Shown here one piece after another: positions 1 through 64,000 of a DNA stretch of 64,000 nucleotides. Location of the stretch: the NCBI GenBank assembly GCA_017608345.1, contig JAFCGA010000001.1, forward strand, positions 33,766-97,765. Reading direction: 5' to 3'. Both the position numbers and the translations under genes were made by a program. A model generated the notes under the pieces. That model did no database searches. It was not told the origin of the DNA and worked only from the letters and a program-made list of their open reading frames with translations. The stretch comes from Candidatus Pacearchaeota archaeon. GTDB taxonomy: Archaea > Nanobdellota > Nanobdellia > UBA10117 > JAFCGA01. Positions within the stretch are counted from its first letter, which is position 1. Each line of letters begins with the position of its first letter.

Positions 1-1360
1 CTGCCTCGCCAACTACCAGCGCCTCGCCAACTTTCAGCGAGCTAATAATATCAACATTACCTGATGACAGAGCTTCAGAGCTTCGTTTAATATGGTCAAT
101 ATCATAAGGATTTGTAACCCTAAGAATAATCTGCGTATTGCACTGACTCAAGGCAGTCGTACTCAATTGAACTGGCCGCTGGGATATCAAGCAAATATTC
201 GCGTAGAATTTACGTCCTTCGCGCGCCAAAGTTTCAATAATCTTTCTAGATAGCGCATACTCCGCTCGAGTTCCTTCTGGACAGAAGTTATGCGCCTCTT
301 CAATGATCTCTAAGTACGGCGGACACAAGCCTTGCTTACGGAGATCAAACAGCCGACGGGAGACATAATTCACAATTAGCTGCTTCTTTCGAAGACTTAG
401 CATTTCCCTAAAGTCAATAATAATCATCTTGCCTTGCTGTAACATAGTAGATGTGTTCGGCCAGTCAGCAGAGGCAAATAGCTTCATACTTTGCAGCTCG
501 CCAAGCCAAGCAGTCAGGGCTTCCTTAGTCGTAGTTCCCATACTGCTGTCTGTAATTGCCTGAAATATCTGATCCAAACTAAATGAATTATTCGTCGCCT
601 TGCGCACGTCCCCTATGACTTTTCCCAGCTCGCGAACCTGCACTGGAGACATCTTTGGTAATAAGGCAGCAAACCCTTTCTCATTCATCTTCGACACAGC
701 TAGCTTAACATCACCTGCTTTAATCACCTGAACCTTATCTGGATAATCCTCTGCCAAGCTAACATACTCTCCGTGATTGTCAATTATTATGACCGCTACC
801 CGACCGTGCTCAGCTTTCCGGTTCAGCAATTCTTCTAGTAGTACTGCAGTCGCGTAGGATTTGCCAGCTCCAGAGATAGCAAGGATAGCTAAGTGTTTCT
901 GAATCATCCGAGTTAGATTAAACTTAGCTGGTAGTGTATGCTGTTGAACTTCGCCAAGGTGCAATCCTCGTTCTTGATCCAATCCTAGAAAGCGATTCAG
1001 TACTGCAGTATCTATTTCAGTAACTGTAAAACCCGGCGATGGCGGGAAACTAGGACGAATTAGCATACCGTCTTTAGTGTAAACTCCGAGCGCTTTGGCA
1101 TCAGCGATCGTGTATTCCCATTCCTTAACTGGAAAAGCAGAGAACAAATCCGAGCAGCGATTATATTCTGTGACTGCGCCAGCTGATTCGAAATATTTAT
1201 TGGTTTTATATATGTTCGTTACATTTCCGAGCAATAATCCTTCTTTAGTCTGGATGGAGATAAATTCCCCGCGTTTAATATTCGTGTTAGTAATAACAAA
1301 TGAGAATTCAGATACAGATGGTCCGTTTGGAGTTGTTATTATGGTTCCAATAGCTTGCAT
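1..1360 (-). CDS. herA: HerA-type (DUF87) ATPase/helicase, C-terminal part cut by the window edge
   Basis: The ORF runs off the left edge, so it is absent from the track. My minus-strand translation from the ATG at 1360 reads MQAIGTIITTPNGPSVSEFSFVITN... It has Walker A AILAISGAGKSYATAV, Walker B-like RVAVIIIDNHGEY, plus IIEEAHNFCPEG and ICLISQRP, as in archaeal HerA. Confidence 0.75.
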   Translation of the reverse strand, partial: MQAIGTIITTPNGPSVSEFSFVITNTNIKRGEFISIQTKEGLLLGNVTNIYKTNKYFESAGAVTEYNRCSDLFSAFPVKEWEYTIADAKALGVYTKDGMLIRPSFPPSPGFTVTEIDTAVLNRFLGLDQERGLHLGEVQQHTLPAKFNLTRMIQKHLAILAISGAGKSYATAVLLEELLNRKAEHGRVAVIIIDNHGEYVSLAEDYPDKVQVIKAGDVKLAVSKMNEKGFAALLPKMSPVQVRELGKVIGDVRKATNNSFSLDQIFQAITDSSMGTTTKEALTAWLGELQSMKLFASADWPNTSTMLQQGKMIIIDFREMLSLRKKQLIVNYVSRRLFDLRKQGLCPPYLEIIEEAHNFCPEGTRAEYALSRKIIETLAREGRKFYANICLISQRPVQLSTTALSQCNTQIILRVTNPYDIDHIKRSSEALSSGNVDIISSLKVGEALVVGEA

Positions 1361-1439
1361 GCATGCTCTTTTTTAGCGGAGATATAAATAGCTTTGTTTG
1401 CTTGATTAGCTTTTTAAGATTTTGGTTAGATATTAAAGC

Positions 1440-1742
1440 ATGGAAGCGCCAAATCCGAGCATATCTAAATGGATGCCTGCTTGTGGATTAGAGCAGGACA
1501 TTCGAGGGGAGCTAATTGCGCAATGGATCCGAGATCGCCCGCTGATAGAAAAGTTCTGTAATATGTATTATCTAAATCTCACGATGACTGACTGGACAGA
1601 TGAGAATAGCGATGTTGAGATTGATCCAGTTACTTTTGAGGTTAAGCGAATTACAGAATGGAAAGTAGAGCTGATGTATGTCTTCGATGACGGATTGGGC
1701 GGCTATACTCATCGAGGGATCATAAATTCGCTGGAGGATTGA
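1440..1742 (+). CDS. hypothetical protein (100 aa)
   Basis: ORF in the track that fills the gap between two convergent or divergent genes. No motif recognised. Confidence 0.35.
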   Translation: MEAPNPSISKWMPACGLEQDIRGELIAQWIRDRPLIEKFCNMYYLNLTMTDWTDENSDVEIDPVTFEVKRITEWKVELMYVFDDGLGGYTHRGIINSLED

Positions 1743-1744
1743 CC

Positions 1745-2635
1745 TTAGCGTCTAGATTCTAATTCCTTTTGTATAATCTCAGCAAGATTATTCCTTCCAG
1801 ATTTTCTTAGAGTATTTATATTGACTTGATCGGAGTGGAGCGAATCATCAAATACATTATACTGCGAAAGCTCGTCTAAATCAGTATTTTTAATTGCTTC
1901 TTCGATAACTAATCGTGCTGCTTTTGCGGTTTTAGTTACTACTTCCATTACTCCAATATGGGTTACAGATGGCGCTCCGGGATAATTTGAATGATCCACA
2001 CACATAGCAAGCGCGGCGTAAGGTATGCTCATTTCTTTAGCTAGATGAACCTCTGGAACAAGAGTTTGACCAATAACTTTAGGATTTATGACTGTCTCTC
2101 GGAGTCTAGCTTCGCGGGCAGGAGTTGTGAATGCAGGACCCTGTATGTTAAAATAAGTGCCTTCATGAAAACCACATTGAAGGTTCTTAGAGTCGTGATA
2201 TAATTCCTTTAGTTCTTCGCAGACAGTATCATATGCGCTAGTAAGTATTTTTCGAAGCTCTGGATGAAATGGCTTGTTCATGGACACGTGCAAGAGTAAA
2301 CCTTGTTCTGCGAAAGTTGTTTCACGACGCAAGTCATCCCAATCAACATCATCGACTACAATCAAGTGACCGGGCAATACTTCTCTGGCTAGTCTTCCAG
2401 CAGCAGAAATAGAATAAATTGCGCGCACGCCTAGCATTTTTGCAGCTTGAATATTTGCGCGGTAATTTACTAAATGCGGAGGTTCTAAGTTCTGATGCCG
2501 CGCGATTAAGTAAACTTCTTTTCCTCCGATCTCTGCAGTGCTAACACTTGCGTATCCATAATCTGTTTTTATTTGTTCCGGCTTGGTTTTATCATCAGAA
2601 AAGCCAGTTCCGCCAATTATAGCTATATTATCCAT
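1745..2635 (-). CDS. purine nucleoside / 5'-methylthioadenosine phosphorylase family protein
   Basis: N-terminus MDNIAIIGGTGFS, then ...YLIARHQ...RANIQAAKMLGVRAIYSISAAG... and an overall 296-aa layout typical of the MTAP/PNP family. Confidence 0.8.
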   Translation of the reverse strand: MDNIAIIGGTGFSDDKTKPEQIKTDYGYASVSTAEIGGKEVYLIARHQNLEPPHLVNYRANIQAAKMLGVRAIYSISAAGRLAREVLPGHLIVVDDVDWDDLRRETTFAEQGLLLHVSMNKPFHPELRKILTSAYDTVCEELKELYHDSKNLQCGFHEGTYFNIQGPAFTTPAREARLRETVINPKVIGQTLVPEVHLAKEMSIPYAALAMCVDHSNYPGAPSVTHIGVMEVVTKTAKAARLVIEEAIKNTDLDELSQYNVFDDSLHSDQVNINTLRKSGRNNLAEIIQKELESRR

Positions 2636-2734
2636 ATATAACTCCAGAGGTAGACCACATCGAGCATAAAAATCTTTATCTGCTCTTCAGGACAGTATCG
2701 TAAGAAATATAAAGCCTTCTCTTAATCAATCCGT

Positions 2735-3373
2735 ATGCAAGCTAAAAAAGGCGAGTTCATAGAAATAGACTATATCGCGAAGATTAAATCTACTGGAAAG
2801 ATTTTCGATCTAACTCTCGCAGATGCGGCTAAGAAAGAAGGCGTATTTCAGCAAAGCCAGACTTATGAGCCACTAATTATCTGTGTTGGAGAGAAGCACG
2901 TAATTAAGGGCTTGGACGAAGTTATTGAAGGAAAGGAGATCGGAAAAGAATTTGAAACAGATGTTCCTCCAGAGAAAGCCTTCGGAAAGCGCAATGCTAA
3001 ATTAATCCAACTAGTTTCTCAAAGAATGTTCAAGAAGCAGAAAATGAATCCTTTTCCGGGTCTGCAGCTGAACATCGATGGAAACATCGCAACTGTTCGC
3101 AGCGTATCTGGTGGAAGAGTTATTATAGATTTTAACAACCCCCTCGCCGGGCAAGTAATACATTACTGGGTTAAGATCAACCGCACAGTTACAGATAATA
3201 AAAAGAAATTGCAAGCGCTCGCGTACAGCTTACTCGCGGAAAGGAGCGCAAGAGTCGAAATTAAAGACAAGACTGCAACTGTTACTCTAAAAAATAAGGA
3301 TAAAGACCTAAGAAAGAATTTCTCAGAGACTGCTAAGAAGCTAGTTCCTGGAATTGAGATCAAAATAATCTAA
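2735..3373 (+). CDS. FKBP-type peptidyl-prolyl cis-trans isomerase (archaeal long type with IF insert)
   Basis: GEFIEIDYIAKIKSTGKIFDLT, VIKGLDEVIEGKEIGKE, PPEKAFGKR and IIDFNNPLAGQVIHYWVKI match archaeal FKBP/SlyD-like PPIases. Confidence 0.8.
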   Translation: MQAKKGEFIEIDYIAKIKSTGKIFDLTLADAAKKEGVFQQSQTYEPLIICVGEKHVIKGLDEVIEGKEIGKEFETDVPPEKAFGKRNAKLIQLVSQRMFKKQKMNPFPGLQLNIDGNIATVRSVSGGRVIIDFNNPLAGQVIHYWVKINRTVTDNKKKLQALAYSLLAERSARVEIKDKTATVTLKNKDKDLRKNFSETAKKLVPGIEIKII

Positions 3374-3403
3374 TTATTTGGTCCGAGTATAAGTTTTTTT
3401 GAT

Positions 3404-3567
3404 GATCACTTATTTGTATTTACTCCGTTGTGTTATTTCTGAAGCGGAGCCGAACTTGTTCGGACCAGAAGCGTTAGCTTCTGGGCTTCAGATAGAATCT
3501 TCTTTGGGGCGCGGCGGGAACTTTCTTCTTAAGAAAGGGTCCGCTTTGTATAAACTATCCAGTGATC
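3404..3567. repeat. free-standing copy of the tRNA-intron-like structured element (three-way junction plus Y/R hairpin), bounded by the inverted 7-mers GATCACT/AGTGATC
   Basis: 3438-3492 folds as TCTGAAGC[CCGAAC-TTG-TTCGG][CCAGAAGC-GTTA-GCTTCTGG]GCTTCAGA. The reverse complement of 3495-3544 (GCGGACCCTTTCTTAAGAAGAAAGTTCCCGCCGCGCCCCAAAGAAGATTC) aligns with the tRNA-Pro T-loop insert, including an identical GTTCCCGCCGC. Confidence 0.6.
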
Positions 3568-3686
3568 CTTTACTGTTCTCTCAAACCGCGCAAAGTTTAT
3601 AAAAAATTGAACGTACTATTAGCTATATTAGAGAGGTAACACAGTGAGGGTTCTGTAATTCGACGAGCCCTAGCTTAATATGAAAA

Positions 3687-4880
3687 ATGGATGATCAATC
3701 TTTCGGTACGGGATTCGAAACTATAGCTGACCCTGCAGATGATATTTTTTCTTCGCCCCCACCACAACAACAGCCACAACCGCAGCCAGTTTATCAAGCA
3801 GCTCCTATGCAGGCAGCTCCAATATCTGTTCGGGAACCTGGTAATTCTGAGTTAGAAGAAATACTTGCTAAAAAGAAAGCTAGAATTAAGGTAATCGGAG
3901 CAGGTGGCGCAGGTAATCACACTATTTCGAGAATATCTGAAGTGGGCGTGGTCGGCGCTGAAACTGTAGCAATTAACACTGACGCTCAGGATCTTTTGAG
4001 TAATGCTGCAGATAAGAAAATGCTAATCGGCAAAGAACTTACCGCAGGTCTTGGTGCAGGTTCAAATCCTCAAGTCGGTAAGGAAGCTGCTAAAGAATCT
4101 GAAAATGATATTAAAAATGTATTAAAAGAAGCACACATGGTTTTCCTAACTTGTGGGCTTGGAGGCGGAACCGGAACAGGTGCGCTTCCAGTTATCGCAG
4201 CAGTAGCTAAAAAACTAGGGATTCTGACTGTTGCCGTAGTTACACTTCCATTCACAATGGAAGGTCAGCTGAGACACGAAAACGCAATGGTCGGCCTTGA
4301 GGAACTCGAAGGACTTGTCGATACGTTAATAGTTATACCAAATGATAAGCTAATTGAATTAGCTCCAGATCTTCCCCTACATACTGCATTCAAAGTTGCG
4401 GATGAGATTCTAACCAATGCAGTTAAAGGAATTGCAGAGCTGATCACAAAGCCAGGTCTTATTAATTTAGATTTTGCAGATATTAGAGCAGTTATGTCTT
4501 CTGGCGGAATTGCAATGATTGGTGTCGGAGAGAGCGATACTGAGAATCGTGCAATTGAGTGCGTTGAGAAAGCTATTTCTAACCCGTTGCTGGATATTGA
4601 TATTTCTGGAGCAAATGGCGCGTTGATTAATGTTGCTGGCGGTCCGTCTATGACTTTAGAGGAAGCTCGACAAGTAGTAGAGACTGTGACAGGTAAGCTA
4701 GACGATTCAGCTAAAATTATCTGGGGAGCTCAGGTGCAGCCGGACTTGCAGAATACTATCCGAGTCATGCTAGTAATTGTGGGTGTTAAATCACCGCAAA
4801 TCTTCGGACCTAAGCGGACGTTCTCTCAAAAGAGAAAAACAGAACTAGCTGACGATTTAGGGATTAAATTCGTTGACTGA
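3687..4880 (+). CDS. ftsZ: cell division GTPase FtsZ with a Q/P-rich N-terminal extension
   Basis: [10 protein letters not shown] and the tubulin signature [13 protein letters not shown]. The C-terminal domain is typical of FtsZ. Confidence 0.95.
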
Positions 4881-4900
4881 CCAACCCTATTTCTTTGCCA

Positions 4901-5062
4901 TTTTCTTTCTTTTGCAAAACCAGAGCGGAATGAAATTCCGCTTGGCCAACCGGAACTAGTTCCGGTCTGGAGAAAGAATTAGGCGTCCAAAGAAAGAAAA
5001 GCATATTTCTCCGCGACTGCGTCGCGTCAATAATAATCGCTCACTCATCAGTTCGCTCTAGC
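4901..5062. repeat. free-standing intron-like structured element between convergent genes
   Basis: Y-tract 4901-4914 (TTTTCTTTCTTTTG) pairs with R-tract 4988-5001 (CAAAGAAAGAAAAG) around the twin hairpin 4920-4970. That hairpin is about 47/50 identical to the reverse complement of 57276-57325, which lies inside the tRNA-Ala(GGC) D-loop insert. 5036-5062 (CGCTCACTCATCAGTTCGCTC) matches the sense strand of the 26903-26925 element. Confidence 0.65.
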
Positions 5063-5095
5063 GAATCGGGGCGATTCGCGCTTAGAGTGGTTGAG

Positions 5096-5473
5096 TTAGT
5101 TATGTTTTTTTACTCGCAGTTTCCTACTCTTTTTTTGGCTAAGCCAGGAGAACTGTTTTAATAGATTATTTGTAATTTTGCATAGGTTTTGTGGGTCGCT
5201 AGTAATTACGTTTATTTTTGGGAAGTTATCATCACAAGTTGTTATTTCAAGTGCTGCTTCTATTCCGTGTAAGCTTATGAAGTATTGTTTGTGACTAGCG
5301 GAGTATGCATTTACATTTTGAGAGCCTATTTGGTGGGCATTTCTAGATAAAAAGGCATATAACTCAGCGCCTTCGTAATCTTCACAACGTATACCGAACA
5401 GAAGTGATAGTTGATGCATTGGTTTTGTATGACCCCCTAATGTTTTTGAGTAGTATGTTTTCATATAATTCAC
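5096..5473 (-). CDS. hypothetical protein (125 aa), last gene of the NurA operon
   Basis: ORF in the track, on the same strand as and 58 nt downstream of the NurA-like gene. No motif recognised. Confidence 0.4.
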   Translation of the reverse strand: MNYMKTYYSKTLGGHTKPMHQLSLLFGIRCEDYEGAELYAFLSRNAHQIGSQNVNAYSASHKQYFISLHGIEAALEITTCDDNFPKINVITSDPQNLCKITNNLLKQFSWLSQKKSRKLRVKKHN

Positions 5474-5531
5474 TCAGAAAGGGGTCTTAAAAACTTTACT
5501 ATTTATAGTTACGCTATGTATAGCGTTTTTA

Positions 5532-6614
5532 TCAGAAGGGACGTATCTCTCTTCTCAGCTCAAATAAACTTGGATTTCTCCCAAGTTTTTCATTCAAAGC
5601 AGATTTAAAGACCATAATTTCCTGTTCTCGCAACTTGGCTCGGCCGTCAGCTTCTATTAGAACTGAGGGATAGGAATAACTGCGATTCTGTCGGGAGATC
5701 TCAAAGATTGTCGAGGCAACTTGCTCGGGGTCGCCGATGAAGTCTAGGCGCATAGGTCGGTCGTATTCAACTGCTTTGATGTACATAGCTCTCACAGCTT
5801 CGCTCCACTTGCCGATCTCGCGCATGACTGGTAGTTCGGCTCGCGAGGAGGAGTACTCGAAGTCTTCTGTCCGCCAGCCAGCTTGCAAGAAGTAGAAAAG
5901 AAAGAGCGTATCTGTTGTGCGATCCAATACTGGCAAGAGCTCACTGAGTTCTTTTTTTATCTCCTCTGGAAGGGCAGCTTCAGAAAATCTCTGCTTTAGC
6001 AAGCTGCAGTACTTTGTTCCTTTGCAGTCTTCAATTGCGCCGATCAGCAGGATATTGTTCTTTGTGCAATATTCGTAGAGCTCAATATATTGGTTAATAA
6101 CTTTCTCGTAGAGCGGCTGAACTTTAGAATCCTTGTCAGGCACGCTAGAAGGATGAAGTACAATCGAGCCGTCGGCGACTAGCACATCTGGCTGCAATTC
6201 TTTAGCAGCTTTTAGCTGAGTTGCTAATTCCATTTCAACGCGTCGTAAGCTAGCGAGTGTAGAAAACTCTGCGGAATTGAATTCAGATCCAATTATAATT
6301 GGTTCTGGCTGAGGTCGGCGGGAAGGGAAATAATCTGTCTTGACTAATTTATTTTGTTTATAGTGAAAGCAAGCTGCTACAGCTCTTCGAAGAATTAGAC
6401 CCATTCCGTGATATTCTTTAGCTAGAAATCCGCCATCTACTCCGCAGATCTTATTGTTGAGTTCGATTGGCTTGATTTGCTTTGCTAAGCTTGGAAAAAG
6501 TTTTAGAGAATCAACTTTTTTGAGTAGTTTTGCTAGCTCGGAGCGGTTTTTAGCTAAGTCATTGATGTGTTGAGCTATCTGATTAATGGTGTCTTCCATC
6601 GAATATTGGGTCAA
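5532..6614 (-). CDS. nurA: NurA-domain 5'-3' nuclease
   Basis: KICGVDGGFLAKE (N-terminal catalytic Asp motif), VLVADGSIVLHPS, LDRTTDTLFLFYFLQAGWRTEDF and SYPSVLIEADGRAKL follow the NurA motif order. Confidence 0.7.
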   Translation of the reverse strand: MTQYSMEDTINQIAQHINDLAKNRSELAKLLKKVDSLKLFPSLAKQIKPIELNNKICGVDGGFLAKEYHGMGLILRRAVAACFHYKQNKLVKTDYFPSRRPQPEPIIIGSEFNSAEFSTLASLRRVEMELATQLKAAKELQPDVLVADGSIVLHPSSVPDKDSKVQPLYEKVINQYIELYEYCTKNNILLIGAIEDCKGTKYCSLLKQRFSEAALPEEIKKELSELLPVLDRTTDTLFLFYFLQAGWRTEDFEYSSSRAELPVMREIGKWSEAVRAMYIKAVEYDRPMRLDFIGDPEQVASTIFEISRQNRSYSYPSVLIEADGRAKLREQEIMVFKSALNEKLGRNPSLFELRREIRPF

Positions 6615-7209
6615 TTAAGAATTCTAATTCTCTAATAGTCTCACTGTTTTCTCTTAGGCCTTTTATTCCATGTTCGTGCATTGTTTGAGCCAATTTAGCT
6701 TTATTTTTTACCCAGAGCTTCGATATATATATTGCTGCTGAGGCTCGATTAAGCCAATCATATCGGTTTTCCTCGTGCTGATCTGATAATTCGCATAGTT
6801 GTAAGAATTCATCATTGACTGTGGCTTTTGTAGCGTAGAAGTCTAATTTTAAGTTATGTCTATCTCCGGTCTCGAGTACGCTGATATCTCCTTTAAGATA
6901 CACGCTAGAGACCCCCATTTGTGTATAGAATCCGACATTAGCCGCGCCTACCATCGATGCTAGATAGATTGTATGCTGTAGTGGCAGTCTGAATCCGTTC
7001 TGTACTTCTTGTGCGCTCTTAACTGCCGCCACCCATCGGGAATTTATTTCAGCGATGTGTCTTGCGCTCTCAACAGCGTGGCAAGCAGGAATAAGATCTT
7101 GTGTTACTACATCTATTAGTCCTCTTTCAAAAGTATAATCCTGTACAACGCGTCGTTCATATTCTAACCCCATCGCGTCTGCGATGATAACCTTAGATCC
7201 GATTTCCAT
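6583..7209 (-). CDS. hypothetical protein (208 aa), overlaps the NurA start by 32 nt
   Basis: ORF in the track. The overlap with the downstream gene suggests an operon. No motif recognised. Confidence 0.45.
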   Translation of the reverse strand: MEIGSKVIIADAMGLEYERRVVQDYTFERGLIDVVTQDLIPACHAVESARHIAEINSRWVAAVKSAQEVQNGFRLPLQHTIYLASMVGAANVGFYTQMGVSSVYLKGDISVLETGDRHNLKLDFYATKATVNDEFLQLCELSDQHEENRYDWLNRASAAIYISKLWVKNKAKLAQTMHEHGIKGLRENSETIRELEFLIDPIFDGRHH

Positions 7210-7400
7210 AAGTCTAAGCTTCGGATAGCATATTTATATCTTTATTCGCTCAAAGAAACATTCGCAAGCTTTTTAAGACCATATAATAATTGATATTTGG
7301 TGATCAAATGGGTACTGAAGGCGATTATCGGATGTGTCAGTAATTCTTCCCAGCGCGAGCTTTTCACTAGTTTTAAATATGTCAATAGCGAGGTGATACT

Positions 7401-9248
7401 ATGAAGAAATTCTATATCACCACGACAATTCCATATACTAATGATTCTCCGCATATTGGTTTTGCTTTAGAGATTATTCAGGCAGATGTGCTAGCTAGAT
7501 GGCACCGTCAGAAAGGAGAGGATGTTTTCTTCTTGACTGGAACTGATGAGCATGGTACTAAAAATTACCAAACTGCGAGAAAGCAGGGGTTAACACCTAA
7601 GCAGTTTGTTGATAGGATAGCTGCTCAATTCAGAGAATTAACAAAAGTTCTTAACATTTCAAATAACTATTTCATCCGAACTACTGATAAAAAAATCCAT
7701 TGGCCTGGCGTTACTAAGATGTGGAAGGCGCTGTACAAAAGCGGCGATATTCATAAAAAGGAGTATACTGGTTCGTATTGTTCTGGCTGTGAGAGATTTA
7801 TAACTCGGAAGGAGCTTGTGAATGGAAAGTGTCCTAATCACCCAACTCGGGAAATTGAATATATTTCAGAAACGAATTATTTCTTTAAGTTGTCGAAGTA
7901 CTCTGATAAGATAAGAAACTTAATCAAATCGGGTAAATACAATGTTCAGCCACAAATATGGCGTAATGGTTTCTTAGCTTTAATCAAGGACGGCTTGCAG
8001 GACGTTAGCTTCTCAAGAGATAAAAAACATCTACCCTGGGGGATTCCAGTGCCAAACGATCCAGAGCAAGTTATGTATGTCTGGTGTGATGCTCTTACGA
8101 ATTACTTAACTGGAATCGGATATCCCAATAAGAAATATACGAAATATTGGCCTGCAGACATTCACGTGGGTGGAAAAGATATGCTTAGGTTTCACGCCGG
8201 TATTTGGCCAGGGATGCTCCTGTCGGCAGGCTTTCCGCTACCAAAGAACCTCTTTATTCATGGGTTTATAACAGCAGAAGGTCAGAAGATGTCAAAGTCA
8301 GTCGGAAATATCGTAAATCCGTTTGAAGAGGTGAAGAAGTTCAGTGCAGATGCAATTAGATATTATTTGATAAGAGAAATTCCGAGCAACAGCGATGGAG
8401 ATTATTCAAAGAAAGCTGTTGTTGAAAGATACAACAATGAACTGGCGAATGATCTCGGCAACCTTGTCTCAAGAGGTTTATCACTAATTGAAAAAGGCGC
8501 TGATGGGAAAGTTCCGAAAGGAAAGATAGATTCTAAACTAGATAAGCTAGCTAAGAGCGTTCAGAAGAAATCTGAAGCAGCGTTAAGCAAGTTTGAACTT
8601 CATCGAGCAATCGAATCGGTTTGGGAATTAATTAAGGCGACCAATAAATATATTCAAGATAATAAACCCTGGGAAAAGCCAAAGAATCTTAATGATATTT
8701 TGTTTAACATTGCTAACTCCCTAAGAATTATTTGCGCTTTAGTTTATCCGTTCATCCCATCTTCAGCAGAAGAAATTGCAAAACAAATCGGAATAAAGAA
8801 AGTTCCAAAATTTGCAGAACTAAAGAAGCCGGTTAAAGTAGGAACAAAAGTCAAGAAAGGAGAAATTTTATTCAAGAAGTTAGAAGTTAAGAAAGAAGAA
8901 ACTAAAAATAAGTTAAAGGTAAAACCAATGATAAATTTCAAAGAGTTTGAAAAGCTAGATCTACGAGTTGGGAAAATTGTCCATGCAGAAGAAGTTCCGA
9001 AGTCAAAAAAGCTAATCAAAATGAAAGTTGATTTTGGTGCAGAAACTAAGCAAGTCGTAGCGGGAATAAAGCAATACTATAAACCAAAAGATCTTAAGGG
9101 AAAGCAAGCAGTTTTTGTTGTAAATCTTGAGCCAGCTAAGATTATGGGCTTGACTTCTGAGGCGATGATTCTTGCTGCAAGTGATAAAAATAAAGTTTCT
9201 ATACTAAGTCCAGATAAGAAAATTAAGACCGGTTCAGGGATTAGCTAA
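7401..9248 (+). CDS. metG: methionyl-tRNA synthetase with a C-terminal Trbp111/EMAPII-like tRNA-binding domain
   Basis: PYTNDSPHIGFALE (HIGH), a CSGCERF...CPNH zinc knuckle, KMSKSVGN, and the C-terminal FEKLDLRVGKIVHAEEVPKSKKLIKMKVDFG. Confidence 0.95.
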   Translation: MKKFYITTTIPYTNDSPHIGFALEIIQADVLARWHRQKGEDVFFLTGTDEHGTKNYQTARKQGLTPKQFVDRIAAQFRELTKVLNISNNYFIRTTDKKIHWPGVTKMWKALYKSGDIHKKEYTGSYCSGCERFITRKELVNGKCPNHPTREIEYISETNYFFKLSKYSDKIRNLIKSGKYNVQPQIWRNGFLALIKDGLQDVSFSRDKKHLPWGIPVPNDPEQVMYVWCDALTNYLTGIGYPNKKYTKYWPADIHVGGKDMLRFHAGIWPGMLLSAGFPLPKNLFIHGFITAEGQKMSKSVGNIVNPFEEVKKFSADAIRYYLIREIPSNSDGDYSKKAVVERYNNELANDLGNLVSRGLSLIEKGADGKVPKGKIDSKLDKLAKSVQKKSEAALSKFELHRAIESVWELIKATNKYIQDNKPWEKPKNLNDILFNIANSLRIICALVYPFIPSSAEEIAKQIGIKKVPKFAELKKPVKVGTKVKKGEILFKKLEVKKEETKNKLKVKPMINFKEFEKLDLRVGKIVHAEEVPKSKKLIKMKVDFGAETKQVVAGIKQYYKPKDLKGKQAVFVVNLEPAKIMGLTSEAMILAASDKNKVSILSPDKKIKTGSGIS

Positions 9249-9576
9249 CTCCTTCTCTTCGTAAGTATAAGGCTACTACTGTTTTGGTCAGTCCCGGATC
9301 ATCTGGATTAACTAATACCTTGTGTCGGCTAGGAGTATATGAACCAGAGCCAATCTTAATCCAGCCGTCTTCGATTTTGACACCTTGTTCGGCTTGTATG
9401 ATATTGCTTGAATTAATATCGGTATGGTTTAGAATTACTACTCTCTCGCCTTCTACTGTTTTTGTTAGTTCTTCTAATCCGGGCAGTTCTTGTAATTCCC
9501 GCGTCGGAATACTTTCCCCTCGAAGCTTTTCAAGAGCTTTTTCATAGAGTCCGTATAGTTCAGATGCCTTGCTCAT
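9241..9576 (-). CDS. hypothetical protein (111 aa)
   Basis: ORF in the track. Its sequence is more protein-like than the antisense ORF 9284-9547. Confidence 0.45.
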   Translation of the reverse strand: MSKASELYGLYEKALEKLRGESIPTRELQELPGLEELTKTVEGERVVILNHTDINSSNIIQAEQGVKIEDGWIKIGSGSYTPSRHKVLVNPDDPGLTKTVVALYLRREGVS

Positions 9577-9606
9577 AATTAATAGAAGTAAATAGAATTT
9601 AAAAGA

Positions 9607-9774
9607 CTATTCCATCGGCTGATCATCAGAAGTAACAATAACATCCTTGTTGTCTGGCCAGTCGACTTTAATCACACGCACACATTTCTTGCAGATACCA
9701 ATATGATATCCTTTTTCTTTTACTTTAGCTTTATACTCGCAAAGCATGCATTCAAAGTTCGGTTTGACTGCCAT
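9607..9774 (-). CDS. small zinc-ribbon-like protein (55 aa)
   Basis: My translation is MAVKPNFECMLCEYKAKVKEKGYHIGICKKCVRVIKVDWPDNKDVIVTSDDQPME, with CxxC...CxxC. It falls below the size cut-off of the ORF track. Confidence 0.4.
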   Translation of the reverse strand: MAVKPNFECMLCEYKAKVKEKGYHIGICKKCVRVIKVDWPDNKDVIVTSDDQPME

Positions 9775-9883
9775 GCTAATATACACTCCGAAATTCTTTT
9801 TATTGTTTTGTTCGATGAATCACAACAAACTTTAAAAGCAAAATCATCCGGCGGGAGTTAAGTTTTTAAGTATTTTGGTCTGT

Positions 9884-10198
9884 TTACTCGAGACTATAAC
9901 TAATTAATCGTTTATTTGTTTGTGGTGTTAAATTATACTTTAACTTGCTCTCTAATCCGGAGTTAGAGATACTAATGGAGTAATTAGGACTGTGAATCGT
10001 GTAACGGGTATTAAATTGTTCTCGGTCTGTAGCGTAGCTTCTAAAATTAATAGTATTATTTTGCGCTAGCTCACCATCTTGTATTGCATTGATGTATGTC
10101 TCTAACGCGCTAGCAGGAATGGAGTATGAGCCAGATCCACCATAATTATTTTTAGAAGTGTCTTTGTATTTTGGCGTATTAGAAATAAGCGCTGCCAT
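9884..10198 (-). CDS. hypothetical protein (104 aa)
   Basis: ORF in the track, immediately downstream of tfb on the same strand. Confidence 0.4.
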   Translation of the reverse strand: MAALISNTPKYKDTSKNNYGGSGSYSIPASALETYINAIQDGELAQNNTINFRSYATDREQFNTRYTIHSPNYSISISNSGLESKLKYNLTPQTNKRLISYSLE

Positions 10199-10207
10199 TG
10201 CGAGTAT

Positions 10208-11161
10208 TTACTCTTTATCAACTTTCTTTTCTTTCTCTTTTTTAGCTGCTTCAATCATCGTATCTAAGTTTAGTTTCTCGATGATTTCTTTGTATCTGTT
10301 TCGAATTGTGACTTCAGTTACACTTACAACATCTGCTATTTCTCTCTGCGTTCTTTTCTCACCAGAAATCAAAGATGCTACATAAAGTGCAGCTGCAGCA
10401 AGTCCGGTTGGACCTCTGCCAGAAGTTAGCTCTTCTGCTTCGGCTTTCTTAAGGATTTCAATGGCTTTAGTTTGAGTCTCAGCTGAGAAGTTCAGTTTGC
10501 TAGCAAATTTTGGAATATAATCAATTGGCCCGCTCGGAAGCATTTTGATGCTTAGTTCCCGTGCAATAAATCGATATGTCTTACCAACGTCGCGTTTATT
10601 TGTGTTTGTTAATTCTGTAACTTCATTTAGCGATCTTGGAAGATTGAATAATCGTGCAGCAATATAAATTGCGCCTACGACTACAGATTCCATGCTTCGA
10701 CCCCTTACAAGACCTTTTGTGACAGCTAATCTATATATTCTAGCTGCTTCTTCCTCAACATCTGGAGGAATGTTCAAAAGTGAGGAAACTCTTCGCAGCT
10801 CAACCAGAGCATACTTTAAATTTCGCTCTAAAGATGTAACAGATCTTTGCTGCCATTTTCTCAGGCGCATGAATTTTCGTCTTTGAGCTCCACCGAGCTT
10901 GTAAACTTCAGAACTTGTACCGACTTCAGTGCCAGTACCCATATCAAATTTTGCAAAACTTGTTGGTGAGCCAGCCCTTCGCTGTTGTTGGCCTTCACCT
11001 GAGCCGAATTCCCGCCATTCCTGACCGAAATCAACCATGCTTTCATCAAGCACTAGTCCGCAGCTCTTGCAAATAACCTCACCTTGTGATTCGTCAATTA
11101 CAAGATTAATACTACTGCATTCAGGACATTTTTTGATCATTGAGCTTTTAGCTATAGCCAT
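10208..11161 (-). CDS. tfb: transcription initiation factor IIB (TFB)
   Basis: N-terminal zinc ribbon CPECSSINLVIDESQGEVICKSCG followed by two cyclin-fold repeats; the 317-aa length is typical. Confidence 0.95.
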   Translation of the reverse strand: MAIAKSSMIKKCPECSSINLVIDESQGEVICKSCGLVLDESMVDFGQEWREFGSGEGQQQRRAGSPTSFAKFDMGTGTEVGTSSEVYKLGGAQRRKFMRLRKWQQRSVTSLERNLKYALVELRRVSSLLNIPPDVEEEAARIYRLAVTKGLVRGRSMESVVVGAIYIAARLFNLPRSLNEVTELTNTNKRDVGKTYRFIARELSIKMLPSGPIDYIPKFASKLNFSAETQTKAIEILKKAEAEELTSGRGPTGLAAAALYVASLISGEKRTQREIADVVSVTEVTIRNRYKEIIEKLNLDTMIEAAKKEKEKKVDKE

Positions 11162-11302
11162 CTTATTGATCCTTCTAAGAGTACAGTCTTTACAGATACT
11201 CTTTTTGTGGTTCTACCGCGGGGGTATAAACAACTTTTATAAAAGGTGCGAGGCGCGCTTTATAAACCTTGTGATTAAGGTTAAAATTAGCAGAGGATAA
11301 AC

Positions 11303-11310
11303 TATTTAAA
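11303..11310 (+). promoter_or_regulatory. TATA-box-like element for rps6e
   Basis: TATTTAAA lies 22-29 nt upstream of the ATG at 11332, a spacing that fits a leaderless or short-leader archaeal mRNA. Confidence 0.4.
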
Positions 11311-11331
11311 CCCTTTATTATTGATAAGAAT

Positions 11332-11901
11332 ATGGAATTCAAACTTGCGATAGGCGATCCGGCTAGCAAAAGAACATACAAAGCAGAGCTGAAAGGCTCA
11401 GATGCTGAGAAACTGGCTGGAAAGAAGATTGGAGAAAGCTTCAAAGGTGAGTTGCTGGGATTGGGTGGCTATGAGCTGCAAATCACTGGCGGCAGCGATA
11501 ATGCTGGCTTTCCGATGCGGAGGGATGTAACTGGTCCCACTAGAAGAAAGATTATTCTATCAAGCGGAGTTGGCTTTAATAGCAAGCGCAACGGTCTAAG
11601 ACGAAGAAAGTCTATTCGCGGTAATACTATTTCTGTAGATATTGTTCAGGTTAATTGCAAGGTCGTTAAGGCTGGCAAGAAGACTCTTGCTGATGCTTTT
11701 GGGATTGTGCCTAAGGAAGCTGAAAAGAAAGAAGGGGAAGCTGCTGAAGCTCCAAAACAAGAAGCAAAGCCAGAAGCTAAGATAGAAGAGAAGCCTATAG
11801 CGGATAAGAAGGAAGAAGCTCCAAAAGTAGAAGAGAAACCAGTAGAGCAGCCGAAGGCTGAGGAAAAGAAAGAGAAACCGGCTGAAGCGAAGAAAGAATA
11901 A
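11332..11901 (+). CDS. rps6e: 30S ribosomal protein S6e with a Lys/Glu/Pro-rich C-terminal extension
   Basis: MEFKLAIGDPASKRTYKAEL...GYELQITGGSDNAGFPMRRDV is the S6e core. The tail is KEAEKKEGEAAEAPKQEAKPEAK... Confidence 0.9.
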   Translation: MEFKLAIGDPASKRTYKAELKGSDAEKLAGKKIGESFKGELLGLGGYELQITGGSDNAGFPMRRDVTGPTRRKIILSSGVGFNSKRNGLRRRKSIRGNTISVDIVQVNCKVVKAGKKTLADAFGIVPKEAEKKEGEAAEAPKQEAKPEAKIEEKPIADKKEEAPKVEEKPVEQPKAEEKKEKPAEAKKE

Positions 11902-11912
11902 TTCTAATAAGA

Positions 11913-12611
11913 ATGCTAACTTCTGAAGAGGAAATATATTCGAGATATCTTAATGGGAGATATCGCTGGCTCACGACTGATGCATCACCATATCTTCTTG
12001 AAAATACTACCTTACCGGATGATGTAGCACGGACTGAGTTCTATCCAAAAGAATGGAAAGACTCCTTTGGATTATTAAGTGCCTTACGGGCAAGAGATAT
12101 ACCTTCTATTATTCAAATATCCCTTCGTAAGTTAGATTTACGCGGATATGATCCACGATCAATTAAAGCGTCAGGTATACTTGAGCTAGACTCGATAATG
12201 GCTGAGGAAGAGGACTGGTTCTCTGAGCAGTATGGACTATTTAGTTCTCAAGAAGAACTTTTAATAGATGATCAATTACATGCAGCCATACTTCAATATC
12301 AAGCAAGGGATCGTTTTTGTCCCGTCGGATATGTTCAAACTATGTTCTATGCTGATCCAGAAGCACTTATCGTAGCATATGGAAATGAAGGAATAAAAGT
12401 ATTACCAAAAGAGGAAACAACTGCTATCCTTGAGAGGGGGAGAAGAACTCGCGAGGCTCTTCAGTCGGGAAATCCACACGCAATAGCAGAATTATTTATT
12501 GGTTGTATTGAAGAAGCTAATAGAATAACAAATGGTAAGCTAGATTTGCCTGAAGATGCTAAGAAAGAATTATCACAGGTATTCGCGGATTGTGTAGAAA
12601 TTAGGGATTAA
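11913..12611 (+). CDS. hypothetical protein (232 aa)
   Basis: ORF in the track. No motif recognised. Confidence 0.5.
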   Translation: MLTSEEEIYSRYLNGRYRWLTTDASPYLLENTTLPDDVARTEFYPKEWKDSFGLLSALRARDIPSIIQISLRKLDLRGYDPRSIKASGILELDSIMAEEEDWFSEQYGLFSSQEELLIDDQLHAAILQYQARDRFCPVGYVQTMFYADPEALIVAYGNEGIKVLPKEETTAILERGRRTREALQSGNPHAIAELFIGCIEEANRITNGKLDLPEDAKKELSQVFADCVEIRD

Positions 12612-14371
12612 ATCCCCCAAGTACTTCTCTCTTTCCTTTTAATCTCCGCTAGCTCCTTAAGAATCTCAACATCAGACTTCTTCAAGTGCTTTCTAGCTCG
12701 TCCTTTCAGCAACCGATAGCTAGCTTCTGATTGATCAACATAGAGAATATCATCTCCGTCTACCTGTCTGCCGATTGTCAAGCCCGGTACGGAAATTGCT
12801 GCCTGCTGATTCATTTTAAGCTCTTCGAGTTTCTTGCCTTGGTCCTCAAGAGTCTTAACTGCTCCAACTATTACTCCTTCTTCGGTCATCAACTTAACGC
12901 CGGGCTTTAATTTCCCAGCGATTACTTCTACGCCAAAGACTGCGGGATTGCATTGCCTAAAGATATATTGAGATAAGATTCGAATTTTAGCTGGCCAGAT
13001 CAAGCCCTGAAGCTGTTCGATTTCTAGCCGCTTAGCTATCTTTTCTAGCTCCTTTTCATACTTCTCGACTAGTTTATAGATAACTGGCTCGCTCAAAATA
13101 ATAACTTTAGATTTTTCAGCGTCTTTTTGAACACTTGAACTAGCCTTTACGTTAAAACCCAGAACAAAAGCTTTCAGCGGCTCATTTGCAGCTGCGGCAG
13201 CGACGTCGTTTTTATTGATATTTCCGATCGCAGCTCGCTTTATTGGGATTTCTTTTTGCTTAAATAGATTAGACGCAGCTTCTAATGAACCAAGAGTGTC
13301 TGCTTTTAATATAACTCCCTCCTCTTGAGTTTCGATCAGAACCTCTGAGATTTCCTTAGCAATTTCTTCTTTTGCAGTTTTTATTTGCTTTTCATTGCGC
13401 GCAGAAGCAAATGGCGCCCCGGCAATAGCGTCCTTCAAATTAGGAGCTATAATTTTTATGCCTGTGGCAGCTACAACTTCCTTGACATTCTTGAATCTGC
13501 TCTTCTTATCACGAATTTCAGCTAGCGGAAGCGGTTTTAGCAGGGATCTGATTTTGGTCTCAACTAATCGGTCGATTCCACCAACGATTATCGTATCATC
13601 CTCAGTTAGCGAACCGTCGTAAATTATCACGTCAGCTGTCGTACCCATCCCCTTTTCTTCTTTGATTTCAAGGATTGTTCCCTTCGCAGGCTTTTTTGGA
13701 TCGATCTCTAGCCGCTTGCTTAAGAATCTTTGAGAAAGCCCTGTTGCTAGAGCTAGCAGTTCAGCTACACCTTCGCCAGTCTTAGCTGAAATTGGGACTA
13801 CGGCTACTGATTTAGAATAATCTTGAATGTTCGTATAGAGATCTACAGTGAATCCGAGCTCAGAGACATCTCCGATTAGTTTATAGAAGCGCTTTTCGTA
13901 ATTCTCTTTCACAGAAGGGATTTGCTTTTCGATATTTTTAATGAATAGCTTGTTGTGGAGCTTCCATCCTGTGACCACGTCTAGCTTATTCGCGGCGAGA
14001 ATAAATGGAACCTTGAATGTTTTTAGAATATCAATAGCTTCTTTTGTTTGCGGCTGCACTCCTTGGTTGATATCAACTACTAGGATAGCTAGGTCTGCTA
14101 TGCTCCCTCCGCGCTTTCTCAAGTTGGCGAAAGCCTCATGCCCAGGAGTATCTACAAATAATAGCCCAGGTATGGTAAATTTAAGATTCGTGAACATTAA
14201 ATCACCGCAGACTTTGCGAACTGTGTCTAGCGGAATCTCAGTAGCTCCAATATGCTGCGTAATTAAGCCAGCTTCCCTCTGAGCTAGCGTTGTTCCCCTA
14301 ATCCAGTCTAGCAACGTAGTTTTTCCATGATCTACATGACCTAAGACTGTGATTATTGGTTGGCGGATCAT
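12608..14371 (-). CDS. infB: translation initiation factor aIF5B (IF-2 family GTPase)
   Basis: PIITVLGHVDHGKTTLLD, DTPGHEAF and ANKLD (G1, G3, G4 motifs); the 587-aa length is typical of archaeal aIF5B. Confidence 0.95.
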   Translation of the reverse strand: MIRQPIITVLGHVDHGKTTLLDWIRGTTLAQREAGLITQHIGATEIPLDTVRKVCGDLMFTNLKFTIPGLLFVDTPGHEAFANLRKRGGSIADLAILVVDINQGVQPQTKEAIDILKTFKVPFILAANKLDVVTGWKLHNKLFIKNIEKQIPSVKENYEKRFYKLIGDVSELGFTVDLYTNIQDYSKSVAVVPISAKTGEGVAELLALATGLSQRFLSKRLEIDPKKPAKGTILEIKEEKGMGTTADVIIYDGSLTEDDTIIVGGIDRLVETKIRSLLKPLPLAEIRDKKSRFKNVKEVVAATGIKIIAPNLKDAIAGAPFASARNEKQIKTAKEEIAKEISEVLIETQEEGVILKADTLGSLEAASNLFKQKEIPIKRAAIGNINKNDVAAAAANEPLKAFVLGFNVKASSSVQKDAEKSKVIILSEPVIYKLVEKYEKELEKIAKRLEIEQLQGLIWPAKIRILSQYIFRQCNPAVFGVEVIAGKLKPGVKLMTEEGVIVGAVKTLEDQGKKLEELKMNQQAAISVPGLTIGRQVDGDDILYVDQSEASYRLLKGRARKHLKKSDVEILKELAEIKRKERSTWGI

Positions 14372-14390
14372 AAAATAAGTTAGAAGTTAT

Positions 14391-14411
14391 GATTTTTAAA
14401 AGTTCGTATAT
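14391..14411 (-). promoter_or_regulatory. promoter module (TATA TTTAAAAAT on the minus strand) for infB; copy 1 of a perfect 21-bp direct repeat
   Basis: GATTTTTAAAAGTTCGTATAT is identical to 15084-15104. It lies 20-40 nt upstream of the infB ATG at 14371. Confidence 0.55.
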
Positions 14412-15065
14412 TTAGAAGACTACTGCTGCAGCGTCTTGTTCAGTGATTTTCTCGTGGATAGCTGCTATATTATATAGCTTAGCAAAACTTTCTATTATTT
14501 CTACTTGTTTATAACGTAGTTTCGGAACAATAATTTGGTATGTATTATCTGCTATTTTTGAAAGAGCTATTTCAACTCCATTATCCCAGTCTCCTTCCCA
14601 TACTCCGACTCTGCCATCGCGATGCAAAGTAACTGTGCTTAGTCCATTATCTAGAATAATTCTCTCTCCGTTTTCTTTATCAGTACGGTGCTGAATTTCG
14701 TAGACCTTAATCTCCAAATCTAACGTCTCCTTGCTCAGGGAATATTTGCGTAAATCCCGCGTTCCGGTTGCTCCGCATGGAACTACAAAACCAACTCTTT
14801 CAGGTGCTATTTCATTATGATAATCTAATAGTATATTAAATTCCTCCTTAGTTATCTCTGCTAATCGCGGTAAGTGATATATAGCATAACCTCCCCAAGT
14901 GTTCATGTCGATCTTGCTACTACCGTCCATATTTCTCCAAGTAGCGTAATCAGTCGCCGTAGGCATGCTATGTAGAATATCTCCAACTTCCTTCGATTCT
15001 TCCTTGCGGAATATGGCTTCTAAGGTTGTAGAAATACGCGAATCTTTGATTAGTTTAATCTCCAT
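14412..15065 (-). CDS. hypothetical protein (217 aa), ORFan cassette gene 3
   Basis: ORF in the track. No motif recognised. Confidence 0.6.
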   Translation of the reverse strand: MEIKLIKDSRISTTLEAIFRKEESKEVGDILHSMPTATDYATWRNMDGSSKIDMNTWGGYAIYHLPRLAEITKEEFNILLDYHNEIAPERVGFVVPCGATGTRDLRKYSLSKETLDLEIKVYEIQHRTDKENGERIILDNGLSTVTLHRDGRVGVWEGDWDNGVEIALSKIADNTYQIIVPKLRYKQVEIIESFAKLYNIAAIHEKITEQDAAAVVF

Positions 15066-15083
15066 GCTGTTGCTTAAGCATTA

Positions 15084-15104
15084 AGATTTTTAAAAGTTCG
15101 TATA
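15084..15104 (-). promoter_or_regulatory. promoter module, copy 2 of the 21-bp direct repeat, upstream of the 217-aa gene
   Basis: Identical 21-mer, 19-39 nt upstream of the ATG at 15065. Confidence 0.55.
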
Positions 15105-15116
15105 TCTAAGGATTAG

Positions 15117-16763
15117 CTACTTGCTACTAAAAGCGGTAGTAGTAGAATAATCATCTCTCATTTCGTCTAAAGCAGCTCTTCCTGCTGCGGTTATCCACCA
15201 GATGACTTTGCCGCCGTATTCTCCGCCAGAGTTGCTGAACATCAACTTATACACATATCCGCGGTTTAGCAAGCTATTTTCTCTTTCTTGTAATACATTA
15301 TTGACTTTAATTCCTAATTTTAATTGTGCTGTTATGAATTCTTTGTCGACTGCAAGTAACTGACCATCAACAAGATCATCAAGCATATCTCCCCAAGGTG
15401 CAGAATAGGTATGGTCTTTTCTATTAGTTTCCTGAGAACCGCCTATGCCGTATTTCTTAATCTCTACTTCGTAAGTCGTACGTAAGCCTCCGCCAGGGGT
15501 TAGAGCCTCCTTCTTCAATTCAGGATCTTCTCGCCAGCCTTCTCCGAGCTTTCCATTCCAAATTGCTTCTTGCTCCTTGTAAGTTTTCTCTAAATTGTAT
15601 AATGCACTGAGAACTTCAACATCATATTTTTGATGGAGCCAGTTGGAGTCATCCATTTCATTGAATATTTTGGATTCTAATTTATCTATCTCATATTGAG
15701 GTATTCCTAAGCTATCCGAAACATCATGATAAGTTCGTCTTAGTGCAGCCATTGCTGCGGATACTTTAGCTTTCGTCGAATGTATAAATGTCGGATGCTT
15801 TTTGAAGCCAGTATATTTAGTAAATCTCGCATATCTGGTTTTAGCAGTGGCTATCTCTTTCATAGCCAGGTTATTCTCTAATCCGATCCGAGTTATTATC
15901 TGATTAACAGATTTTCCAGGAATCCAGTCTTGGATTGGCATGAGGGATGCATTAGCAGCGTCAACTAGTTCATGCGCTTCTACGAGCTCCTGCTCCAATT
16001 CGCGTAAATTATATGTGCTATTCTTATGCTTTGCTAATGCGAAGAATTTCTTCTTTAGTCCTTCAACGCCCGTCTTCGCCAGAATAGTGGGATAGTCCGC
16101 AATGAACTTATCTAGATAAATTAGCATAGAGATTTTCGGATCATGCGAGTAGACTCTTAACTCTTCAGCTAGATCCGAAGGATCTGAATTGTTGTCTCTA
16201 AAATCTCTACAAGCTAGGCGGATTTCGCTAAATTCCTTTTCTGATTTAATTTTCCAAGACTTTGTGTCATGGTAGAGAGCTGCAAAAATATCATTGCTAG
16301 GAGTAGCATCTAATTTAGCACATTCTGCGCAATATTTCATTACAATTTCATTCAGTTCTAAACCGGTGCTATTTACAGCAACATCGAAAAGATGTTTTAC
16401 TGTACCGATCGGTATTATTCTCTCATCCTTTATTGAATCTTGCCAAGAGTGGCGTAAATTAGGGTTGTTTCTAATCTCACTTTGAGGCAATACATAGAAC
16501 GTTCCTAATAAATCGCTAATTTGCATATGCATATTTCGTAGGCGATCAATGTTACCATATATATCATCAAATATTGCTTCGCCTTCGAGATCCTGCCTTC
16601 TTTTTTTCCAGTTATGCAATTCGGGATAATAATATGTTCCTCGTCCGTAACCGCTTTCTTCTCTGCGAGCTTTAATGATGTTAGCTAAAGGTTTAATTCT
16701 ATTCTTGATTAGCGATTCTAGATTCTTTCTTGCTTTATGTGGAGTTAAAATATTCTTTGTCAT
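15117..16763 (-). CDS. hypothetical protein (548 aa; 558 aa if the start is at 16793), ORFan cassette gene 2
   Basis: ORF in the track. The ATG at 16763 sits 1 nt after the stop of the upstream gene (16765-16767), which favours this start. Confidence 0.65.
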   Translation of the reverse strand: MTKNILTPHKARKNLESLIKNRIKPLANIIKARREESGYGRGTYYYPELHNWKKRRQDLEGEAIFDDIYGNIDRLRNMHMQISDLLGTFYVLPQSEIRNNPNLRHSWQDSIKDERIIPIGTVKHLFDVAVNSTGLELNEIVMKYCAECAKLDATPSNDIFAALYHDTKSWKIKSEKEFSEIRLACRDFRDNNSDPSDLAEELRVYSHDPKISMLIYLDKFIADYPTILAKTGVEGLKKKFFALAKHKNSTYNLRELEQELVEAHELVDAANASLMPIQDWIPGKSVNQIITRIGLENNLAMKEIATAKTRYARFTKYTGFKKHPTFIHSTKAKVSAAMAALRRTYHDVSDSLGIPQYEIDKLESKIFNEMDDSNWLHQKYDVEVLSALYNLEKTYKEQEAIWNGKLGEGWREDPELKKEALTPGGGLRTTYEVEIKKYGIGGSQETNRKDHTYSAPWGDMLDDLVDGQLLAVDKEFITAQLKLGIKVNNVLQERENSLLNRGYVYKLMFSNSGGEYGGKVIWWITAAGRAALDEMRDDYSTTTAFSSK

Positions 16764-16764
16764 T

Positions 16765-18141
16765 TTACATCCTCGATAAATACTGCTCGCCATTATATTC
16801 TATTACGAACGTTCCCCAATTAGTATTATCTATCTCAAAATCTCGAGTTATGTCTGCATACCCTCCAACCCTTCGCTCCAGAAGCTTGACTTTTTTTCTC
16901 ATTGTTAATATAATATCCTTAGCTAAGTAATCCTCAGAAATTAGTTTTCCGGTAAGCACTCCGCTCTCGAATCTGAAAGGCTCTTGCCATTTATGCTGAA
17001 GTATATCAACAAGCCAGAGCCCTTTATCATCTCGTGTTAAAACTGAAGTTTCTGTACGCTTTACTTTGATATCTTTATCAACTAGCGCGGTTTGGTACAT
17101 ATTATTAATATCTGTAGGTATTAGCTTGAGCTGATAAGTGTCTTCAGTGATCTTCTTATTAGAAACAAACACGATTTTTTTATCGAATAAATAATGGTGT
17201 GCTTTTTCTGGGTCTTCATCCACCGTCTTGAATCCCTTATTCAACTCGGTATTAATCAAATCTTCGCCATCTTTTTTTGTTAGTTTCTTATCTGACTTGT
17301 CTAATATAGTACTTACTTTCGGCTGAGCTCGAATGAAAAGTGCTTCACTGTCTAATTGAATGAAATGCCGCTTCTTAATATTTTCAATTGGCCATTTATG
17401 ACCATAGCTATATGGTCTGAACTCAGTCATACCCGCATCACCCATAAGGCTTTCTTCATAATAGTTATCTACATGAAATAAGCAGAAATGAGATCCAAGA
17501 TATTTACCTACAATTCCATTCTGTAATTCGATTCTATCCCCAATGCTTACATCTCTTAAACCTACTTTTTTATGAATTCGTTTTGTATCTTTCATAGCTT
17601 CAAGATATGGCTCAGAGTTCTCAGGTAATAGCACAAGTCTGCTTCCTTTGCTTTTATCCCAAGCCCACACGCATTTTCCCTGAATCTCGCCATGATCGAT
17701 AATGCAGTACTCCATAATTTTAGCCATATTTCCTGATTGAATCTCTAATTCAAAACCGCGAGGATCCTCGATCCGCCAGACAACGTTACCGCCATTCCAG
17801 CTGCTAGTTCTTTTAACTTCTCGGGACATTTTGAATCCGGACTGAAGAGGATTGTCCATGATTTTAGCTTCAAGGTCTGGAAGCGGTACTTCTATTCTCC
17901 CACGCTCAAATTTCTCCAAGTGCTCACTCCATCTCGAATCGCCTTCATGGATTTGTTCTAAGTAGTACGGCTTCGCCCAACTATCTATTGTCCCCTTCCG
18001 CTGTTCAAATGCTTTATTTTCTTCATAATAAGTCATAAATCCCAGAATAATCCTCTCTTTCTCATCTCTAGGTGCGTTCCAATCTCCCGTAAGACGCTCC
18101 TGGAATCCAATATATGCTTGCTTAGGTACTATTATAGCCAT
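16765..18141 (-). CDS. hypothetical protein (458 aa), ORFan cassette gene 1
   Basis: ORF in the track. No Walker, HxH or nuclease motif recognised. Confidence 0.65.
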   Translation of the reverse strand: MAIIVPKQAYIGFQERLTGDWNAPRDEKERIILGFMTYYEENKAFEQRKGTIDSWAKPYYLEQIHEGDSRWSEHLEKFERGRIEVPLPDLEAKIMDNPLQSGFKMSREVKRTSSWNGGNVVWRIEDPRGFELEIQSGNMAKIMEYCIIDHGEIQGKCVWAWDKSKGSRLVLLPENSEPYLEAMKDTKRIHKKVGLRDVSIGDRIELQNGIVGKYLGSHFCLFHVDNYYEESLMGDAGMTEFRPYSYGHKWPIENIKKRHFIQLDSEALFIRAQPKVSTILDKSDKKLTKKDGEDLINTELNKGFKTVDEDPEKAHHYLFDKKIVFVSNKKITEDTYQLKLIPTDINNMYQTALVDKDIKVKRTETSVLTRDDKGLWLVDILQHKWQEPFRFESGVLTGKLISEDYLAKDIILTMRKKVKLLERRVGGYADITRDFEIDNTNWGTFVIEYNGEQYLSRM

Positions 18142-18166
18142 TCTTAAAGTATCGATTAAGGAAAAC

Positions 18167-18174
18167 CTTTTAAA
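18167..18174 (-). promoter_or_regulatory. TATA-box-like element for the ORFan cassette
   Basis: The minus strand reads CTTTAAAAGG, 26-33 nt upstream of the ATG at 18141. Confidence 0.4.
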
Positions 18175-18287
18175 GACTGTTTTTACCTATATTTTGTTAA
18201 CTGCTTAGGCAGCAGATGTCGAGTGACATCGAACATTGCGAAAGTGATGGGTTCTAAGCAGTTTCAATTTCGCAGAAATTGGAACCC

Positions 18288-18320
18288 CGCGAAAACGCCT
18301 CAAAAGGCTGACTTTTCGCG
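18288..18320 (+). promoter_or_regulatory. stable stem-loop in the L1 operon leader (candidate autoregulatory site)
   Basis: CGCGAAAA pairs with TTTTCGCG and encloses GCCT-CAAA-AGGC. The structure ends 14 nt before the rpl1 ATG. Confidence 0.3.
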
Positions 18321-18334
18321 TTGGTATTACTGAA

Positions 18335-18982
18335 ATGGCTATTTCAAGAGAAAGCTTCAAAAAAGCAATTATCGAAGCTAAAAAGCAGTCTGGTGATCGA
18401 AAGTTCAAGCAATCCTTAGACATAGCTATAAATCTTAAACTTTTGCCAAAAGGAACGAAAATAGAGGAACACATTCAACTCCCGCAAGGAAGGGCTAAGC
18501 CAGCTAAGATTTGTGGATTAGTTAGCGCGGAACTTAAGGACCAGGCATCAAAACTTTGCGATTCTATGGTTCTAGCAGATGATTTTCCGAAATGGACAGA
18601 TAAGCGGAAAATAAAGAAACTTCTTTCTGAGCATCATTTTTTCATAGCGCAGGCAAATATAATGGCGCAAGTCGCTAAGACTTTCGGTAAATATATGGGT
18701 CCGCGAGGTAAAATGCCGAACCCAAAAGCAGGCCAAATCGTTCCGCCAAAGGTCAATCTCGAGCCAATAGTTAAGAAGCTTAAGGCAACTGTTGTTCTTA
18801 AGCTAACCAAATCTCCAGTTCTTCATACTACACTCGGTTCTCAGGAGCTAGATGACGATAAGCTAGCTGAGAATGCATATCATATTTACGAGGCTATTTT
18901 ACACGTGCTTCCGAATCACGATCAAAACATAGCTTCAATGTTCGTAAAGACAACAATGGGCAAGGCGGTGAAAGTTGCGTAA
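18335..18982 (+). CDS. rpl1: 50S ribosomal protein L1
   Basis: MAISRESFKKAIIEAKKQSGDRKFKQSLDIAINLK... and the gene order L1-P0-P1. Confidence 0.95.
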   Translation: MAISRESFKKAIIEAKKQSGDRKFKQSLDIAINLKLLPKGTKIEEHIQLPQGRAKPAKICGLVSAELKDQASKLCDSMVLADDFPKWTDKRKIKKLLSEHHFFIAQANIMAQVAKTFGKYMGPRGKMPNPKAGQIVPPKVNLEPIVKKLKATVVLKLTKSPVLHTTLGSQELDDDKLAENAYHIYEAILHVLPNHDQNIASMFVKTTMGKAVKVA

Positions 18983-19944
18983 TGATAAAAGGAGCTAAAA
19001 ACCCCGCAGCATGGAAGCCGAAGATAGTTCAGGAGATTGTTCAAAATATTGAGAAATATCCTACTATTGCTGTAATTGATATGATGTATTTGCCTAGCAA
19101 GCAGCTGCAAATTATTCGCGCTAAAATCAAAGATCACGCTCTTATTATTATGACTCGAAAGCGGCTAATTAAGCATGCCTTAGAAAACTGCAAGAAACCG
19201 TCGGTTAATCAATTGTTAGAGTATATCACGGGCATGCCAGCACTTTTATTTTCAGATATGAATGCGTTCGAACTTTTCGCAGTACTTAAAGCTAACATGA
19301 GCGACGCGCCAATCAAAGCCGGTCAGGAAGCACCCTATGATCTAATTGTTCCTGCTGGTCCGACACCATTTGCTCCGGGTCCGATTATTAGCGAGCTCGG
19401 CGCAGCTAAGATCAAAGCTAGCATTCAAGGCGGAAAAGTTGTTGTAGTACATGATTCAACTGTGGCGAAAGCTGGTGAGCAAGTCAGTGAAGCAGCAGCA
19501 GGAATCCTTACGCGTCTAGGAGTTCACCCGATGAAGATCGGAATTAATATTCAAGCAGTCCTCGAAAAGGAAGACATATACACCAAGGCAGTTCTAGATA
19601 TCGATAGCGAGCAGTTCACTCAAGATTTACTACTGGCTCATCAAAACGCTTTTAAACTTGCTCTCGGTCTTGGTATCTTAACTAAGGAAACAGTAATTCC
19701 TCAGATTCAAAAGGCTTATCTTGAAGCCAAGCAACTTGCTATTAGCCAGAATATATTGGCTGACGAAGTTAAGAATCAAGTTTTGGCAAAAGTGAATGCG
19801 CAAGTTGAGCATTTGAGAGAAAGCTTGCCTGAGGCGAAGGTAGAAGCTGAGAAATCGGCTGAGCCAAAGTCGGAAGAAAAGCCGACCGAAGAAGCTAAGC
19901 CCGAGGAAAAAGCTGAGGAAAAGAAGGAGGAAGCAAAAGAATAA
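18982..19944 (+). CDS. rplP0: 50S ribosomal stalk protein P0 (L10), lacking the hydrophobic C-terminal tail
   Basis: Lies between L1 and P1; it has an L10 N-terminal domain and a charged linker. The protein ends ...EEKAEEKKEEAKE with no GLGALF-type tail. Confidence 0.9.
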   Translation: MIKGAKNPAAWKPKIVQEIVQNIEKYPTIAVIDMMYLPSKQLQIIRAKIKDHALIIMTRKRLIKHALENCKKPSVNQLLEYITGMPALLFSDMNAFELFAVLKANMSDAPIKAGQEAPYDLIVPAGPTPFAPGPIISELGAAKIKASIQGGKVVVVHDSTVAKAGEQVSEAAAGILTRLGVHPMKIGINIQAVLEKEDIYTKAVLDIDSEQFTQDLLLAHQNAFKLALGLGILTKETVIPQIQKAYLEAKQLAISQNILADEVKNQVLAKVNAQVEHLRESLPEAKVEAEKSAEPKSEEKPTEEAKPEEKAEEKKEEAKE

Positions 19945-20249
19945 TGGGATATGAAGGGAATCCATTAGCTGGAACGCGGAGAATGATGCAAGATGCACAA
20001 AAAATTCTCGATAGATATAAGGGTCTAGATAATGGGAAAGACTTCACAGAGTATATTACTTCCTTGTCGCAAGGAGATAAGATAACCCTGTTGCTCATGA
20101 TGCGAGGGACAGGCGCAGATAAGGAGAGCCAAAAGATAAATGGTTTAGCGGAGATATTAGAAACTCAATTAGGAATCGGGAATAATAGTCTAGATGGAGA
20201 AGGAGTAGAAAGAAAATATTCTGAACTTGCATCTCAAACTAAAAATTAA
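19944..20249 (+). CDS. hypothetical protein (101 aa) inserted between P0 and P1
   Basis: Its ATG overlaps the P0 stop (TAATG), suggesting translational coupling. No homology recognised. Confidence 0.5.
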   Translation: MGYEGNPLAGTRRMMQDAQKILDRYKGLDNGKDFTEYITSLSQGDKITLLLMMRGTGADKESQKINGLAEILETQLGIGNNSLDGEGVERKYSELASQTKN

Positions 20250-20263
20250 GGAGAAAAAAGAAA

Positions 20264-20575
20264 ATGGAATATCTATATGGAGCATTACTCCTGTTTAAAG
20301 CAGGAAAGGAAGTAACTGAAGACGCGCTGGATAAAACCCTAGCAGCAGCAGGAATTAAAGTAGACAAAGCTAGAGTAAAAGCCACTGTAACAGCTCTCAA
20401 GGATGTTGATATTGATAAAGTATTATCAGAAACTCAACTAGCAGCAACTGCACCTGCGGCAGCACCGGCCGGAGCACCTGCAGAAGCCAAACCTGCGAAG
20501 GAAGCACCTAAGGCGGAAGACTCAGCTAAACAAGAAGAAGCTGCGGCAGCGGGACTCGGAGCACTGTTTGGTTAA
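20264..20575 (+). CDS. rpl12: 50S ribosomal stalk protein P1 (L12)
   Basis: MEYLYGALLLFKAGKEVTEDAL..., an Ala/Pro hinge, and the C-terminal EEAAAAGLGALFG. Confidence 0.9.
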   Translation: MEYLYGALLLFKAGKEVTEDALDKTLAAAGIKVDKARVKATVTALKDVDIDKVLSETQLAATAPAAAPAGAPAEAKPAKEAPKAEDSAKQEEAAAAGLGALFG

Positions 20576-20630
20576 ATAAGAATAACAGAGGTAAAGCTAC
20601 TTGGTAATCCAAGCAGCTCAACTTATACTT

Positions 20631-21500
20631 ATGACTAATGAAGACATCAACCAAAAAATATCTCAACTTAGAAAAGAGATACAGCTACTTAATAATAGCT
20701 TAAAGGATCTCAATAATAAGAAAGAGGATAAGTATAAGGAGAAAGTAGACCTCGATGAGAGGCTTAATTCTTTAATTAAATCTGCTAAGGATTTGAAGGA
20801 GCAGAAAGAAGTTCTTAATAAAGAAGTAAAAGAGCTAAAGCAGAAACGTGAAGTTGAAAATAAGGTAGTACGTGAGTTGCTAACAAAACTAAACGATATT
20901 AAGCAGGACAAGCGAACTGAATTTAGGAAGAGTAATTCTCTTTCTATTAGCCAGATTCGAGAGAAGATAAAAAATATTGAGTTCATAATTCAGACGCAAG
21001 CAATTAGTTTCGACCGCGAGAAAAAGTATATGACTTCACTTAGGGAGCTAAAAGCTAAAGAAAAAGAAGTATCTGAGTTCGAGAAAGGCTTCAGCGATTT
21101 GAGTGGTCTGAAAGCTCAGATTAAGACTAAGAAAGACGAAGCAGATAATATTCACAAACAGATACAGGAAACCGCTGCTCGAGTTAGCAAGATCTTCGAT
21201 GAATTGACTGATAAATCAAAGGAAATCTCAGAGATAAAAGAGAAGAGGAGTACGGTATTAGCTTTTCTCAGGACGGTTAAGCTTAATATTAATGTTCTTA
21301 ATAAAAAACTGAATACTGTGCTTAAGAGTTGGTCTGGAATAACTCACAAGTCAATTAGTGAAATTGCAAGCAGAGGCCAAGAATTGCTTCGCCAGAAGAC
21401 CGAAGAAGTTAAAGAGAAATTCAAGAAGAAAAAGAAGCTGACTACAGAGGATATTTTGTTACTGCAGCGGGAAGCTATCCGTAACGCACCTCGGCATTAG
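20631..21500 (+). CDS. coiled-coil protein (289 aa counted from the ATG at 20631)
   Basis: Lys/Glu/Leu heptad-like composition throughout. The track ORF starts at a TTG at 20601; the ATG at 20631 is more plausible. Confidence 0.6.
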   Translation: MTNEDINQKISQLRKEIQLLNNSLKDLNNKKEDKYKEKVDLDERLNSLIKSAKDLKEQKEVLNKEVKELKQKREVENKVVRELLTKLNDIKQDKRTEFRKSNSLSISQIREKIKNIEFIIQTQAISFDREKKYMTSLRELKAKEKEVSEFEKGFSDLSGLKAQIKTKKDEADNIHKQIQETAARVSKIFDELTDKSKEISEIKEKRSTVLAFLRTVKLNINVLNKKLNTVLKSWSGITHKSISEIASRGQELLRQKTEEVKEKFKKKKKLTTEDILLLQREAIRNAPRH

Positions 21501-21535
21501 GAACCTTTATAAGAACAGTATTTTGTCACTTATTA

Positions 21536-21973
21536 ATGGAAAGGGAATTATTGCGTTATTTAGCATTAGGCATATTTATTATTTTCCTGAGTTTATTCTC
21601 GAATGTTGTTCTGCATGAAATAGGTCATTTCTTTGTTGCGGATATGCTGGACATGAACCCATCAATCCACCTAGAGAGCCCGATTAGCATAACTGGCCAT
21701 CATGTATCCTCTAATCGATTTGCGTACGTTAGTTATTCTAGCTATTTTCCAGGAGTAGCGCTGCAGGATGTATTAATCGCTGCCGCTGGTCCAATAGTTA
21801 ATGCAATAATGGCGCTTATCTGCGCAGGGCTGCTTTTTGTAAATTATAAAAATAAAACTGCAAGTTATATTCTTCTGTTATTTTTAGTAGTATCTGTCTT
21901 GTCGTGTGTAATAAATCTGATTCCTTTGTCAGGATCAGACGGATCAGTAATTTTTAGCTATTTGATGCGTTAA
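21536..21973 (+). CDS. small membrane protein with an HExxH motif (M50/site-2-protease-like)
   Basis: VLHEIGHFFVA lies inside the first hydrophobic segment, with several predicted TM helices. Confidence 0.5.
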   Translation: MERELLRYLALGIFIIFLSLFSNVVLHEIGHFFVADMLDMNPSIHLESPISITGHHVSSNRFAYVSYSSYFPGVALQDVLIAAAGPIVNAIMALICAGLLFVNYKNKTASYILLLFLVVSVLSCVINLIPLSGSDGSVIFSYLMR

Positions 21974-23638
21974 TTATCCAAATAACGATTCTATCGCATC
22001 AATTATTATGTCCAGAACTGTCTGTTTCTTTACTTGGAGGGTAATTTCATGGGTTTCGTCAATGCCATTCCCTGTGAAGTATAGTTTTATCTTATTCTCG
22101 CCGATATTCGTTGGAGTTATTTGAAATTCCTTTGCTATTTCTTCAGAGATACCTGCGTACGCTCCCTTACATTCATTTTCAACGCAGATTTTCAAGTCAG
22201 GGATAGCGCTATTTCCATTATTGACTGCGGTTACTGCTAGCTCAAATGGCTTGTCTAGATAAGCCTTATTTGGGTGATGGATGTTTATTGCTAGATTCGG
22301 CTTGGGGATAGCAGTAGAAGAGATATCTGTCTTTAGCTTTTTGTTGATATCACTTAATTTAAGGATATCTGCGCCTTTGTCTGCTATAAAACTACTTTTC
22401 TGAGGTGCAGCGAACATAGTCTTGCTCTCTACACTATAAGTATAAGAGTATAATTCATCCAGATCTGAGGGAATTCTGACTATCCAATGGATTAATTCTG
22501 TTCCTCTCGGCTCTAGCAATACGTATTGTGGATTGTCGGAGATTATCTCCGGTGATTTAGCCAAAGCTACTTCAGGTATGATATAATAATTATTTGGATT
22601 TTCTAGCTGCATCCAGATTATATTGTAGCTGTCGAACCCGATTGTATTTTTCTCGACCCACATAGTAGAAGTTAAGATATTTGGCAGCCCGATTTTTTCA
22701 TCTTGCATGACTATTTGTATATCTGGCTGTTCGCCTTCAACGTCCCCTTTTTCCCAAATGTATCTAATTGACGGAACTTCAGCATTCTGAGTCTCCTGTA
22801 GCCGTATATGCGTTGCATCTACCCACCCGTATTCGTTGTACGTCGGATCAAAAGGTATCCATCCATAGTCGGGGAAATAAACTTCCGCCCAGGAATGCGG
22901 ATTAAATTCATCATCAATATTGCTAAAAGCTACTCCAGAAATGTATCTTACAGGAATTCCGACTGAGCGGCATAGCGACATGAAGAGAACTGTATATTCA
23001 TCACAGACACCTCTTTTTAGCTCGAGCACCTTGCTAGCTTTTTGAGTTCCCTCTAAATATTTTCGGTCATACTCTAGCAGATTATTTACATATTTAGCGA
23101 ATTTAAAAACGACTGCGTATAAGTCATCCTCTCCCGAGGCTAGTTTATTAGCTAATTGTTTTATATTTGATTCATTGCTGTCTATTTTCGGGGTGGCTTC
23201 AGTATAAGGTCGTAAATCTTTGTCTAACGCGAGATAAGGAAAAGGTATTTTTTCTTTAACTTTTGGAAGTATGAAATTAGCCTTGACCTCAGCAGTTAGC
23301 GAATATTCAAGTCGCTCGTCGTTTAATTTATATTTGAGTGTATCTAAATCTTGCTGGATATTATCCGGATCCCAGATGAAGTAGTAGAACTCCTCCCCGC
23401 TTTCTTCTTTCAATTCTGCGCGCGGGCTCGTCTGTACATTAAGGACAGTATTAAAAATATCTGATTTTGGGAAGGAGAACAATTTGAGATTGATATATTT
23501 CACATTGCCGACGGTTCTAAGCGATCCTGTTGCAGAGAATTTCATATCTGCCTGACTAATCTCTTTTTGATCCTCTAGTTGTGCTGCTGCTAGCGGTAGC
23601 ATTAGCAGAAGTAAGAGTATCGCTAAGATGCGTTTCAT
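21974..23638 (-). CDS. secreted transglutaminase-like protein
   Basis: Signal peptide MKRILAILLLLLMLPLAAA. The transglutaminase core is GVCDEYTVLFMSLCRSVGIPVRYISG...HSWAEVYFPDYGWIPFDPT (Cys-His-Asp). Confidence 0.7.
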   Translation of the reverse strand: MKRILAILLLLLMLPLAAAQLEDQKEISQADMKFSATGSLRTVGNVKYINLKLFSFPKSDIFNTVLNVQTSPRAELKEESGEEFYYFIWDPDNIQQDLDTLKYKLNDERLEYSLTAEVKANFILPKVKEKIPFPYLALDKDLRPYTEATPKIDSNESNIKQLANKLASGEDDLYAVVFKFAKYVNNLLEYDRKYLEGTQKASKVLELKRGVCDEYTVLFMSLCRSVGIPVRYISGVAFSNIDDEFNPHSWAEVYFPDYGWIPFDPTYNEYGWVDATHIRLQETQNAEVPSIRYIWEKGDVEGEQPDIQIVMQDEKIGLPNILTSTMWVEKNTIGFDSYNIIWMQLENPNNYYIIPEVALAKSPEIISDNPQYVLLEPRGTELIHWIVRIPSDLDELYSYTYSVESKTMFAAPQKSSFIADKGADILKLSDINKKLKTDISSTAIPKPNLAINIHHPNKAYLDKPFELAVTAVNNGNSAIPDLKICVENECKGAYAGISEEIAKEFQITPTNIGENKIKLYFTGNGIDETHEITLQVKKQTVLDIIIDAIESLFG

Positions 23639-23735
23639 AGACTAATTAAGAATAGAAGGGTATTTATTGTTTACTAATCCTCCCTTTTTCAGAACATTTG
23701 TATACAAGGCGGAGTCGGAAAACCTATCAGCAATA

Positions 23736-24044
23736 TTAGTCGATAACCTGGATTTCAATATTAACGTCAGAAGGTATATTGACACGCATTACTAGATGGA
23801 GGGCCCGCTCATCAGCTACTAAATCAATCATTCGTTTATGGATTCGCATTTCATGGCGTTCCCAGGTGCCTGATCCTTCTCCGTCAGGTGATCTTCGGAT
23901 AGGAATTCTTAAGAACTTTGTAGGGAGATTAATCGGACCGCTGAAGTCAACTTTTGTCTTTTTAGCAATGTCTATAATCTGAGAGCTGACACTATTGAGC
24001 TTTTTTAGCTCAGTACCGTATAGTTTTATACGCGCTTTTGGCAT
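23736..24044 (-). CDS. rps10: 30S ribosomal protein S10
   Basis: MPKARIKLYGTELKKLNSV...GPINLPTKFLRIPIRRSPDGEGSGTWERHEMRIHKR. Confidence 0.95.
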   Translation of the reverse strand: MPKARIKLYGTELKKLNSVSSQIIDIAKKTKVDFSGPINLPTKFLRIPIRRSPDGEGSGTWERHEMRIHKRMIDLVADERALHLVMRVNIPSDVNIEIQVID

Positions 24045-24084
24045 GAAAGTAAGTTGAGAAAGGGCTTTTTAAAGTTTTGGTAGA

Positions 24085-25122
24085 CTATTCCTGTTGATAA
24101 ATAAGCGCGCTAGTTTCTTCAACTATTGGGCGGATTAATGGTTCATCTGATGCCCAACTATTAGGACTATGCTCGGAGTCATATTTTTCAACCGCTGAAA
24201 AAAGTGAACCAGCTTCCTGAATGTCCTCCGGCTCTGCTTTCTTGGCTAGCGCACGGGATAGATAAAGTTGCAATACTGCGACTTGCATATCATAATCTGC
24301 TCCTTGCTTTGATGTTTTGAGAGAATCTCGGTAGTGTTTAATCGCTTTGTGGAGGTCTCCGCGAAATTCAGCGATAAGTCCGATATCTGCGTATATATTA
24401 GATTCCCAAGTCGCTCTATCTTGTTCCCCCGAGTGGTTTAAGCATTCAATCGCTGTATTAAATGATTCCTCTGCGGAGGCTAATTCTTCCTCAAGATCAT
24501 TTACTTGTGCTCCCAGCCATCTCATCGAAGTCCGGGCGATTGTTAAATAATTTCCACCCTTTAGTGCATAAGTCCTTATTGCAATTTGTGCTTCTGCATC
24601 TTCAATAGGCATCTCATTAAAAGTCCTTTCTAGAGCCCTAAATTTTTCTAGCGCACCGCTATAGTCTTTCTGTGCGAATAATGCGTATCCTTCAGCGCTT
24701 TGAACAAGCGAGAGACGTTCGCCTACTCTGAGTTTTAGTTGAGCATCCCCGATAATTGCGGCATTTTTTTGTAATTTCTCGCCGATTTCTCTTGCTTTCG
24801 CGAGCATATTCCCGCGTCGCCATATATCCATAATATTTGTAAATTCTTTTATTGCGTGTATTACATAGGGCTTTAGTTCTCCTCGTTTAGTTTCAGGAGG
24901 AATAGAATCTGATAGAAGTCCCCAGCAGATAAGCGGACTATGAGTTGTATAGGCATTTTCTGCTTGTTTTATTAGTTCTCTCTGCTTGATTGGATCTTTC
25001 TCGTTCTGTGCTTTTTTAGTAATCCGCCAGCCTTCATTAAGCGCAACCTCTGCTGCAGTATCAATTGCTGCGATTAAGTCTTCTTTATCTCCGCAGAGTA
25101 TTGCATCGAGATCTAGTGACAT
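24085..25122 (-). CDS. helical-repeat (TPR-like) hypothetical protein
   Basis: ORF in the track with a repetitive helical A/L/Y-rich pattern. No catalytic motif. Confidence 0.5.
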   Translation of the reverse strand: MSLDLDAILCGDKEDLIAAIDTAAEVALNEGWRITKKAQNEKDPIKQRELIKQAENAYTTHSPLICWGLLSDSIPPETKRGELKPYVIHAIKEFTNIMDIWRRGNMLAKAREIGEKLQKNAAIIGDAQLKLRVGERLSLVQSAEGYALFAQKDYSGALEKFRALERTFNEMPIEDAEAQIAIRTYALKGGNYLTIARTSMRWLGAQVNDLEEELASAEESFNTAIECLNHSGEQDRATWESNIYADIGLIAEFRGDLHKAIKHYRDSLKTSKQGADYDMQVAVLQLYLSRALAKKAEPEDIQEAGSLFSAVEKYDSEHSPNSWASDEPLIRPIVEETSALIYQQE

Positions 25123-25268
25123 CTTTAGCTAGAAGGCATAAAAACTTTTAAAGTTTTCTAAGTGCATAGAGCTCTTAGCTGGAGTATTATATAGCCAATA
25201 AGAGAAGTATTTTTATTTAATTAATATCAATATTTAAAATTAGTATAACCCTTGAGAGGAATATCAAT

Positions 25269-26066
25269 ATGCAGAGCCCCTTTAATAAACCGCAGAATCC
25301 ATCACATCCTTCTGGCACTGGCAGAATTAAGTGGGAGGTCATTTTCCAGCTGATAAATTTCATACTATTGATAGTAATTGTTTTTTTCGTTATACCTCGG
25401 TCCCAAATATCAACGGAGGATGTGCTTACGGGAAATGCTGCTAAGGTTGAAGTGGTAGAGCCGGTTGAAGAGCCAGAACCTGAGAAAGTGGAGGAACCCG
25501 TAGTAGAAGATAAATCGGGGATGGTTTGCAATAAGCCCTATATCGTTGTAGGCAATGATTGCTGCTTAGATAAAGATGGTAATTCAATATGCGACAAGGA
25601 TGAGACTACCGCAATCTCGTTAACTGCTGAAGATGTCAAAGCTATTGCGTTAGATAGCGCTGAGGAGGAAATAGCTGCTTCTGATTCAGATTGCCATCTA
25701 GCTCATGAGGGTTTTAATCAACCAGACTTTAGTCTGCGATTCGAATTAGGCGAGGCTAAAATAGCGTCGATTAAACGAGAAGTAGATTCAGGTTGGGCAG
25801 TTTTTGAGCTAGTCATACAGCCGACTGAAGAAGGACGACTGCATTGCGATGCTGCAGAGTACTATAATAATGTTCCCATTGAAGAATTTGAAATAGATAA
25901 TATACATACTACTCGAGAAGTCGAGCCAATGGACGAAGAAGGAACGCGACTAGTCAACTATCGCGTGACTTGCTATAACGCTAAAGAGTATGAGTATAAG
26001 GACACCTGCGATACAATAAAGTCTAAATTCAAAAGCGGGACGCTACTTATAGAGTATGAAGATTAA
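25269..26066 (+). CDS. membrane-anchored Cys-rich hypothetical protein (265 aa)
   Basis: N-terminal TM segment FQLINFILLIVIVFFVI, then an acidic linker and a Cys-containing ectodomain. Its stop codon abuts the 3' end of tRNA-Thr. Confidence 0.5.
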   Translation: MQSPFNKPQNPSHPSGTGRIKWEVIFQLINFILLIVIVFFVIPRSQISTEDVLTGNAAKVEVVEPVEEPEPEKVEEPVVEDKSGMVCNKPYIVVGNDCCLDKDGNSICDKDETTAISLTAEDVKAIALDSAEEEIAASDSDCHLAHEGFNQPDFSLRFELGEAKIASIKREVDSGWAVFELVIQPTEEGRLHCDAAEYYNNVPIEEFEIDNIHTTREVEPMDEEGTRLVNYRVTCYNAKEYEYKDTCDTIKSKFKSGTLLIEYED

Positions 26067-26207
26067 GCCCCCAATGGGAGTTGAACCCATGACCTATGGT
26101 TTAATTGGAGCTCCCTTCTTTTCTTTTCCCGAGGGTTTTCTTTTCTTTGGGAAGAAAAGAAAAGGCTCTTACAAAACCATCGCTCTACCAGGCTGAGCTA
26201 TGGAGGC
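26066..26207 (-). tRNA. tRNA-Thr(UGU) with a 68-nt intron at the canonical 37/38 site (26102-26169)
   Basis: The minus strand folds as GCCTCCA TA GCTC AGCCTGGTA GAGC G ATGGT TTTGTA[intron]A ACCAT AGGTC ATGGG TTCAACT CCCAT TGGGGGC T. It is 74 nt after intron removal. Confidence 0.85.
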
Positions 26208-26248
26208 TTAGTAAAAAGATAAAAAAGTAGTTTAAAAAGGTTACTAGC

Positions 26249-26650
26249 TTAACTCGGTTGTTTCTGGATTAGTTTCTCAGCAGCTTTGTAATCAAAGCTA
26301 AATCCAATATTCTCATCGTTAAGGATTTCATCTACCGCGCTTATTGTTTTCTCAAGTTCTTGCTTGAGATTTTTAATTTCTTTAATCATATCCTTGTCAT
26401 CATGCAGTTTTTTTCTTGCTAATCTTCCTGCGACCAATATTTTCCTTTTCTCCGTAGCGTTTATTTCTCTTAGAGAATCCTTAATTGCACGGTTTACTTC
26501 GCTATACAGCTCTGCGCATGAAAGAGATAGATTATGCATTTGATTATTGATTAAATCGTGTATTTCATCTTTTAGTTTTTCTAATAACAGAAAATCTTTC
26601 TTTTCCCACGCAAGCGTCTCTTTAAGATATTCTTCTCCATATAATACCAT
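26249..26650 (-). CDS. hypothetical coiled-coil protein (133 aa)
   Basis: ORF in the track. Confidence 0.45.
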   Translation of the reverse strand: MVLYGEEYLKETLAWEKKDFLLLEKLKDEIHDLINNQMHNLSLSCAELYSEVNRAIKDSLREINATEKRKILVAGRLARKKLHDDKDMIKEIKNLKQELEKTISAVDEILNDENIGFSFDYKAAEKLIQKQPS

Positions 26651-26701
26651 ATCCTATAAAGAATATGTAGAAGTATAAAACCTTTATGGTGAGATTAGAA
26701 G

Positions 26702-26870
26702 TGGACCGACCCGGATTCGAACCGGGGATCCTCGCGATGTAAACGCGATGTCATAACCAGATTGTCTTACTGCACGATTCATATTTTCGAGCGAAGCGAG
26801 CAAGACGCCTTTCTTTTAGCACCTTAGCTTTTCTTTCGCGAAAGAAAAGGCAGTTCTAGACCATCGGTCC
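26702..26870 (-). tRNA. tRNA-Val(UAC) with an insert of about 92 nt in the D-loop
   Basis: The minus strand folds as GGACCGA TG GTC TAGAA[insert]TCTGGTTAT GAC A TCGCG TTTACAT CGCGA GGATC CCCGG TTCGAAT CCGGG TCGGTCC A. Confidence 0.75.
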
Positions 26871-26879
26871 ACTAATTTG

Positions 26880-27068
26880 CTCACGTGGACTTTTGTTCTG
26901 TAGCGAGCTGATGAGCGAGCGTTTATTTCGAAGCTCCGTAGGAGTTGAGCAAACTGCTTCTCTTTGGGGCTACTCAACTTTGTTGAGTCCCCAAACTCGT
27001 TTGGGCTACCTTACCACCTTTCTCTTCGCAAGAGAAAGGGGGCAGCGACCAATCGGTCCACTACTATT
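26880..27068 (-). pseudogene. tRNA-Val-like 5' fragment fused to an intron-like element (leader or pseudo-tRNA)
   Basis: The minus strand starts AGTGGACCGATTGGTC, versus AGTGGACCGATGGTC for tRNA-Val. This is followed by GCTGCC-CCTTTCTCTT-GCGA-AGAGAAAGG, the hairpins CCCAAAC/GTTTGGG and ACTCAAC/GTTGAGT, then CCCCAAAGAGAAGC...CTCCTACGGAGC, which is homologous to the tRNA-Ala(GGC) D-loop insert. I could not build any anticodon or T arm. Confidence 0.35.
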
Positions 27069-27083
27069 AGGCGTAGCAAGTCC

Positions 27084-27091
27084 TTTATAAA
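27084..27091 (-). promoter_or_regulatory. TATA box (TTTATAAA) for the transcript containing the tRNA-like element and tRNA-Val
   Basis: About 22 nt upstream of GTGGACC at 27066. No TATA-like element lies directly upstream of tRNA-Val itself. Confidence 0.45.
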
Positions 27092-27167
27092 TCTAACTGC
27101 TAATCATAAAATCACTTTCGAGTAGGTCTGGAAGCTTTAAATAGCAGAGCTTCTTTGGGCTAGAATT

Positions 27168-27302
27168 ATGGAGCTAGATCTTATAGAAAAATATCCGCTA
27201 TTATTCCCTGTGGACGACGAAGAGGACGCTGAAGAAGAAGAGGAAGAAGACGACGAAGAGTGGGAAGATGGTCCTAAAGAAAGGAAATTTGTGGCTTGCT
27301 AA
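27168..27302 (+). CDS. possible small acidic protein (44 aa)
   Basis: My translation is MELDLIEKYPLLFPVDDEEDAEEEEEEDDEEWEDGPKERKFVAC. The ORF is short and low in complexity. Confidence 0.2.
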   Translation: MELDLIEKYPLLFPVDDEEDAEEEEEEDDEEWEDGPKERKFVAC

Positions 27303-27383
27303 TTAAGTTCTGTATTTTCGTCTTTTTTTACAATTCAAAAGCCTTTAAAGTATTTCGTTTCTAAAGAGTAGTAGTGATTCAAA

Positions 27384-27929
27384 ATGACAACTGATTTAGA
27401 AACGAAAGTAGGAACTACAACCGTTGGACCAGATCTTGGTTTATTTGGAGCTAAGACTGGCGTACAAGCTGATGCAGAGAAATTATATGATAGAATTATG
27501 AAATATAATCCTCTCTCAAAACCAACTAACTGTAAAATCGGCATGGATGAAGCCTTTGCACTGCGTGTTGAAGCTGATGATAACGTAAGAGTACAAGTCA
27601 TAAGTCCGGTACAGTTTGACGAACAAACTTTGTATTGTCCTGGCGGAGTTGTGAATAGTAAGATGCATGGCAAACCTTGCAGAGAGATAACCCAACCTAC
27701 CATGTATACAGTTACAAAAACAGGAGTAGCAACTGCAGTACAATGGGATAATATAACTAGTGGGATGAAGCCTGGAGAGCCAGTTGGATATCAGCAAAAG
27801 ATTGCTAAGAATAAGAATATTGTTCCAATCTCTAGAGATGTAGTTAAAGAAATAGCTACCCTTATAACAAAGTACACACCAAAACAAGCACCTACACAGA
27901 AGAAAAAGGTTGCACATAAACAAAAATAG
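27384..27929 (+). CDS. hypothetical protein (181 aa)
   Basis: ORF in the track with normal amino-acid composition. Both antisense ORFs look like junk. Confidence 0.55.
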   Translation: MTTDLETKVGTTTVGPDLGLFGAKTGVQADAEKLYDRIMKYNPLSKPTNCKIGMDEAFALRVEADDNVRVQVISPVQFDEQTLYCPGGVVNSKMHGKPCREITQPTMYTVTKTGVATAVQWDNITSGMKPGEPVGYQQKIAKNKNIVPISRDVVKEIATLITKYTPKQAPTQKKKVAHKQK

Positions 27930-27969
27930 TTTTAAGAGCAGGCACTTGCTTGCCAACTTCTTTTATTTT

Positions 27970-29637
27970 TTACTTATGCGTAAAGCAGAATACTTGTTTT
28001 GTTTTTAATTTTCTATCTAATTTACAGAAGCCAAACCGCTCAAACTGGATAATTGCACCAACTTTTAGTTTTTTGATATTTGGTTCTGCTACGCCTTTGA
28101 CAACTGTTCCGTCGGGCATAAGGATTTCAGTCTTAACAGCACTTTTAGATACCCACTGTATTTTTTGAATCTTTTTATTTGGCTGGCTGGTGAATTCTCC
28201 GGAAGTATCTAGTTTTATGTTGTAGAGATCTTTTAATCGGATCTCAGTTCCGTAGAATCTTTCAAAATCAGACTTTGCGATGCAAATTAAATTATTTACT
28301 TTGATTTGACGGGTCTTGCCAGAGTAAGGGCTTATCGGAACACTTATCTCTTGTATGTCCTTTGGAGCATTTGGAATTTCTATCTCTATTGGATCTGCTA
28401 CAAAGGAATATCTATTTGCAATCGGGTCAATTATTTCGCGATTGTGTGCATAGATTATTTTCATGAATTCTTCGAAACTCACGCGCTTATCTACATTGCT
28501 CGGACCAACGCCGATTACGTATTTTCTAAATGCTTCTGGCTGTAAGCCTCTGCGCCTTAGCGCTTTTAGCGTCGGTAATCGAACGTCATCAAATCCACTA
28601 TATTCCTTTTCCTTGACCCCTTTTAGAAATTCCCGTTTGCTAATCTTAATGCCTGTGAATTGAATTCGTCCGTGATGTATATATTGCGGCTTCTTCCAGC
28701 CCATCGCATCAAAGATGTATGCCTGTCGTAGGGTATTATCTGCATGATCTTTGCCGCGGATTACGTGAGTGAGACCAAGCGTGTGATCATCGACCGCAAC
28801 TGCTAGATTCATTAGCGGCCATACGCGATATTTCGTTCCCTGCCGAGGATGCTTATCTTCGGCGATTCTAAATACTGGAAAATCTCGCATAGCTGGATTT
28901 TTGTGCTCCAAATCGGTCTTTATTCGCATAACAGCGTCTCCAGCTATGTATCTTCCAAACATATCTTTCCATCGTTCAAGGGTTTCTGCCGGAGGCAAGG
29001 TTCTGCAAGGACAGGCTGTCTTCTTGCTTAATAAAAATTTGAATTTCTCAGGATCGCAGGTACATATGTAAGCAACGTCTTTTTTTATTAGCTCTTCAGC
29101 AGTATTATAATATAAGGCCATTCGATCAGATTGGATATGAACTTCATCGACGCGATCTTCTGTCAGCCAGTTAGAATCTTCATCAATATGATCATAAGCT
29201 TTTTTGTAAACTCCTGCTGGATTCGTATCAGAGATGCGAATTATTAGCTTACCGTCGTACTTGTCTGCATAGCCAGCGTTTAGTAGCAAGGGAAAGGAAT
29301 GCCCAATATGCATCGGTCCGCTCGGCGCAGGCTCGAATCGAAGGACAACTTTACCTTGTTTAGCATTCTTAAGCGGAGGCAGTTCTTTTTTGGCTTCCTC
29401 TTTTTCTTCGAAGAAATTTGGGTCGATTTGCATAAGCCGAGATTTCTGCGCATCTAGGGATAGCTTGTTAATTCGCGGAAGAACCAGCCGTATCTCTTCG
29501 CTTACTTTTAGAACATTATTTCTCAACTGCAGCTTCTCAGCAAGAACTTTTCCAAGGACAGCTTTTTCAGTCGCCTTGCCGTTATGCGTTACAGCATTCA
29601 TAAGCGCTGCTTTCTCAATTAATTTAAGTAAGCTCAT
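27970..29637 (-). CDS. gltX: glutamyl-tRNA synthetase (archaeal type)
   Basis: MSLLKLIEKAALMNAVTHNGKA is a typical archaeal GluRS N-terminus, and PSGPMHIGHSFPLLLN is the HIGH motif. The start is set at the ATG at 29637 rather than the upstream track start. Confidence 0.9.
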   Translation of the reverse strand: MSLLKLIEKAALMNAVTHNGKATEKAVLGKVLAEKLQLRNNVLKVSEEIRLVLPRINKLSLDAQKSRLMQIDPNFFEEKEEAKKELPPLKNAKQGKVVLRFEPAPSGPMHIGHSFPLLLNAGYADKYDGKLIIRISDTNPAGVYKKAYDHIDEDSNWLTEDRVDEVHIQSDRMALYYNTAEELIKKDVAYICTCDPEKFKFLLSKKTACPCRTLPPAETLERWKDMFGRYIAGDAVMRIKTDLEHKNPAMRDFPVFRIAEDKHPRQGTKYRVWPLMNLAVAVDDHTLGLTHVIRGKDHADNTLRQAYIFDAMGWKKPQYIHHGRIQFTGIKISKREFLKGVKEKEYSGFDDVRLPTLKALRRRGLQPEAFRKYVIGVGPSNVDKRVSFEEFMKIIYAHNREIIDPIANRYSFVADPIEIEIPNAPKDIQEISVPISPYSGKTRQIKVNNLICIAKSDFERFYGTEIRLKDLYNIKLDTSGEFTSQPNKKIQKIQWVSKSAVKTEILMPDGTVVKGVAEPNIKKLKVGAIIQFERFGFCKLDRKLKTKQVFCFTHK

Positions 29638-29689
29638 TGTAAATCTTTGATTTTCAATTCCACAGAAATTGCTGAGCAATTTCGTGGAT

Positions 29690-29739
29690 CCACGGAACTT
29701 CGTTCCGTTGGTCCCAAAAATCCGCCCGAGGATTTTTGG
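29690..29739. repeat. twin hairpin in the tyrS-gltX spacer
   Basis: CCACGGAAC-TTC-GTTCCGTTGG followed by CCAAAAATCC-GCCCGA-GGATTTTTGG. The first hairpin resembles the CCGGAAC-NN-GTTCCGG module of the tRNA inserts. Confidence 0.45.
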
Positions 29740-29781
29740 TTATAAAACTAAAAATGAGACCGTTGTATTTAAATTCAACGG

Positions 29782-30828
29782 TTAATAGCCTGCTTTCTTT
29801 AATAAATTCTTCATCTTCTGACTTGAAAAGTGCTTTCTAACTGGAGCAAGAATATCATTTAGCTCTCTAGCCACTGCTTTCTTGAGATCCATCGGATGCA
29901 GCTGCTTATCTGCAAAGGCTTGCTCTAGCTGTCGATAATTTCCAAACTCAATATTCCCACCGAATTTTTCAGGCCGCTTAATTATGAATTTCTTGCTAGC
30001 GTCTTTTAGGCGAGGCATTATGACTAATTTTATTAGTTCTAGCAAGCCGTTTTCTTCTACTTTTCCAGTGACGCAGAAAGCAGAGTTTATTTTCTTGCTG
30101 ATATCTTTTTCAGAGTCTAACAGACTGATTTTAGTAGAGGAGCCTGCGGAAGCGCTCATCTTTCCACCCATTTTTCCACCAGATAGACTCGGAAGCAGCG
30201 GACCAAAAACACAAGTTGGCTTCTTGCGACCAACTGCTGGAAAGACCTCTCTCCCTAGCATGTAGATACCGCGCTGATCTACTCCTCCGAAAGCGACATC
30301 TGCGTTAAGAGCAGTGATATCTTCAATTTGCATTAGCGGATATATGAATCCGCCTAGCTTTGGCGCATCTCCGAAACGAACAACCTCCGAAGCTGCCCGT
30401 TTAACTCGAGCAAAAGTTACTTCTCCAGCAAATCTTAGAACATCGAGCTGATAGTCTTTTTCTAATTGAAAGTCTGAGCCCTTAACAAATTTGATATTCT
30501 TTGGATCAACGCCTAAAGATTTTATCGCACTTTTCGCTAGCTCTTCATAAACTTTGGCTCTGAATGCTAGCTGCTCCCAGCTGGATTTTTTATCATCTAA
30601 GTATGCATGAATATCTGCAACCAAGAAGGTGAATTTGAAGCCAGCTCGCAAAAAGTCAGCGATTTTTAGCAAAGGAACTAGATGGCCGATATGCAGTAAA
30701 CCTGTCGGAGCATAGCCAACATAAGCAGTAGGATTCTTCTTCTTTTTTAGAAGCTCTTTTAGCTCTTTCTCTTCAACGATTTCCTGAGTGTTTCTTTTTA
30801 TTAGCCTAAATTTTTCTTCTGTATTCAT
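29782..30828 (-). CDS. tyrS: tyrosyl-tRNA synthetase
   Basis: Aligns closely by eye with archaeal TyrRS: LIKRNTQEIVEEKEL, GYAPTGLLHIGH, KMSAS, IKRPEKFGG and QLHPMDLKKAV. AGGTGA lies 4 nt upstream of the ATG at 30828. Confidence 0.95.
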   Translation of the reverse strand: MNTEEKFRLIKRNTQEIVEEKELKELLKKKKNPTAYVGYAPTGLLHIGHLVPLLKIADFLRAGFKFTFLVADIHAYLDDKKSSWEQLAFRAKVYEELAKSAIKSLGVDPKNIKFVKGSDFQLEKDYQLDVLRFAGEVTFARVKRAASEVVRFGDAPKLGGFIYPLMQIEDITALNADVAFGGVDQRGIYMLGREVFPAVGRKKPTCVFGPLLPSLSGGKMGGKMSASAGSSTKISLLDSEKDISKKINSAFCVTGKVEENGLLELIKLVIMPRLKDASKKFIIKRPEKFGGNIEFGNYRQLEQAFADKQLHPMDLKKAVARELNDILAPVRKHFSSQKMKNLLKKAGY

Positions 30829-30869
30829 AATTTCACCTCGCAATACCGTCTATTAAATCTTGCGGCAAG

Positions 30870-31136
30870 CTAACCGCGAGAGAGATAAGTTCGTAATCGG
30901 TATACTTCTCCCGCGACGGTTAGTCCAACAACTACTGCAGCCGTTCCAGCAGCTAGAATCGGATCAGATAAAATATGTGCATCCCAGACTGGAAGCTCAC
31001 TGATTTTCTCTAGTACTGGATTTCCTGCGAAGTAGTTGTTTAGCAGTACGCCAGTTCCAGCGCCCGCCATTATTCCACTAGTAATCTCTACTAGCCCGCT
31101 ATTCTTTGCTTTCCTTAGTAATTCCTGTATTTCCAT
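30870..31136 (-). CDS. small membrane protein (88 aa)
   Basis: ORF in the track with Gly/Ala-rich hydrophobic segments. Confidence 0.4.
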   Translation of the reverse strand: MEIQELLRKAKNSGLVEITSGIMAGAGTGVLLNNYFAGNPVLEKISELPVWDAHILSDPILAAGTAAVVVGLTVAGEVYRLRTYLSRG

Positions 31137-31547
31137 TTATCTCACCTCAGTCCCGCGGGCCGGAGTTGCACCAGCAGCCTCTCGGTCTACGGCCGAGCGC
31201 TCTTCTAACTGCTCCAACCGTTTCTTATTTCCGAGCGAAGCGAGCAAGACGCCTTTCTTTTGGCATCTTAGCTTTTCTTTCGCGAAAGAAAAGGCAGATT
31301 GAGCTACCGCGGGAAGAATTAATTCACCAGTATGAGTTAGAGAAATTAGCTTACTATCGCCGAAGCTGATTAGTCTCTTATTTCTGAGCTGGCGAAGATT
31401 ATGCCAGCCAGTTGATTTAGGTAAGTTTAGAGAAGCGACAAATTGTGATGCAGTTAGTAAGTCATTATCTGCGATTGCGAATAAAAGCTTACGCTGAAGA
31501 TCAGGTATATTATTAGAAATTAATTCGCAGAGGATACGGATGATCAC
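31137..31547 (-). CDS. winged-helix (HTH) protein ORF whose C-terminal 58 codons run through tRNA-Tyr
   Basis: The first 78 aa (…LTASQFVASLNLPKSTGWHNLRQLRNKRLISFGDSKLISLTHTGEL) look like a wHTH. There is no in-frame stop before 31137. Confidence 0.4.
   Translation of the reverse strand: MIIRILCELISNNIPDLQRKLLFAIADNDLLTASQFVASLNLPKSTGWHNLRQLRNKRLISFGDSKLISLTHTGELILPAVAQSAFSFAKEKLRCQKKGVLLASLGNKKRLEQLEERSAVDREAAGATPARGTEVR
31151..31313 (-). tRNA. tRNA-Tyr(GUA) with an insert of about 87 nt in the D-loop
   Basis: The minus strand folds as CCCGCGG TA GCTC AATC[insert]GAGC G CTCGG CCGTAGA CCGAG AGGCT GCTGG TGCAACT CCGGC CCGCGGG A. The archaeal Tyr identity pair C1:G72 is present. Position 33 reads C rather than U. 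Confidence 0.75.
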
Positions 31548-31720
31548 CCATCAAAAATTTAGAGCTATGGCTAGGGATTTCGTTACTAACAGTACCGACA
31601 CTCACCTGCTATGTCTGGTGAGCTATCGGAATTTATTCCGATTTGATCGCCTATATTTATCATACTACTTCAATAGCGAGCGGATTTAAAAAGCTTTTGT
31701 GCAACGATTTTTGTATAATT

Positions 31721-32059
31721 TTATACGGCTCGAATTAGCTCGCAATCTGGAGTAACCTCAACAAAATGATGCGCTCGACCTTCTATAAACTCTTGGCATT
31801 GGTTCTCCGGAAGATTATCAATTTCTTCCCGCGGCGAGTGAGCAATATCACAAACCCAATCATCGACGTTCCATTCAGTATGCCTTTCAGAAATACACGG
31901 TCCTGAGGGCTTATCATCATAGTCATACTGCTGACACATTAAAATGCAATACGCCTTAGCTAGCTCCGCGGGATCTTTATATTTTGCACTTTCGGGAGCA
32001 ACGCAGCCGCTAACTAGCAATATTCCAATAAAGGTTAGGATTACCCATCGCATAAACAT
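31721..32059 (-). CDS. secreted or lipoprotein-like Cys-rich protein
   Basis: Signal peptide and lipobox-like MFMRWVILTFIGILLVSGC. The start is moved to the ATG at 32059 to avoid overlap with the divergent HAD gene. Confidence 0.5.
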   Translation of the reverse strand: MFMRWVILTFIGILLVSGCVAPESAKYKDPAELAKAYCILMCQQYDYDDKPSGPCISERHTEWNVDDWVCDIAHSPREEIDNLPENQCQEFIEGRAHHFVEVTPDCELIRAV

Positions 32060-32103
32060 AAAAGTAGACGAACGTTTATATATTCTTTTCTTGATAGATA
32101 TAT

Positions 32104-32697
32104 ATGGCAATTAAAGCAATTGTATTTGATGTTGGACAAATATTTCAAAAGAAGAAAATTATCTATCAGAAGATCTGCGAGAAATATCCACATATATCCT
32201 TAGAAGATATAGCTAAAGCAAAATGCAAATATGGTCTAAAAAGCAAATTTAGAACCGGCAAGATGTCCCAGGAGGAATATGCCCGACGCTTTTTTGATAA
32301 TCTCGGATTGAAAGATGCGGAACTTCTTGCTCTCACGAAGAAATCTTCTGAAAAATACCCAAAAGTTATTGAATTCGCAAGACAGCTTTCTAAGAAATAT
32401 CGAATAGCAGCTCTAACAAATATTGGATATGGTCCTAGACTCGAGGCTCGCAAAATAATGCTCAAAGAAATAGCTGAGTTTGTAATGGCTTCTGCTGATG
32501 CCGGCGCTTCCAAGCCAAGCAAGAAAGCATATCAAGCGTTATTAGACAAGCTTAAACTTAAGCCAGCGGAAGTTATTTTCATTGATGATAAAAAGAGAAA
32601 CATCGACGGTGCTAAGAAGCTCGGAATAAAGGGAATTGTTTTTAAGAATCTAGCGCAATTGAAGCGAGATCTGGAGAAGTTGGGAGTTGTTGCTTAA
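32104..32697 (+). CDS. HAD-superfamily hydrolase
   Basis: IKAIVFDVGQ (motif I region), ALTN, and VIFIDDKKRNIDGAKKLGIKGI (motif IV). Confidence 0.75.
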   Translation: MAIKAIVFDVGQIFQKKKIIYQKICEKYPHISLEDIAKAKCKYGLKSKFRTGKMSQEEYARRFFDNLGLKDAELLALTKKSSEKYPKVIEFARQLSKKYRIAALTNIGYGPRLEARKIMLKEIAEFVMASADAGASKPSKKAYQALLDKLKLKPAEVIFIDDKKRNIDGAKKLGIKGIVFKNLAQLKRDLEKLGVVA

Positions 32698-33929
32698 GCT
32701 CGGTGCTTCTTTAAATATTTATGATAGTGATGCATATGCAAGCTAGAAGGAACGGGTTCTTTTGCTCCCCGCTCTTTAATATTATATTTCTTCCTAAATA
32801 CAACAAATAAGATAGAGATGATTAACGTTGTGAAAGGCACTGCTGGGGCGAAGATAGATATAGCACTTTTATCGACAAATACTCCCATTTGAAGAGCTAG
32901 TAGGAGTATAACTAATGATTCAACATCTAAACTAAGAACAGAAGCGGCGATTATTCCCGGATATTTTAGCTTTTGGCGCTTTGACATTACAAAGGCGATG
33001 ATAAATTTTGTGCTGACAGCAACTGCTAGAAGGATAAGTGCTGGCACAATGTTTGCTATAATTCCTTCTGGTCCCCAAAGCATTAATTCTAGGCCGAACC
33101 AGCCAAAGAAAAGCGGTACAAATAATCCAAGAGATATTGCCTTAATGCTATCTGCAAATTTTTGCGTGCTAGCAAATCTCGTCCGAGCTACTACAACTCC
33201 TCCTAAAAATGCGCCTAATATACTTGAGAAACCCAAAGCTTCGGTTAAGTAGGCTAAGAATAATACTAGCACAAATGCCAGTGTAAATTGAACAGCTTCG
33301 CTTTCGAATAATGCAACTTTCTGAGAAATTTTATTGATTAGCGCATGAAGACCGAAAAATAATCCGGCGAAGATGCCGATCCCTAAGAGCTTCATAGCAA
33401 TAGCGCTAGCAGTAGGATTAAAGAAAAGAGTTAGCCCGACTAAAGCGCTGAATCCGAATAGAATATTTATTACCCCCGCGTTTAATGCAGAGCGTCCATA
33501 TTCTGTATCAAGTAATCCTAAAGATAAAAACAGTTTGGCAGGCACACCTAAATCAACAACTGCAAAGGCTAAAGCGAAGAAAATAATCTGCATGAGATTG
33601 AAAGAACCCATAATAAATAGTGTTATGAATACTGCGGCAAATGTACCTAGCAAAAGTGCTATACCTATAGACACCGCTTTTTTATTAGTATATATTTGCG
33701 CTGCATTTTCTTCTTTTAGTCCAGCCATAAATAAAATTAGAACTGCACCGACTAGAGCAAAATCTTCGACAATGTGAGGATTCACTAGTTTCAAAATAGA
33801 CGGACCTAGAAGCAGTCCAGCTAGCAAATATCCAATAACTGCGTCAAGGCCAAAACGCTCAAATACTTCCCCAAGAGCGAAAGATGCAAGCAAGAGCACT
33901 GCGATTGATAGTAAGAAATTTGTTATCAT
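32694..33929 (-). CDS. cation:proton antiporter (CPA2 / Kef-NapA type)
   Basis: About 12 hydrophobic helices, beginning GEVFERFGLDAVIGYLLAGLLLGPS, which is typical of the Na+/H+ exchanger family. Confidence 0.8.
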   Translation of the reverse strand: MITNFLLSIAVLLLASFALGEVFERFGLDAVIGYLLAGLLLGPSILKLVNPHIVEDFALVGAVLILFMAGLKEENAAQIYTNKKAVSIGIALLLGTFAAVFITLFIMGSFNLMQIIFFALAFAVVDLGVPAKLFLSLGLLDTEYGRSALNAGVINILFGFSALVGLTLFFNPTASAIAMKLLGIGIFAGLFFGLHALINKISQKVALFESEAVQFTLAFVLVLFLAYLTEALGFSSILGAFLGGVVVARTRFASTQKFADSIKAISLGLFVPLFFGWFGLELMLWGPEGIIANIVPALILLAVAVSTKFIIAFVMSKRQKLKYPGIIAASVLSLDVESLVILLLALQMGVFVDKSAISIFAPAVPFTTLIISILFVVFRKKYNIKERGAKEPVPSSLHMHHYHKYLKKHRA

Positions 33930-34366
33930 GGTTTATGTATGCATTTTATCAAGTTACGGAGGTGAACTACTCCAACTACTTTTTTGTTTTTTATTATCGG
34001 TATTGCTCTGATTTCTTCTTTGTACATTATGAGTGCTAAATTCGGTATCGGCGTGTCTGGCGCAGCGACGAAATCATGCGCGTGCATGAGATCTCTAGCG
34101 TCCTTTGCTATAAATCCGCGATCATAGCCCATACCTAATATGCCTACAACTTCTTCTTCACTTATTTCTTGTTCAGGTACAATTAATTTTAATAAATCAT
34201 ATTCGTGAATCTCGCCGAGAAATTTACCACGTTTGTTTATGACAATGATTGTGTCTTCTGTAGTCTTTAGAATGCGTTTTAGTTTTGCTATTGGATCACG
34301 AGGATGGACGATTTTAGGTCGAAACATTATATCTCTTGCAGTGAGCAGTTTGTTGACCATGGTCAA
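33926..34366 (-). CDS. CBS-domain pair protein
   Basis: Two CBS-like repeats (…IIVINKRGKFLGEIHEYDLLK… and …IPIIKNKKVVGVVHLRNLIK). It overlaps the antiporter start by 4 nt. Confidence 0.7.
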   Translation of the reverse strand: MTMVNKLLTARDIMFRPKIVHPRDPIAKLKRILKTTEDTIIVINKRGKFLGEIHEYDLLKLIVPEQEISEEEVVGILGMGYDRGFIAKDARDLMHAHDFVAAPDTPIPNLALIMYKEEIRAIPIIKNKKVVGVVHLRNLIKCIHKP

Positions 34367-34426
34367 TTAAGGAGATTGCAGTTCTAAAAACTTGCTGAGC
34401 ACTTTAAGGGAGTAGATTTTGTTTAG

Positions 34427-34728
34427 TGGACCGGCCGGGATTTTCTGAAGGACAAATAGACCAAAGTATTTTGGTTTTACCAACTTCAGGGAGGTTGGTA
34501 CACCTTGGTTGGCTATATTTGAGTTGAAGGAACTTCAACTCCAGCCAGACAATGTGCTAGGGGGTCTTGCCCTTACTTTGAACCCGGGGCCTTCTACGTG
34601 CGAGGCAGACGCTCTACCGCTTCAGCAGCGTTTTCTTATTTTCCGAGCGCAAGCGAGAAAGAATTTTTCTTTTTCGCCAACGTTTTTCTTTTGTTAAAAG
34701 AAAAAGGCTGTGGCTGAGCTACCGGCCC
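34427..34728 (-). tRNA. tRNA-Ala(CGC), 302 nt, with a D-loop insert (about 90 nt) and a T-loop insert (about 136 nt)
   Basis: The minus strand folds as GGGCCGG TA GCTC AGCCA[34621-34710]GCGGTA GAGC G TCTGC CTCGCAC GTAGA AGGCC CCGGG TTCAAA[34441-34576]T CCCGG CCGGTCC A. G3:U70 is present, and the gene is 76 nt after removing the inserts. Confidence 0.75.
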
Positions 34729-34832
34729 ACTACTTATTCGCAGTCACTAACTATTTTATGTAAGGGATATTATAAAGATTATGTATCGCTAGAAATCTTC
34801 GGACTTCTGGAATTACAAATCAAATATTAGCA

Positions 34833-36767
34833 ATGGTAAGACAGCCTCCAGCACAAGTTTACAGTCAAGTTAGTGATCCTGCTCTAAAAAAAGGCGAGCT
34901 AAAGAAGAGCATACCTTTCTCGATATTACTTTTGCTAGCGATTAATGCTATCATCGGTACAGGTATCTTCTTTGTTCCGGGGATTGCAGCAGGGATTGCT
35001 GGTCCAGCTTCGCTGATTTCATGGGTGGCTGTAGCTAGTATGGCTATATTTATTGCCGCGTGTTTTGCTGAACTTTCAGGTATGTTTCCGAAGTGCGGAG
35101 GAGTATATGAATATACAAAGCAAGCTTTCGGGGAGTTCGGGGGCTACTTAGTTGGGTGGACTTCTTGGATTGTGGCGAACGTGACGATTGCCATGCTCAC
35201 AATCGGCTCTCTTGATTATCTCGGGACCATCGTTCCAATTCCTCACTGGCAAAAGCTAGCATTTTGTGTGGCGTTCTTGATGGGAATGAATTATATTTCG
35301 TTCCGAGGAATAGACATGTCAGTTAAAGTTCTCTTAGTGTTTGCAATATTCACAATTCTAAGCTTATGGACTTTATTTAGCTGGGGAATTTATCATGTTA
35401 ATCTCGCTCACCTGAGTCTAACAACGTTTCTTCCGCTTTTCCCAAAAGTCTCGCTCACGATAGCGATGCTTTATATTATGGAGACGTTCTTCGGCTGGGA
35501 AACCGTCGCATATCTATCTGAAGAAACAAAGGACGCTCAACACGTTATTCCGAAAGTCATGATGTGGGCTACGGTGGCAGTCTGCCTTCTGGCCATAGCT
35601 GTTGTCACAGTTACACTCGGTGTTGTTCCATGGGAGCAGCTTGCCGCTTCAGCTTCACCATTAGTAGACGCAGCAATTGTATTTATGGGTACAACTGGGG
35701 CCAAGTTTATGGCTATTTTGATTTTCCTTAATATTATTGGAGGCGCAGCTGCGTGGATAGTAGTCACTCCACGTTTAGTATATGCGCTTGCAAGAGATAA
35801 ATTGCTGCCTGAATCATTAGGCAAAGTTCATCCTAAGCATAATACTCCTCATATGGCTATCCTCTTGCAGACATTTCTCAGCATTGCAATCGTTCTTGCA
35901 GGAGCCTATAAGTTTCTATTAGAAATGCTATTACCCATGGCAGTATTCATGTATTCAATGGTTATTGTAAGCGTAGCAATACTCAGATTTACAAAGCCTC
36001 ACCTTACAAGAACGTTTAAGGTTCCATGGGGCAAGTATAGTCCGATAATTATTGCGTTGATTATGCTATTTCTAGCCGGTGCGATTGAGATTGGAACAAT
36101 TGTTTCTGGTGCTTTGTTCATCTTAATCGGAATTCCGCTGTATCTGATTACTGTAATAAAATACAAACCAGAGGTCATTAGGGATTTTCTTAATATTTCG
36201 GCAGGACTTACCAAGCTGACGTATAAGTGGTGGCTGTCCAAAAAAACTCGGCGAAGAATTATTCATTTATTGGGCAGTCTAAAAGCGGGTAGAATATTTA
36301 ATCCGAGCTGTAATATTGGAATACTAGCTGTTGATCTATCTAAATTTGTTGGTCCGCAAGGCAAGATATTTGCTACAGATTTATCGGATAAACAGATTAA
36401 TGAAGCCCAGAAATATGCTCTGGAGAATAAATCAGAGAATATTCAATTCATATTGGAAGATCCAGCAGGTAAGCACAAGATTCATCAAGATATACATTCC
36501 TTGCATGGCGCCGCGTCTGTTGATATGCTCAGTTATCTTGAAGATCCTAAATTGTTCTTATGCGAACTTAATCGTAGAATGCATCACCAAGGCAGAATAT
36601 ATTTTGTAGAATTTGATAAGGTGTTTGGTATGCGCACTCAGAGTTGGCTCCAAGAAGATCAGAAAGCAATCCAGGCATTTGCTCAGTGTGGGTTTCATAT
36701 TAAAATCGAGCGAGAAAAGAAGCTTTTCTGGGAGACAATACACCTTCTTGGCTATAAAGTACGATAA
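34833..36767 (+). CDS. APC-family amino-acid permease fused to a C-terminal class-I methyltransferase-like domain
   Basis: The N-terminal ~440 aa have 12 TM helices and an APC pattern (INAIIGTGIFFVPG, FAELSGMFPKCGGVYEY). The C-terminal ~190 aa have a Rossmann-MTase-like layout (IFATDLSDKQINEAQKYA..., RMHHQGRIYFVEF), but the Gly-rich loop is degenerate (NPSCNIG). Confidence 0.75.
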   Translation: MVRQPPAQVYSQVSDPALKKGELKKSIPFSILLLLAINAIIGTGIFFVPGIAAGIAGPASLISWVAVASMAIFIAACFAELSGMFPKCGGVYEYTKQAFGEFGGYLVGWTSWIVANVTIAMLTIGSLDYLGTIVPIPHWQKLAFCVAFLMGMNYISFRGIDMSVKVLLVFAIFTILSLWTLFSWGIYHVNLAHLSLTTFLPLFPKVSLTIAMLYIMETFFGWETVAYLSEETKDAQHVIPKVMMWATVAVCLLAIAVVTVTLGVVPWEQLAASASPLVDAAIVFMGTTGAKFMAILIFLNIIGGAAAWIVVTPRLVYALARDKLLPESLGKVHPKHNTPHMAILLQTFLSIAIVLAGAYKFLLEMLLPMAVFMYSMVIVSVAILRFTKPHLTRTFKVPWGKYSPIIIALIMLFLAGAIEIGTIVSGALFILIGIPLYLITVIKYKPEVIRDFLNISAGLTKLTYKWWLSKKTRRRIIHLLGSLKAGRIFNPSCNIGILAVDLSKFVGPQGKIFATDLSDKQINEAQKYALENKSENIQFILEDPAGKHKIHQDIHSLHGAASVDMLSYLEDPKLFLCELNRRMHHQGRIYFVEFDKVFGMRTQSWLQEDQKAIQAFAQCGFHIKIEREKKLFWETIHLLGYKVR

Positions 36768-36810
36768 GTTAGAGATAATTATATATACTTTCTCTTTGTT
36801 ATAACTACTT

Positions 36811-37587
36811 ATGGAAGATAAGATAACGTTCCTAGGCACAGGGGGTGGCAGAGTAGTTGTATCTAATCAAATCAGATCTACAGGCGGTTTTATGATAAAT
36901 CTAGCCGGCCATCAGATTCATGTCGATCCAGGTCCTGGTGCGCTAGTAAAAGCCAGAGAATTCAATATAGATACTAGCAGGACAGGTATATTCTTTGTTT
37001 CTCATGCTCATCTTGACCACGTTAATGATATAAATGCAGTTATCGATGCCTTGACTCTCGGCGGAGTTCATAAAAAGGGAATACTAATATCTGTTCCATC
37101 TGTGATTGAAGGAACCGACGCAGATATCCCTTGGTTGCGGAAATTTCATCGTTCTGTCCTCGACGAGTGCTTCTCTATACGCGTGGGTGATTCAGTAAAG
37201 ATCGGAGAGCTGAGCTTTACAGCTACACCAACAAAGCACGATGAGCCGATGAACGTCGGATTTAAATTAGAATCATCTAAACTGAGCATTGGCTATACTT
37301 CTGATACAACTTATTCTGGCGAACTCTGGCGCACGTTCAAAGGAGTTAAAATTCTAATTATCAATACCTTGCGTCCCGGTAAGGATCGCTGGAAAACTCA
37401 CATGTGCACAGAAGATGTAATTCGCCTGATCGATAAAGTCCACCCCGAGCTAGCTATTATCCATCACTTCGGAGCCAAAATGGTTAGAGCTAACCCGCTT
37501 TACGAAGCTAGAAAAATTCAGACTCGCACAGGTATTCGTACGATAGCCGCTGCCGACGGGTTAGTGGTTAGTTTGAAGGGTTTATAG
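36811..37587 (+). CDS. metallo-beta-lactamase-fold hydrolase
   Basis: ITFLGTGGG and VSHAHLDH (the HxHxDH motif). Confidence 0.8.
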   Translation: MEDKITFLGTGGGRVVVSNQIRSTGGFMINLAGHQIHVDPGPGALVKAREFNIDTSRTGIFFVSHAHLDHVNDINAVIDALTLGGVHKKGILISVPSVIEGTDADIPWLRKFHRSVLDECFSIRVGDSVKIGELSFTATPTKHDEPMNVGFKLESSKLSIGYTSDTTYSGELWRTFKGVKILIINTLRPGKDRWKTHMCTEDVIRLIDKVHPELAIIHHFGAKMVRANPLYEARKIQTRTGIRTIAAADGLVVSLKGL

Positions 37588-37672
37588 CTCTTTGGATTTC
37601 TCAGTAAGATAAGGTTTTCCGTCCACGCTTTTGCGAGTTCGGGTACAGTAATGAGCAAAAGGGTGGCTGTCT

Positions 37673-37705
37673 GATGGATTAGTTGTTAGTCTTAAAGGAT
37701 TATGA
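37673..37705 (+). pseudogene. relic of an alternative 3' end of the MBL-fold gene
   Basis: GAT GGA TTA GTT GTT AGT CTT AAA GGA TTA TGA encodes DGLVVSLKGL*, identical to the real C-terminus at 37555-37587. There are 9 nucleotide differences, all synonymous. An upstream in-frame stop lies at 37652-37654. Confidence 0.55.
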
Positions 37706-37762
37706 GACTGTAAGGTTATACTATTTGTTAACTTAAGAAATTTAAAAGAAAGAAAATGCCGC

Positions 37763-38008
37763 TTAAAATTGCTTTGCTGCGGCTCTTTTTGCTGCAGATG
37801 CGGCTGTTTTTGTAGCTTTTGCAGAAATATTTGCTGCAGCTGATTTCATAGCTGCTGCTACTGCTTTATGCGCTGTTGCTTTTGCTCCGGTTGATCTCGC
37901 TGCCATTGCCGCTACATTTGCTGCTGCAGCACGCATAGATGCTGCCACTGCTCTATTTGCTGCAGCCGCTACTGCTTTATGTGTTGTTACTTTGCTAGCC
38001 ATTGCCAT
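37763..38008 (-). CDS. small Ala/Lys-rich repeat protein (81 aa)
   Basis: MAMASKVTTHKAVAAAANRAVAASMRAAAANVAAMAARSTGAKATAHKAVAAAMKSAAANISAKATKTAASAAKRAAAKQF. The longer track ORF adds an implausible N-terminus. Confidence 0.45.
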   Translation of the reverse strand: MAMASKVTTHKAVAAAANRAVAASMRAAAANVAAMAARSTGAKATAHKAVAAAMKSAAANISAKATKTAASAAKRAAAKQF

Positions 38009-38102
38009 GATAAAAGAATCGTTTGAGAAGTATATAACTGTTTTGCTTTTAATCTCCGAAGAGTTTTTATATTTTAATCTATATTGTGTTTTTGAGGATA
38101 AA

Positions 38103-38390
38103 ATGGCAGCCAGAAAATTAAGAGTAGCAAAAGAAATTGGAATCGGGCAGAGAGAAAAGAATCTCGGAGCAAAAGCGTTGAGGAAACTAGGAGACTGCAC
38201 GAAGAGAATGAGAACTGTAGAGCGGCTTTTTACAATCGAAGAAAGATGGGAAATGAAAACCGGTCGCGAAGCAATCGGTCTTGATAGCGTAGAGATAAAG
38301 GATCTGAAGTATATACTAACGGAACTTCAATCAGTGGTAGCATTAGTCGAGAATCTGCTAAGGATGGAAGGAGTTGACCTTCGCAGTTAA
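38103..38390 (+). CDS. hypothetical protein (95 aa)
   Basis: Uses the internal ATG (MAARKLRVAKEIG...) of track ORF 37992-38390. The upstream part overlaps the divergent gene. Confidence 0.35.
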   Translation: MAARKLRVAKEIGIGQREKNLGAKALRKLGDCTKRMRTVERLFTIEERWEMKTGREAIGLDSVEIKDLKYILTELQSVVALVENLLRMEGVDLRS

Positions 38391-38408
38391 CTTAATATCC
38401 CGAAATTT

Positions 38409-39299
38409 TTAGCTTTCGTTTGTTTTATTTTTAAGTAAGTAAGCAGCGCCAGCAAATATTTTTTGGAAATATTTGTGCTGAAATTCCCACGACCAGCTAA
38501 ATTCAGTATCATAGAGCCGGTCAATTCCGTAAAATTCTTTGACAATCTCTTGAGCGTGCGGCTCATACTTATTTTGTATATAATTAATTAATTTCTTTGC
38601 TTTTGGATTTGGATAGCTCTGAAAAGGAAGAACTACTGACAAAAGAGCTAGTTCAAATAAAATAGCGTTTAATATTTCTTCTTTTGTGGCCTTGTCAAAG
38701 CTCTTGTAAAATTTCGGAGCTTTTACTGGCTTAACAAACTGGCAGTAATATGCTTCTAGGAGGTAATCACCTAATCCCCGATTTATTAATTCTGAAGCCA
38801 TATATAGGTCTTTTAGAACAAACGTTGCTGTTTCTCCGATAGTCACTGCTAGCTTTTCTGTTTCAGCTGGAGGATATTTTAATTTCTGTAGGATCTTGTA
38901 ATATTCATCAAAAAAATGATTAAAACAGTCGCTTAAATGCTCATTCATTCCTTCTCTCTTTTGGAAAACATGTGTAAGCTCGTGTGCTAGGATACCCATG
39001 CAAGCGTTTATGTTACTCTTCAGATACTTATCTTGCTTTGAAATGAAAATAATAACTACTTCTATATCTTTATATGTGAATGCCATAGATGCTTGTTCTT
39101 GTTCAAACGTGCTAAGGAATTTCTTTCGGGTGTTCTTTGGAAAGTCTCTGAATAAGCTTGCTGCGTGTTTAACCTGGTCGATGATAAAAATCTTTTCGAT
39201 ATAATCTGGTATAGGGAGCAATTGCTTTAAATTAGCTTCAACTTTCTTAAAGTAGGTCTTATTTAGATTTCCCTTGATTAAGAATTCCATAAAATTCAA
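38409..39299 (-). CDS. hypothetical protein with an HExxH motif (putative metalloprotease)
   Basis: GILAHELTHVFQKREG. Confidence 0.5.
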   Translation of the reverse strand: MNFMEFLIKGNLNKTYFKKVEANLKQLLPIPDYIEKIFIIDQVKHAASLFRDFPKNTRKKFLSTFEQEQASMAFTYKDIEVVIIFISKQDKYLKSNINACMGILAHELTHVFQKREGMNEHLSDCFNHFFDEYYKILQKLKYPPAETEKLAVTIGETATFVLKDLYMASELINRGLGDYLLEAYYCQFVKPVKAPKFYKSFDKATKEEILNAILFELALLSVVLPFQSYPNPKAKKLINYIQNKYEPHAQEIVKEFYGIDRLYDTEFSWSWEFQHKYFQKIFAGAAYLLKNKTNES

Positions 39300-39381
39300 T
39301 CGCTATCCTTACTTAAAAAATTTTAGAAAACTAGCAAGTAAGAACATAATTGTTAAATATCTCAAACACATTTTTGATATA

Positions 39382-40707
39382 ATGATTAAGCATCATCATA
39401 AAAGGAAAGTCGAAAGAAAGCAAATTACCTTAAAGCGAGACCTCGGATTGCTCGAAGCAACTTTCTGCGGTGTAGGAATTATCTTAGGAGCTGGAATCTA
39501 TGCTCTAATTGGAAAAGCTGCTGGAATTGCAGGTAATTCTGTATGGCTATCTTTCGCTATCGCGTCATTAGTTGCAGCTCTCACAGGTTTATCCTATGCA
39601 GAGCTATCTTCGATGTTTCCGAGCGATTCTGGAGAATATATTTATACAAAGAAAGCATTTGGAGCTAGAGTTGCCTTCCTTGTAGGTTATTTTGTCATAG
39701 CGGCAGGTATTATTTCAGCAGCAGCAGTAGCTCTGGGTTTTGGCGGCTATCTTGCAGCTCTATTAAATGTAAATTTCATCATACCAATGGCTATCGGCTG
39801 CATTGTTCTTTTCTCTTTAATTAACTTTTGGGGCATAAAGCAGACAGCATGGGTTAATATTATTTGTACAGTTCTTGAAGCTGGTGGATTGATATTAATT
39901 ATAGTTCTAGCACTCAAGTTCATTGGCAGAGTAAATTATTTTGAAATGCCACACGGATACGTGGGCGTTTTCTCAGCAGCATCTCTGATATTCTTTGCGT
40001 TCATTGGTTTTGAGAGTATAATCAAACTATCCGAGGAAACTAAGCAGCCCAGGAAAACAATCCCTAAGGCTTTAATTTTATCGATTATTATAAGTACCAT
40101 ATTATATATTTTAGTAGGAATCGCAGCGGTTTCTGTTCTTGGTTGGGAAAAATTAGGAGCTTCAGCTGCTCCGCTAGCAGATGTGGCAGCAGCAGCTATG
40201 GGAAGCAACGCATTTACGATGTTAGCGATTATAGCTATTTTCTCAACAGCAAATACTGTTTTGATAATCTTGCTTTCAACTTCAAGAATAATATATGGTA
40301 TGAGTGCTGATAAGTCCCTACCTAAAATACTATCTCATATCCATAAAAAGCAGAGAACTCCTTGGGTAGCTATAATTGCAGTAGCACTTTTGGCAATTGC
40401 TTTCGCACTAATCGGAGACATTACTTTTGTAGCTGGGGCAACTAATTTTGCTATATTTATTACCTTTGCAGTTGTTAATGCAGCGCTAATTGGTTTGAGA
40501 TATACTGACTCTAAGCAAAAGAGACCATTTAAGGTGCCGTTGAATATCGGTAAGTTCCCAGTACTAGCCTTACTTGGAATTATAACTTCTATATTTATGC
40601 TGTTCAACCTGGACAAAATGGTTCTTATTAGTGGCGTTGGTTTGACCTTAGTTGGAATCGCAATATACGAAGGTTATAGTAGGGTGCATATGAATAAGAA
40701 AAGCTAA
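39382..40707 (+). CDS. APC-family amino-acid permease
   Basis: LGLLEATFCGVGIILGAGIYALIGKAAG, YAELSSMFPSDSGEYIYTKKAFG, and 12 TM helices. The start is set at the internal ATG (MIKHHHKRK). Confidence 0.85.
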   Translation: MIKHHHKRKVERKQITLKRDLGLLEATFCGVGIILGAGIYALIGKAAGIAGNSVWLSFAIASLVAALTGLSYAELSSMFPSDSGEYIYTKKAFGARVAFLVGYFVIAAGIISAAAVALGFGGYLAALLNVNFIIPMAIGCIVLFSLINFWGIKQTAWVNIICTVLEAGGLILIIVLALKFIGRVNYFEMPHGYVGVFSAASLIFFAFIGFESIIKLSEETKQPRKTIPKALILSIIISTILYILVGIAAVSVLGWEKLGASAAPLADVAAAAMGSNAFTMLAIIAIFSTANTVLIILLSTSRIIYGMSADKSLPKILSHIHKKQRTPWVAIIAVALLAIAFALIGDITFVAGATNFAIFITFAVVNAALIGLRYTDSKQKRPFKVPLNIGKFPVLALLGIITSIFMLFNLDKMVLISGVGLTLVGIAIYEGYSRVHMNKKS

Positions 40708-40743
40708 AAGTAGTATCTAGCTTAAACTAGATTAAATAATATA

Positions 40744-41676
40744 ATGGAACCTTTAACTGCTGCAATAGTGATTTTTATCGTTTCTATTTTATTATTGGGT
40801 GGCTCTTCAGCGTATTTAGTTAGAGCGCTAGCGTTTATTGCTCAGAAAATAGGCATATCGGAATTCGTAATCGGCAGCGTTATATTAGCAATGGGGACGA
40901 CCTTGCCTGAGCTAACTAGCACTGTAATTGCTAACCTTCAGGGCAAACCTGAGCTGGGAGTGGGTGTAGTAATCGGTTCGGTTGTTACTAATCTCTGTCT
41001 AATCCTTGGAATAGTATCTCTACTTCGCGAGCAGAAAATTGAAGGCAAAACAGAGAAGAGAAGCTTCTTATTTGCGCTGGCTCCGCTCATTTTATTCGCG
41101 CTTCTAGCTTTCAACGGAACTATCTCACGATGGGAGGGCGTTCTCTTAGTCGGTGTTTTTGCGATGTATCTTTATTATATGTTTAGTCAAGGTATTTTAG
41201 TTAGCCGGAAGAGACCGCAATTTAAGACCATGCATTTGCACTATCTCATGGTGCCGCTAGCGATCTTCACGATAATAATCGCATCTAGACTTTTAGTAGA
41301 TACTGCTCAATATGTTGCACTTGCTGTAGGGATACCGCTCGCAGTAGTTGGTCTTATCATTGTTGCTTTTGGCACGTCTGTTCCAGAGCTAGCCTCGAGC
41401 ATAGCAGCTACTGTTAGCGGGGAGCAGAACTTAGCAGTCGGAGACCTAGTCGGAGCAAATATAACTGTCGTCCTTTTTGTTATAGGAGTTGCAGCGATAA
41501 TAAGACCAATTACGATTGTGTTTAGACAGTTTTATGTTCCGTTATTTATTGGACTCGGCGCAACCGCATGGTTCATGAGCTATGTCACTATTCGGCACAA
41601 GACTGATCGGTTTTTGGGAGCTAGCCTGCTAGGAATATACGTGGTTTATTTAGCGCTTACTTGGTTGAGAATCTAA
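40744..41676 (+). CDS. Ca2+/cation (Na+) antiporter, CaCA family
   Basis: Two alpha-repeats, GTTLPELTSTVIA and GTSVPELASSIAA. Confidence 0.85.
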   Translation: MEPLTAAIVIFIVSILLLGGSSAYLVRALAFIAQKIGISEFVIGSVILAMGTTLPELTSTVIANLQGKPELGVGVVIGSVVTNLCLILGIVSLLREQKIEGKTEKRSFLFALAPLILFALLAFNGTISRWEGVLLVGVFAMYLYYMFSQGILVSRKRPQFKTMHLHYLMVPLAIFTIIIASRLLVDTAQYVALAVGIPLAVVGLIIVAFGTSVPELASSIAATVSGEQNLAVGDLVGANITVVLFVIGVAAIIRPITIVFRQFYVPLFIGLGATAWFMSYVTIRHKTDRFLGASLLGIYVVYLALTWLRI

Positions 41677-41714
41677 ACAGAATTTTTTTAAACAAGTAGC
41701 TAGAGATAAGTATA

Positions 41715-44081
41715 ATGACCTTGGATAAAAGACCAGATTTTAAGGAATTAGAAGCTAAATGGCAAGCTTACTGGAAGAAGAATAAGATCAATAAGTTCGA
41801 TCCTAAATCCAATAAGCCAATTTATTCTATTGATACTCCTCCACCTTACGCTTCAGATGCGCATCTTCACATAGGGCATGCAGAGAGCTATACTCAATTT
41901 GAAATTATTGCTCGATATAGAAAGCTAGCTGGATTCAATGTCTATTTCCCGCCTTGTTTTGATAATAACGGCATGCCAACTGAGAGGTATGTTGAGAAAG
42001 AGTACAAAATCAAGAAGGGCGACATGCCTAGATCCAAGTTCATTAAATTGTGCAGAAAAGTTTCAAAAGAAGTCGAGAAAAACTATTCTGATCGTTTCTT
42101 CAACGCGCTCGGTTTCTCATTTGATTGGGACTTACTCTATACTACAATTGATCCAGAAGCTCAGAAAGTTGCTCAGACTTCTTTTTTGAGACTTGTCAAA
42201 GATAAGCGAGCTTATCGCGCTGAAGAGCCTACGCTGTGGTGCCCGCACTGCCAGACAGCTCTAGCGCAGGCAGAAGTTGAGAATAGCTCGAGAAATACTA
42301 AGATTAATCGGATTAATTTCGAGCTAGAAGACGGAAAAAAGATTGAAATCGCAACAACTCGGCCGGAATTCTTGCCCGCAACTGTCGCTGTGTTTGCTCA
42401 TCCAAAAGATAAGCGCTATAAGAAATATTTTGGAAAGAAAGCTAAAGTTCCGCTTTTTGACCTTAAAGTTCCGATTCTTCCAGATGAAGAAGTTGATCCT
42501 GAATTTGGATCCGGAATAATGATGGTCTGTACTTTTGGAGATAGCGCAGACGTTGACAAATGGAAGCGGCATAAGCTAGACTTGCGAATCATGCTAAATC
42601 GAGACGGGACACTCAATGAATTAGCTGGCAAGTATAAAGGATTAGATCTTAAGACGGGCAGGCAAGCAATACTTGATGATCTAGAAGGTCAGGGTTACTT
42701 TATCCAAGACGAGCCGCTGAAGCAGGACGTTGGTATTTGCTGGAGATGCGCGACACCAGTAGAATTCTTAGTTACAAAGCAATGGTTCATCAACGTGCTT
42801 GATCACAAAAAAGATATTATCAAGTTCGGACGGAAGATTAATTGGTATCCGAAATACATGCGCAATCGATTAGAAGACTGGACAAACAATCTTGGTTGGG
42901 ACTGGTGCATTTCTCGTCAGAGATTTTACGGAGTTCCGATTCCAGTTTGGTACTGCTCGAAATGCGATGAAGCTCTGCTGCCTAATGAAAACGAGCTTCC
43001 AGTAAATCCCGAGGATATTGCAGTCAAACGCAAATGCAAATGTGGAAATAGCAAGTTTATTCCAGAGAAAGATGTTTTTGATACTTGGATGACTAGCTCG
43101 AACTCGCCACAAGTAGCTTGCAAATGGCTAGAAAAACCAAAGCAGTACAAGAAAACTTGGCCGATGACTCTTCGGCCGCAGTCGCAAGATATAATTCGAA
43201 CTTGGGCGTTCTATACAATCTACAAGAACTTAGCGCTGTTTAAGGAAAAGCCGTGGGAAGATATTATGATTAGCCCGTATGTTTTAGATCCGAAAGGGAG
43301 AGGAATGTCAAAGTCTAAGGGAAATGCTATTTGGTTACACACTTATTTAGAGAAGTATTCTTCAGATGCAATTAGATATTGGGTTTCGACAGCCGGTCTT
43401 GGTGGAGACATGCCCTTTAAGGAGCAGGAAATTGTTCGAGGGACTAAACTGCTAACTAAAATATGGAACACAGCTAGATTTGCTAGCATGCATCGCGAAG
43501 ATATTCCTAAGAAAGCTGAGCCGGAAATAATTGATAAATGGATTATGTCTAAGATAGCTCTGACTCTAAAAAGCTACAAGAAGTTCTTTGATAAATATGA
43601 AATCGCTAAGGCTCGGAAAGCTCTAGAGATGTTCTTCTACACTGACTTCTGCGATAATTATCTCGAGATGATTAAGTACAGATTATATGGCGAGGACAAG
43701 AAGAGCAAAGCTTCAGCGCAGTATCACCTGTATACAGTTTTATTTGAAGTTCTCAAAATGTGGGCGCCAATCTTACCGCACATAACTGAAGCGCTCTATC
43801 AAGAGCTATACAAAAAGGAGATGAAAGCAAAGTCAATACATCGGTTAGAATTCAGCGAAGGAATAAGTTATCCTAAAGGATTAGAGCAAGGCAAGCTAGC
43901 TTGCGATGTTATTTCTGCACTTAGAAAGTGGAAGCAGAAGCAAAGTTACTCTCTGGGAAAAGAGATTGATAAATTAACTCTTAGCTATTCTAAGGATTTG
44001 TCCAAAATTAAGAAGGTTATAGCTGGAACTATGCGAATTAAGAAGTTGATTGCTAAAAAAGGAAAATTGAAAATTAATTAG
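41715..44081 (+). CDS. valS: valyl-tRNA synthetase
   Basis: IDTPPPYASDAHLHIGHA, FDNNGMPTE, TTRPEFLPATVAVFAHP, WDWCISRQRFYGVPIPVWYC, LRPQSQDIIRTWAFYT, KMSKSKGN and DNYLEMIKYRLYGED align by eye with archaeal ValRS. Confidence 0.88.
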   Translation: MTLDKRPDFKELEAKWQAYWKKNKINKFDPKSNKPIYSIDTPPPYASDAHLHIGHAESYTQFEIIARYRKLAGFNVYFPPCFDNNGMPTERYVEKEYKIKKGDMPRSKFIKLCRKVSKEVEKNYSDRFFNALGFSFDWDLLYTTIDPEAQKVAQTSFLRLVKDKRAYRAEEPTLWCPHCQTALAQAEVENSSRNTKINRINFELEDGKKIEIATTRPEFLPATVAVFAHPKDKRYKKYFGKKAKVPLFDLKVPILPDEEVDPEFGSGIMMVCTFGDSADVDKWKRHKLDLRIMLNRDGTLNELAGKYKGLDLKTGRQAILDDLEGQGYFIQDEPLKQDVGICWRCATPVEFLVTKQWFINVLDHKKDIIKFGRKINWYPKYMRNRLEDWTNNLGWDWCISRQRFYGVPIPVWYCSKCDEALLPNENELPVNPEDIAVKRKCKCGNSKFIPEKDVFDTWMTSSNSPQVACKWLEKPKQYKKTWPMTLRPQSQDIIRTWAFYTIYKNLALFKEKPWEDIMISPYVLDPKGRGMSKSKGNAIWLHTYLEKYSSDAIRYWVSTAGLGGDMPFKEQEIVRGTKLLTKIWNTARFASMHREDIPKKAEPEIIDKWIMSKIALTLKSYKKFFDKYEIAKARKALEMFFYTDFCDNYLEMIKYRLYGEDKKSKASAQYHLYTVLFEVLKMWAPILPHITEALYQELYKKEMKAKSIHRLEFSEGISYPKGLEQGKLACDVISALRKWKQKQSYSLGKEIDKLTLSYSKDLSKIKKVIAGTMRIKKLIAKKGKLKIN

Positions 44082-44494
44082 ACATCTATGCATATCCTAA
44101 ATTCGCGTTCTAAAGCAGACTTTTCTCGCATATCTGCTATTACTGCATTCGTATAATTCTCTGCAGCTCGATTGTAGATGCAAAGAACTTTATTCATACC
44201 GTGAATTATTCTATGTGCTTCCTGAATACGATCTTTCTCGGAGAAACATACATTACCGAATAATCTGCGACCACCATCATTTGCACCCGTAGCTTCGTAG
44301 TCTATATCTCCTTTAAATCTGAGTCCTTCTATTATCTCATCTAGAATTATATGGAATTTCTGATCTAAGAATGGAAAAGTGATATGTTGTTTAGATCTTA
44401 GTCTAATAAAGTGGTCTTCGCCTCGATAATAGACTTCAACAGAATCTACGTATTTATCTTTGATTAGCTCATCAATCGTCTGATATTCTGCCAT
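44078..44494 (-). CDS. hypothetical protein (138 aa)
   Basis: ORF in the track, 1 nt downstream of the 131-aa ORF, forming a two-gene unit. Confidence 0.45.
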   Translation of the reverse strand: MAEYQTIDELIKDKYVDSVEVYYRGEDHFIRLRSKQHITFPFLDQKFHIILDEIIEGLRFKGDIDYEATGANDGGRRLFGNVCFSEKDRIQEAHRIIHGMNKVLCIYNRAAENYTNAVIADMREKSALEREFRICIDV

Positions 44495-44495
44495 T

Positions 44496-44891
44496 TTATT
44501 TTACTGGAATATAAAAATCATCAAATTCGTGACTTCGCGGACAGTTATCGTAAACACTGCATAGCCCGCATAGACTTTCTTTTTTAACATCTTGTTTACT
44601 AACCGGACCGTTTACATTTGAGTCCGAACATACTGCTTGGGAGATACACACTGCTTTCCCTAAGTAAGTTATAGTATAACTTTCTATGCTCTCCTCGCCT
44701 CTTGCCAGATTAAGGACTATAGTATCATACTTTGTGAGGACATTTCTTATTGCTTCGTGTCTATCGCTACGTAGAACTTCCTTTTTTAATTCTGAGCCAG
44801 ATGATTCAGGAGCAGGTTTATCTAAAATGATCTCTAGCTCCTTATTTCTTCTATTAAGTAGAAGAGATATCATAGAATTAGTTAATTTCAT
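44496..44891 (-). CDS. hypothetical Cys-containing protein (131 aa)
   Basis: ORF in the track, with CGLCSVYDNCP near the C-terminus. Confidence 0.45.
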   Translation of the reverse strand: MKLTNSMISLLLNRRNKELEIILDKPAPESSGSELKKEVLRSDRHEAIRNVLTKYDTIVLNLARGEESIESYTITYLGKAVCISQAVCSDSNVNGPVSKQDVKKESLCGLCSVYDNCPRSHEFDDFYIPVK

Positions 44892-44990
44892 TTTGTATTT
44901 GGAGCTGTTAAACCTTATAAGTTTTCGTGGTCTACTTTATAATAGTCTAGAATTAATAATTCTTTTAAACCACCGATTTTTATAATTTTT

Positions 44991-45323
44991 ATGGTAACCT
45001 TCCAAGACTTCCAGAAAGTCGACATGAGAGTCGGTAAAATAACTAAAGTAGAAGACTTTCCTGAAGCTAGAAAGCCAGCTTACAAGCTTTGGATTGATTT
45101 CGGATCGCTAGGAGTTAAGAAGACTAGCGCTCAGATCACTAAACTCTACACTAAAGAAGCTCTTCTTAATAAGCAAGTCATAGCAGTTGTTAATTTCCCC
45201 CCGAAACAGATAGCTAACTTTACTTCGGAAGTTCTTGTGCTAGGTTTAATAAAGAAAAATAGCGAGGAAGTTATATTACTTAAGCCCGAAATAGAAGCTG
45301 AGCTCGGGCAGAGAGTCGCTTAA
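44991..45323 (+). CDS. stand-alone tRNA-binding domain protein (CsaA/Trbp111-like)
   Basis: FQKVDMRVGKITKVEDFPEARKPAYKLWIDFG...AVVNFPPKQIANFTSEVLVLG. Confidence 0.8.
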   Translation: MVTFQDFQKVDMRVGKITKVEDFPEARKPAYKLWIDFGSLGVKKTSAQITKLYTKEALLNKQVIAVVNFPPKQIANFTSEVLVLGLIKKNSEEVILLKPEIEAELGQRVA

Positions 45324-45664
45324 CTCTCAATTAGCACAAGATTCTTGCGCTGTTCTAATGTTATTTTATTATCCTTGAATAAAGCAATTCCTGCTAATCT
45401 GAAGCTGGATTTTGAACTAACTACCTCCGCAGTAAATATTCTATTATCGATCTTAACGTCGGTAGAATATAGGGAAACTTCCTTTCTAAGCGCATCGACA
45501 GATAAGCAATCAGTAGTAGAGAATTTCTCAAGTTTTAATTTTTCAATTAATTCTTCTGGAAGCAAAAGCTCTCCATTAAAACCCGTATCTAAGATTGCTG
45601 TAATTTTATGTTCGTTTACATATAAATCAATTACTGGGAATCCTAGCTCGAATCTACCGCGCAT
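45320..45664 (-). CDS. clan AA (retropepsin-like) aspartic protease, DTGF type
   Basis: KITAILDTGFNGELLLPEE contains the catalytic DTG(F) motif, and the 114-aa size is typical. Confidence 0.7.
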   Translation of the reverse strand: MRGRFELGFPVIDLYVNEHKITAILDTGFNGELLLPEELIEKLKLEKFSTTDCLSVDALRKEVSLYSTDVKIDNRIFTAEVVSSKSSFRLAGIALFKDNKITLEQRKNLVLIES

Positions 45665-45879
45665 CTCGGTGTACCTACAAAATAAGTATATTCAAAACCT
45701 AATCGTTTAACTACAAAAACTTTACCTGGTTGACGCTTTATAAGTTTCTTATAAGCGTCTAATGCCCTATCAGCTATTTCATAATCTCCAGATTCTTCAT
45801 CGATAGCTATAAGTTTACCTTTATGTTTAGGTAGAAGCTTTTTACTAGCTTCTTTGAATATTTGGTCTATTTTGTTCAT
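45643..45879 (-). CDS. small partner protein (78 aa) overlapping the protease gene
   Basis: KGKLIAIDEESGDYEIADRALDAYKKLIKRQPGKVFVVKRLG. It overlaps the downstream gene by 22 nt. Confidence 0.45.
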   Translation of the reverse strand: MNKIDQIFKEASKKLLPKHKGKLIAIDEESGDYEIADRALDAYKKLIKRQPGKVFVVKRLGFEYTYFVGTPRCAVDSS

Positions 45880-46008
45880 ATTAGTTATTAGATAGCATTT
45901 TATTTAAGGATTTCTACTGTATGAGAATTGAAGATTAAGAAATGAACTGAGATTGGGCAGAGCGTCGTATAGCATAGATTTTTATAGACTAATTCTTATT
46001 TTTCTAAT

Positions 46009-47100
46009 ATGGACTCCAAATCAAAGTTCAGATTAAGAAAACTCCTAAAGGAATTATCTAGCTACCGCGCTAGGCATACGGAGCTAGTTTCGGTGTATAT
46101 TCCTTTCGGGTATGATATTGTTAAGGTTCAGCAGCAGCTGTCACAAGAGGCCGGAACTGCTAGGAATATCAAGTCTGCTTCAACTCGGAAGAATGTACAA
46201 GATGCCTTAGAGAAGATGATCCGGCAGTTAAGATTGTATAAGCGGACGCCGGAAAATGGATTAGCAGCGTTTTCAGGGAATATTTCTGGAGAAGAAGGCG
46301 CATCAGATGTGCAAGTATGGTCTATTGAGCCGCCAGTTCCTATAGCTAATCGTTTGTATCGCTGTGGTCAGACGTTCTTTCTGGAGCCGTTATTTGCTTT
46401 ATCTAAACCGAAGGAGGCTTACGGTTTAATTGTTCTAGATCGGAGCGAGGCAGATATAGCTCTACTCAAAGGTAAGGCAATTGTTCCAGTAGTTCATTAT
46501 CATTCTTTAGTTCCCGGGAAAACGCGTGCTGGTGGCCAGTCTGCTCAGAGATTTGCGCGAATCAGAGAGAACATGGCTAAAGATTTCTTTAGGAAAGTCG
46601 GAGACGCAGTCAATAAAGAATTCGCAAATATGAAAGAACTAAAAGGAATAATCGTCGGTGGTCCGGGTCCAGTTAAGGAGTTGTTTATTGATGGAAATTA
46701 CCTAAGCAACGCTATGAAAGATAAGATAATCGCAACCGTAGACATTGGCTACACTGGCGAGCATGGAGTCGAAGAGCTAGTTAATAGAAGTGAGGATTTA
46801 CTCGCTAAGGAAGAGATTATGGCAGAGAAGCAAGCTATAAATAAATTTATGACTAAGCTTGCCACGCATCCGGATCATGTTACTTATGGCATTCAGCGGG
46901 TCAAGAACGCTCTCGAGGCCGGTGCTGTTGACTTATTATTAATTTCTGAGGAGATTAATGACACCGTTATTGAGGAGCTAGCTGAGAAAGCTGAAGCGTT
47001 CGGCGGCGACTGGATGATGATTTCTAAAGACACGAAAGAAGGTCAGCTCTTAATTAATATGGGTCAAGTTGGAGCTATCTTGCGATTTCCTATTGAGTAA
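46009..47100 (+). CDS. prf1: peptide chain release factor aRF1
   Basis: NIKS motif (GTARNIKSASTRKN) and GGQ motif (KTRAGGQSAQRFARIRE). Confidence 0.9.
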   Translation: MDSKSKFRLRKLLKELSSYRARHTELVSVYIPFGYDIVKVQQQLSQEAGTARNIKSASTRKNVQDALEKMIRQLRLYKRTPENGLAAFSGNISGEEGASDVQVWSIEPPVPIANRLYRCGQTFFLEPLFALSKPKEAYGLIVLDRSEADIALLKGKAIVPVVHYHSLVPGKTRAGGQSAQRFARIRENMAKDFFRKVGDAVNKEFANMKELKGIIVGGPGPVKELFIDGNYLSNAMKDKIIATVDIGYTGEHGVEELVNRSEDLLAKEEIMAEKQAINKFMTKLATHPDHVTYGIQRVKNALEAGAVDLLLISEEINDTVIEELAEKAEAFGGDWMMISKDTKEGQLLINMGQVGAILRFPIE

Positions 47101-47580
47101 TCAGATAACTAATAAAATAATTATGCTGATTATGAGTACTATATCTAAGACTAGTTCATAATAAGATATATCTATCATGAAACCATACTTTTTGATTCTG
47201 AAATAGCGTGGATTATATTTTCTAAGCCCGCCCTCTATCCCATCTAGAATAAGATGCGGAAAATATGCAAGGCCGATAATAAGGAGCCAACTATTATTGT
47301 ACACATATAAGATGGCGAGTATTATTAATACTACTATAAATGCTAATGGGTGATGTATAAAAGTTATGTCCCGCTTTTGCTTGATGACTGATGCGTTCCA
47401 TGCGCGTTTGACGCTGAAATCTTTATATCTATGATTAATGACATAAGCCACATAATGATCTATGTCAATAAATACTGCCAATAACCCTGCCAAAATAGCT
47501 GCCTTGTGGTCCAGTAGATTGAATTTTACAAGGATTTCTGCTAAGAAGAAAGGCAGTAGAAAGTGAGTTTGTGGGAACAT
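47101..47580 (-). CDS. membrane-bound metal-dependent hydrolase-like protein (DUF457/YdjM-like)
   Basis: MFPQTHFLLPFF..., FIDIDHYV, and four hydrophobic helices. Confidence 0.45.
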   Translation of the reverse strand: MFPQTHFLLPFFLAEILVKFNLLDHKAAILAGLLAVFIDIDHYVAYVINHRYKDFSVKRAWNASVIKQKRDITFIHHPLAFIVVLIILAILYVYNNSWLLIIGLAYFPHLILDGIEGGLRKYNPRYFRIKKYGFMIDISYYELVLDIVLIISIIILLVI

Positions 47581-47887
47581 ATAGTTAATGACGCTTTGGA
47601 GTTATTTAAATCTTACTTGCGCTATTCTTTTGATTCAGTGAGTGTTCGAATCCGAGAGTCATTGTTAATAAAGTTTTTCGAGTATTTCTGATTAATTCTC
47701 GAAACCTTTTTATCTTCTCGCCTGTATCTCCTTCCAATCGGTGATTCAAAACACGTCGGAAGCATAGCTTCTCGTGTCTCAATTCACTAGATGATATTGA
47801 GCAGGTGAATTAAGATGGCAGAAACAAAACAACTCGAAAACCAGTCACGATTCTTTCGAGAGTTTTATCTCTGCTAGGAGATATAAA

Positions 47888-48280
47888 ATGGCAGAGATAA
47901 AATCAGAAGAAATTGGAAAGTTAAAAGTCGGAAGTTACATTTTAATGGATGGAAATGCAAGTAAAATCGTCAAGATAGATCGTTCTTCTCCTGGCAAGCA
48001 CGGTCACGCCAAATATCGGGTTGAAGCTGTTGGATTATTAGATAAACAGAAGCGGATTACAGTTATGACTGGGCACGCTAAAGTAGAAGTGCCGATTATC
48101 GGGAAGAAAACTGCTCAAGTGCTATCTGTATCTGGCGATAAAGCACAGCTAATGGATATGGTCTCTTATGAGACTTTCGAGGTCCCAATTCCAGAAGAGT
48201 TCAAAGGAAAATTAATATCCGGAGCTACGGTTTTATATTGGGATATAATGGATACGAAGGTAATTAAGCAGTTAAAGTAA
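47888..48280 (+). CDS. eif5a: translation initiation factor aIF5A
   Basis: Hypusination loop SSPGKHGHAKYRVEAVGL. Confidence 0.9.
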   Translation: MAEIKSEEIGKLKVGSYILMDGNASKIVKIDRSSPGKHGHAKYRVEAVGLLDKQKRITVMTGHAKVEVPIIGKKTAQVLSVSGDKAQLMDMVSYETFEVPIPEEFKGKLISGATVLYWDIMDTKVIKQLK

Positions 48281-49121
48281 AGCGAGGCTCTTCTGCTGAA
48301 GAGCATACAGCTTTTGTCCAGAAATTGATGCAATCTTTTACTTCGTTTTTAGAGCAGCTATGATTACCTAATTCAAGAACTATTGGGCCCTCGCATCTTC
48401 TCAATGCTTCAATTACTCTATTAAAGTCACCTACATTATCTTTGGTAGGCAATAGATGCTGATCTCTTGATCCGTCGTTTCCGTGTAAATGAACTGAGAA
48501 TATAGGATAGGGTAATGCTAGAAGCGCCTCAATGGGCTCTTCAGCCATTTTTGTATGGCCCACGTCTATGCATATTCCATAGTTCTTGTCTCCGATCAAC
48601 TTAGGAAAATGCTCTGCTTTGTATCCTAATAATGAGTGACCTGGGTTCGCATCTGGTTCGTGCATGGTCTCAATCGCTAGACGTGATTTCAAATCCAGGC
48701 TTTGAAAGAAGTCTATGCTATTTTTAAGTGCAGTTTTCTCATCAACCCAGAATTGATAGTTCGGATCAGAATACTTTGCTGCATGAACTGTTATTAGAGG
48801 GTATAGATCATATTTCTGAATGTTAGTGTCTAAGTCAATTAAAAATCGCTCCAGGGTTGAGTGAGCTTCTTTTAGAGCGGGCGTCAAAAAGATATTGTTA
48901 ATAATGAAATTATATGGATGAATATGAACTTTAACACCATATTTCTCCTGGAGCGAGCCTAATTTTCTGAAGTCAGCTTCTATTAATCTACTTTTAGAGT
49001 CAATTAGCTGAATGTCTCCAGCTTTTTTGATCATAATATGATTTATTCCGAGGTCTAGCCAATATTGCGTAGTTTCTTCAACAGTTTTTTTAGAATACTT
49101 ATTCTGGCCAGCTAATAGCAT
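48264..49121 (-). CDS. sugar phosphate isomerase/epimerase (xylose-isomerase-like TIM barrel)
   Basis: ICIDVGHTKM and FSVHLHGNDGSRDQHLLP metal-ligand motifs. Confidence 0.65.
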   Translation of the reverse strand: MLLAGQNKYSKKTVEETTQYWLDLGINHIMIKKAGDIQLIDSKSRLIEADFRKLGSLQEKYGVKVHIHPYNFIINNIFLTPALKEAHSTLERFLIDLDTNIQKYDLYPLITVHAAKYSDPNYQFWVDEKTALKNSIDFFQSLDLKSRLAIETMHEPDANPGHSLLGYKAEHFPKLIGDKNYGICIDVGHTKMAEEPIEALLALPYPIFSVHLHGNDGSRDQHLLPTKDNVGDFNRVIEALRRCEGPIVLELGNHSCSKNEVKDCINFWTKAVCSSAEEPRFTLTA

Positions 49122-49253
49122 GCTATTACTGGCGTGTTCTTATTAATAAATCTTCTTGGCATGGAGTAAATAGTAAGCAAGCTCCGCAGATCTCTTGTCT
49201 TCCATAAAGTCCGATAGCCTAAAGTTTAAATATAACCATTGCTACCATATAAT

Positions 49254-50228
49254 ATGGGAAGCCGCAATCCAAATTGTATAATGAGCTATGATACTCCTCG
49301 CACAGAGTGCGAGGACCTAACAGAGAAGGCTTATCGTTTAGTGGATCCACTTAGAGAAGCCGATCATGTAACGAAACTGGATGCACATATTCTCTGTGAA
49401 GTTTATCATATACAAGACACAGAGAATTATATGGATAAGGTACAAACTCAAATAAAAGATCTAGCTAAGATAATAGAAGACTCACAGCAACATGATACAA
49501 AGCTTGCTATTCCGCGACCAAACCTTGAATATAATTTGGGATTTAAACCTGTTCAGGAAGCACATGACCTGAGATTAAAACAAATAATTAGTTATTTTTC
49601 GAACCGAGCAGTTGAAGAACGCGTGAAACATTATGCTGGAGATCTGAAAGAAAAGAGAGACTTTACAGAGCATGACCAGAGTATTTTTGATATATTTACA
49701 GATTACGTTAGTAAAGCCCATACTTTAGAAAAATATATTGATAACGAACAACCCCGAGATTTATTAAGCGAAGCATTGAAACTATTCGCTGAAGATGCTG
49801 GAAGGTTAGCGGATACAAGGCTTTATTTTGAATGTGCTCTATCTATTGAACAGACTAAGCCGCTATTCTTAGAAATGAGGCAGATGGAGCTGCCTCTGGA
49901 AGTGCAGAATAAAGTTACTGCTTCTGAAATCGAGCTAAGTGATTTAGAAAAGAAAGTAGAAAAAGCTAGAACATATAGTGGGGCATTGGAAATCTATAAT
50001 GGGAACGCAGATCGAATCGGGAGAATTCATTCTAACATGTATAACTGGCTGAATAATGAAAGAACATACAAGCTAATATCTTCTAATAATAGAATGACTA
50101 CTAAAGAACTGATAGATGTAGGAATTGAGCACTTACCAGCGGCAGAAGAGCTAGTTGACTCAGGTAGAATCATTAAAGATAGGGAACAAAGAGGAAATGC
50201 GATTTACTTAGTTTTTGTATCTCCTTAA
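49254..50228 (+). CDS. hypothetical protein (about 324 aa)
   Basis: ORF in the track. The first ATG is used instead of the TTG at 49239. Confidence 0.5.
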   Translation: MGSRNPNCIMSYDTPRTECEDLTEKAYRLVDPLREADHVTKLDAHILCEVYHIQDTENYMDKVQTQIKDLAKIIEDSQQHDTKLAIPRPNLEYNLGFKPVQEAHDLRLKQIISYFSNRAVEERVKHYAGDLKEKRDFTEHDQSIFDIFTDYVSKAHTLEKYIDNEQPRDLLSEALKLFAEDAGRLADTRLYFECALSIEQTKPLFLEMRQMELPLEVQNKVTASEIELSDLEKKVEKARTYSGALEIYNGNADRIGRIHSNMYNWLNNERTYKLISSNNRMTTKELIDVGIEHLPAAEELVDSGRIIKDREQRGNAIYLVFVSP

Positions 50229-50296
50229 TACCGAATCTCGTTGGTCTATTTTAATTAATAGAAAGCTTAATAAACCCAATTTAACTCCCTTAGACT

Positions 50297-50470
50297 ATGA
50301 AAATACCTGAAGCCGAAGCAAGACTATTCAACCGGATATTTGTCTGTCTTAAATGCAAGTCTAAAATCAAGGCGGATTCAGCTAAAATCAGAGCTAAAAA
50401 AATCCTTTGCCGCAAGTGCAAGTCCCGCGACTTCAGAGGCAAGAACAAAGAGAAGAAAGTTGTTGGCTAA
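50297..50470 (+). CDS. rpl40e: 50S ribosomal protein L40e (57 aa)
   Basis: My translation is MKIPEAEARLFNRIFVCLKCKSKIKADSAKIRAKKILCRKCKSRDFRGKNKEKKVVG. It has the L40e-like PEAEARLF start, a CxxC...CxxC pattern and a basic tail. It falls below the track size cut-off. Confidence 0.6.
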   Translation: MKIPEAEARLFNRIFVCLKCKSKIKADSAKIRAKKILCRKCKSRDFRGKNKEKKVVG

Positions 50471-50520
50471 GCTTCCATACAGAACTCTTTTAAGCTTTTT
50501 TCAACTAATTTGACTATTCG

Positions 50521-51030
50521 ATGGTAATCAAGAAACCAACTAAAGCTCCGTCTGTTTCAGCTATCAAAAAGCAGCTAACTGAAGCTAAAAAGCAGGCTGA
50601 GGAATACAAAGAGACTCTGCAGAGATTGCAAGCTGAATTTGATAATTATAGAAAAAGAATTGAGGCTGAAAAGCCAAGTCTTATTGCCTCCGCTAACAAA
50701 GAATTAGTAACCAAGCTGTTAGAGGTTTTGGATAGCTTTGATAGAGCGCTATCAGCAAAGCTATTAGAGGATCCTGGACTCAAATTAATACATAAGCAGA
50801 TTTATACAACTCTCGAAAGCGAGGGCTTATCGCTAGTACAAGCTATCGGAAATAAATTCGATCCGCAGCTACACGAAGCTCTTTCTTGTAAGGAATCAGA
50901 TTGTGAGGGAGATATTATCCTCGAAGAAGTCCGGAAGGGCTATTTATTCAAGAGCAAGCCAATACGGCCAGCTCAAGTCATAATCTCAAAATCGAAAGAG
51001 AATAAAGAGGAACAAAAAAATGGTAAATAA
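50521..51030 (+). CDS. grpE: nucleotide exchange factor GrpE
   Basis: [14 protein letters not shown] and FDPQLHEA motifs, located upstream of dnaK. Confidence 0.85.
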
Positions 51031-52903
51031 GATTATTGGTATAGATTTAGGTACAACTTTTTCAGCAGTCGCGGTTATGGAGGGCGGAAAGCAAACCATA
51101 ATTCCAAACGCAGAGGGCAGTCGAACAACGCCTTCAGTGGTCGCTTTTAAGGACGGCGAGCTATTAGTCGGCGAAGTTGCTAAGCGGCAAGCAGTTGCTA
51201 ATCCAAAGAACACGGTTAGAAGTATCAAGCGAATAATGGGCTCAAAAGAGAAGATAACTCTCGAAGGAAAGGATTATTCGCCTGAGCAGATATCCGCTAT
51301 GATTCTACAGAAGCTTAAGCGAGATGCAGAAGCTTATCTGGGAACGAAAATAACCGACGCAGTTATTACAGTTCCAGCCTACTTCGAGGACGCTCAACGA
51401 CAGGCAACAAAAGATGCGGGTAAGATTGCTGGCTTAGAAGTCAAGAGAATCGTAAACGAACCTACTGCTGCATCGCTAGCTTATGGATTGACTAAAGAAA
51501 AGGATCAGACCGTTATGGTTTTTGATCTAGGTGGTGGTACTTTTGATGTCTCAATTTTAGAGCTGGGAGATGGTGTATTTGAAGTTAAGGCAACTTCAGG
51601 TAATAACCATCTTGGTGGAGATGATTTTGATGAAGCTATTATTGATTGGCTAGCAAGTGAGTTCAAAGAAAAGCACGGAATTGATCTTCGAGAAGATCCA
51701 TCAGCTAAGCAGCGGTTAAAGGATGCCGCGGAAAAAGCTAAGATCGAAGTCTCGTCAGCTCAGAAGACAAATATTAATCTTCCATATGTTGCGCAAGGAA
51801 AAGAAGGTCCGCTGCATATTGATATTGATCTAACGCGGGCGAAATTCAATGAGCTAACTTCAGATCTTGTAGAAAAAGTTGTGAAACCAGTAAAGCAAGC
51901 TCTAAAAGACTCCAAGCTAGACAAGGTTGATAAAGTTCTTCTCGTAGGCGGATCTACTAGAATCCCAACTATACAAAATAAAGTCAAGGAACTAACAGGT
52001 CTGGAGCCAGACAGATCAATTAATCCAGACGAAGCTGTAGCTCTTGGAGCGGCTATTCAAGCAGGAATACTGGGCGGAGATGTTAAAGATGTCTTACTCT
52101 TGGACGTAACTCCATTAAGCTTAGGCATAGAGACCTTAGGCGGAGTTTGCACTAAATTAATTGCCAGAAATACAACTATCCCGACCAAGAAATCGCAAGT
52201 ATTCTCAACAGCTGCAGACAATCAGCCACAAGTAGAGATTAATGTCTTGCAAGGAGAGCGGGATATGGCTGCAGGAAATAAGAGCCTAGGCAAGTTCAGT
52301 TTAGCTGGAATACCACCGGCACCGCGAGGAATACCGCAGATCGAAGTAACCTTCGACATCGACGCTAACGGAATTGTAAATGTATCTGCGATGGACAAAG
52401 CTACTAACAAAAAGCAGTCCATAACCGTTACAGGCAGCACTCGGCTAAAAGAAGATGAAGTTGAGAAAATGGTTAAGGAAGCTGAGCAGCACGCAGAGGA
52501 AGATAAGAAGCTTAAGGAAGCTGTTGAAACAAAGAATTCTGCTGAGACCTTGATATTTACAACTGAAAAAATGCTCAAGGAGCACAGTGACAAAGTTGAT
52601 AAAAAGACTAAAGAGAAGATTGAGAAAGCTATTGGCGAGCTAAAAGAGACTTTGAAGGAAGGCAAGACAGAAGACATTAAGAAAAAGCTAGAAGAAGTCG
52701 ACAAGGTAGCTCAGGAAATCGGCGCTGAAATGTATAAAAAAGTCGCTGAGGAGATGGCTAAGAAGCAAGCTGCTGCGTCTAAGACTGAAGAAAACGGTAA
52801 GAAAGATGAAAAGGAAACAGTAGTTGATGCTGAGGTCGAAGACACGTCTGAGCAAGCTCCTCGTGCCTCAAGCGAAGCTGAAGGAGAAAAGAAAGAGAAA
52901 TAG
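51020..52903 (+). CDS. dnaK: chaperone DnaK (Hsp70)
   Basis: [26 protein letters not shown] and LVGGSTRIP. Confidence 0.97.
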
Positions 52904-52908
52904 CGTTA

Positions 52909-53292
52909 TTATTTATATTTTCCTTGAATTCGTTTAATGTTAGCAATAATCTCGTCAGCAGGGTATTGTATTGCAGCAGAGCTCATGTCAAAGCTATGCG
53001 CTATTATTCTTGGTGTTCGGGATCTTAGGATACTAATTGATTCGTAAAAATCATTTTTTACTGGAGTAATATAACCATAATTTCCTCGTACTATTTCACT
53101 AAGTGTGTCTGCACCATTACCTGCAAATGCAATAAAACTAACTGCTGGCGCTAAATAAAAATGCGTGTGATCTGCACCTATTAATTTGCCAAATAAAAGC
53201 CCAGTATCTCTATTACTCAATAGAACAGTTTTTCCTTCTAAGCAACCTAAAGTATTTTTCATTTCAATTACTCGCGAGTAGTAGTTGCTCAA
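52909..53292 (-). CDS. hypothetical protein (127 aa)
   Basis: ORF in the track, 5 nt downstream of the Bro-N-like ORF on the same strand. Confidence 0.45.
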   Translation of the reverse strand: MSNYYSRVIEMKNTLGCLEGKTVLLSNRDTGLLFGKLIGADHTHFYLAPAVSFIAFAGNGADTLSEIVRGNYGYITPVKNDFYESISILRSRTPRIIAHSFDMSSAAIQYPADEIIANIKRIQGKYK

Positions 53293-53297
53293 TAAAT

Positions 53298-53663
53298 TTA
53301 TAAAACTTTCGCCATTTTATCCGCAATCCGCTTCTTCCGCTCAGCTCGCTTTGGAGGAATGGATTGGATGACTCTGAACATTGATTCTGTATCTGCGCAG
53401 TCTGTTAATAGAAGTTTACCGTCTTCTGCTAGCAGTTTCAATTGTACGATAAAATCGTACGGTTCAAATCCTTCTTCGTCTAAACTATTCTTTAGATCCG
53501 ACCAATATCGCTTAGGTATTGAACTTATGTCTAAAGCGTTTACAATATCAACTACTGAGAAAAACCACTTACCTTCATGCCGGATTCGTCGGATATTCTT
53601 TCCGTGAAAAGTGACTAGCGCATTATTTGAAGCTATTTTATTATCCGGAGTAATATTAGCAAT
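53298..53663 (-). pseudogene. Bro-N-domain ORF with no usable start codon (in-frame TAG 12 codons after a possible TTG)
   Basis: My minus-strand translation is IANITPDNKIASNNALVTFHGKNIRRIRHEGKWFFSVVDIVNALDISSIPKRYWSDLKNSLDEEGFEPYDFIVQLKLLAEDGKLLLTDCADTESMFRVIQSIPPKRAERKKRIADKMAKVL*. The first ATG/GTG/TTG in frame leaves only 46 aa, which is why it is absent from the track. Confidence 0.45.
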
Positions 53664-53731
53664 CTAGATTTTATAATGATTTTGACGATCCAAGAGCAAA
53701 CCTCTAAAAGCCTTCCCTATAACTTATATTT

Positions 53732-54808
53732 ATGACCAAAGACTACTACGAAACGCTAGGAGTAAGCAAATCATCATCTAAAGACGAGCTCAAGAAAGCT
53801 TACAAGAAGCTAGCTAAGAAGTACCATCCAGATATATCTGGAGACAAGTCAACCGAAGAAAAATTCAAGGAAATCTCAGAAGCTTACGCTGTTCTCAGCG
53901 ACGGCGAAAAGCGTAAGATGTATGACCAATTTGGCCACGCTGATTTTAATCAGCAGTTCTCGCAGGAGGATATTTTCAGAAACGTTAATTTCCAAGATAT
54001 ATTTAGTGAAATTTTCGGTAGCAATGGCGGCTTCGGCGGCAGCATTTTTGGTGATCTTTTTGGAGCTGGCAGAGGAAGAGAACCGCAACATGGAGAGCAT
54101 TTAAGATATGATTTAGAAGTCGATTTTGAGGAAGCTGCTTTCGGTGCTACAAAAGAAGTTAGAGTAAGCAAGTTAGATAGCTGCGAAGAATGCGACGGAT
54201 CTGGCTCTTCAGATGGAAAAACTAAAACTTGCTCTACTTGCAACGGAACTGGACAATTCCGTCAGGTAAGGCAGACTATGTTCGGAACAATGGTTCAGCA
54301 AGGTATTTGCCCCGACTGCAGGGGACAGCGGGAGAGCATACTTAATCCCTGTAAGAACTGCCGCGGAACTGGACGAGTAGCAAAATCAAAAACTATCAAT
54401 CTAAAAGTACCGCCCGGAGTGGATAATGGATTTAGACTGCGAGTAAAAGGCGAGGGGGAAGCTGGCGTAAGGGGACGAGCATCCGGAGATTTATTTGTAA
54501 TAATTCACGTCCGTCCGCACAATTTCTTCAAGCGGGACGATGAAGATATTATTTTTAAATTGCCAGTTAGCTTTCCGAAACTAGCGCTAGGAGCTAAGAT
54601 CGAAGTACCAACATTGCATGGAAAAGTTAAGCTCAAAATTCCAGCTGGAACTCAGACTGGAACAGTATTTAGAGTTAGGGGTAAGGGCGTGCCTCGGTTT
54701 AGAGGCTTCGGTAACGGTGACCAATATGTTAAGGTGTTTACTAAGGTTCCTGAGAAGCTAGATCGAAAGGCGAAGAAGCTTTTAGAGGAGCTGGATAAGC
54801 GGCTCTAG
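53732..54808 (+). CDS. dnaJ: co-chaperone DnaJ (type I)
   Basis: J domain (DYYETLGV...KKYHPD), a G/F region and four CxxCxGxG zinc-finger repeats. Confidence 0.95.
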   Translation: MTKDYYETLGVSKSSSKDELKKAYKKLAKKYHPDISGDKSTEEKFKEISEAYAVLSDGEKRKMYDQFGHADFNQQFSQEDIFRNVNFQDIFSEIFGSNGGFGGSIFGDLFGAGRGREPQHGEHLRYDLEVDFEEAAFGATKEVRVSKLDSCEECDGSGSSDGKTKTCSTCNGTGQFRQVRQTMFGTMVQQGICPDCRGQRESILNPCKNCRGTGRVAKSKTINLKVPPGVDNGFRLRVKGEGEAGVRGRASGDLFVIIHVRPHNFFKRDDEDIIFKLPVSFPKLALGAKIEVPTLHGKVKLKIPAGTQTGTVFRVRGKGVPRFRGFGNGDQYVKVFTKVPEKLDRKAKKLLEELDKRL

Positions 54809-54846
54809 AAACATTTAAAAGCGCTGTATAAATCTTAAATTTAGAT

Positions 54847-55069
54847 GGGGCTATGGTGTAGCTAGAGCTTAAGTATTGCTTTAGTTCCTACAATGGCTAG
54901 CATCGCAGGTTTGGGACCTGCAGACCCCAGTTCAAAGCGGAGCCTTTTCTTTTGCTAAAAGAAAAGTTCCCGCCGCTCTCCAAAAGAAAAGCGTATTGCT
55001 CGCTTCGCTCGAGAATATTGCCTTTGGCAAGTTAGGAGATGTCGGCACTTGAAAATCTGGGTAGCCCCA
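54847..55069 (+). tRNA. tRNA-Pro(UGG) with a D-loop insert (about 31 nt) and a T-loop insert (about 119 nt)
   Basis: Folds as GGGGCTA TG GTGT AGC[54863-54893]TGGCTA GCAT C GCAGG TTTGGGA CCTGC AGAC CCCAG TTCAAA[54937-55055]T CTGGG TAGCCCC A. It is 73 nt after removing the inserts. Confidence 0.75.
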
Positions 55070-55074
55070 TTGAT

Positions 55075-55213
55075 GCGCCCGTGGTCTAGTGGTACGCGCT
55101 AAAAATCCGTGCACTAAATGACTCAAGCTTGCCAAGCTTGCAACCCGAGTTCAAATTCGGACTGGTTCGAATTACTGCGAGAACTTGTTCGATCGGAAAT
55201 CTCGGCGGGCGCA
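55075..55213 (+). tRNA. tRNA-Gly(GCC) with a D-loop insert (about 24 nt) and a T-loop insert (about 44 nt)
   Basis: Folds as GCGCCCG TG GTCT AGTGGTA[55095-55118]TGAC T CAAGC TTGCCAA GCTTG CAAC CCGAG TTCAAAT[insert]CTCGG CGGGCGC A. It is 71 nt after removing the inserts and starts 5 nt after tRNA-Pro. Confidence 0.75.
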
Positions 55214-55297
55214 TTTTATGTAACTACTATTGTATACTTAAACAAATATATAAATGAGCGTATACTTATTTCTAATAACATCTATAGAGGTGCTAAG

Positions 55298-55552
55298 ATG
55301 GTTAAACACAATTTAAAGAAACACGAGCATCTAGGGTTACTTTTAATATTCGCTGGCGCGACGTGGCTCGGATTCGCTCTATATGGAACACTTCTAGCAG
55401 CTAACAGAATGTTAGTTCCAGCGATGCCACTGATTGCAGGAAAGGAATTATTTATCTTTCCATTATTCTTCGGAATAGGAGCATTACTAGTAACACTAGG
55501 AAAAATAGAGTTAAGAGAAGCTTTACCGGGTAAAAATAGGGGGTTGTTATAA
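55298..55552 (+). CDS. small membrane protein (84 aa)
   Basis: Uses the internal ATG (MVKHNLKKHEHLGLLLIFAG...) preceded by AGAGG. The longer track ORF starts inside tRNA-Gly. Confidence 0.4.
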   Translation: MVKHNLKKHEHLGLLLIFAGATWLGFALYGTLLAANRMLVPAMPLIAGKELFIFPLFFGIGALLVTLGKIELREALPGKNRGLL

Positions 55553-55554
55553 AT

Positions 55555-55662
55555 ATGAAAGAAATGTCTAAAGAAGAAATAGAATATGGAATAAAAGAGT
55601 TCATACAAGGTCTCTTAGTAGGATTCATAATCGGATTCATAATCGCGACCCAGCTATTGTAA
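55555..55662 (+). CDS. possible 35-aa single-TM peptide
   Basis: MKEMSKEEIEYGIKEFIQGLLVGFIIGFIIATQLL, starting 2 nt after the previous stop. Confidence 0.25.
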   Translation: MKEMSKEEIEYGIKEFIQGLLVGFIIGFIIATQLL

Positions 55663-55767
55663 GCTCTTTCTCTTTTATTTTTTTAATTATTTTTATTTTT
55701 AATATACTATTGAAACTAGAAAGTTTTCAAAAACCTTATAAATCCGTTCTTAGCTTTATTCTTTAGT

Positions 55768-55974
55768 GGGCCGTTAGCTCAGAGCCTTTTTCTTTCTTTC
55801 CCAAAGAAAGAAAAACCCTCGGGAAAAAGAAAGAACGGGAACGCGAGCAATCTGGTCATATTCCGTCAGGAATATTCCTGGACGGAGTACTGGAAAGAGC
55901 ACTTGGCTCTTAACCAAGGTGTCGAGGGTTCAAAGCTGCCAAATATTAAGCAGTAGAAAATCCCTTACGGCCCG
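55768..55974 (+). tRNA. tRNA-Lys(CUU) with a D-loop insert (about 105 nt) and a T-loop insert (26 nt)
   Basis: Folds as GGGCCGT TA GCTC AG[about 55783-55887]..CTGGAAA GAGC A CTTGG CTCTTAA CCAAG GTGTC GAGGG TTCAAA[55935-55960]T CCCTT ACGGCCC G. TTATAAAT lies 25-32 nt upstream. Confidence 0.8.
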
Positions 55975-56015
55975 CTATCTAAATTCTTTTATACTCTTTA
56001 TATCCGAAAGATAAT

Positions 56016-56732
56016 ATGGAGTACCAAGTTCTTGTCCATGCTGGCGGTCCTGGAACGAGATTAAGACCCTATACGTTGGAGAAACCAAAGGGCCTTTTAG
56101 AAGTTAAAGATAAAACCCTAATAGAACTAGCAATTCAACCTTTTCTGGAGTTCGGAATTAAGAAGTTCGTTCTTACTGCTAACTATAAAGCAGAAATGCT
56201 CAAAGCGTTCTTTTTAGAAAAACATCCTGAACTGGATATTTCTTTTATTGAAGAGAAAACTCGGTCTGGAAGAGCGGGAGCAGTGAAGCTAGGTATAGAA
56301 CAAGGCAAACTCGACCCCGAAAAACTAACAATAATTGCGCACCAAGACGATCTTATTTCACTCGATGTTGCTAAACTAATCGATACGCATAAGAGCAGCG
56401 GCGCGGAAGCTACTGTTATCTTAGCTAGATCATTTACAAATCCCTTTGGGGTAGTTCACCATTCAGAAGGCAAGATAACAAAGTTCGAAGAAAAAGCCCA
56501 GACGGAGATGCCAGAAACTCAGGCTGTTAATGCGGGAATGAGTGTTTTTTCTAATCTTAAGCTATTCCTAGATGTTCCGATACCTTCGCATGAAGAATAT
56601 GTCATTTTTCCGAAGCTAGCTGAGCAAGGCAAGCTCGGAGTTTTCTTTGCTGACTCATGGAAACCAATTAATACAAAAGAGGAGTACCATAAGCTAATTT
56701 CTGATGTGAGCGATACAGCAGAATTCATGTGA
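56016..56732 (+). CDS. sugar-phosphate nucleotidyltransferase
   Basis: VHAGGPGTRLRPYTLEKPKGLLEV is the G-x-G-T-R-L signature. Confidence 0.85.
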   Translation: MEYQVLVHAGGPGTRLRPYTLEKPKGLLEVKDKTLIELAIQPFLEFGIKKFVLTANYKAEMLKAFFLEKHPELDISFIEEKTRSGRAGAVKLGIEQGKLDPEKLTIIAHQDDLISLDVAKLIDTHKSSGAEATVILARSFTNPFGVVHHSEGKITKFEEKAQTEMPETQAVNAGMSVFSNLKLFLDVPIPSHEEYVIFPKLAEQGKLGVFFADSWKPINTKEEYHKLISDVSDTAEFM

Positions 56733-56764
56733 TAGTTAATTATATCTTTCACTTCGATTTTACT

Positions 56765-56875
56765 ATCTATCCAAAGCTAGCTAAAGTGGGTGAGATAAAT
56801 GCTTATTTCGTAGATTCCTGGAAGTCGGTTAATACAAAGGAAGATTATCTTCGATTGTTAGCTGAGCAGAAATGA
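56765..56875 (+). pseudogene. C-terminal fragment of a second nucleotidyltransferase paralogue
   Basis: IYPKLAKVGEINAYFVDSWKSVNTKEDYLRLLAEQK* parallels the end of the upstream gene (IFPKLAEQGKLGVFFADSWKPINTKEEYHKLISD). The N-terminal ~190 aa are absent. Confidence 0.5.
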
Positions 56876-57193
56876 CTAGCGAATATATTCCTTACGCACT
56901 GCTTCTATGAACTGCGCTATGTTGTTTAGTGGTAAATTATAATGTTTAATCGGAGTCTGATTGCGTCGATTGCTTATTACAGTTTCGACCTCCACTTGCT
57001 CAAAAGCAACAGCTAGTCTACCCTTGCAAATGCGCGCAAAAGTTTCATATCTTAATCCATACGTCTCAATAAGGTATTTCCTATCAAATCCGCTGCGGAT
57101 CTTAATGAAAGCTCTTATTAGCTTAAAGTCATTTAGCTGTTTGTTTGGGAATTCGTCAAGAAGTGCGTCAATTTTCTCTTGCAGATCATTCAT
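56876..57193 (-). CDS. hypothetical protein (105 aa)
   Basis: ORF in the track. Confidence 0.4.
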   Translation of the reverse strand: MNDLQEKIDALLDEFPNKQLNDFKLIRAFIKIRSGFDRKYLIETYGLRYETFARICKGRLAVAFEQVEVETVISNRRNQTPIKHYNLPLNNIAQFIEAVRKEYIR

Positions 57194-57241
57194 TGCTATT
57201 CGATAAGGTTATAAAACTAAACGCTTTTTAAATTAACTAGT

Positions 57242-57587
57242 GGGCCGGTAGTTCAGCCAGCGGATCCCTTGCTCTCCAGACCGGAACAAGTTCCGGTTGG
57301 CCACGCGGAATTTCATTCCGCTTGGTGCAAAGAGAAAGGTCTACGCATCACCCCAAAGAGAAGCGTATTCCTTCGCTCCTTCGGAGCTCAAAAATAAAGA
57401 GATTTGCCTGAAACGGTAGAACGCTACATTGGCAGAGCCTTTTTCTCTTTCCAGAAAGAGAAAAACGTTCGCGAAAAAGAGAAAGCGAACATGGGTTTCA
57501 GACTTGTAGAGGCCCCGAGTTCAAATAGCCTTTCTTTCCTGAATGAAAGAACGAATTTCAGAGGCTAGGAAAATCTCGGCCGGTCCA
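57242..57587 (+). tRNA. tRNA-Ala(GGC), 346 nt, with three inserts: D-loop (about 153 nt), canonical 37/38 (69 nt) and T-loop (about 48 nt)
   Basis: Folds as GGGCCGG TA GTTC AGCC..[insert]..GGTA GAAC G CTACA TTGGCA[57435-57503]T TGTAG AGGCC CCGAG TTCAAA[about 57526-57573]T CTCGG CCGGTCC A. G3:U70 is present, and the gene is 76 nt after removing the inserts. Confidence 0.75.
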
Positions 57588-57683
57588 CTAATAACTTTTT
57601 TAAAGTGCTTAATCTTAGAATTAATTATGCAGAGATTATGCAAAAAAAGGTTTTTGCTAGATCTCAGCACTCACTACGTTCGT

Positions 57684-57769
57684 GCCGAGATAGCTCAGCT
57701 GGTAGAGCGCCAGTTTAATAGGCGAATCTCATAAGCTGGAGGTCGGGAGTTCGAGCCTCCCTCTCGGCA
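57684..57769 (+). tRNA. tRNA-Met/Ile2(CAU), elongator type, with a 13-nt insert at the 31/32 boundary
   Basis: Folds as GCCGAGA TA GCTC AGCTGGTA GAGC G CCAGT[TTAATAGGCGAAT]CTCATAA GCTGG AGGTC GGGAG TTCGAGC CTCCC TCTCGGC A. Confidence 0.8.
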
Positions 57770-57770
57770 C

Positions 57771-57776
57771 TTTTTT
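57771..57776 (+). terminator. oligo-T tract after tRNA-Met
   Basis: TTTTTT lies 2 nt after the discriminator base. Archaeal Pol terminates at T-runs. Confidence 0.4.
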
Positions 57777-57802
57777 ATATCCTTAACAATTATAGCAGCT
57801 CG

Positions 57803-58492
57803 ATGCAACAAATTCTAACCCACAAAGACAAGCAAATCAATTATTCAATCCGAGTCAATAAGCTAGCTAAGCGAATTATTCTGAAAGTCTCTGAAGATGG
57901 AGAAGTTAAAGTTACTGTTTCTCGCAAAAGATTAGTAAAAGACGGGATAAGATTAGCAGAATCAAAAGCTAGCTGGATTTATTCGCATCTTAAGAGATTA
58001 GAGCGAGATAAATCTTTCAGGATGCCAATAACTGAGCAAATTATGTTCTTGGGAGATAGCTATCCTGTCGAGCTAGCAGCTAGTTCTAAATTAAAACTGA
58101 ATTTCAGCTCAGATAAGTTTCAGGTTTATCTGAAAGATCACAATTATGAAGACATTCGCGGGGAGCTCAAAAAATTCTACATTAAGGAAGCTAGAAAACT
58201 ACTTCCGAAGATGGTTGATGACTTGGGATATGCTCAGAGGATTAATCGAATAGCAATCCGTGGACAAAAGACTCGCTGGGGGTCTTGCTCTTCAGACAGA
58301 AACCTGAATTTTAATTGGCGCTTGATGATGGCTCCGGTGACAGCTGTCCAATACGTCGTGGCTCACGAGCTAGCTCATCTAGAGCATATGGATCATTCTA
58401 CTCGCTTCTGGAAAGCCGTTGAAAAGATGAGTCCGGATTATAATTGGCATCGCGCCTGGCTGAAGAAGAATGGGAAGCTTTTGAAATTCTAG
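57803..58492 (+). CDS. YgjP-like (DUF45/M48-type) metal-dependent hydrolase
   Basis: INYSIRVNKLAKRIILKVSEDGEVKVTV and VAHELAHLEHMDHSTRFW. Confidence 0.8.
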   Translation: MQQILTHKDKQINYSIRVNKLAKRIILKVSEDGEVKVTVSRKRLVKDGIRLAESKASWIYSHLKRLERDKSFRMPITEQIMFLGDSYPVELAASSKLKLNFSSDKFQVYLKDHNYEDIRGELKKFYIKEARKLLPKMVDDLGYAQRINRIAIRGQKTRWGSCSSDRNLNFNWRLMMAPVTAVQYVVAHELAHLEHMDHSTRFWKAVEKMSPDYNWHRAWLKKNGKLLKF

Positions 58493-58533
58493 AGTGAATA
58501 AATATTTTTAACTAGCAAACATAATCAAAGATT

Positions 58534-59073
58534 ATGCTAACTACCGACGACGTTGCTAATATTCGAGAAATAAAAGAATATTTTTCTAAGGTAATGAATA
58601 TTTATGAAGACGCACATAATCTTGGTAGAATCCTACTCGAGGGTGGGCTTATCTCCGATCAATACATATTAGATAAAACAAATAAGGGTCTTAGAACCGC
58701 GAGCAGCATGGTGGACACATACGCTGGGCTTAATGCGTTGATCTTTAAGTCTATGCTCCTATCTGCGAATAGTACAGACAAGCCAGACGATTCAGTTGCA
58801 TGGAATTCAGCAGTTGAGCACAGTCTTCTTGATTTACTTAGCAATAAAATGACTGGAGTATTCCCCGAAATTTCTGAAATATCTAAACAAGCTGTTGATT
58901 ATCTCGTTCAGCTCTCCGGAGAGATTTCAGTAATCTATGGAGAAGTAGTCGAGAACAATTCTGAAATTTTAATTATTCCTAAGATTAAACATCAAATAAA
59001 AGAACTAAACAAGTTATTAAAAAGTAATATATCTATCCAGCTGACAATTCAGTATCTTAAGCCTACTTCTTAA
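58534..59073 (+). CDS. hypothetical protein (179 aa)
   Basis: ORF in the track. Confidence 0.45.
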   Translation: MLTTDDVANIREIKEYFSKVMNIYEDAHNLGRILLEGGLISDQYILDKTNKGLRTASSMVDTYAGLNALIFKSMLLSANSTDKPDDSVAWNSAVEHSLLDLLSNKMTGVFPEISEISKQAVDYLVQLSGEISVIYGEVVENNSEILIIPKIKHQIKELNKLLKSNISIQLTIQYLKPTS

Positions 59074-59110
59074 TCGGATCTTTTTTATATCTAACTTCCA
59101 TATCTAATCC

Positions 59111-59461
59111 ATGGAAAAAATGATATCCTTCTGTGGAATAGTCTGCAGCGAATGCCCGGCTTTCTTAGCTAGAAAAGACAACTGGGACTTGGAAAGGAAA
59201 AGAGAAATCGCTGAAAAGTGGGCTAAACAGTTTGATCATTCCGGCTTAACGGCAGAAGACATATCTTGCGAAGGCTGTCTATCTGACTCTGAAAATGTTT
59301 TTAGCCATTGTAAAGAATGCGAGATTAGAGCGTGCGGCAAGGAAAAAGCTCTGAAGAACTGCGCTTACTGCTCCGAGTATGCTTGCGCTAAGTTAAAAGA
59401 GTTCTTTAAACATTCGCCAGATTGTAAGAAAGTTTTGGATGAGATACAAGTGCAGAGATGA
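59111..59461 (+). CDS. Cys-rich DUF3795-like protein
   Basis: CGIVCSECPAF...CEGC...CKECEIRAC...CAYCSEYAC. Confidence 0.6.
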   Translation: MEKMISFCGIVCSECPAFLARKDNWDLERKREIAEKWAKQFDHSGLTAEDISCEGCLSDSENVFSHCKECEIRACGKEKALKNCAYCSEYACAKLKEFFKHSPDCKKVLDEIQVQR

Positions 59462-59631
59462 TTTGCTTTATCTTAAATATTTACTATTAAGACGCAAACA
59501 TTGCGCTCGATAGTTGTTAGTTGCAATTATTTTCAAGGACTAAAATTAGAAGGGGGATGATTAAAAACAAAAAGAGCGGAAGCTATTTCAGATAATTTTA
59601 TAAAGAAGTTCTTCTATTTTATTTATACACA

Positions 59632-60228
59632 ATGGGAAAAATAAAATCTTTTGCAAAAAAACATCCTGTCTGGTCTGTAATCATCGTTATAGTTGTGATT
59701 GGTTTTATTGGAAGTTTATTTAGTTCTCCAGAAACAAATACTAATTCACAACCAACTACAACAACCCAAACACAATTAAATCAAAATACAAATACTCAAA
59801 CACAAACTTTATCTTCTAATTCTCTTGAAAGAATAGAGCAAATTGTAGATAAAGTTGGAGATTACGAAGTTACAATCTGGGATTCAACAGGAGATTTTGC
59901 AACAGAAAGCTCAGCTCCTTATGAAGTGATTGTAAATTCTAAACCAAATCAGTTTAGTGATTGTTTTGATGCTAAAAATTCATTGTATGAAACAATGAAA
60001 GGTTTGTATTCTGATTCTCAATTGAACGGAAAAATCGCAAGAGTTCAATTTACTGCTCGGGGATATCTAAAAGCAAGTTTGGGCAATGATGATGCGAAAG
60101 ATTTGAGATGGGATGTTGGTCCATCAACTTATTGGAAAGTAACTTTACAATACAAAGATTATGAGGATACTTCAAGTCCTTTGTCCCAACAAACATGGGG
60201 CGTAAAGATTAAAGAAGATTGTAACTAA
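59632..60228 (+). CDS. membrane-anchored secreted protein with a Thr/Gln/Asn-rich linker
   Basis: TM segment VWSVIIVIVVIGFIGSLF followed by NTNSQPTTTTQTQLNQNTNTQTQT. Confidence 0.5.
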   Translation: MGKIKSFAKKHPVWSVIIVIVVIGFIGSLFSSPETNTNSQPTTTTQTQLNQNTNTQTQTLSSNSLERIEQIVDKVGDYEVTIWDSTGDFATESSAPYEVIVNSKPNQFSDCFDAKNSLYETMKGLYSDSQLNGKIARVQFTARGYLKASLGNDDAKDLRWDVGPSTYWKVTLQYKDYEDTSSPLSQQTWGVKIKEDCN

Positions 60229-60239
60229 TTTGTTCTAAA

Positions 60240-60566
60240 ATGATAGATTCTATATTCAAACAATATCAAGGTCTTTTAAATAATGCTTCAGGTAATACCT
60301 TGAATTTTAAAGAACAGATTAGTGGAAATGTATGGGTTGAAGGAAAAATAACATCCCCCAATTTAGCTATAATTCCAACCCTCCCAGTAACAGACACAAA
60401 ATTTTCTATAACAACATTTGATAAAAATAGGGGGAGAATTACTGGAATTGATAACCACGAGAATCAATCTCTTCATGAACATATTTCTGGAACGCAACCT
60501 TTTATTTCAGGAAATCACACTCTTGGGACTATTGGTTCTCACGCTTTTTTGAACTTCTTTAAATGA
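60240..60566 (+). CDS. hypothetical protein (108 aa)
   Basis: ORF in the track, in an A+T-rich stretch. Confidence 0.4.
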   Translation: MIDSIFKQYQGLLNNASGNTLNFKEQISGNVWVEGKITSPNLAIIPTLPVTDTKFSITTFDKNRGRITGIDNHENQSLHEHISGTQPFISGNHTLGTIGSHAFLNFFK

Positions 60567-60806
60567 AACAGCCTCTCTTAAAAAAATAATTGTCTCCCTT
60601 GATTCTTGTTCTTGATGTATCGCATTTGCTCATTGGATAGAACGCCCTTGAAAATAACTCTTCAGAATTTTTGCTTCGCAAAAATCGTTGCTCTCTCTCG
60701 GTCTCCGCTTCGCTCCGACGCAATTAATAGGAATTCCGATGTTATATTCAACATTATTTTTGCCCCTAACACAAATTTTATATATCTTAGTAAATAATCC
60801 AACCTT

Positions 60807-60983
60807 ATGCAAGACAAAAACATTTTTTACATCTTTGGTATCTTACAAGCAATCACTTTAGGATTAATTGTATTCTTTATTTTAGGACTAACTAATATTG
60901 GAAAAGACACTGCTGTTCTTTTGAGTATTTTATTTCCATTATTCACAGTGATTATTGAATATATTATATATTCCAAAAAATAA
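60807..60983 (+). CDS. possible two-TM small membrane protein (58 aa)
   Basis: MQDKNIFYIFGILQAITLGLIVFFILGLTNIGKDTAVLLSILFPLFTVIIEYIIYSKK. Confidence 0.3.
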   Translation: MQDKNIFYIFGILQAITLGLIVFFILGLTNIGKDTAVLLSILFPLFTVIIEYIIYSKK

Positions 60984-61035
60984 TAATTTGGATGAGCTTC
61001 GAAGCGTTTAAATTATTTTCTTACTATTAACTAGC

Positions 61036-62004
61036 ATGTTCAAAGTTAATCTAACAAAGTGCAAGGCGATTGGCGAAGAGCTAGCAAAGATTCCGCTAAA
61101 CCCAAATCTTTCTTCTGCCCTTGCTCCGGAAATATCTGATCCGAGAGTTGCATCACTAGCGTATATTTATGTAACGAGTATTTGTCACCAGACTGAAGAA
61201 TTAAAAGGAAAGCTCAACGGAGAGGACAAACGCGGCTGGGATTACTTGATGGGCAAGTTTATCGAGCTAGGCCGATGCGAGCCAGAGAGTCTGCATCCTT
61301 CTCACATAAGCCTCATTTCTGCAAAAGATCTTCAATCGATCTTATCCGACAATGGACGCCCTGATTCATCAACATTAACACGAGCAGAGGAGCGAGCGAA
61401 GTTCCTACAAGATCTTGCTTCAACTCTCAGAGATGAATATGACGGAGATCCAAGAAATCTCTATGGTGATGGAGTTCTAGCTGGCGAGAACGGATTATAT
61501 CTGCGGATGAAGGAATTCGCGGCTTTTGGAAAAGATCCAATTAGCAAGAAAGCTACGGTCTATTTTATGTTGATGAATTTATCCGGAATTTGGGAAGACT
61601 TCGAAGATATGTCCGAGCTGAAACCAATGCCAGACTACCACAAGGAGCGCTTATTTCTTAGAACCGGCTGCGTTAAAGTAACAGATCCGGAGATAGTATA
61701 TAATCTGCTGACTAGAAAAGAAGTATCTATTGATGTAGATAACTCTTTGCGACTAGCAGTTGGAGAAGCTTACAAGGAATTAGTGAAACACTCAGAGAAA
61801 AGTTTCTTCGAGCTGGAAGGATTCTTGTGGTCATTCGCGCGCAGTCTATGCTATAAAATTCCGATGTGCTCTGAGGGACTCGAGAATGTCGGCAATTTTC
61901 CGAGCTACGCAAATATCTCTGAATTAACCGAATGTCCGTTACTTGACTCCTGCGAACAGAGAACCGAATTCTGGCAGCCGATTGTTAATACGAGTTTTCA
62001 TTAA
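61036..62004 (+). CDS. hypothetical protein (322 aa); weak resemblance to the DUF2419/queuosine-salvage family
   Basis: ORF in the track. The ICHQT and PMPDYHKERLFLRTG motifs are only suggestive. Confidence 0.5.
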   Translation: MFKVNLTKCKAIGEELAKIPLNPNLSSALAPEISDPRVASLAYIYVTSICHQTEELKGKLNGEDKRGWDYLMGKFIELGRCEPESLHPSHISLISAKDLQSILSDNGRPDSSTLTRAEERAKFLQDLASTLRDEYDGDPRNLYGDGVLAGENGLYLRMKEFAAFGKDPISKKATVYFMLMNLSGIWEDFEDMSELKPMPDYHKERLFLRTGCVKVTDPEIVYNLLTRKEVSIDVDNSLRLAVGEAYKELVKHSEKSFFELEGFLWSFARSLCYKIPMCSEGLENVGNFPSYANISELTECPLLDSCEQRTEFWQPIVNTSFH

Positions 62005-62049
62005 ATAGAAAGGCATAAAAAGAGTATTTCTAGCTACTTATTAGTTAAA

Positions 62050-62499
62050 ATGATATCATTAGGAGATAAAATTGAGGCTATCCTCGTTAGGGCAGACAAG
62101 TTTGAGTTGAGAGAAGAAAATCTAGCTCTATTTCTAGATGGTATCAGCGAATATTTCTCTGAACAGAGGGGATTAAATCAGATCTATCAAAACGAAAGGG
62201 GACTCTGGACTAATTCTGATACTCTCCTTGAACTAAAAAATGTGGATTTCCTGGAACAATTTACAAAGCTCAGAGAATACAAAAGATTCCGAGAAATCGA
62301 TCTTAGCAAGGGCATCATTAGAGTGCACTATGCGAACACAAAGAAAAAAGAAAGTACATATGATATTTTCCTGCAACTGGCGCCAGTTTTTGCTTTTATA
62401 GATGGAAAGTCTGGAATTTATATATCTCAGGGCGGAGACAATTTAGGATCACCATATCTTCGGCGCCATAAGATGTTTTTCTCAGCTAAGAAGTTATAG
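62050..62499 (+). CDS. hypothetical protein (149 aa)
   Basis: ORF in the track. Confidence 0.45.
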   Translation: MISLGDKIEAILVRADKFELREENLALFLDGISEYFSEQRGLNQIYQNERGLWTNSDTLLELKNVDFLEQFTKLREYKRFREIDLSKGIIRVHYANTKKKESTYDIFLQLAPVFAFIDGKSGIYISQGGDNLGSPYLRRHKMFFSAKKL

Positions 62500-62537
62500 C
62501 TACAAATCTTTTAATACTCCTAGCATTTCAGCAATCC

Positions 62538-64000
62538 ATGACTCTCTTTCCTTTCAAAACCATCCGTCCAGAGCAAAATAAGCTAATTCAAGATATAGCT
62601 CAAGCTATCAAGGATGGCAAGAACATTATCACTCATGCTCCGACTGGGCTAGGAAAGACTGCTGCTGCTATAGCGCCAGCTTTAGAATATGCGTTAGAGA
62701 ATGATCTCACGGTTTTCTTTCTTACTTCGAGGCATACGCAGCATAATATTGTAATTGAAACTTTACAAAAAATAAACAAAATAAAACCAATCATAGCTGT
62801 TGATTTTATCGGCAAGAAAGGCATGTGCCCACAACTATATGGTTCAGATGCAAGGAAAATAAACTTTGTTGAATTCTGTAGCAAGCAAAGAAAAGAGGGA
62901 AGCTGCATACTTTACAAAAATACTCTCAATGGAGGCAAATATACAGACGAAGCGAGAGAGTTCGGCAAGATGTTCACGCGGGGCGAGCCGCTAAATGTTG
63001 AAGACGTTGTTTCAGACTGCCGGAATCAGTTCTGCGCGTATGAGCTATCCATGAAGATGGCTCAGAAGGCGAATGTGATTGTAGGAGATTACTATCATAT
63101 TTTTAGCCCGAAAATTCAAGCTTTCTTTCTTAACAAGATCAAAAAAGACCTTTCCGATGCGATTATTATCGTTGACGAAGCTCATAATCTAGCTGGACGG
63201 ATCAGGAACTTGCTTACGCGGAAAATCAATAGTTATACTCTAGCCAAAGCTGTAGAAGAGCTAGAAGAATTAGAGGAGGATAAATTCGCGAGCATAATCG
63301 TAGCGATCATTGATGAGCTTAAGATTCTAGCTAGGAATCGACTCTCAAATGAATCAGAGATACATATTAAGAAAGAAGAATTTATAGCTCTCGTAGAAAC
63401 TGCTGTAGGCAAGAAGTACTCGGAGTTTGTTGACGCGTTAGAGAAGCTGACGGATGATATTGAAGATCCTGACGAAGAGGATAACATCGGGACATTGCTA
63501 TTCTTCTTACGCAGCTGGCATGGGCCCGAAGAAGGCTTTGTTAGAATCTTCAAGAAGGAAAAGACGCGGCGTGGAAAAGAATTCTTCGGATTAGAGTATA
63601 ATTGTCTTTCGCCAAGCACTTTATCTAAGAGCGTATTCAATACGGTGCATTCCGCGATCCTGATGTCGGGTACTTTAGTCCCAACTGAGATGTATCGAGA
63701 TGTTTTGGGGCTAAGCAAAAGCACGATATTAAAAGTCTACTCGGATCCATTTCCAAAAAAGAATCGGCAAGTTCTGATATCCCCAGATATTACAACAAAA
63801 TTCACAGAACGGACTGAGCAGATGTTCAAGAAGATAGCTACATCTTGTGCTTATGTTATTAACAATGTCAATGGCAACTCAGCTGTCTTTTTCCCGTCTT
63901 ATGATATATTAAACAAGACTCTTCGTTTTCTGGAAGGGATTGCTAGCAAGAAACTATTCATCGAAGCCCGTGGAATGACAAAAGAAGAACGCTCAGAGCT
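62538..64000 (+). CDS. xpd: XPD/Rad3-family Fe-S DNA helicase, C-terminal part cut by the window edge
   Basis: The ORF runs off the right edge, so it is absent from the track. My translation is MTLFPFKTIRPEQNKLIQDIAQAIKDGKNIITHAPTGLGKTAAAIAP... It has DEAH box IIVDEAHNL and four Cys (GMCP, EFCS, GSCI, QFCAYE) in the Fe-S domain position. Confidence 0.85.
   Translation, partial: MTLFPFKTIRPEQNKLIQDIAQAIKDGKNIITHAPTGLGKTAAAIAPALEYALENDLTVFFLTSRHTQHNIVIETLQKINKIKPIIAVDFIGKKGMCPQLYGSDARKINFVEFCSKQRKEGSCILYKNTLNGGKYTDEAREFGKMFTRGEPLNVEDVVSDCRNQFCAYELSMKMAQKANVIVGDYYHIFSPKIQAFFLNKIKKDLSDAIIIVDEAHNLAGRIRNLLTRKINSYTLAKAVEELEELEEDKFASIIVAIIDELKILARNRLSNESEIHIKKEEFIALVETAVGKKYSEFVDALEKLTDDIEDPDEEDNIGTLLFFLRSWHGPEEGFVRIFKKEKTRRGKEFFGLEYNCLSPSTLSKSVFNTVHSAILMSGTLVPTEMYRDVLGLSKSTILKVYSDPFPKKNRQVLISPDITTKFTERTEQMFKKIATSCAYVINNVNGNSAVFFPSYDILNKTLRFLEGIASKKLFIEARGMTKEERSE

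Follow-up and report, generated by a model that had tools for sequence, protein, structure and literature searches.

A tRNA-Ala(GGC) gene with an insert in each loop

The window analysed here, a stretch of 64,000 nucleotides, holds at positions 57242-57587 a tRNA-Ala(GGC) gene whose four exons are separated by three inserts, one in each loop (Table 1). This agrees with the initial annotation: the joined exons form a canonical tRNA-Ala, and bulge-helix-bulge (BHB)-type geometry is found at all three junctions, in a degenerate form at the T-loop. The exon strings that it had proposed were located on the forward strand at 57242-57258, 57415-57434, 57504-57525 and 57574-57587. Of the insert lengths it had given (about 153, 69 and 48 nt), the latter two were right, while the D-loop insert is 155 nt rather than about 153 nt, because the BHB geometry puts the start of exon 2 at 57414 (C17a). 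In total the introns sum to 272 of the 346 nt (78.6%), close to the 78 percent claimed before.

With the boundary set by the splice-motif geometry, the joined product reads GGGCCGGTAGTTCAGCCCGGTAGAACGCTACATTGGCATTGTAGAGGCCCCGAGTTCAAATCTCGGCCGGTCCA. It is 74 nt long and folds as a standard cloverleaf in which all four stems are intact. The identity pair for alanine (G3:U70) and the discriminator A73 are present, and the T-loop reads TTCAAAT, which is standard. CCA is absent from the 3' end of the gene. ARAGORN called the joined exons as tRNA-Ala(GGC) under nearly any D-loop boundary chosen. The unspliced gene was missed by ARAGORN on the window and by Rfam at the gathering threshold, and a permissive Rfam scan (E<=10) of 57200-57800 returned nothing over the Ala gene or its introns.

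Besides the exons and introns, a TATA-like box (TTATAAAA) upstream of the gene and an oligo-T run that starts 9 nt past it were read from the sequence. The box is likely to act as the archaeal promoter of tRNA-Ala(GGC), and the oligo-T run is a likely archaeal terminator. A/T-rich boxes at a similar distance are also present upstream of tRNA-Ala(CGC), tRNA-Lys, tRNA-Thr and the first copy at the tRNA-Val locus.

The window has a G+C content of 39.6% and encodes the proteins aIF5B, TFB, L10/P0, S6e, L1, NurA, FtsZ, GrpE, Hsp70, DnaJ and aRF1, together with tRNA synthetases of the Met, Glu, Ile/Val and Tyr/Trp types. Its aIF5B is 59-65% identical to proteins from marine MAGs of Woesearchaeota, Pacearchaeota and Nanoarchaeota, so the host is a DPANN archaeon that has no close relative in the collections. 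Its archaeal, DPANN origin is supported by TFB, aIF5B, S6e and eRF1, and it is Woese- or Pacearchaeota-like. Neither a splicing endonuclease (EndA) nor RtcB was found among the window ORFs scanned.

Table 1. Features of the tRNA-Ala(GGC) gene, other interrupted tRNA genes and intron-family copies outside tRNAs (positions in the window)
Feature	Position	Strand	Description
TATA-like box TTATAAAA	57209..57216	+	-33..-26; read from sequence
Exon 1, Ala(GGC)	57242..57258	+	positions 1-17: acceptor 5' strand, U8 A9, D-stem 5' strand, A14-C17
Intron 1, Ala(GGC)	57259..57413	+	155 nt, D-loop 17/17a
Exon 2, Ala(GGC)	57414..57434	+	positions 17a-37: rest of D-arm, anticodon stem 5' strand, anticodon GGC, A37
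Intron 2, Ala(GGC)	57435..57503	+	69 nt, canonical archaeal position 37/38
Exon 3, Ala(GGC)	57504..57525	+	positions 38-59: anticodon stem 3' strand, variable loop, T-stem 5' strand, T-loop TTCAAA
Intron 3, Ala(GGC)	57526..57573	+	48 nt, T-loop 59/60
Exon 4, Ala(GGC)	57574..57587	+	positions 60-73: T60, T-stem 3' strand, acceptor 3' strand with U70, A73
Oligo-T run	57596..57601	+	9 nt past the Ala(GGC) gene; read from sequence
tRNA-Ala(CGC)	34728-34427	-	D-loop intron 92 nt, T-loop intron 136 nt
tRNA-Pro(TGG)	54847-55069		D-loop intron 30 nt, T-loop intron 119 nt
tRNA-Gly(GCC)	55075-55213		D-loop intron 24 nt, T-loop intron 44 nt; 5 nt past Pro
tRNA-Lys(CTT)	55768-55975		D-arm intron ~107 nt, T-loop intron 26 nt
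tRNA-Val(TAC)	26870-26702	-	94-nt intron at 15/16
tRNA-Thr(TGT)	26207-26066	-	68-nt intron at 37/38
CAT-anticodon tRNA	57684-57769		13-nt intron at 30/31; H = CGCC/GGCG, perfect
tRNA-Tyr(GTA)-like	31313-31151	-	D-loop intron ~85 nt, atypical T-loop
Family copy upstream of tRNA-Val	27046-26873	-	outside tRNAs; a degenerate tRNA-Val exon 1 lies before it
Family copy, locus 4900	~4885-5075		outside tRNAs; downstream of ftsZ

Splice motifs at the three junctions

To locate the junctions, every possible cut pair was scored for BHB geometry, that is, two 3-nt bulges with a 4-bp helix H between them, an outer helix h and an inner helix h'. The cuts (marked ↓ below) were placed after the second bulge base, a placement modelled on the canonical 37/38 case.

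Intron 1 has a relaxed HBh' motif. Its H (TCAG/CTGA) consists of four pairs, all Watson-Crick, in which TCAG represents D-stem/loop positions 12-15 and CTGA is the 3' end of the intron. The bulges are CC↓A and AA↓C, the inner helix GCGGATC/GATTTGC has 7 bp and the outer helix has 1 bp. By this geometry the cut lies between C17 and C17a, and the central helix can form only with the D-stem opened. Intron 2, which had been proposed at 37/38 and is indeed present there, has a strict hBHBh' motif with a 5-bp h (the anticodon stem), a 4-bp H (TTGG/TCAG, with G-U pairs), a 5-bp h' and the bulges CA↓G and AC↓T.

Intron 3 has a degenerate BHB motif, in which h is the 5-bp T-stem and both bulges are AA↓T. 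Its H (TTC/GAA) is formed by 3 bp (T54-A, T55-A and C56-G) plus an A57.G mismatch, and the inner helix TAGCCT/AGGCTA begins at the first intron base, not the second, giving a one-base offset. With AAA at the end of exon 3 and AAAA at the end of the intron, the T-loop cut has four equivalent placements; the cut at 59/60 was favoured because the 3' bulge then abuts the T-stem directly.

In dinucleotide shuffles, a score like that of Intron 1 is reached in ~7e-5 of cut pairs, with an expectation of ~0.003 across the ~49 D-loop-compatible cut pairs, and a strict motif like that of Intron 2 in ~9e-6 of cut pairs. The exon/BHB arrangement of tRNA-Ala(GGC) is not due to chance. When all three motifs and the acceptor stem were imposed jointly on the precursor, the folding energy was -115.4 kcal/mol, compared with -125.6 kcal/mol for the unconstrained optimum.

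Interrupted tRNA genes in the window

ARAGORN on the window called one tRNA (57684-57770), and Rfam at the gathering threshold called three, none of which is tRNA-Ala(GGC). The hidden tRNA genes were reached by searching the intron sequences against the window. They sit in the gaps between ORFs, and all of them were called by ARAGORN after being spliced in silico. It turned out that all of the tRNA genes detected in the window (9 of 9) are interrupted, with at least 15 introns.

The closest comparison is offered by the paralogue tRNA-Ala(CGC), whose mature sequence is identical to that of tRNA-Ala(GGC) at 57 of 74 positions. Its D-loop intron occupies the same site as Intron 1 and has the same H (TCAG/CTGA), and its T-loop intron occupies the same site as Intron 3; the paralogue contains no 37/38 intron. 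For the D-arm, each of the five introns that were resolved forms its H from four Watson-Crick pairs, with NN↓A as the 5' bulge and AA↓N or AG↓N as the 3' bulge. Boundaries were also sought for the D-arm introns of tRNA-Lys and the tRNA-Tyr-like gene, and neither could be fixed.

The T-loop introns are just as uniform. All five in the window read (T-stem)TTCAAA↓...(N)GAA-AA↓T(T-stem), and thus the junction signature of Intron 3 recurs in four other tRNAs of the window. The fourth pair of the central helix is kept in one of the five and is missing in the other four. For the gene at 57684-57769, ARAGORN suggested Ile(AAT) or "Stop(tta)" with a canonical intron; a CAT anticodon with an intron at 30/31 is preferred, as its CGCC/GGCG helix is perfect.

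T-loop introns in tRNA-Ala genes of other genomes

We searched 185,579 species genomes with a pattern composed of the intron end GAAAA followed by the 3' exon TCYCGGCCGGTCCA. The pattern occurs in 31 places, 16 of which are archaeal, and the remainder is consistent with chance (about nine expected). Most of the archaeal places (15 of 16) belong to tRNA-Ala genes that are interrupted exactly behind position 59 of the T-loop. These 15 genes come from groundwater Woesearchaeota, unclassified archaea, two contigs labelled Methanosarcinales, one Helarchaeota MAG and one Heimdallarchaeota MAG. Removal of the 59/60 insert alone gives an intact tRNA-Ala of 72-73 nt in three of them (L045, L049 and L058).

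Within the intron, the pattern prescribed no more than the final five bases, which left the base five from the intron end, as well as the 5' junction, free to vary. At this free base (n-5), a standard pair with position 57 is present in 13 of the 15 relatives: A:T in eight, G:C in two and G:U in three. Since the 57:n-5 pair covaries, 59/60 is a genuine BHB site, of which Intron 3 is probably a weakened form. As the relatives were chosen by a pattern that demands a T-loop intron, they tell that the site is widely used and say nothing of how often.

Other introns of these relatives are located at 19/20, 20/21 and 21/22 in the D-loop, at 26/27, 33/34 and 37/38, and in the variable region. Three introns per gene are found in L054, L056 and L062, and four in L057 and L040. 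In this comparison with related tRNA-Ala genes, which the initial annotation had suggested, the T-loop intron is thus widely shared and the 37/38 position is common, and the 17/17a intron is common to tRNA-Ala(GGC) and its in-window paralogue tRNA-Ala(CGC) only. A scan of the 185,579 species genomes with exon 2 (GGTAGAACGCTACATTGGCA) gave 0 matches, that is, no orthologue with the same exon sequence. Gene order is not conserved either: the gene next to tRNA-Ala(GGC) encodes a YgjP-like protein, and in relatives whose YgjP-like proteins are 53-60% identical to it, no tRNA genes adjoin that gene.

A modular intron family

To compare the introns with each other, ten long inserts were aligned, and one modular plan was found. 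A pyrimidine/purine hairpin (CCTTTTCTTT-loop-AAAGAAAAG) comes first, followed by a purine tract and GCGT-TTGCTCGCTTCGCTCG-AAAATA (or AAATA). In Intron 1 the first hairpin is enlarged by paired hairpins at 57281-57296 and 57305-57321, the twin hairpins that had already been noticed in the D-loop insert; a further hairpin noticed there, CTCCTTCGGAG, is present at 57376-57386. Intron 1 is the largest member of a repeated intron family and not a unique structure. Intron 2 is a shorter member, which nhmmer matched to the D-arm intron of tRNA-Lys (E=2e-4) and to the D-loop intron of tRNA-Ala(CGC) (E=1.7e-3), and the tRNA-Thr intron is likewise related to Intron 2. Intron 3 has a hairpin similar to that of the family, but gave no significant match when the introns were searched against the window. 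Shorter introns in D-, anticodon- and T-loops carry modules of the family, too.

Certain copies are almost the same in sequence. The D-loop introns of tRNA-Val and the tRNA-Tyr-like gene share 96% identity over 72 nt, and the paired-hairpin module of Intron 1 shares 96% identity over 50 nt with 4924-4973, where it is inverted. The latter segment belongs to locus 4900, one of two family copies outside tRNAs (Table 1); BHB ends were sought at this locus, and none was convincing. The other copy lies upstream of tRNA-Val, and the only TATA-like box of the Val locus precedes it. The first GGACCGAT copy there was tried as a 5' exon across a 189-nt intron, which gave no sensible BHB or product, and it is better read as part of a diverged tandem duplicate of exon 1 and the D-loop intron. 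A genome scan for the shared module GCTCGCTTCGCTCGNRAAT was swamped by chance bacterial matches among the matches listed, and the only two DPANN matches among them are both apparently intergenic.

These copies raise the possibility, which we put forward tentatively and hold to be somewhat doubtful, that the introns belong to a currently active non-autonomous mobile family, which inserts in tRNA loops and also lands or persists outside tRNAs. Its modules would be the pyrimidine/purine hairpin, the optional paired-hairpin insert and GCGT-TTGCTCGCTTCGCTCG-AAATA, and BHB splicing by the host would make insertions into the loops harmless. If this is true, the 96% identical copies, the inverted module at locus 4900 and the duplicated Val unit would be footprints of a movement that still goes on, by recombination or reverse splicing, and the host would represent a living intermediate toward the split tRNA genes of Nanoarchaeota and a tractable case for the spread of archaeal tRNA introns.

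The hairpins of Intron 1 could also be explained by a separate small RNA, in which a hairpin-rich core of about 130 nt would be freed by tRNA splicing, perhaps as a circle, and have its role elsewhere, with the tRNA still working. An intron of euryarchaeal tRNA-Trp, for instance, carries C/D box sRNAs. In favour of such an RNA, segments of Intron 1 are found again upstream of tRNA-Val and at locus 4900: the 14-nt unpaired stretch CCCCAAAGAGAAGC is identical in the Ala and Val copies, hairpin 1 keeps its 6-bp stem and CNAG loop with two compensatory double changes between Ala and Val, and hairpin 2 stays a hairpin in the Val copy despite an unrelated sequence. We nevertheless consider such an RNA improbable. 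No Rfam family, snoRNA and sRNA families included, matched even at E<=10, and no C/D or H/ACA boxes were seen in the sequence of Intron 1. C/D box sRNAs carry a C box (RUGAUGA) and a D box (CUGA) close to their ends, together with a guide sequence, but the sole CUGA of Intron 1, at its 3' end, is the central helix of the BHB motif.

From one of the three copies to the next, the modules also vary in order and orientation. Locus 4900 has the paired hairpins in inverted orientation, the Val copy has them behind the pyrimidine/purine stem instead of inside it, and the same modules are used in shorter introns at D-, anticodon- and T-loop sites. Because of this variable pattern, a decaying and recombining intron family fits better than a constrained RNA gene, and the hairpin-rich content of Intron 1 is best read as the architecture of the family. 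A genome scan for the Intron 1 motif CCCCAAAGAGAAGC...CTCCTNCGGAG gave 0 matches, and a metagenome scan with a relaxed form of CCCCAAAGAGAAGC...CTCCTNCGGAG gave one match only, in a GC-rich coding region, which was judged to be chance.

Predicted expression and splicing of tRNA-Ala(GGC)

Taken together, the locus is very probably a functional DPANN tRNA-Ala(GGC) gene with three BHB introns, at 17/17a, 37/38 and 59/60, that are predicted to be spliced by proteins. The exon content, the cloverleaf, the junction geometry, the recurrence of the sites in the paralogue and in other archaea, and the kinship of the introns support this directly. For the processing itself we infer the following course. 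The 346-nt precursor would be transcribed from the TATA-type promoter about 30 nt upstream, and each intron would pair with the adjoining exon to form two 3-nt bulges about 4 bp apart. EndA would then cut both bulges of each motif, and an RtcB-type ligase would join the four exons. The 74-nt tRNA would be finished by RNase P, trimming of the 3' end and addition of CCA. The order in which the introns are removed and a broad specificity of the endonuclease likewise belong to the predicted part. The introns themselves would constitute a modular, proliferating family that has spread through the D-, anticodon- and T-loops of most tRNA genes in this genome.

It is far less probable that the gene is dead, an ancestral tRNA-Ala(GGC) broken by three short repeat insertions and no longer expressed or spliced. 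In favour of a dead gene, the repeat family of the inserts is found outside tRNAs too (27046-26873 and ~4885-5075), the splice motif of Intron 3 is imperfect, and standard tRNA finders do not call tRNA-Ala(GGC). But the exons have no decay, with perfect stems, G3:U70 and the joined T-loop TTCAAAT, and every insert sits exactly where a BHB-type motif can form. The promoter-like box and the oligo-T run are intact as well, and the T-loop site is also used in 15 tRNA-Ala genes of other archaea. What's more, all nine tRNA genes found in the window are interrupted alike, and a cell cannot lose all of them; interruption therefore cannot mean inactivation.

Group I and group II introns have a conserved ribozyme core and are typically 200 nt or longer, and a reading of the inserts as self-splicing introns, or of the gene as a split or permuted tRNA assembled in trans, is effectively refuted: inserts of 48-155 nt are too short for such ribozymes, no Rfam group I or II intron model matched at the gathering threshold or at E<=10, and the four exons are collinear, in order and on one strand within 346 nt. 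The background for such a reading is that group I introns occur in rRNA genes of Woese- and Pacearchaeota (PMC6125680) and that split tRNAs occur in Nanoarchaeota (PMC4033280).

Comparison with known intron-rich tRNA genes

The literature already describes archaeal tRNAs with three introns, which are known but rare, as well as introns at 59/60 in DPANN and the transposition of introns. By itself, tRNA-Ala(GGC) extends the three-intron phenomenon to another lineage, with introns of up to 155 nt. In Thermoproteales, tRNA genes have up to three BHB introns, and similar introns across tRNAs have been ascribed to transposition (PMC4033280, PMC8450103). According to these summaries, Pyrobaculum calidifontis (Sugahara et al. 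2007/2008) resembles the present case in having up to three BHB or relaxed introns at canonical and non-canonical positions, similar intron sequences are found in different Thermoproteales tRNAs, and the intron density is comparable (71 introns in 46 genes in a Thermoproteales example, at least 15 in nine genes here). Unlike the hyperthermophilic crenarchaeal hosts, the host here is a DPANN archaeon of low G+C (39.6%), and its introns are long (155 nt, and 136 nt in the paralogue) and built of pyrimidine/purine-tract hairpin modules. The 155-nt D-loop intron and the 79% intron content stand out, although the literature cited gives no range of intron lengths.

One BHB-type intron per arm, in the D-arm, at 37/38 and in the T-loop, is also known from the nuclear tRNA-Ile(UAU) of Cyanidioschyzon merolae (PMC3728597, PMC9602550). 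Stepwise removal of its introns was shown by RT-PCR (PMC3728597), from which it follows that such a three-intron precursor can be processed. C. merolae is, however, a eukaryotic red alga, its D intron lies in the stem and not the loop, and there is no sequence relationship.

Among DPANN archaea, ARMAN-2 also uses the T-loop site 59/60, and the intron of its tRNA-Cys has a relaxed hBH-type motif like Intron 3 (PMC3239211). It differs in having one or two introns per gene and an epsilon2 endonuclease with an L2 loop. For Woese- and Pacearchaeota, alpha4 endonucleases with an L3 loop have been reported, and Kaneta et al. linked the L3 loop in DPANN endonucleases to a larger number of disrupted tRNA genes, including ones that they predicted to be still undetected (PMC5829648). 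A further feature that stands out in this genome is that its T-loop junctions habitually lack the fourth base pair of the central helix; with four of five junctions lacking this pair, an endonuclease with relaxed requirements is predicted.

In the Asgard archaea Atabeyarchaeia and Freyarchaeia, 92-95% of tRNA genes are interrupted, compared with 9 of 9 here. According to that study (PMC11291895), many positions are non-canonical and multiple introns are frequent, as here, and tRNAscan-SE missed introns there just as ARAGORN and Rfam miss them in the present window. The Asgard sets belong to another superphylum, and an analysis of intron families or modular repeats is not reported in the text consulted.

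For intron movement, near-identical introns in different tRNAs were described for Thermoproteales (Fujishima et al. 2010, as summarised in PMC4033280), and the fragment model for Caldiarchaeum tRNA-Thr (PMC3293823) resembles tRNA-Val here, with a 5' tRNA fragment and intron-like sequence upstream of an intact gene. In contrast to both, family copies are also found outside any tRNA here (locus 4900), and the duplicated Val segment is a unit of only 189 nt without an adjoining recombinase gene. The interruption of all nine tRNA genes found in the window also stands out, as does the modular family with its near-identical and extra-tRNA copies. Such unusually dense, related introns at D-, anticodon- and T-loop sites provide material on intron multiplication and the origin of split tRNAs.

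There is also a consequence for annotation. Of the nine tRNA genes found in the window, standard finders saw only one to three, and DPANN genomes scored as lacking tRNAs may simply hide them, as Kaneta et al. suspected (PMC5829648).

Hidden tRNA genes in the window

Several tRNA genes overlooked by standard finders were identified in the window, and their coordinates are listed together with those of related features in the table below. For instance, neither ARAGORN nor Rfam gave a call at the locus of tRNA-Ala(CGC), a paralogue which has both of its intron sites (17/17a and 59/60) in common with tRNA-Ala(GGC), the main gene with three introns. The genes of tRNA-Pro(TGG) and tRNA-Gly(GCC) are separated by a gap of only 5 nt and are probably carried on one shared transcript. 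For tRNA-Lys(CTT), the exact ends of the D-arm insert cannot be fixed because no pair of cuts combines a good bulge-helix-bulge (BHB) motif with a standard D-loop, and this insert may consist of two introns side by side. Besides, the neighbour of tRNA-Ala(GGC) is better read as a tRNA with the anticodon CAT (Met or Ile2); the assignments given by ARAGORN, “tRNA-Stop (tta)” or Ile(AAT), were set aside in favour of CAT with an intron at 30/31.

Coordinates and structure of the predicted tRNA genes, introns and intron-family elements in the window
Feature	Position	Strand	Description
Free-standing intron-family copy	~4885-5075	+	between ftsZ (3687-4880) and NurA gene (5532-6614, -)
tRNA-Val(TAC)	26870-26702	-	
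Unit 5' of tRNA-Val(TAC)	27059-26873	-	degenerate exon 1 copy and intron-family member
tRNA-Tyr(GTA)-like gene	31313-31151	-	immediately upstream of Tyr/Trp-type tRNA synthetase gene (29782-30843)
tRNA-Ala(CGC), hidden	34728-34427	-	302 nt
D-loop intron of tRNA-Ala(CGC), 17/17a	34711-34620	-	92 nt; central helix (between the two bulges) TCAG/CTGA
T-loop intron of tRNA-Ala(CGC), 59/60	34576-34441	-	136 nt
tRNA-Pro(TGG), hidden	54847-55069	+	introns 54864-54893 (D-loop), 54937-55055 (T-loop)
tRNA-Gly(GCC), hidden	55075-55213	+	introns 55094-55117 (D-loop), 55156-55199 (T-loop)
tRNA-Lys(CTT), hidden	55768-55975	+	T-loop intron 55935-55960, 26 nt; D-arm insert ~107 nt
tRNA read as CAT-anticodon	57684-57769	+	
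Its intron, non-canonical 30/31	57714-57726	+	13 nt; central helix CGCC/GGCG

Distribution of the intron family

Members of the intron family, the modular related inserts repeated among the tRNA genes of the window, are also found outside tRNA genes. Ahead of the real tRNA-Val(TAC) gene lie a degenerate copy of its exon 1 (GGACCGATTGGTC) and, next in order, a family member of 174 nt; the sole TATA-like box of the locus precedes the first exon 1 copy. This unit has the appearance of a tandem duplication of exon 1 together with the D-loop intron that has since diverged, and GTCCAC close to its 3' end can pair with GTGGAC of either exon 1 copy. The D-loop insert of the tRNA-Tyr(GTA)-like gene shares 96% identity across 72 nt with the tRNA-Val intron. 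This gene has TGCAACT as its T-loop and C at position 33, overlaps a mechanical ORF (31137-31547), and may be a pseudogene or hold more inserts beyond the D-loop one.

Neither tRNA exons nor BHB ends are present in the copy downstream of ftsZ. It holds a paired-hairpin module (4924-4973) with 96% identity to the one in the D-loop intron of tRNA-Ala(GGC), but in inverted orientation relative to the remainder of the element. What is more, three introns of the window (26788-26801, 31232-31245 and 54998-55011) and a D-loop intron in L052, a Woesearchaeote from groundwater, contain exact copies of a motif made up of GCTCGCTTCGCTCG with (N)AAAT(T)A after it, which reads as a direct repeat (GCTCGC-TTC-GCTCG). 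This motif is also present in two further DPANN MAGs (L104 and L144), there in DNA that appears to be intergenic; the three MAGs belong to Woesearchaeota and Nanoarchaeota.

Four-insert tRNA-Ala genes in other archaea

The stated maximum is three introns per archaeal tRNA (PMC8450103, PMC4033280), and a full-text literature search gave no case of an archaeal tRNA with “four introns”. In two uncultured archaeon MAGs, tRNA-Ala(GGC) contains four inserts (L057, CAYMDJ010000032.1; L040, CAZIAB010000074.1), located in the D-loop (38 nt), the anticodon loop (49 or 30 nt), the junction of variable region and T-stem (32 nt) and the T-loop (38 nt). The central helix has 4 bp at most of these inserts (7 of 8), the exception being the anticodon-loop intron of L057 with 3 of 4, and the predicted spliced product of 71 nt is called as tRNA-Ala by ARAGORN.

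A GrpE-Hsp70(DnaK)-DnaJ gene cluster is also present in the window of this DPANN archaeon (50521-54808, +); archaeal clusters of this type are usually attributed to transfer from bacteria.
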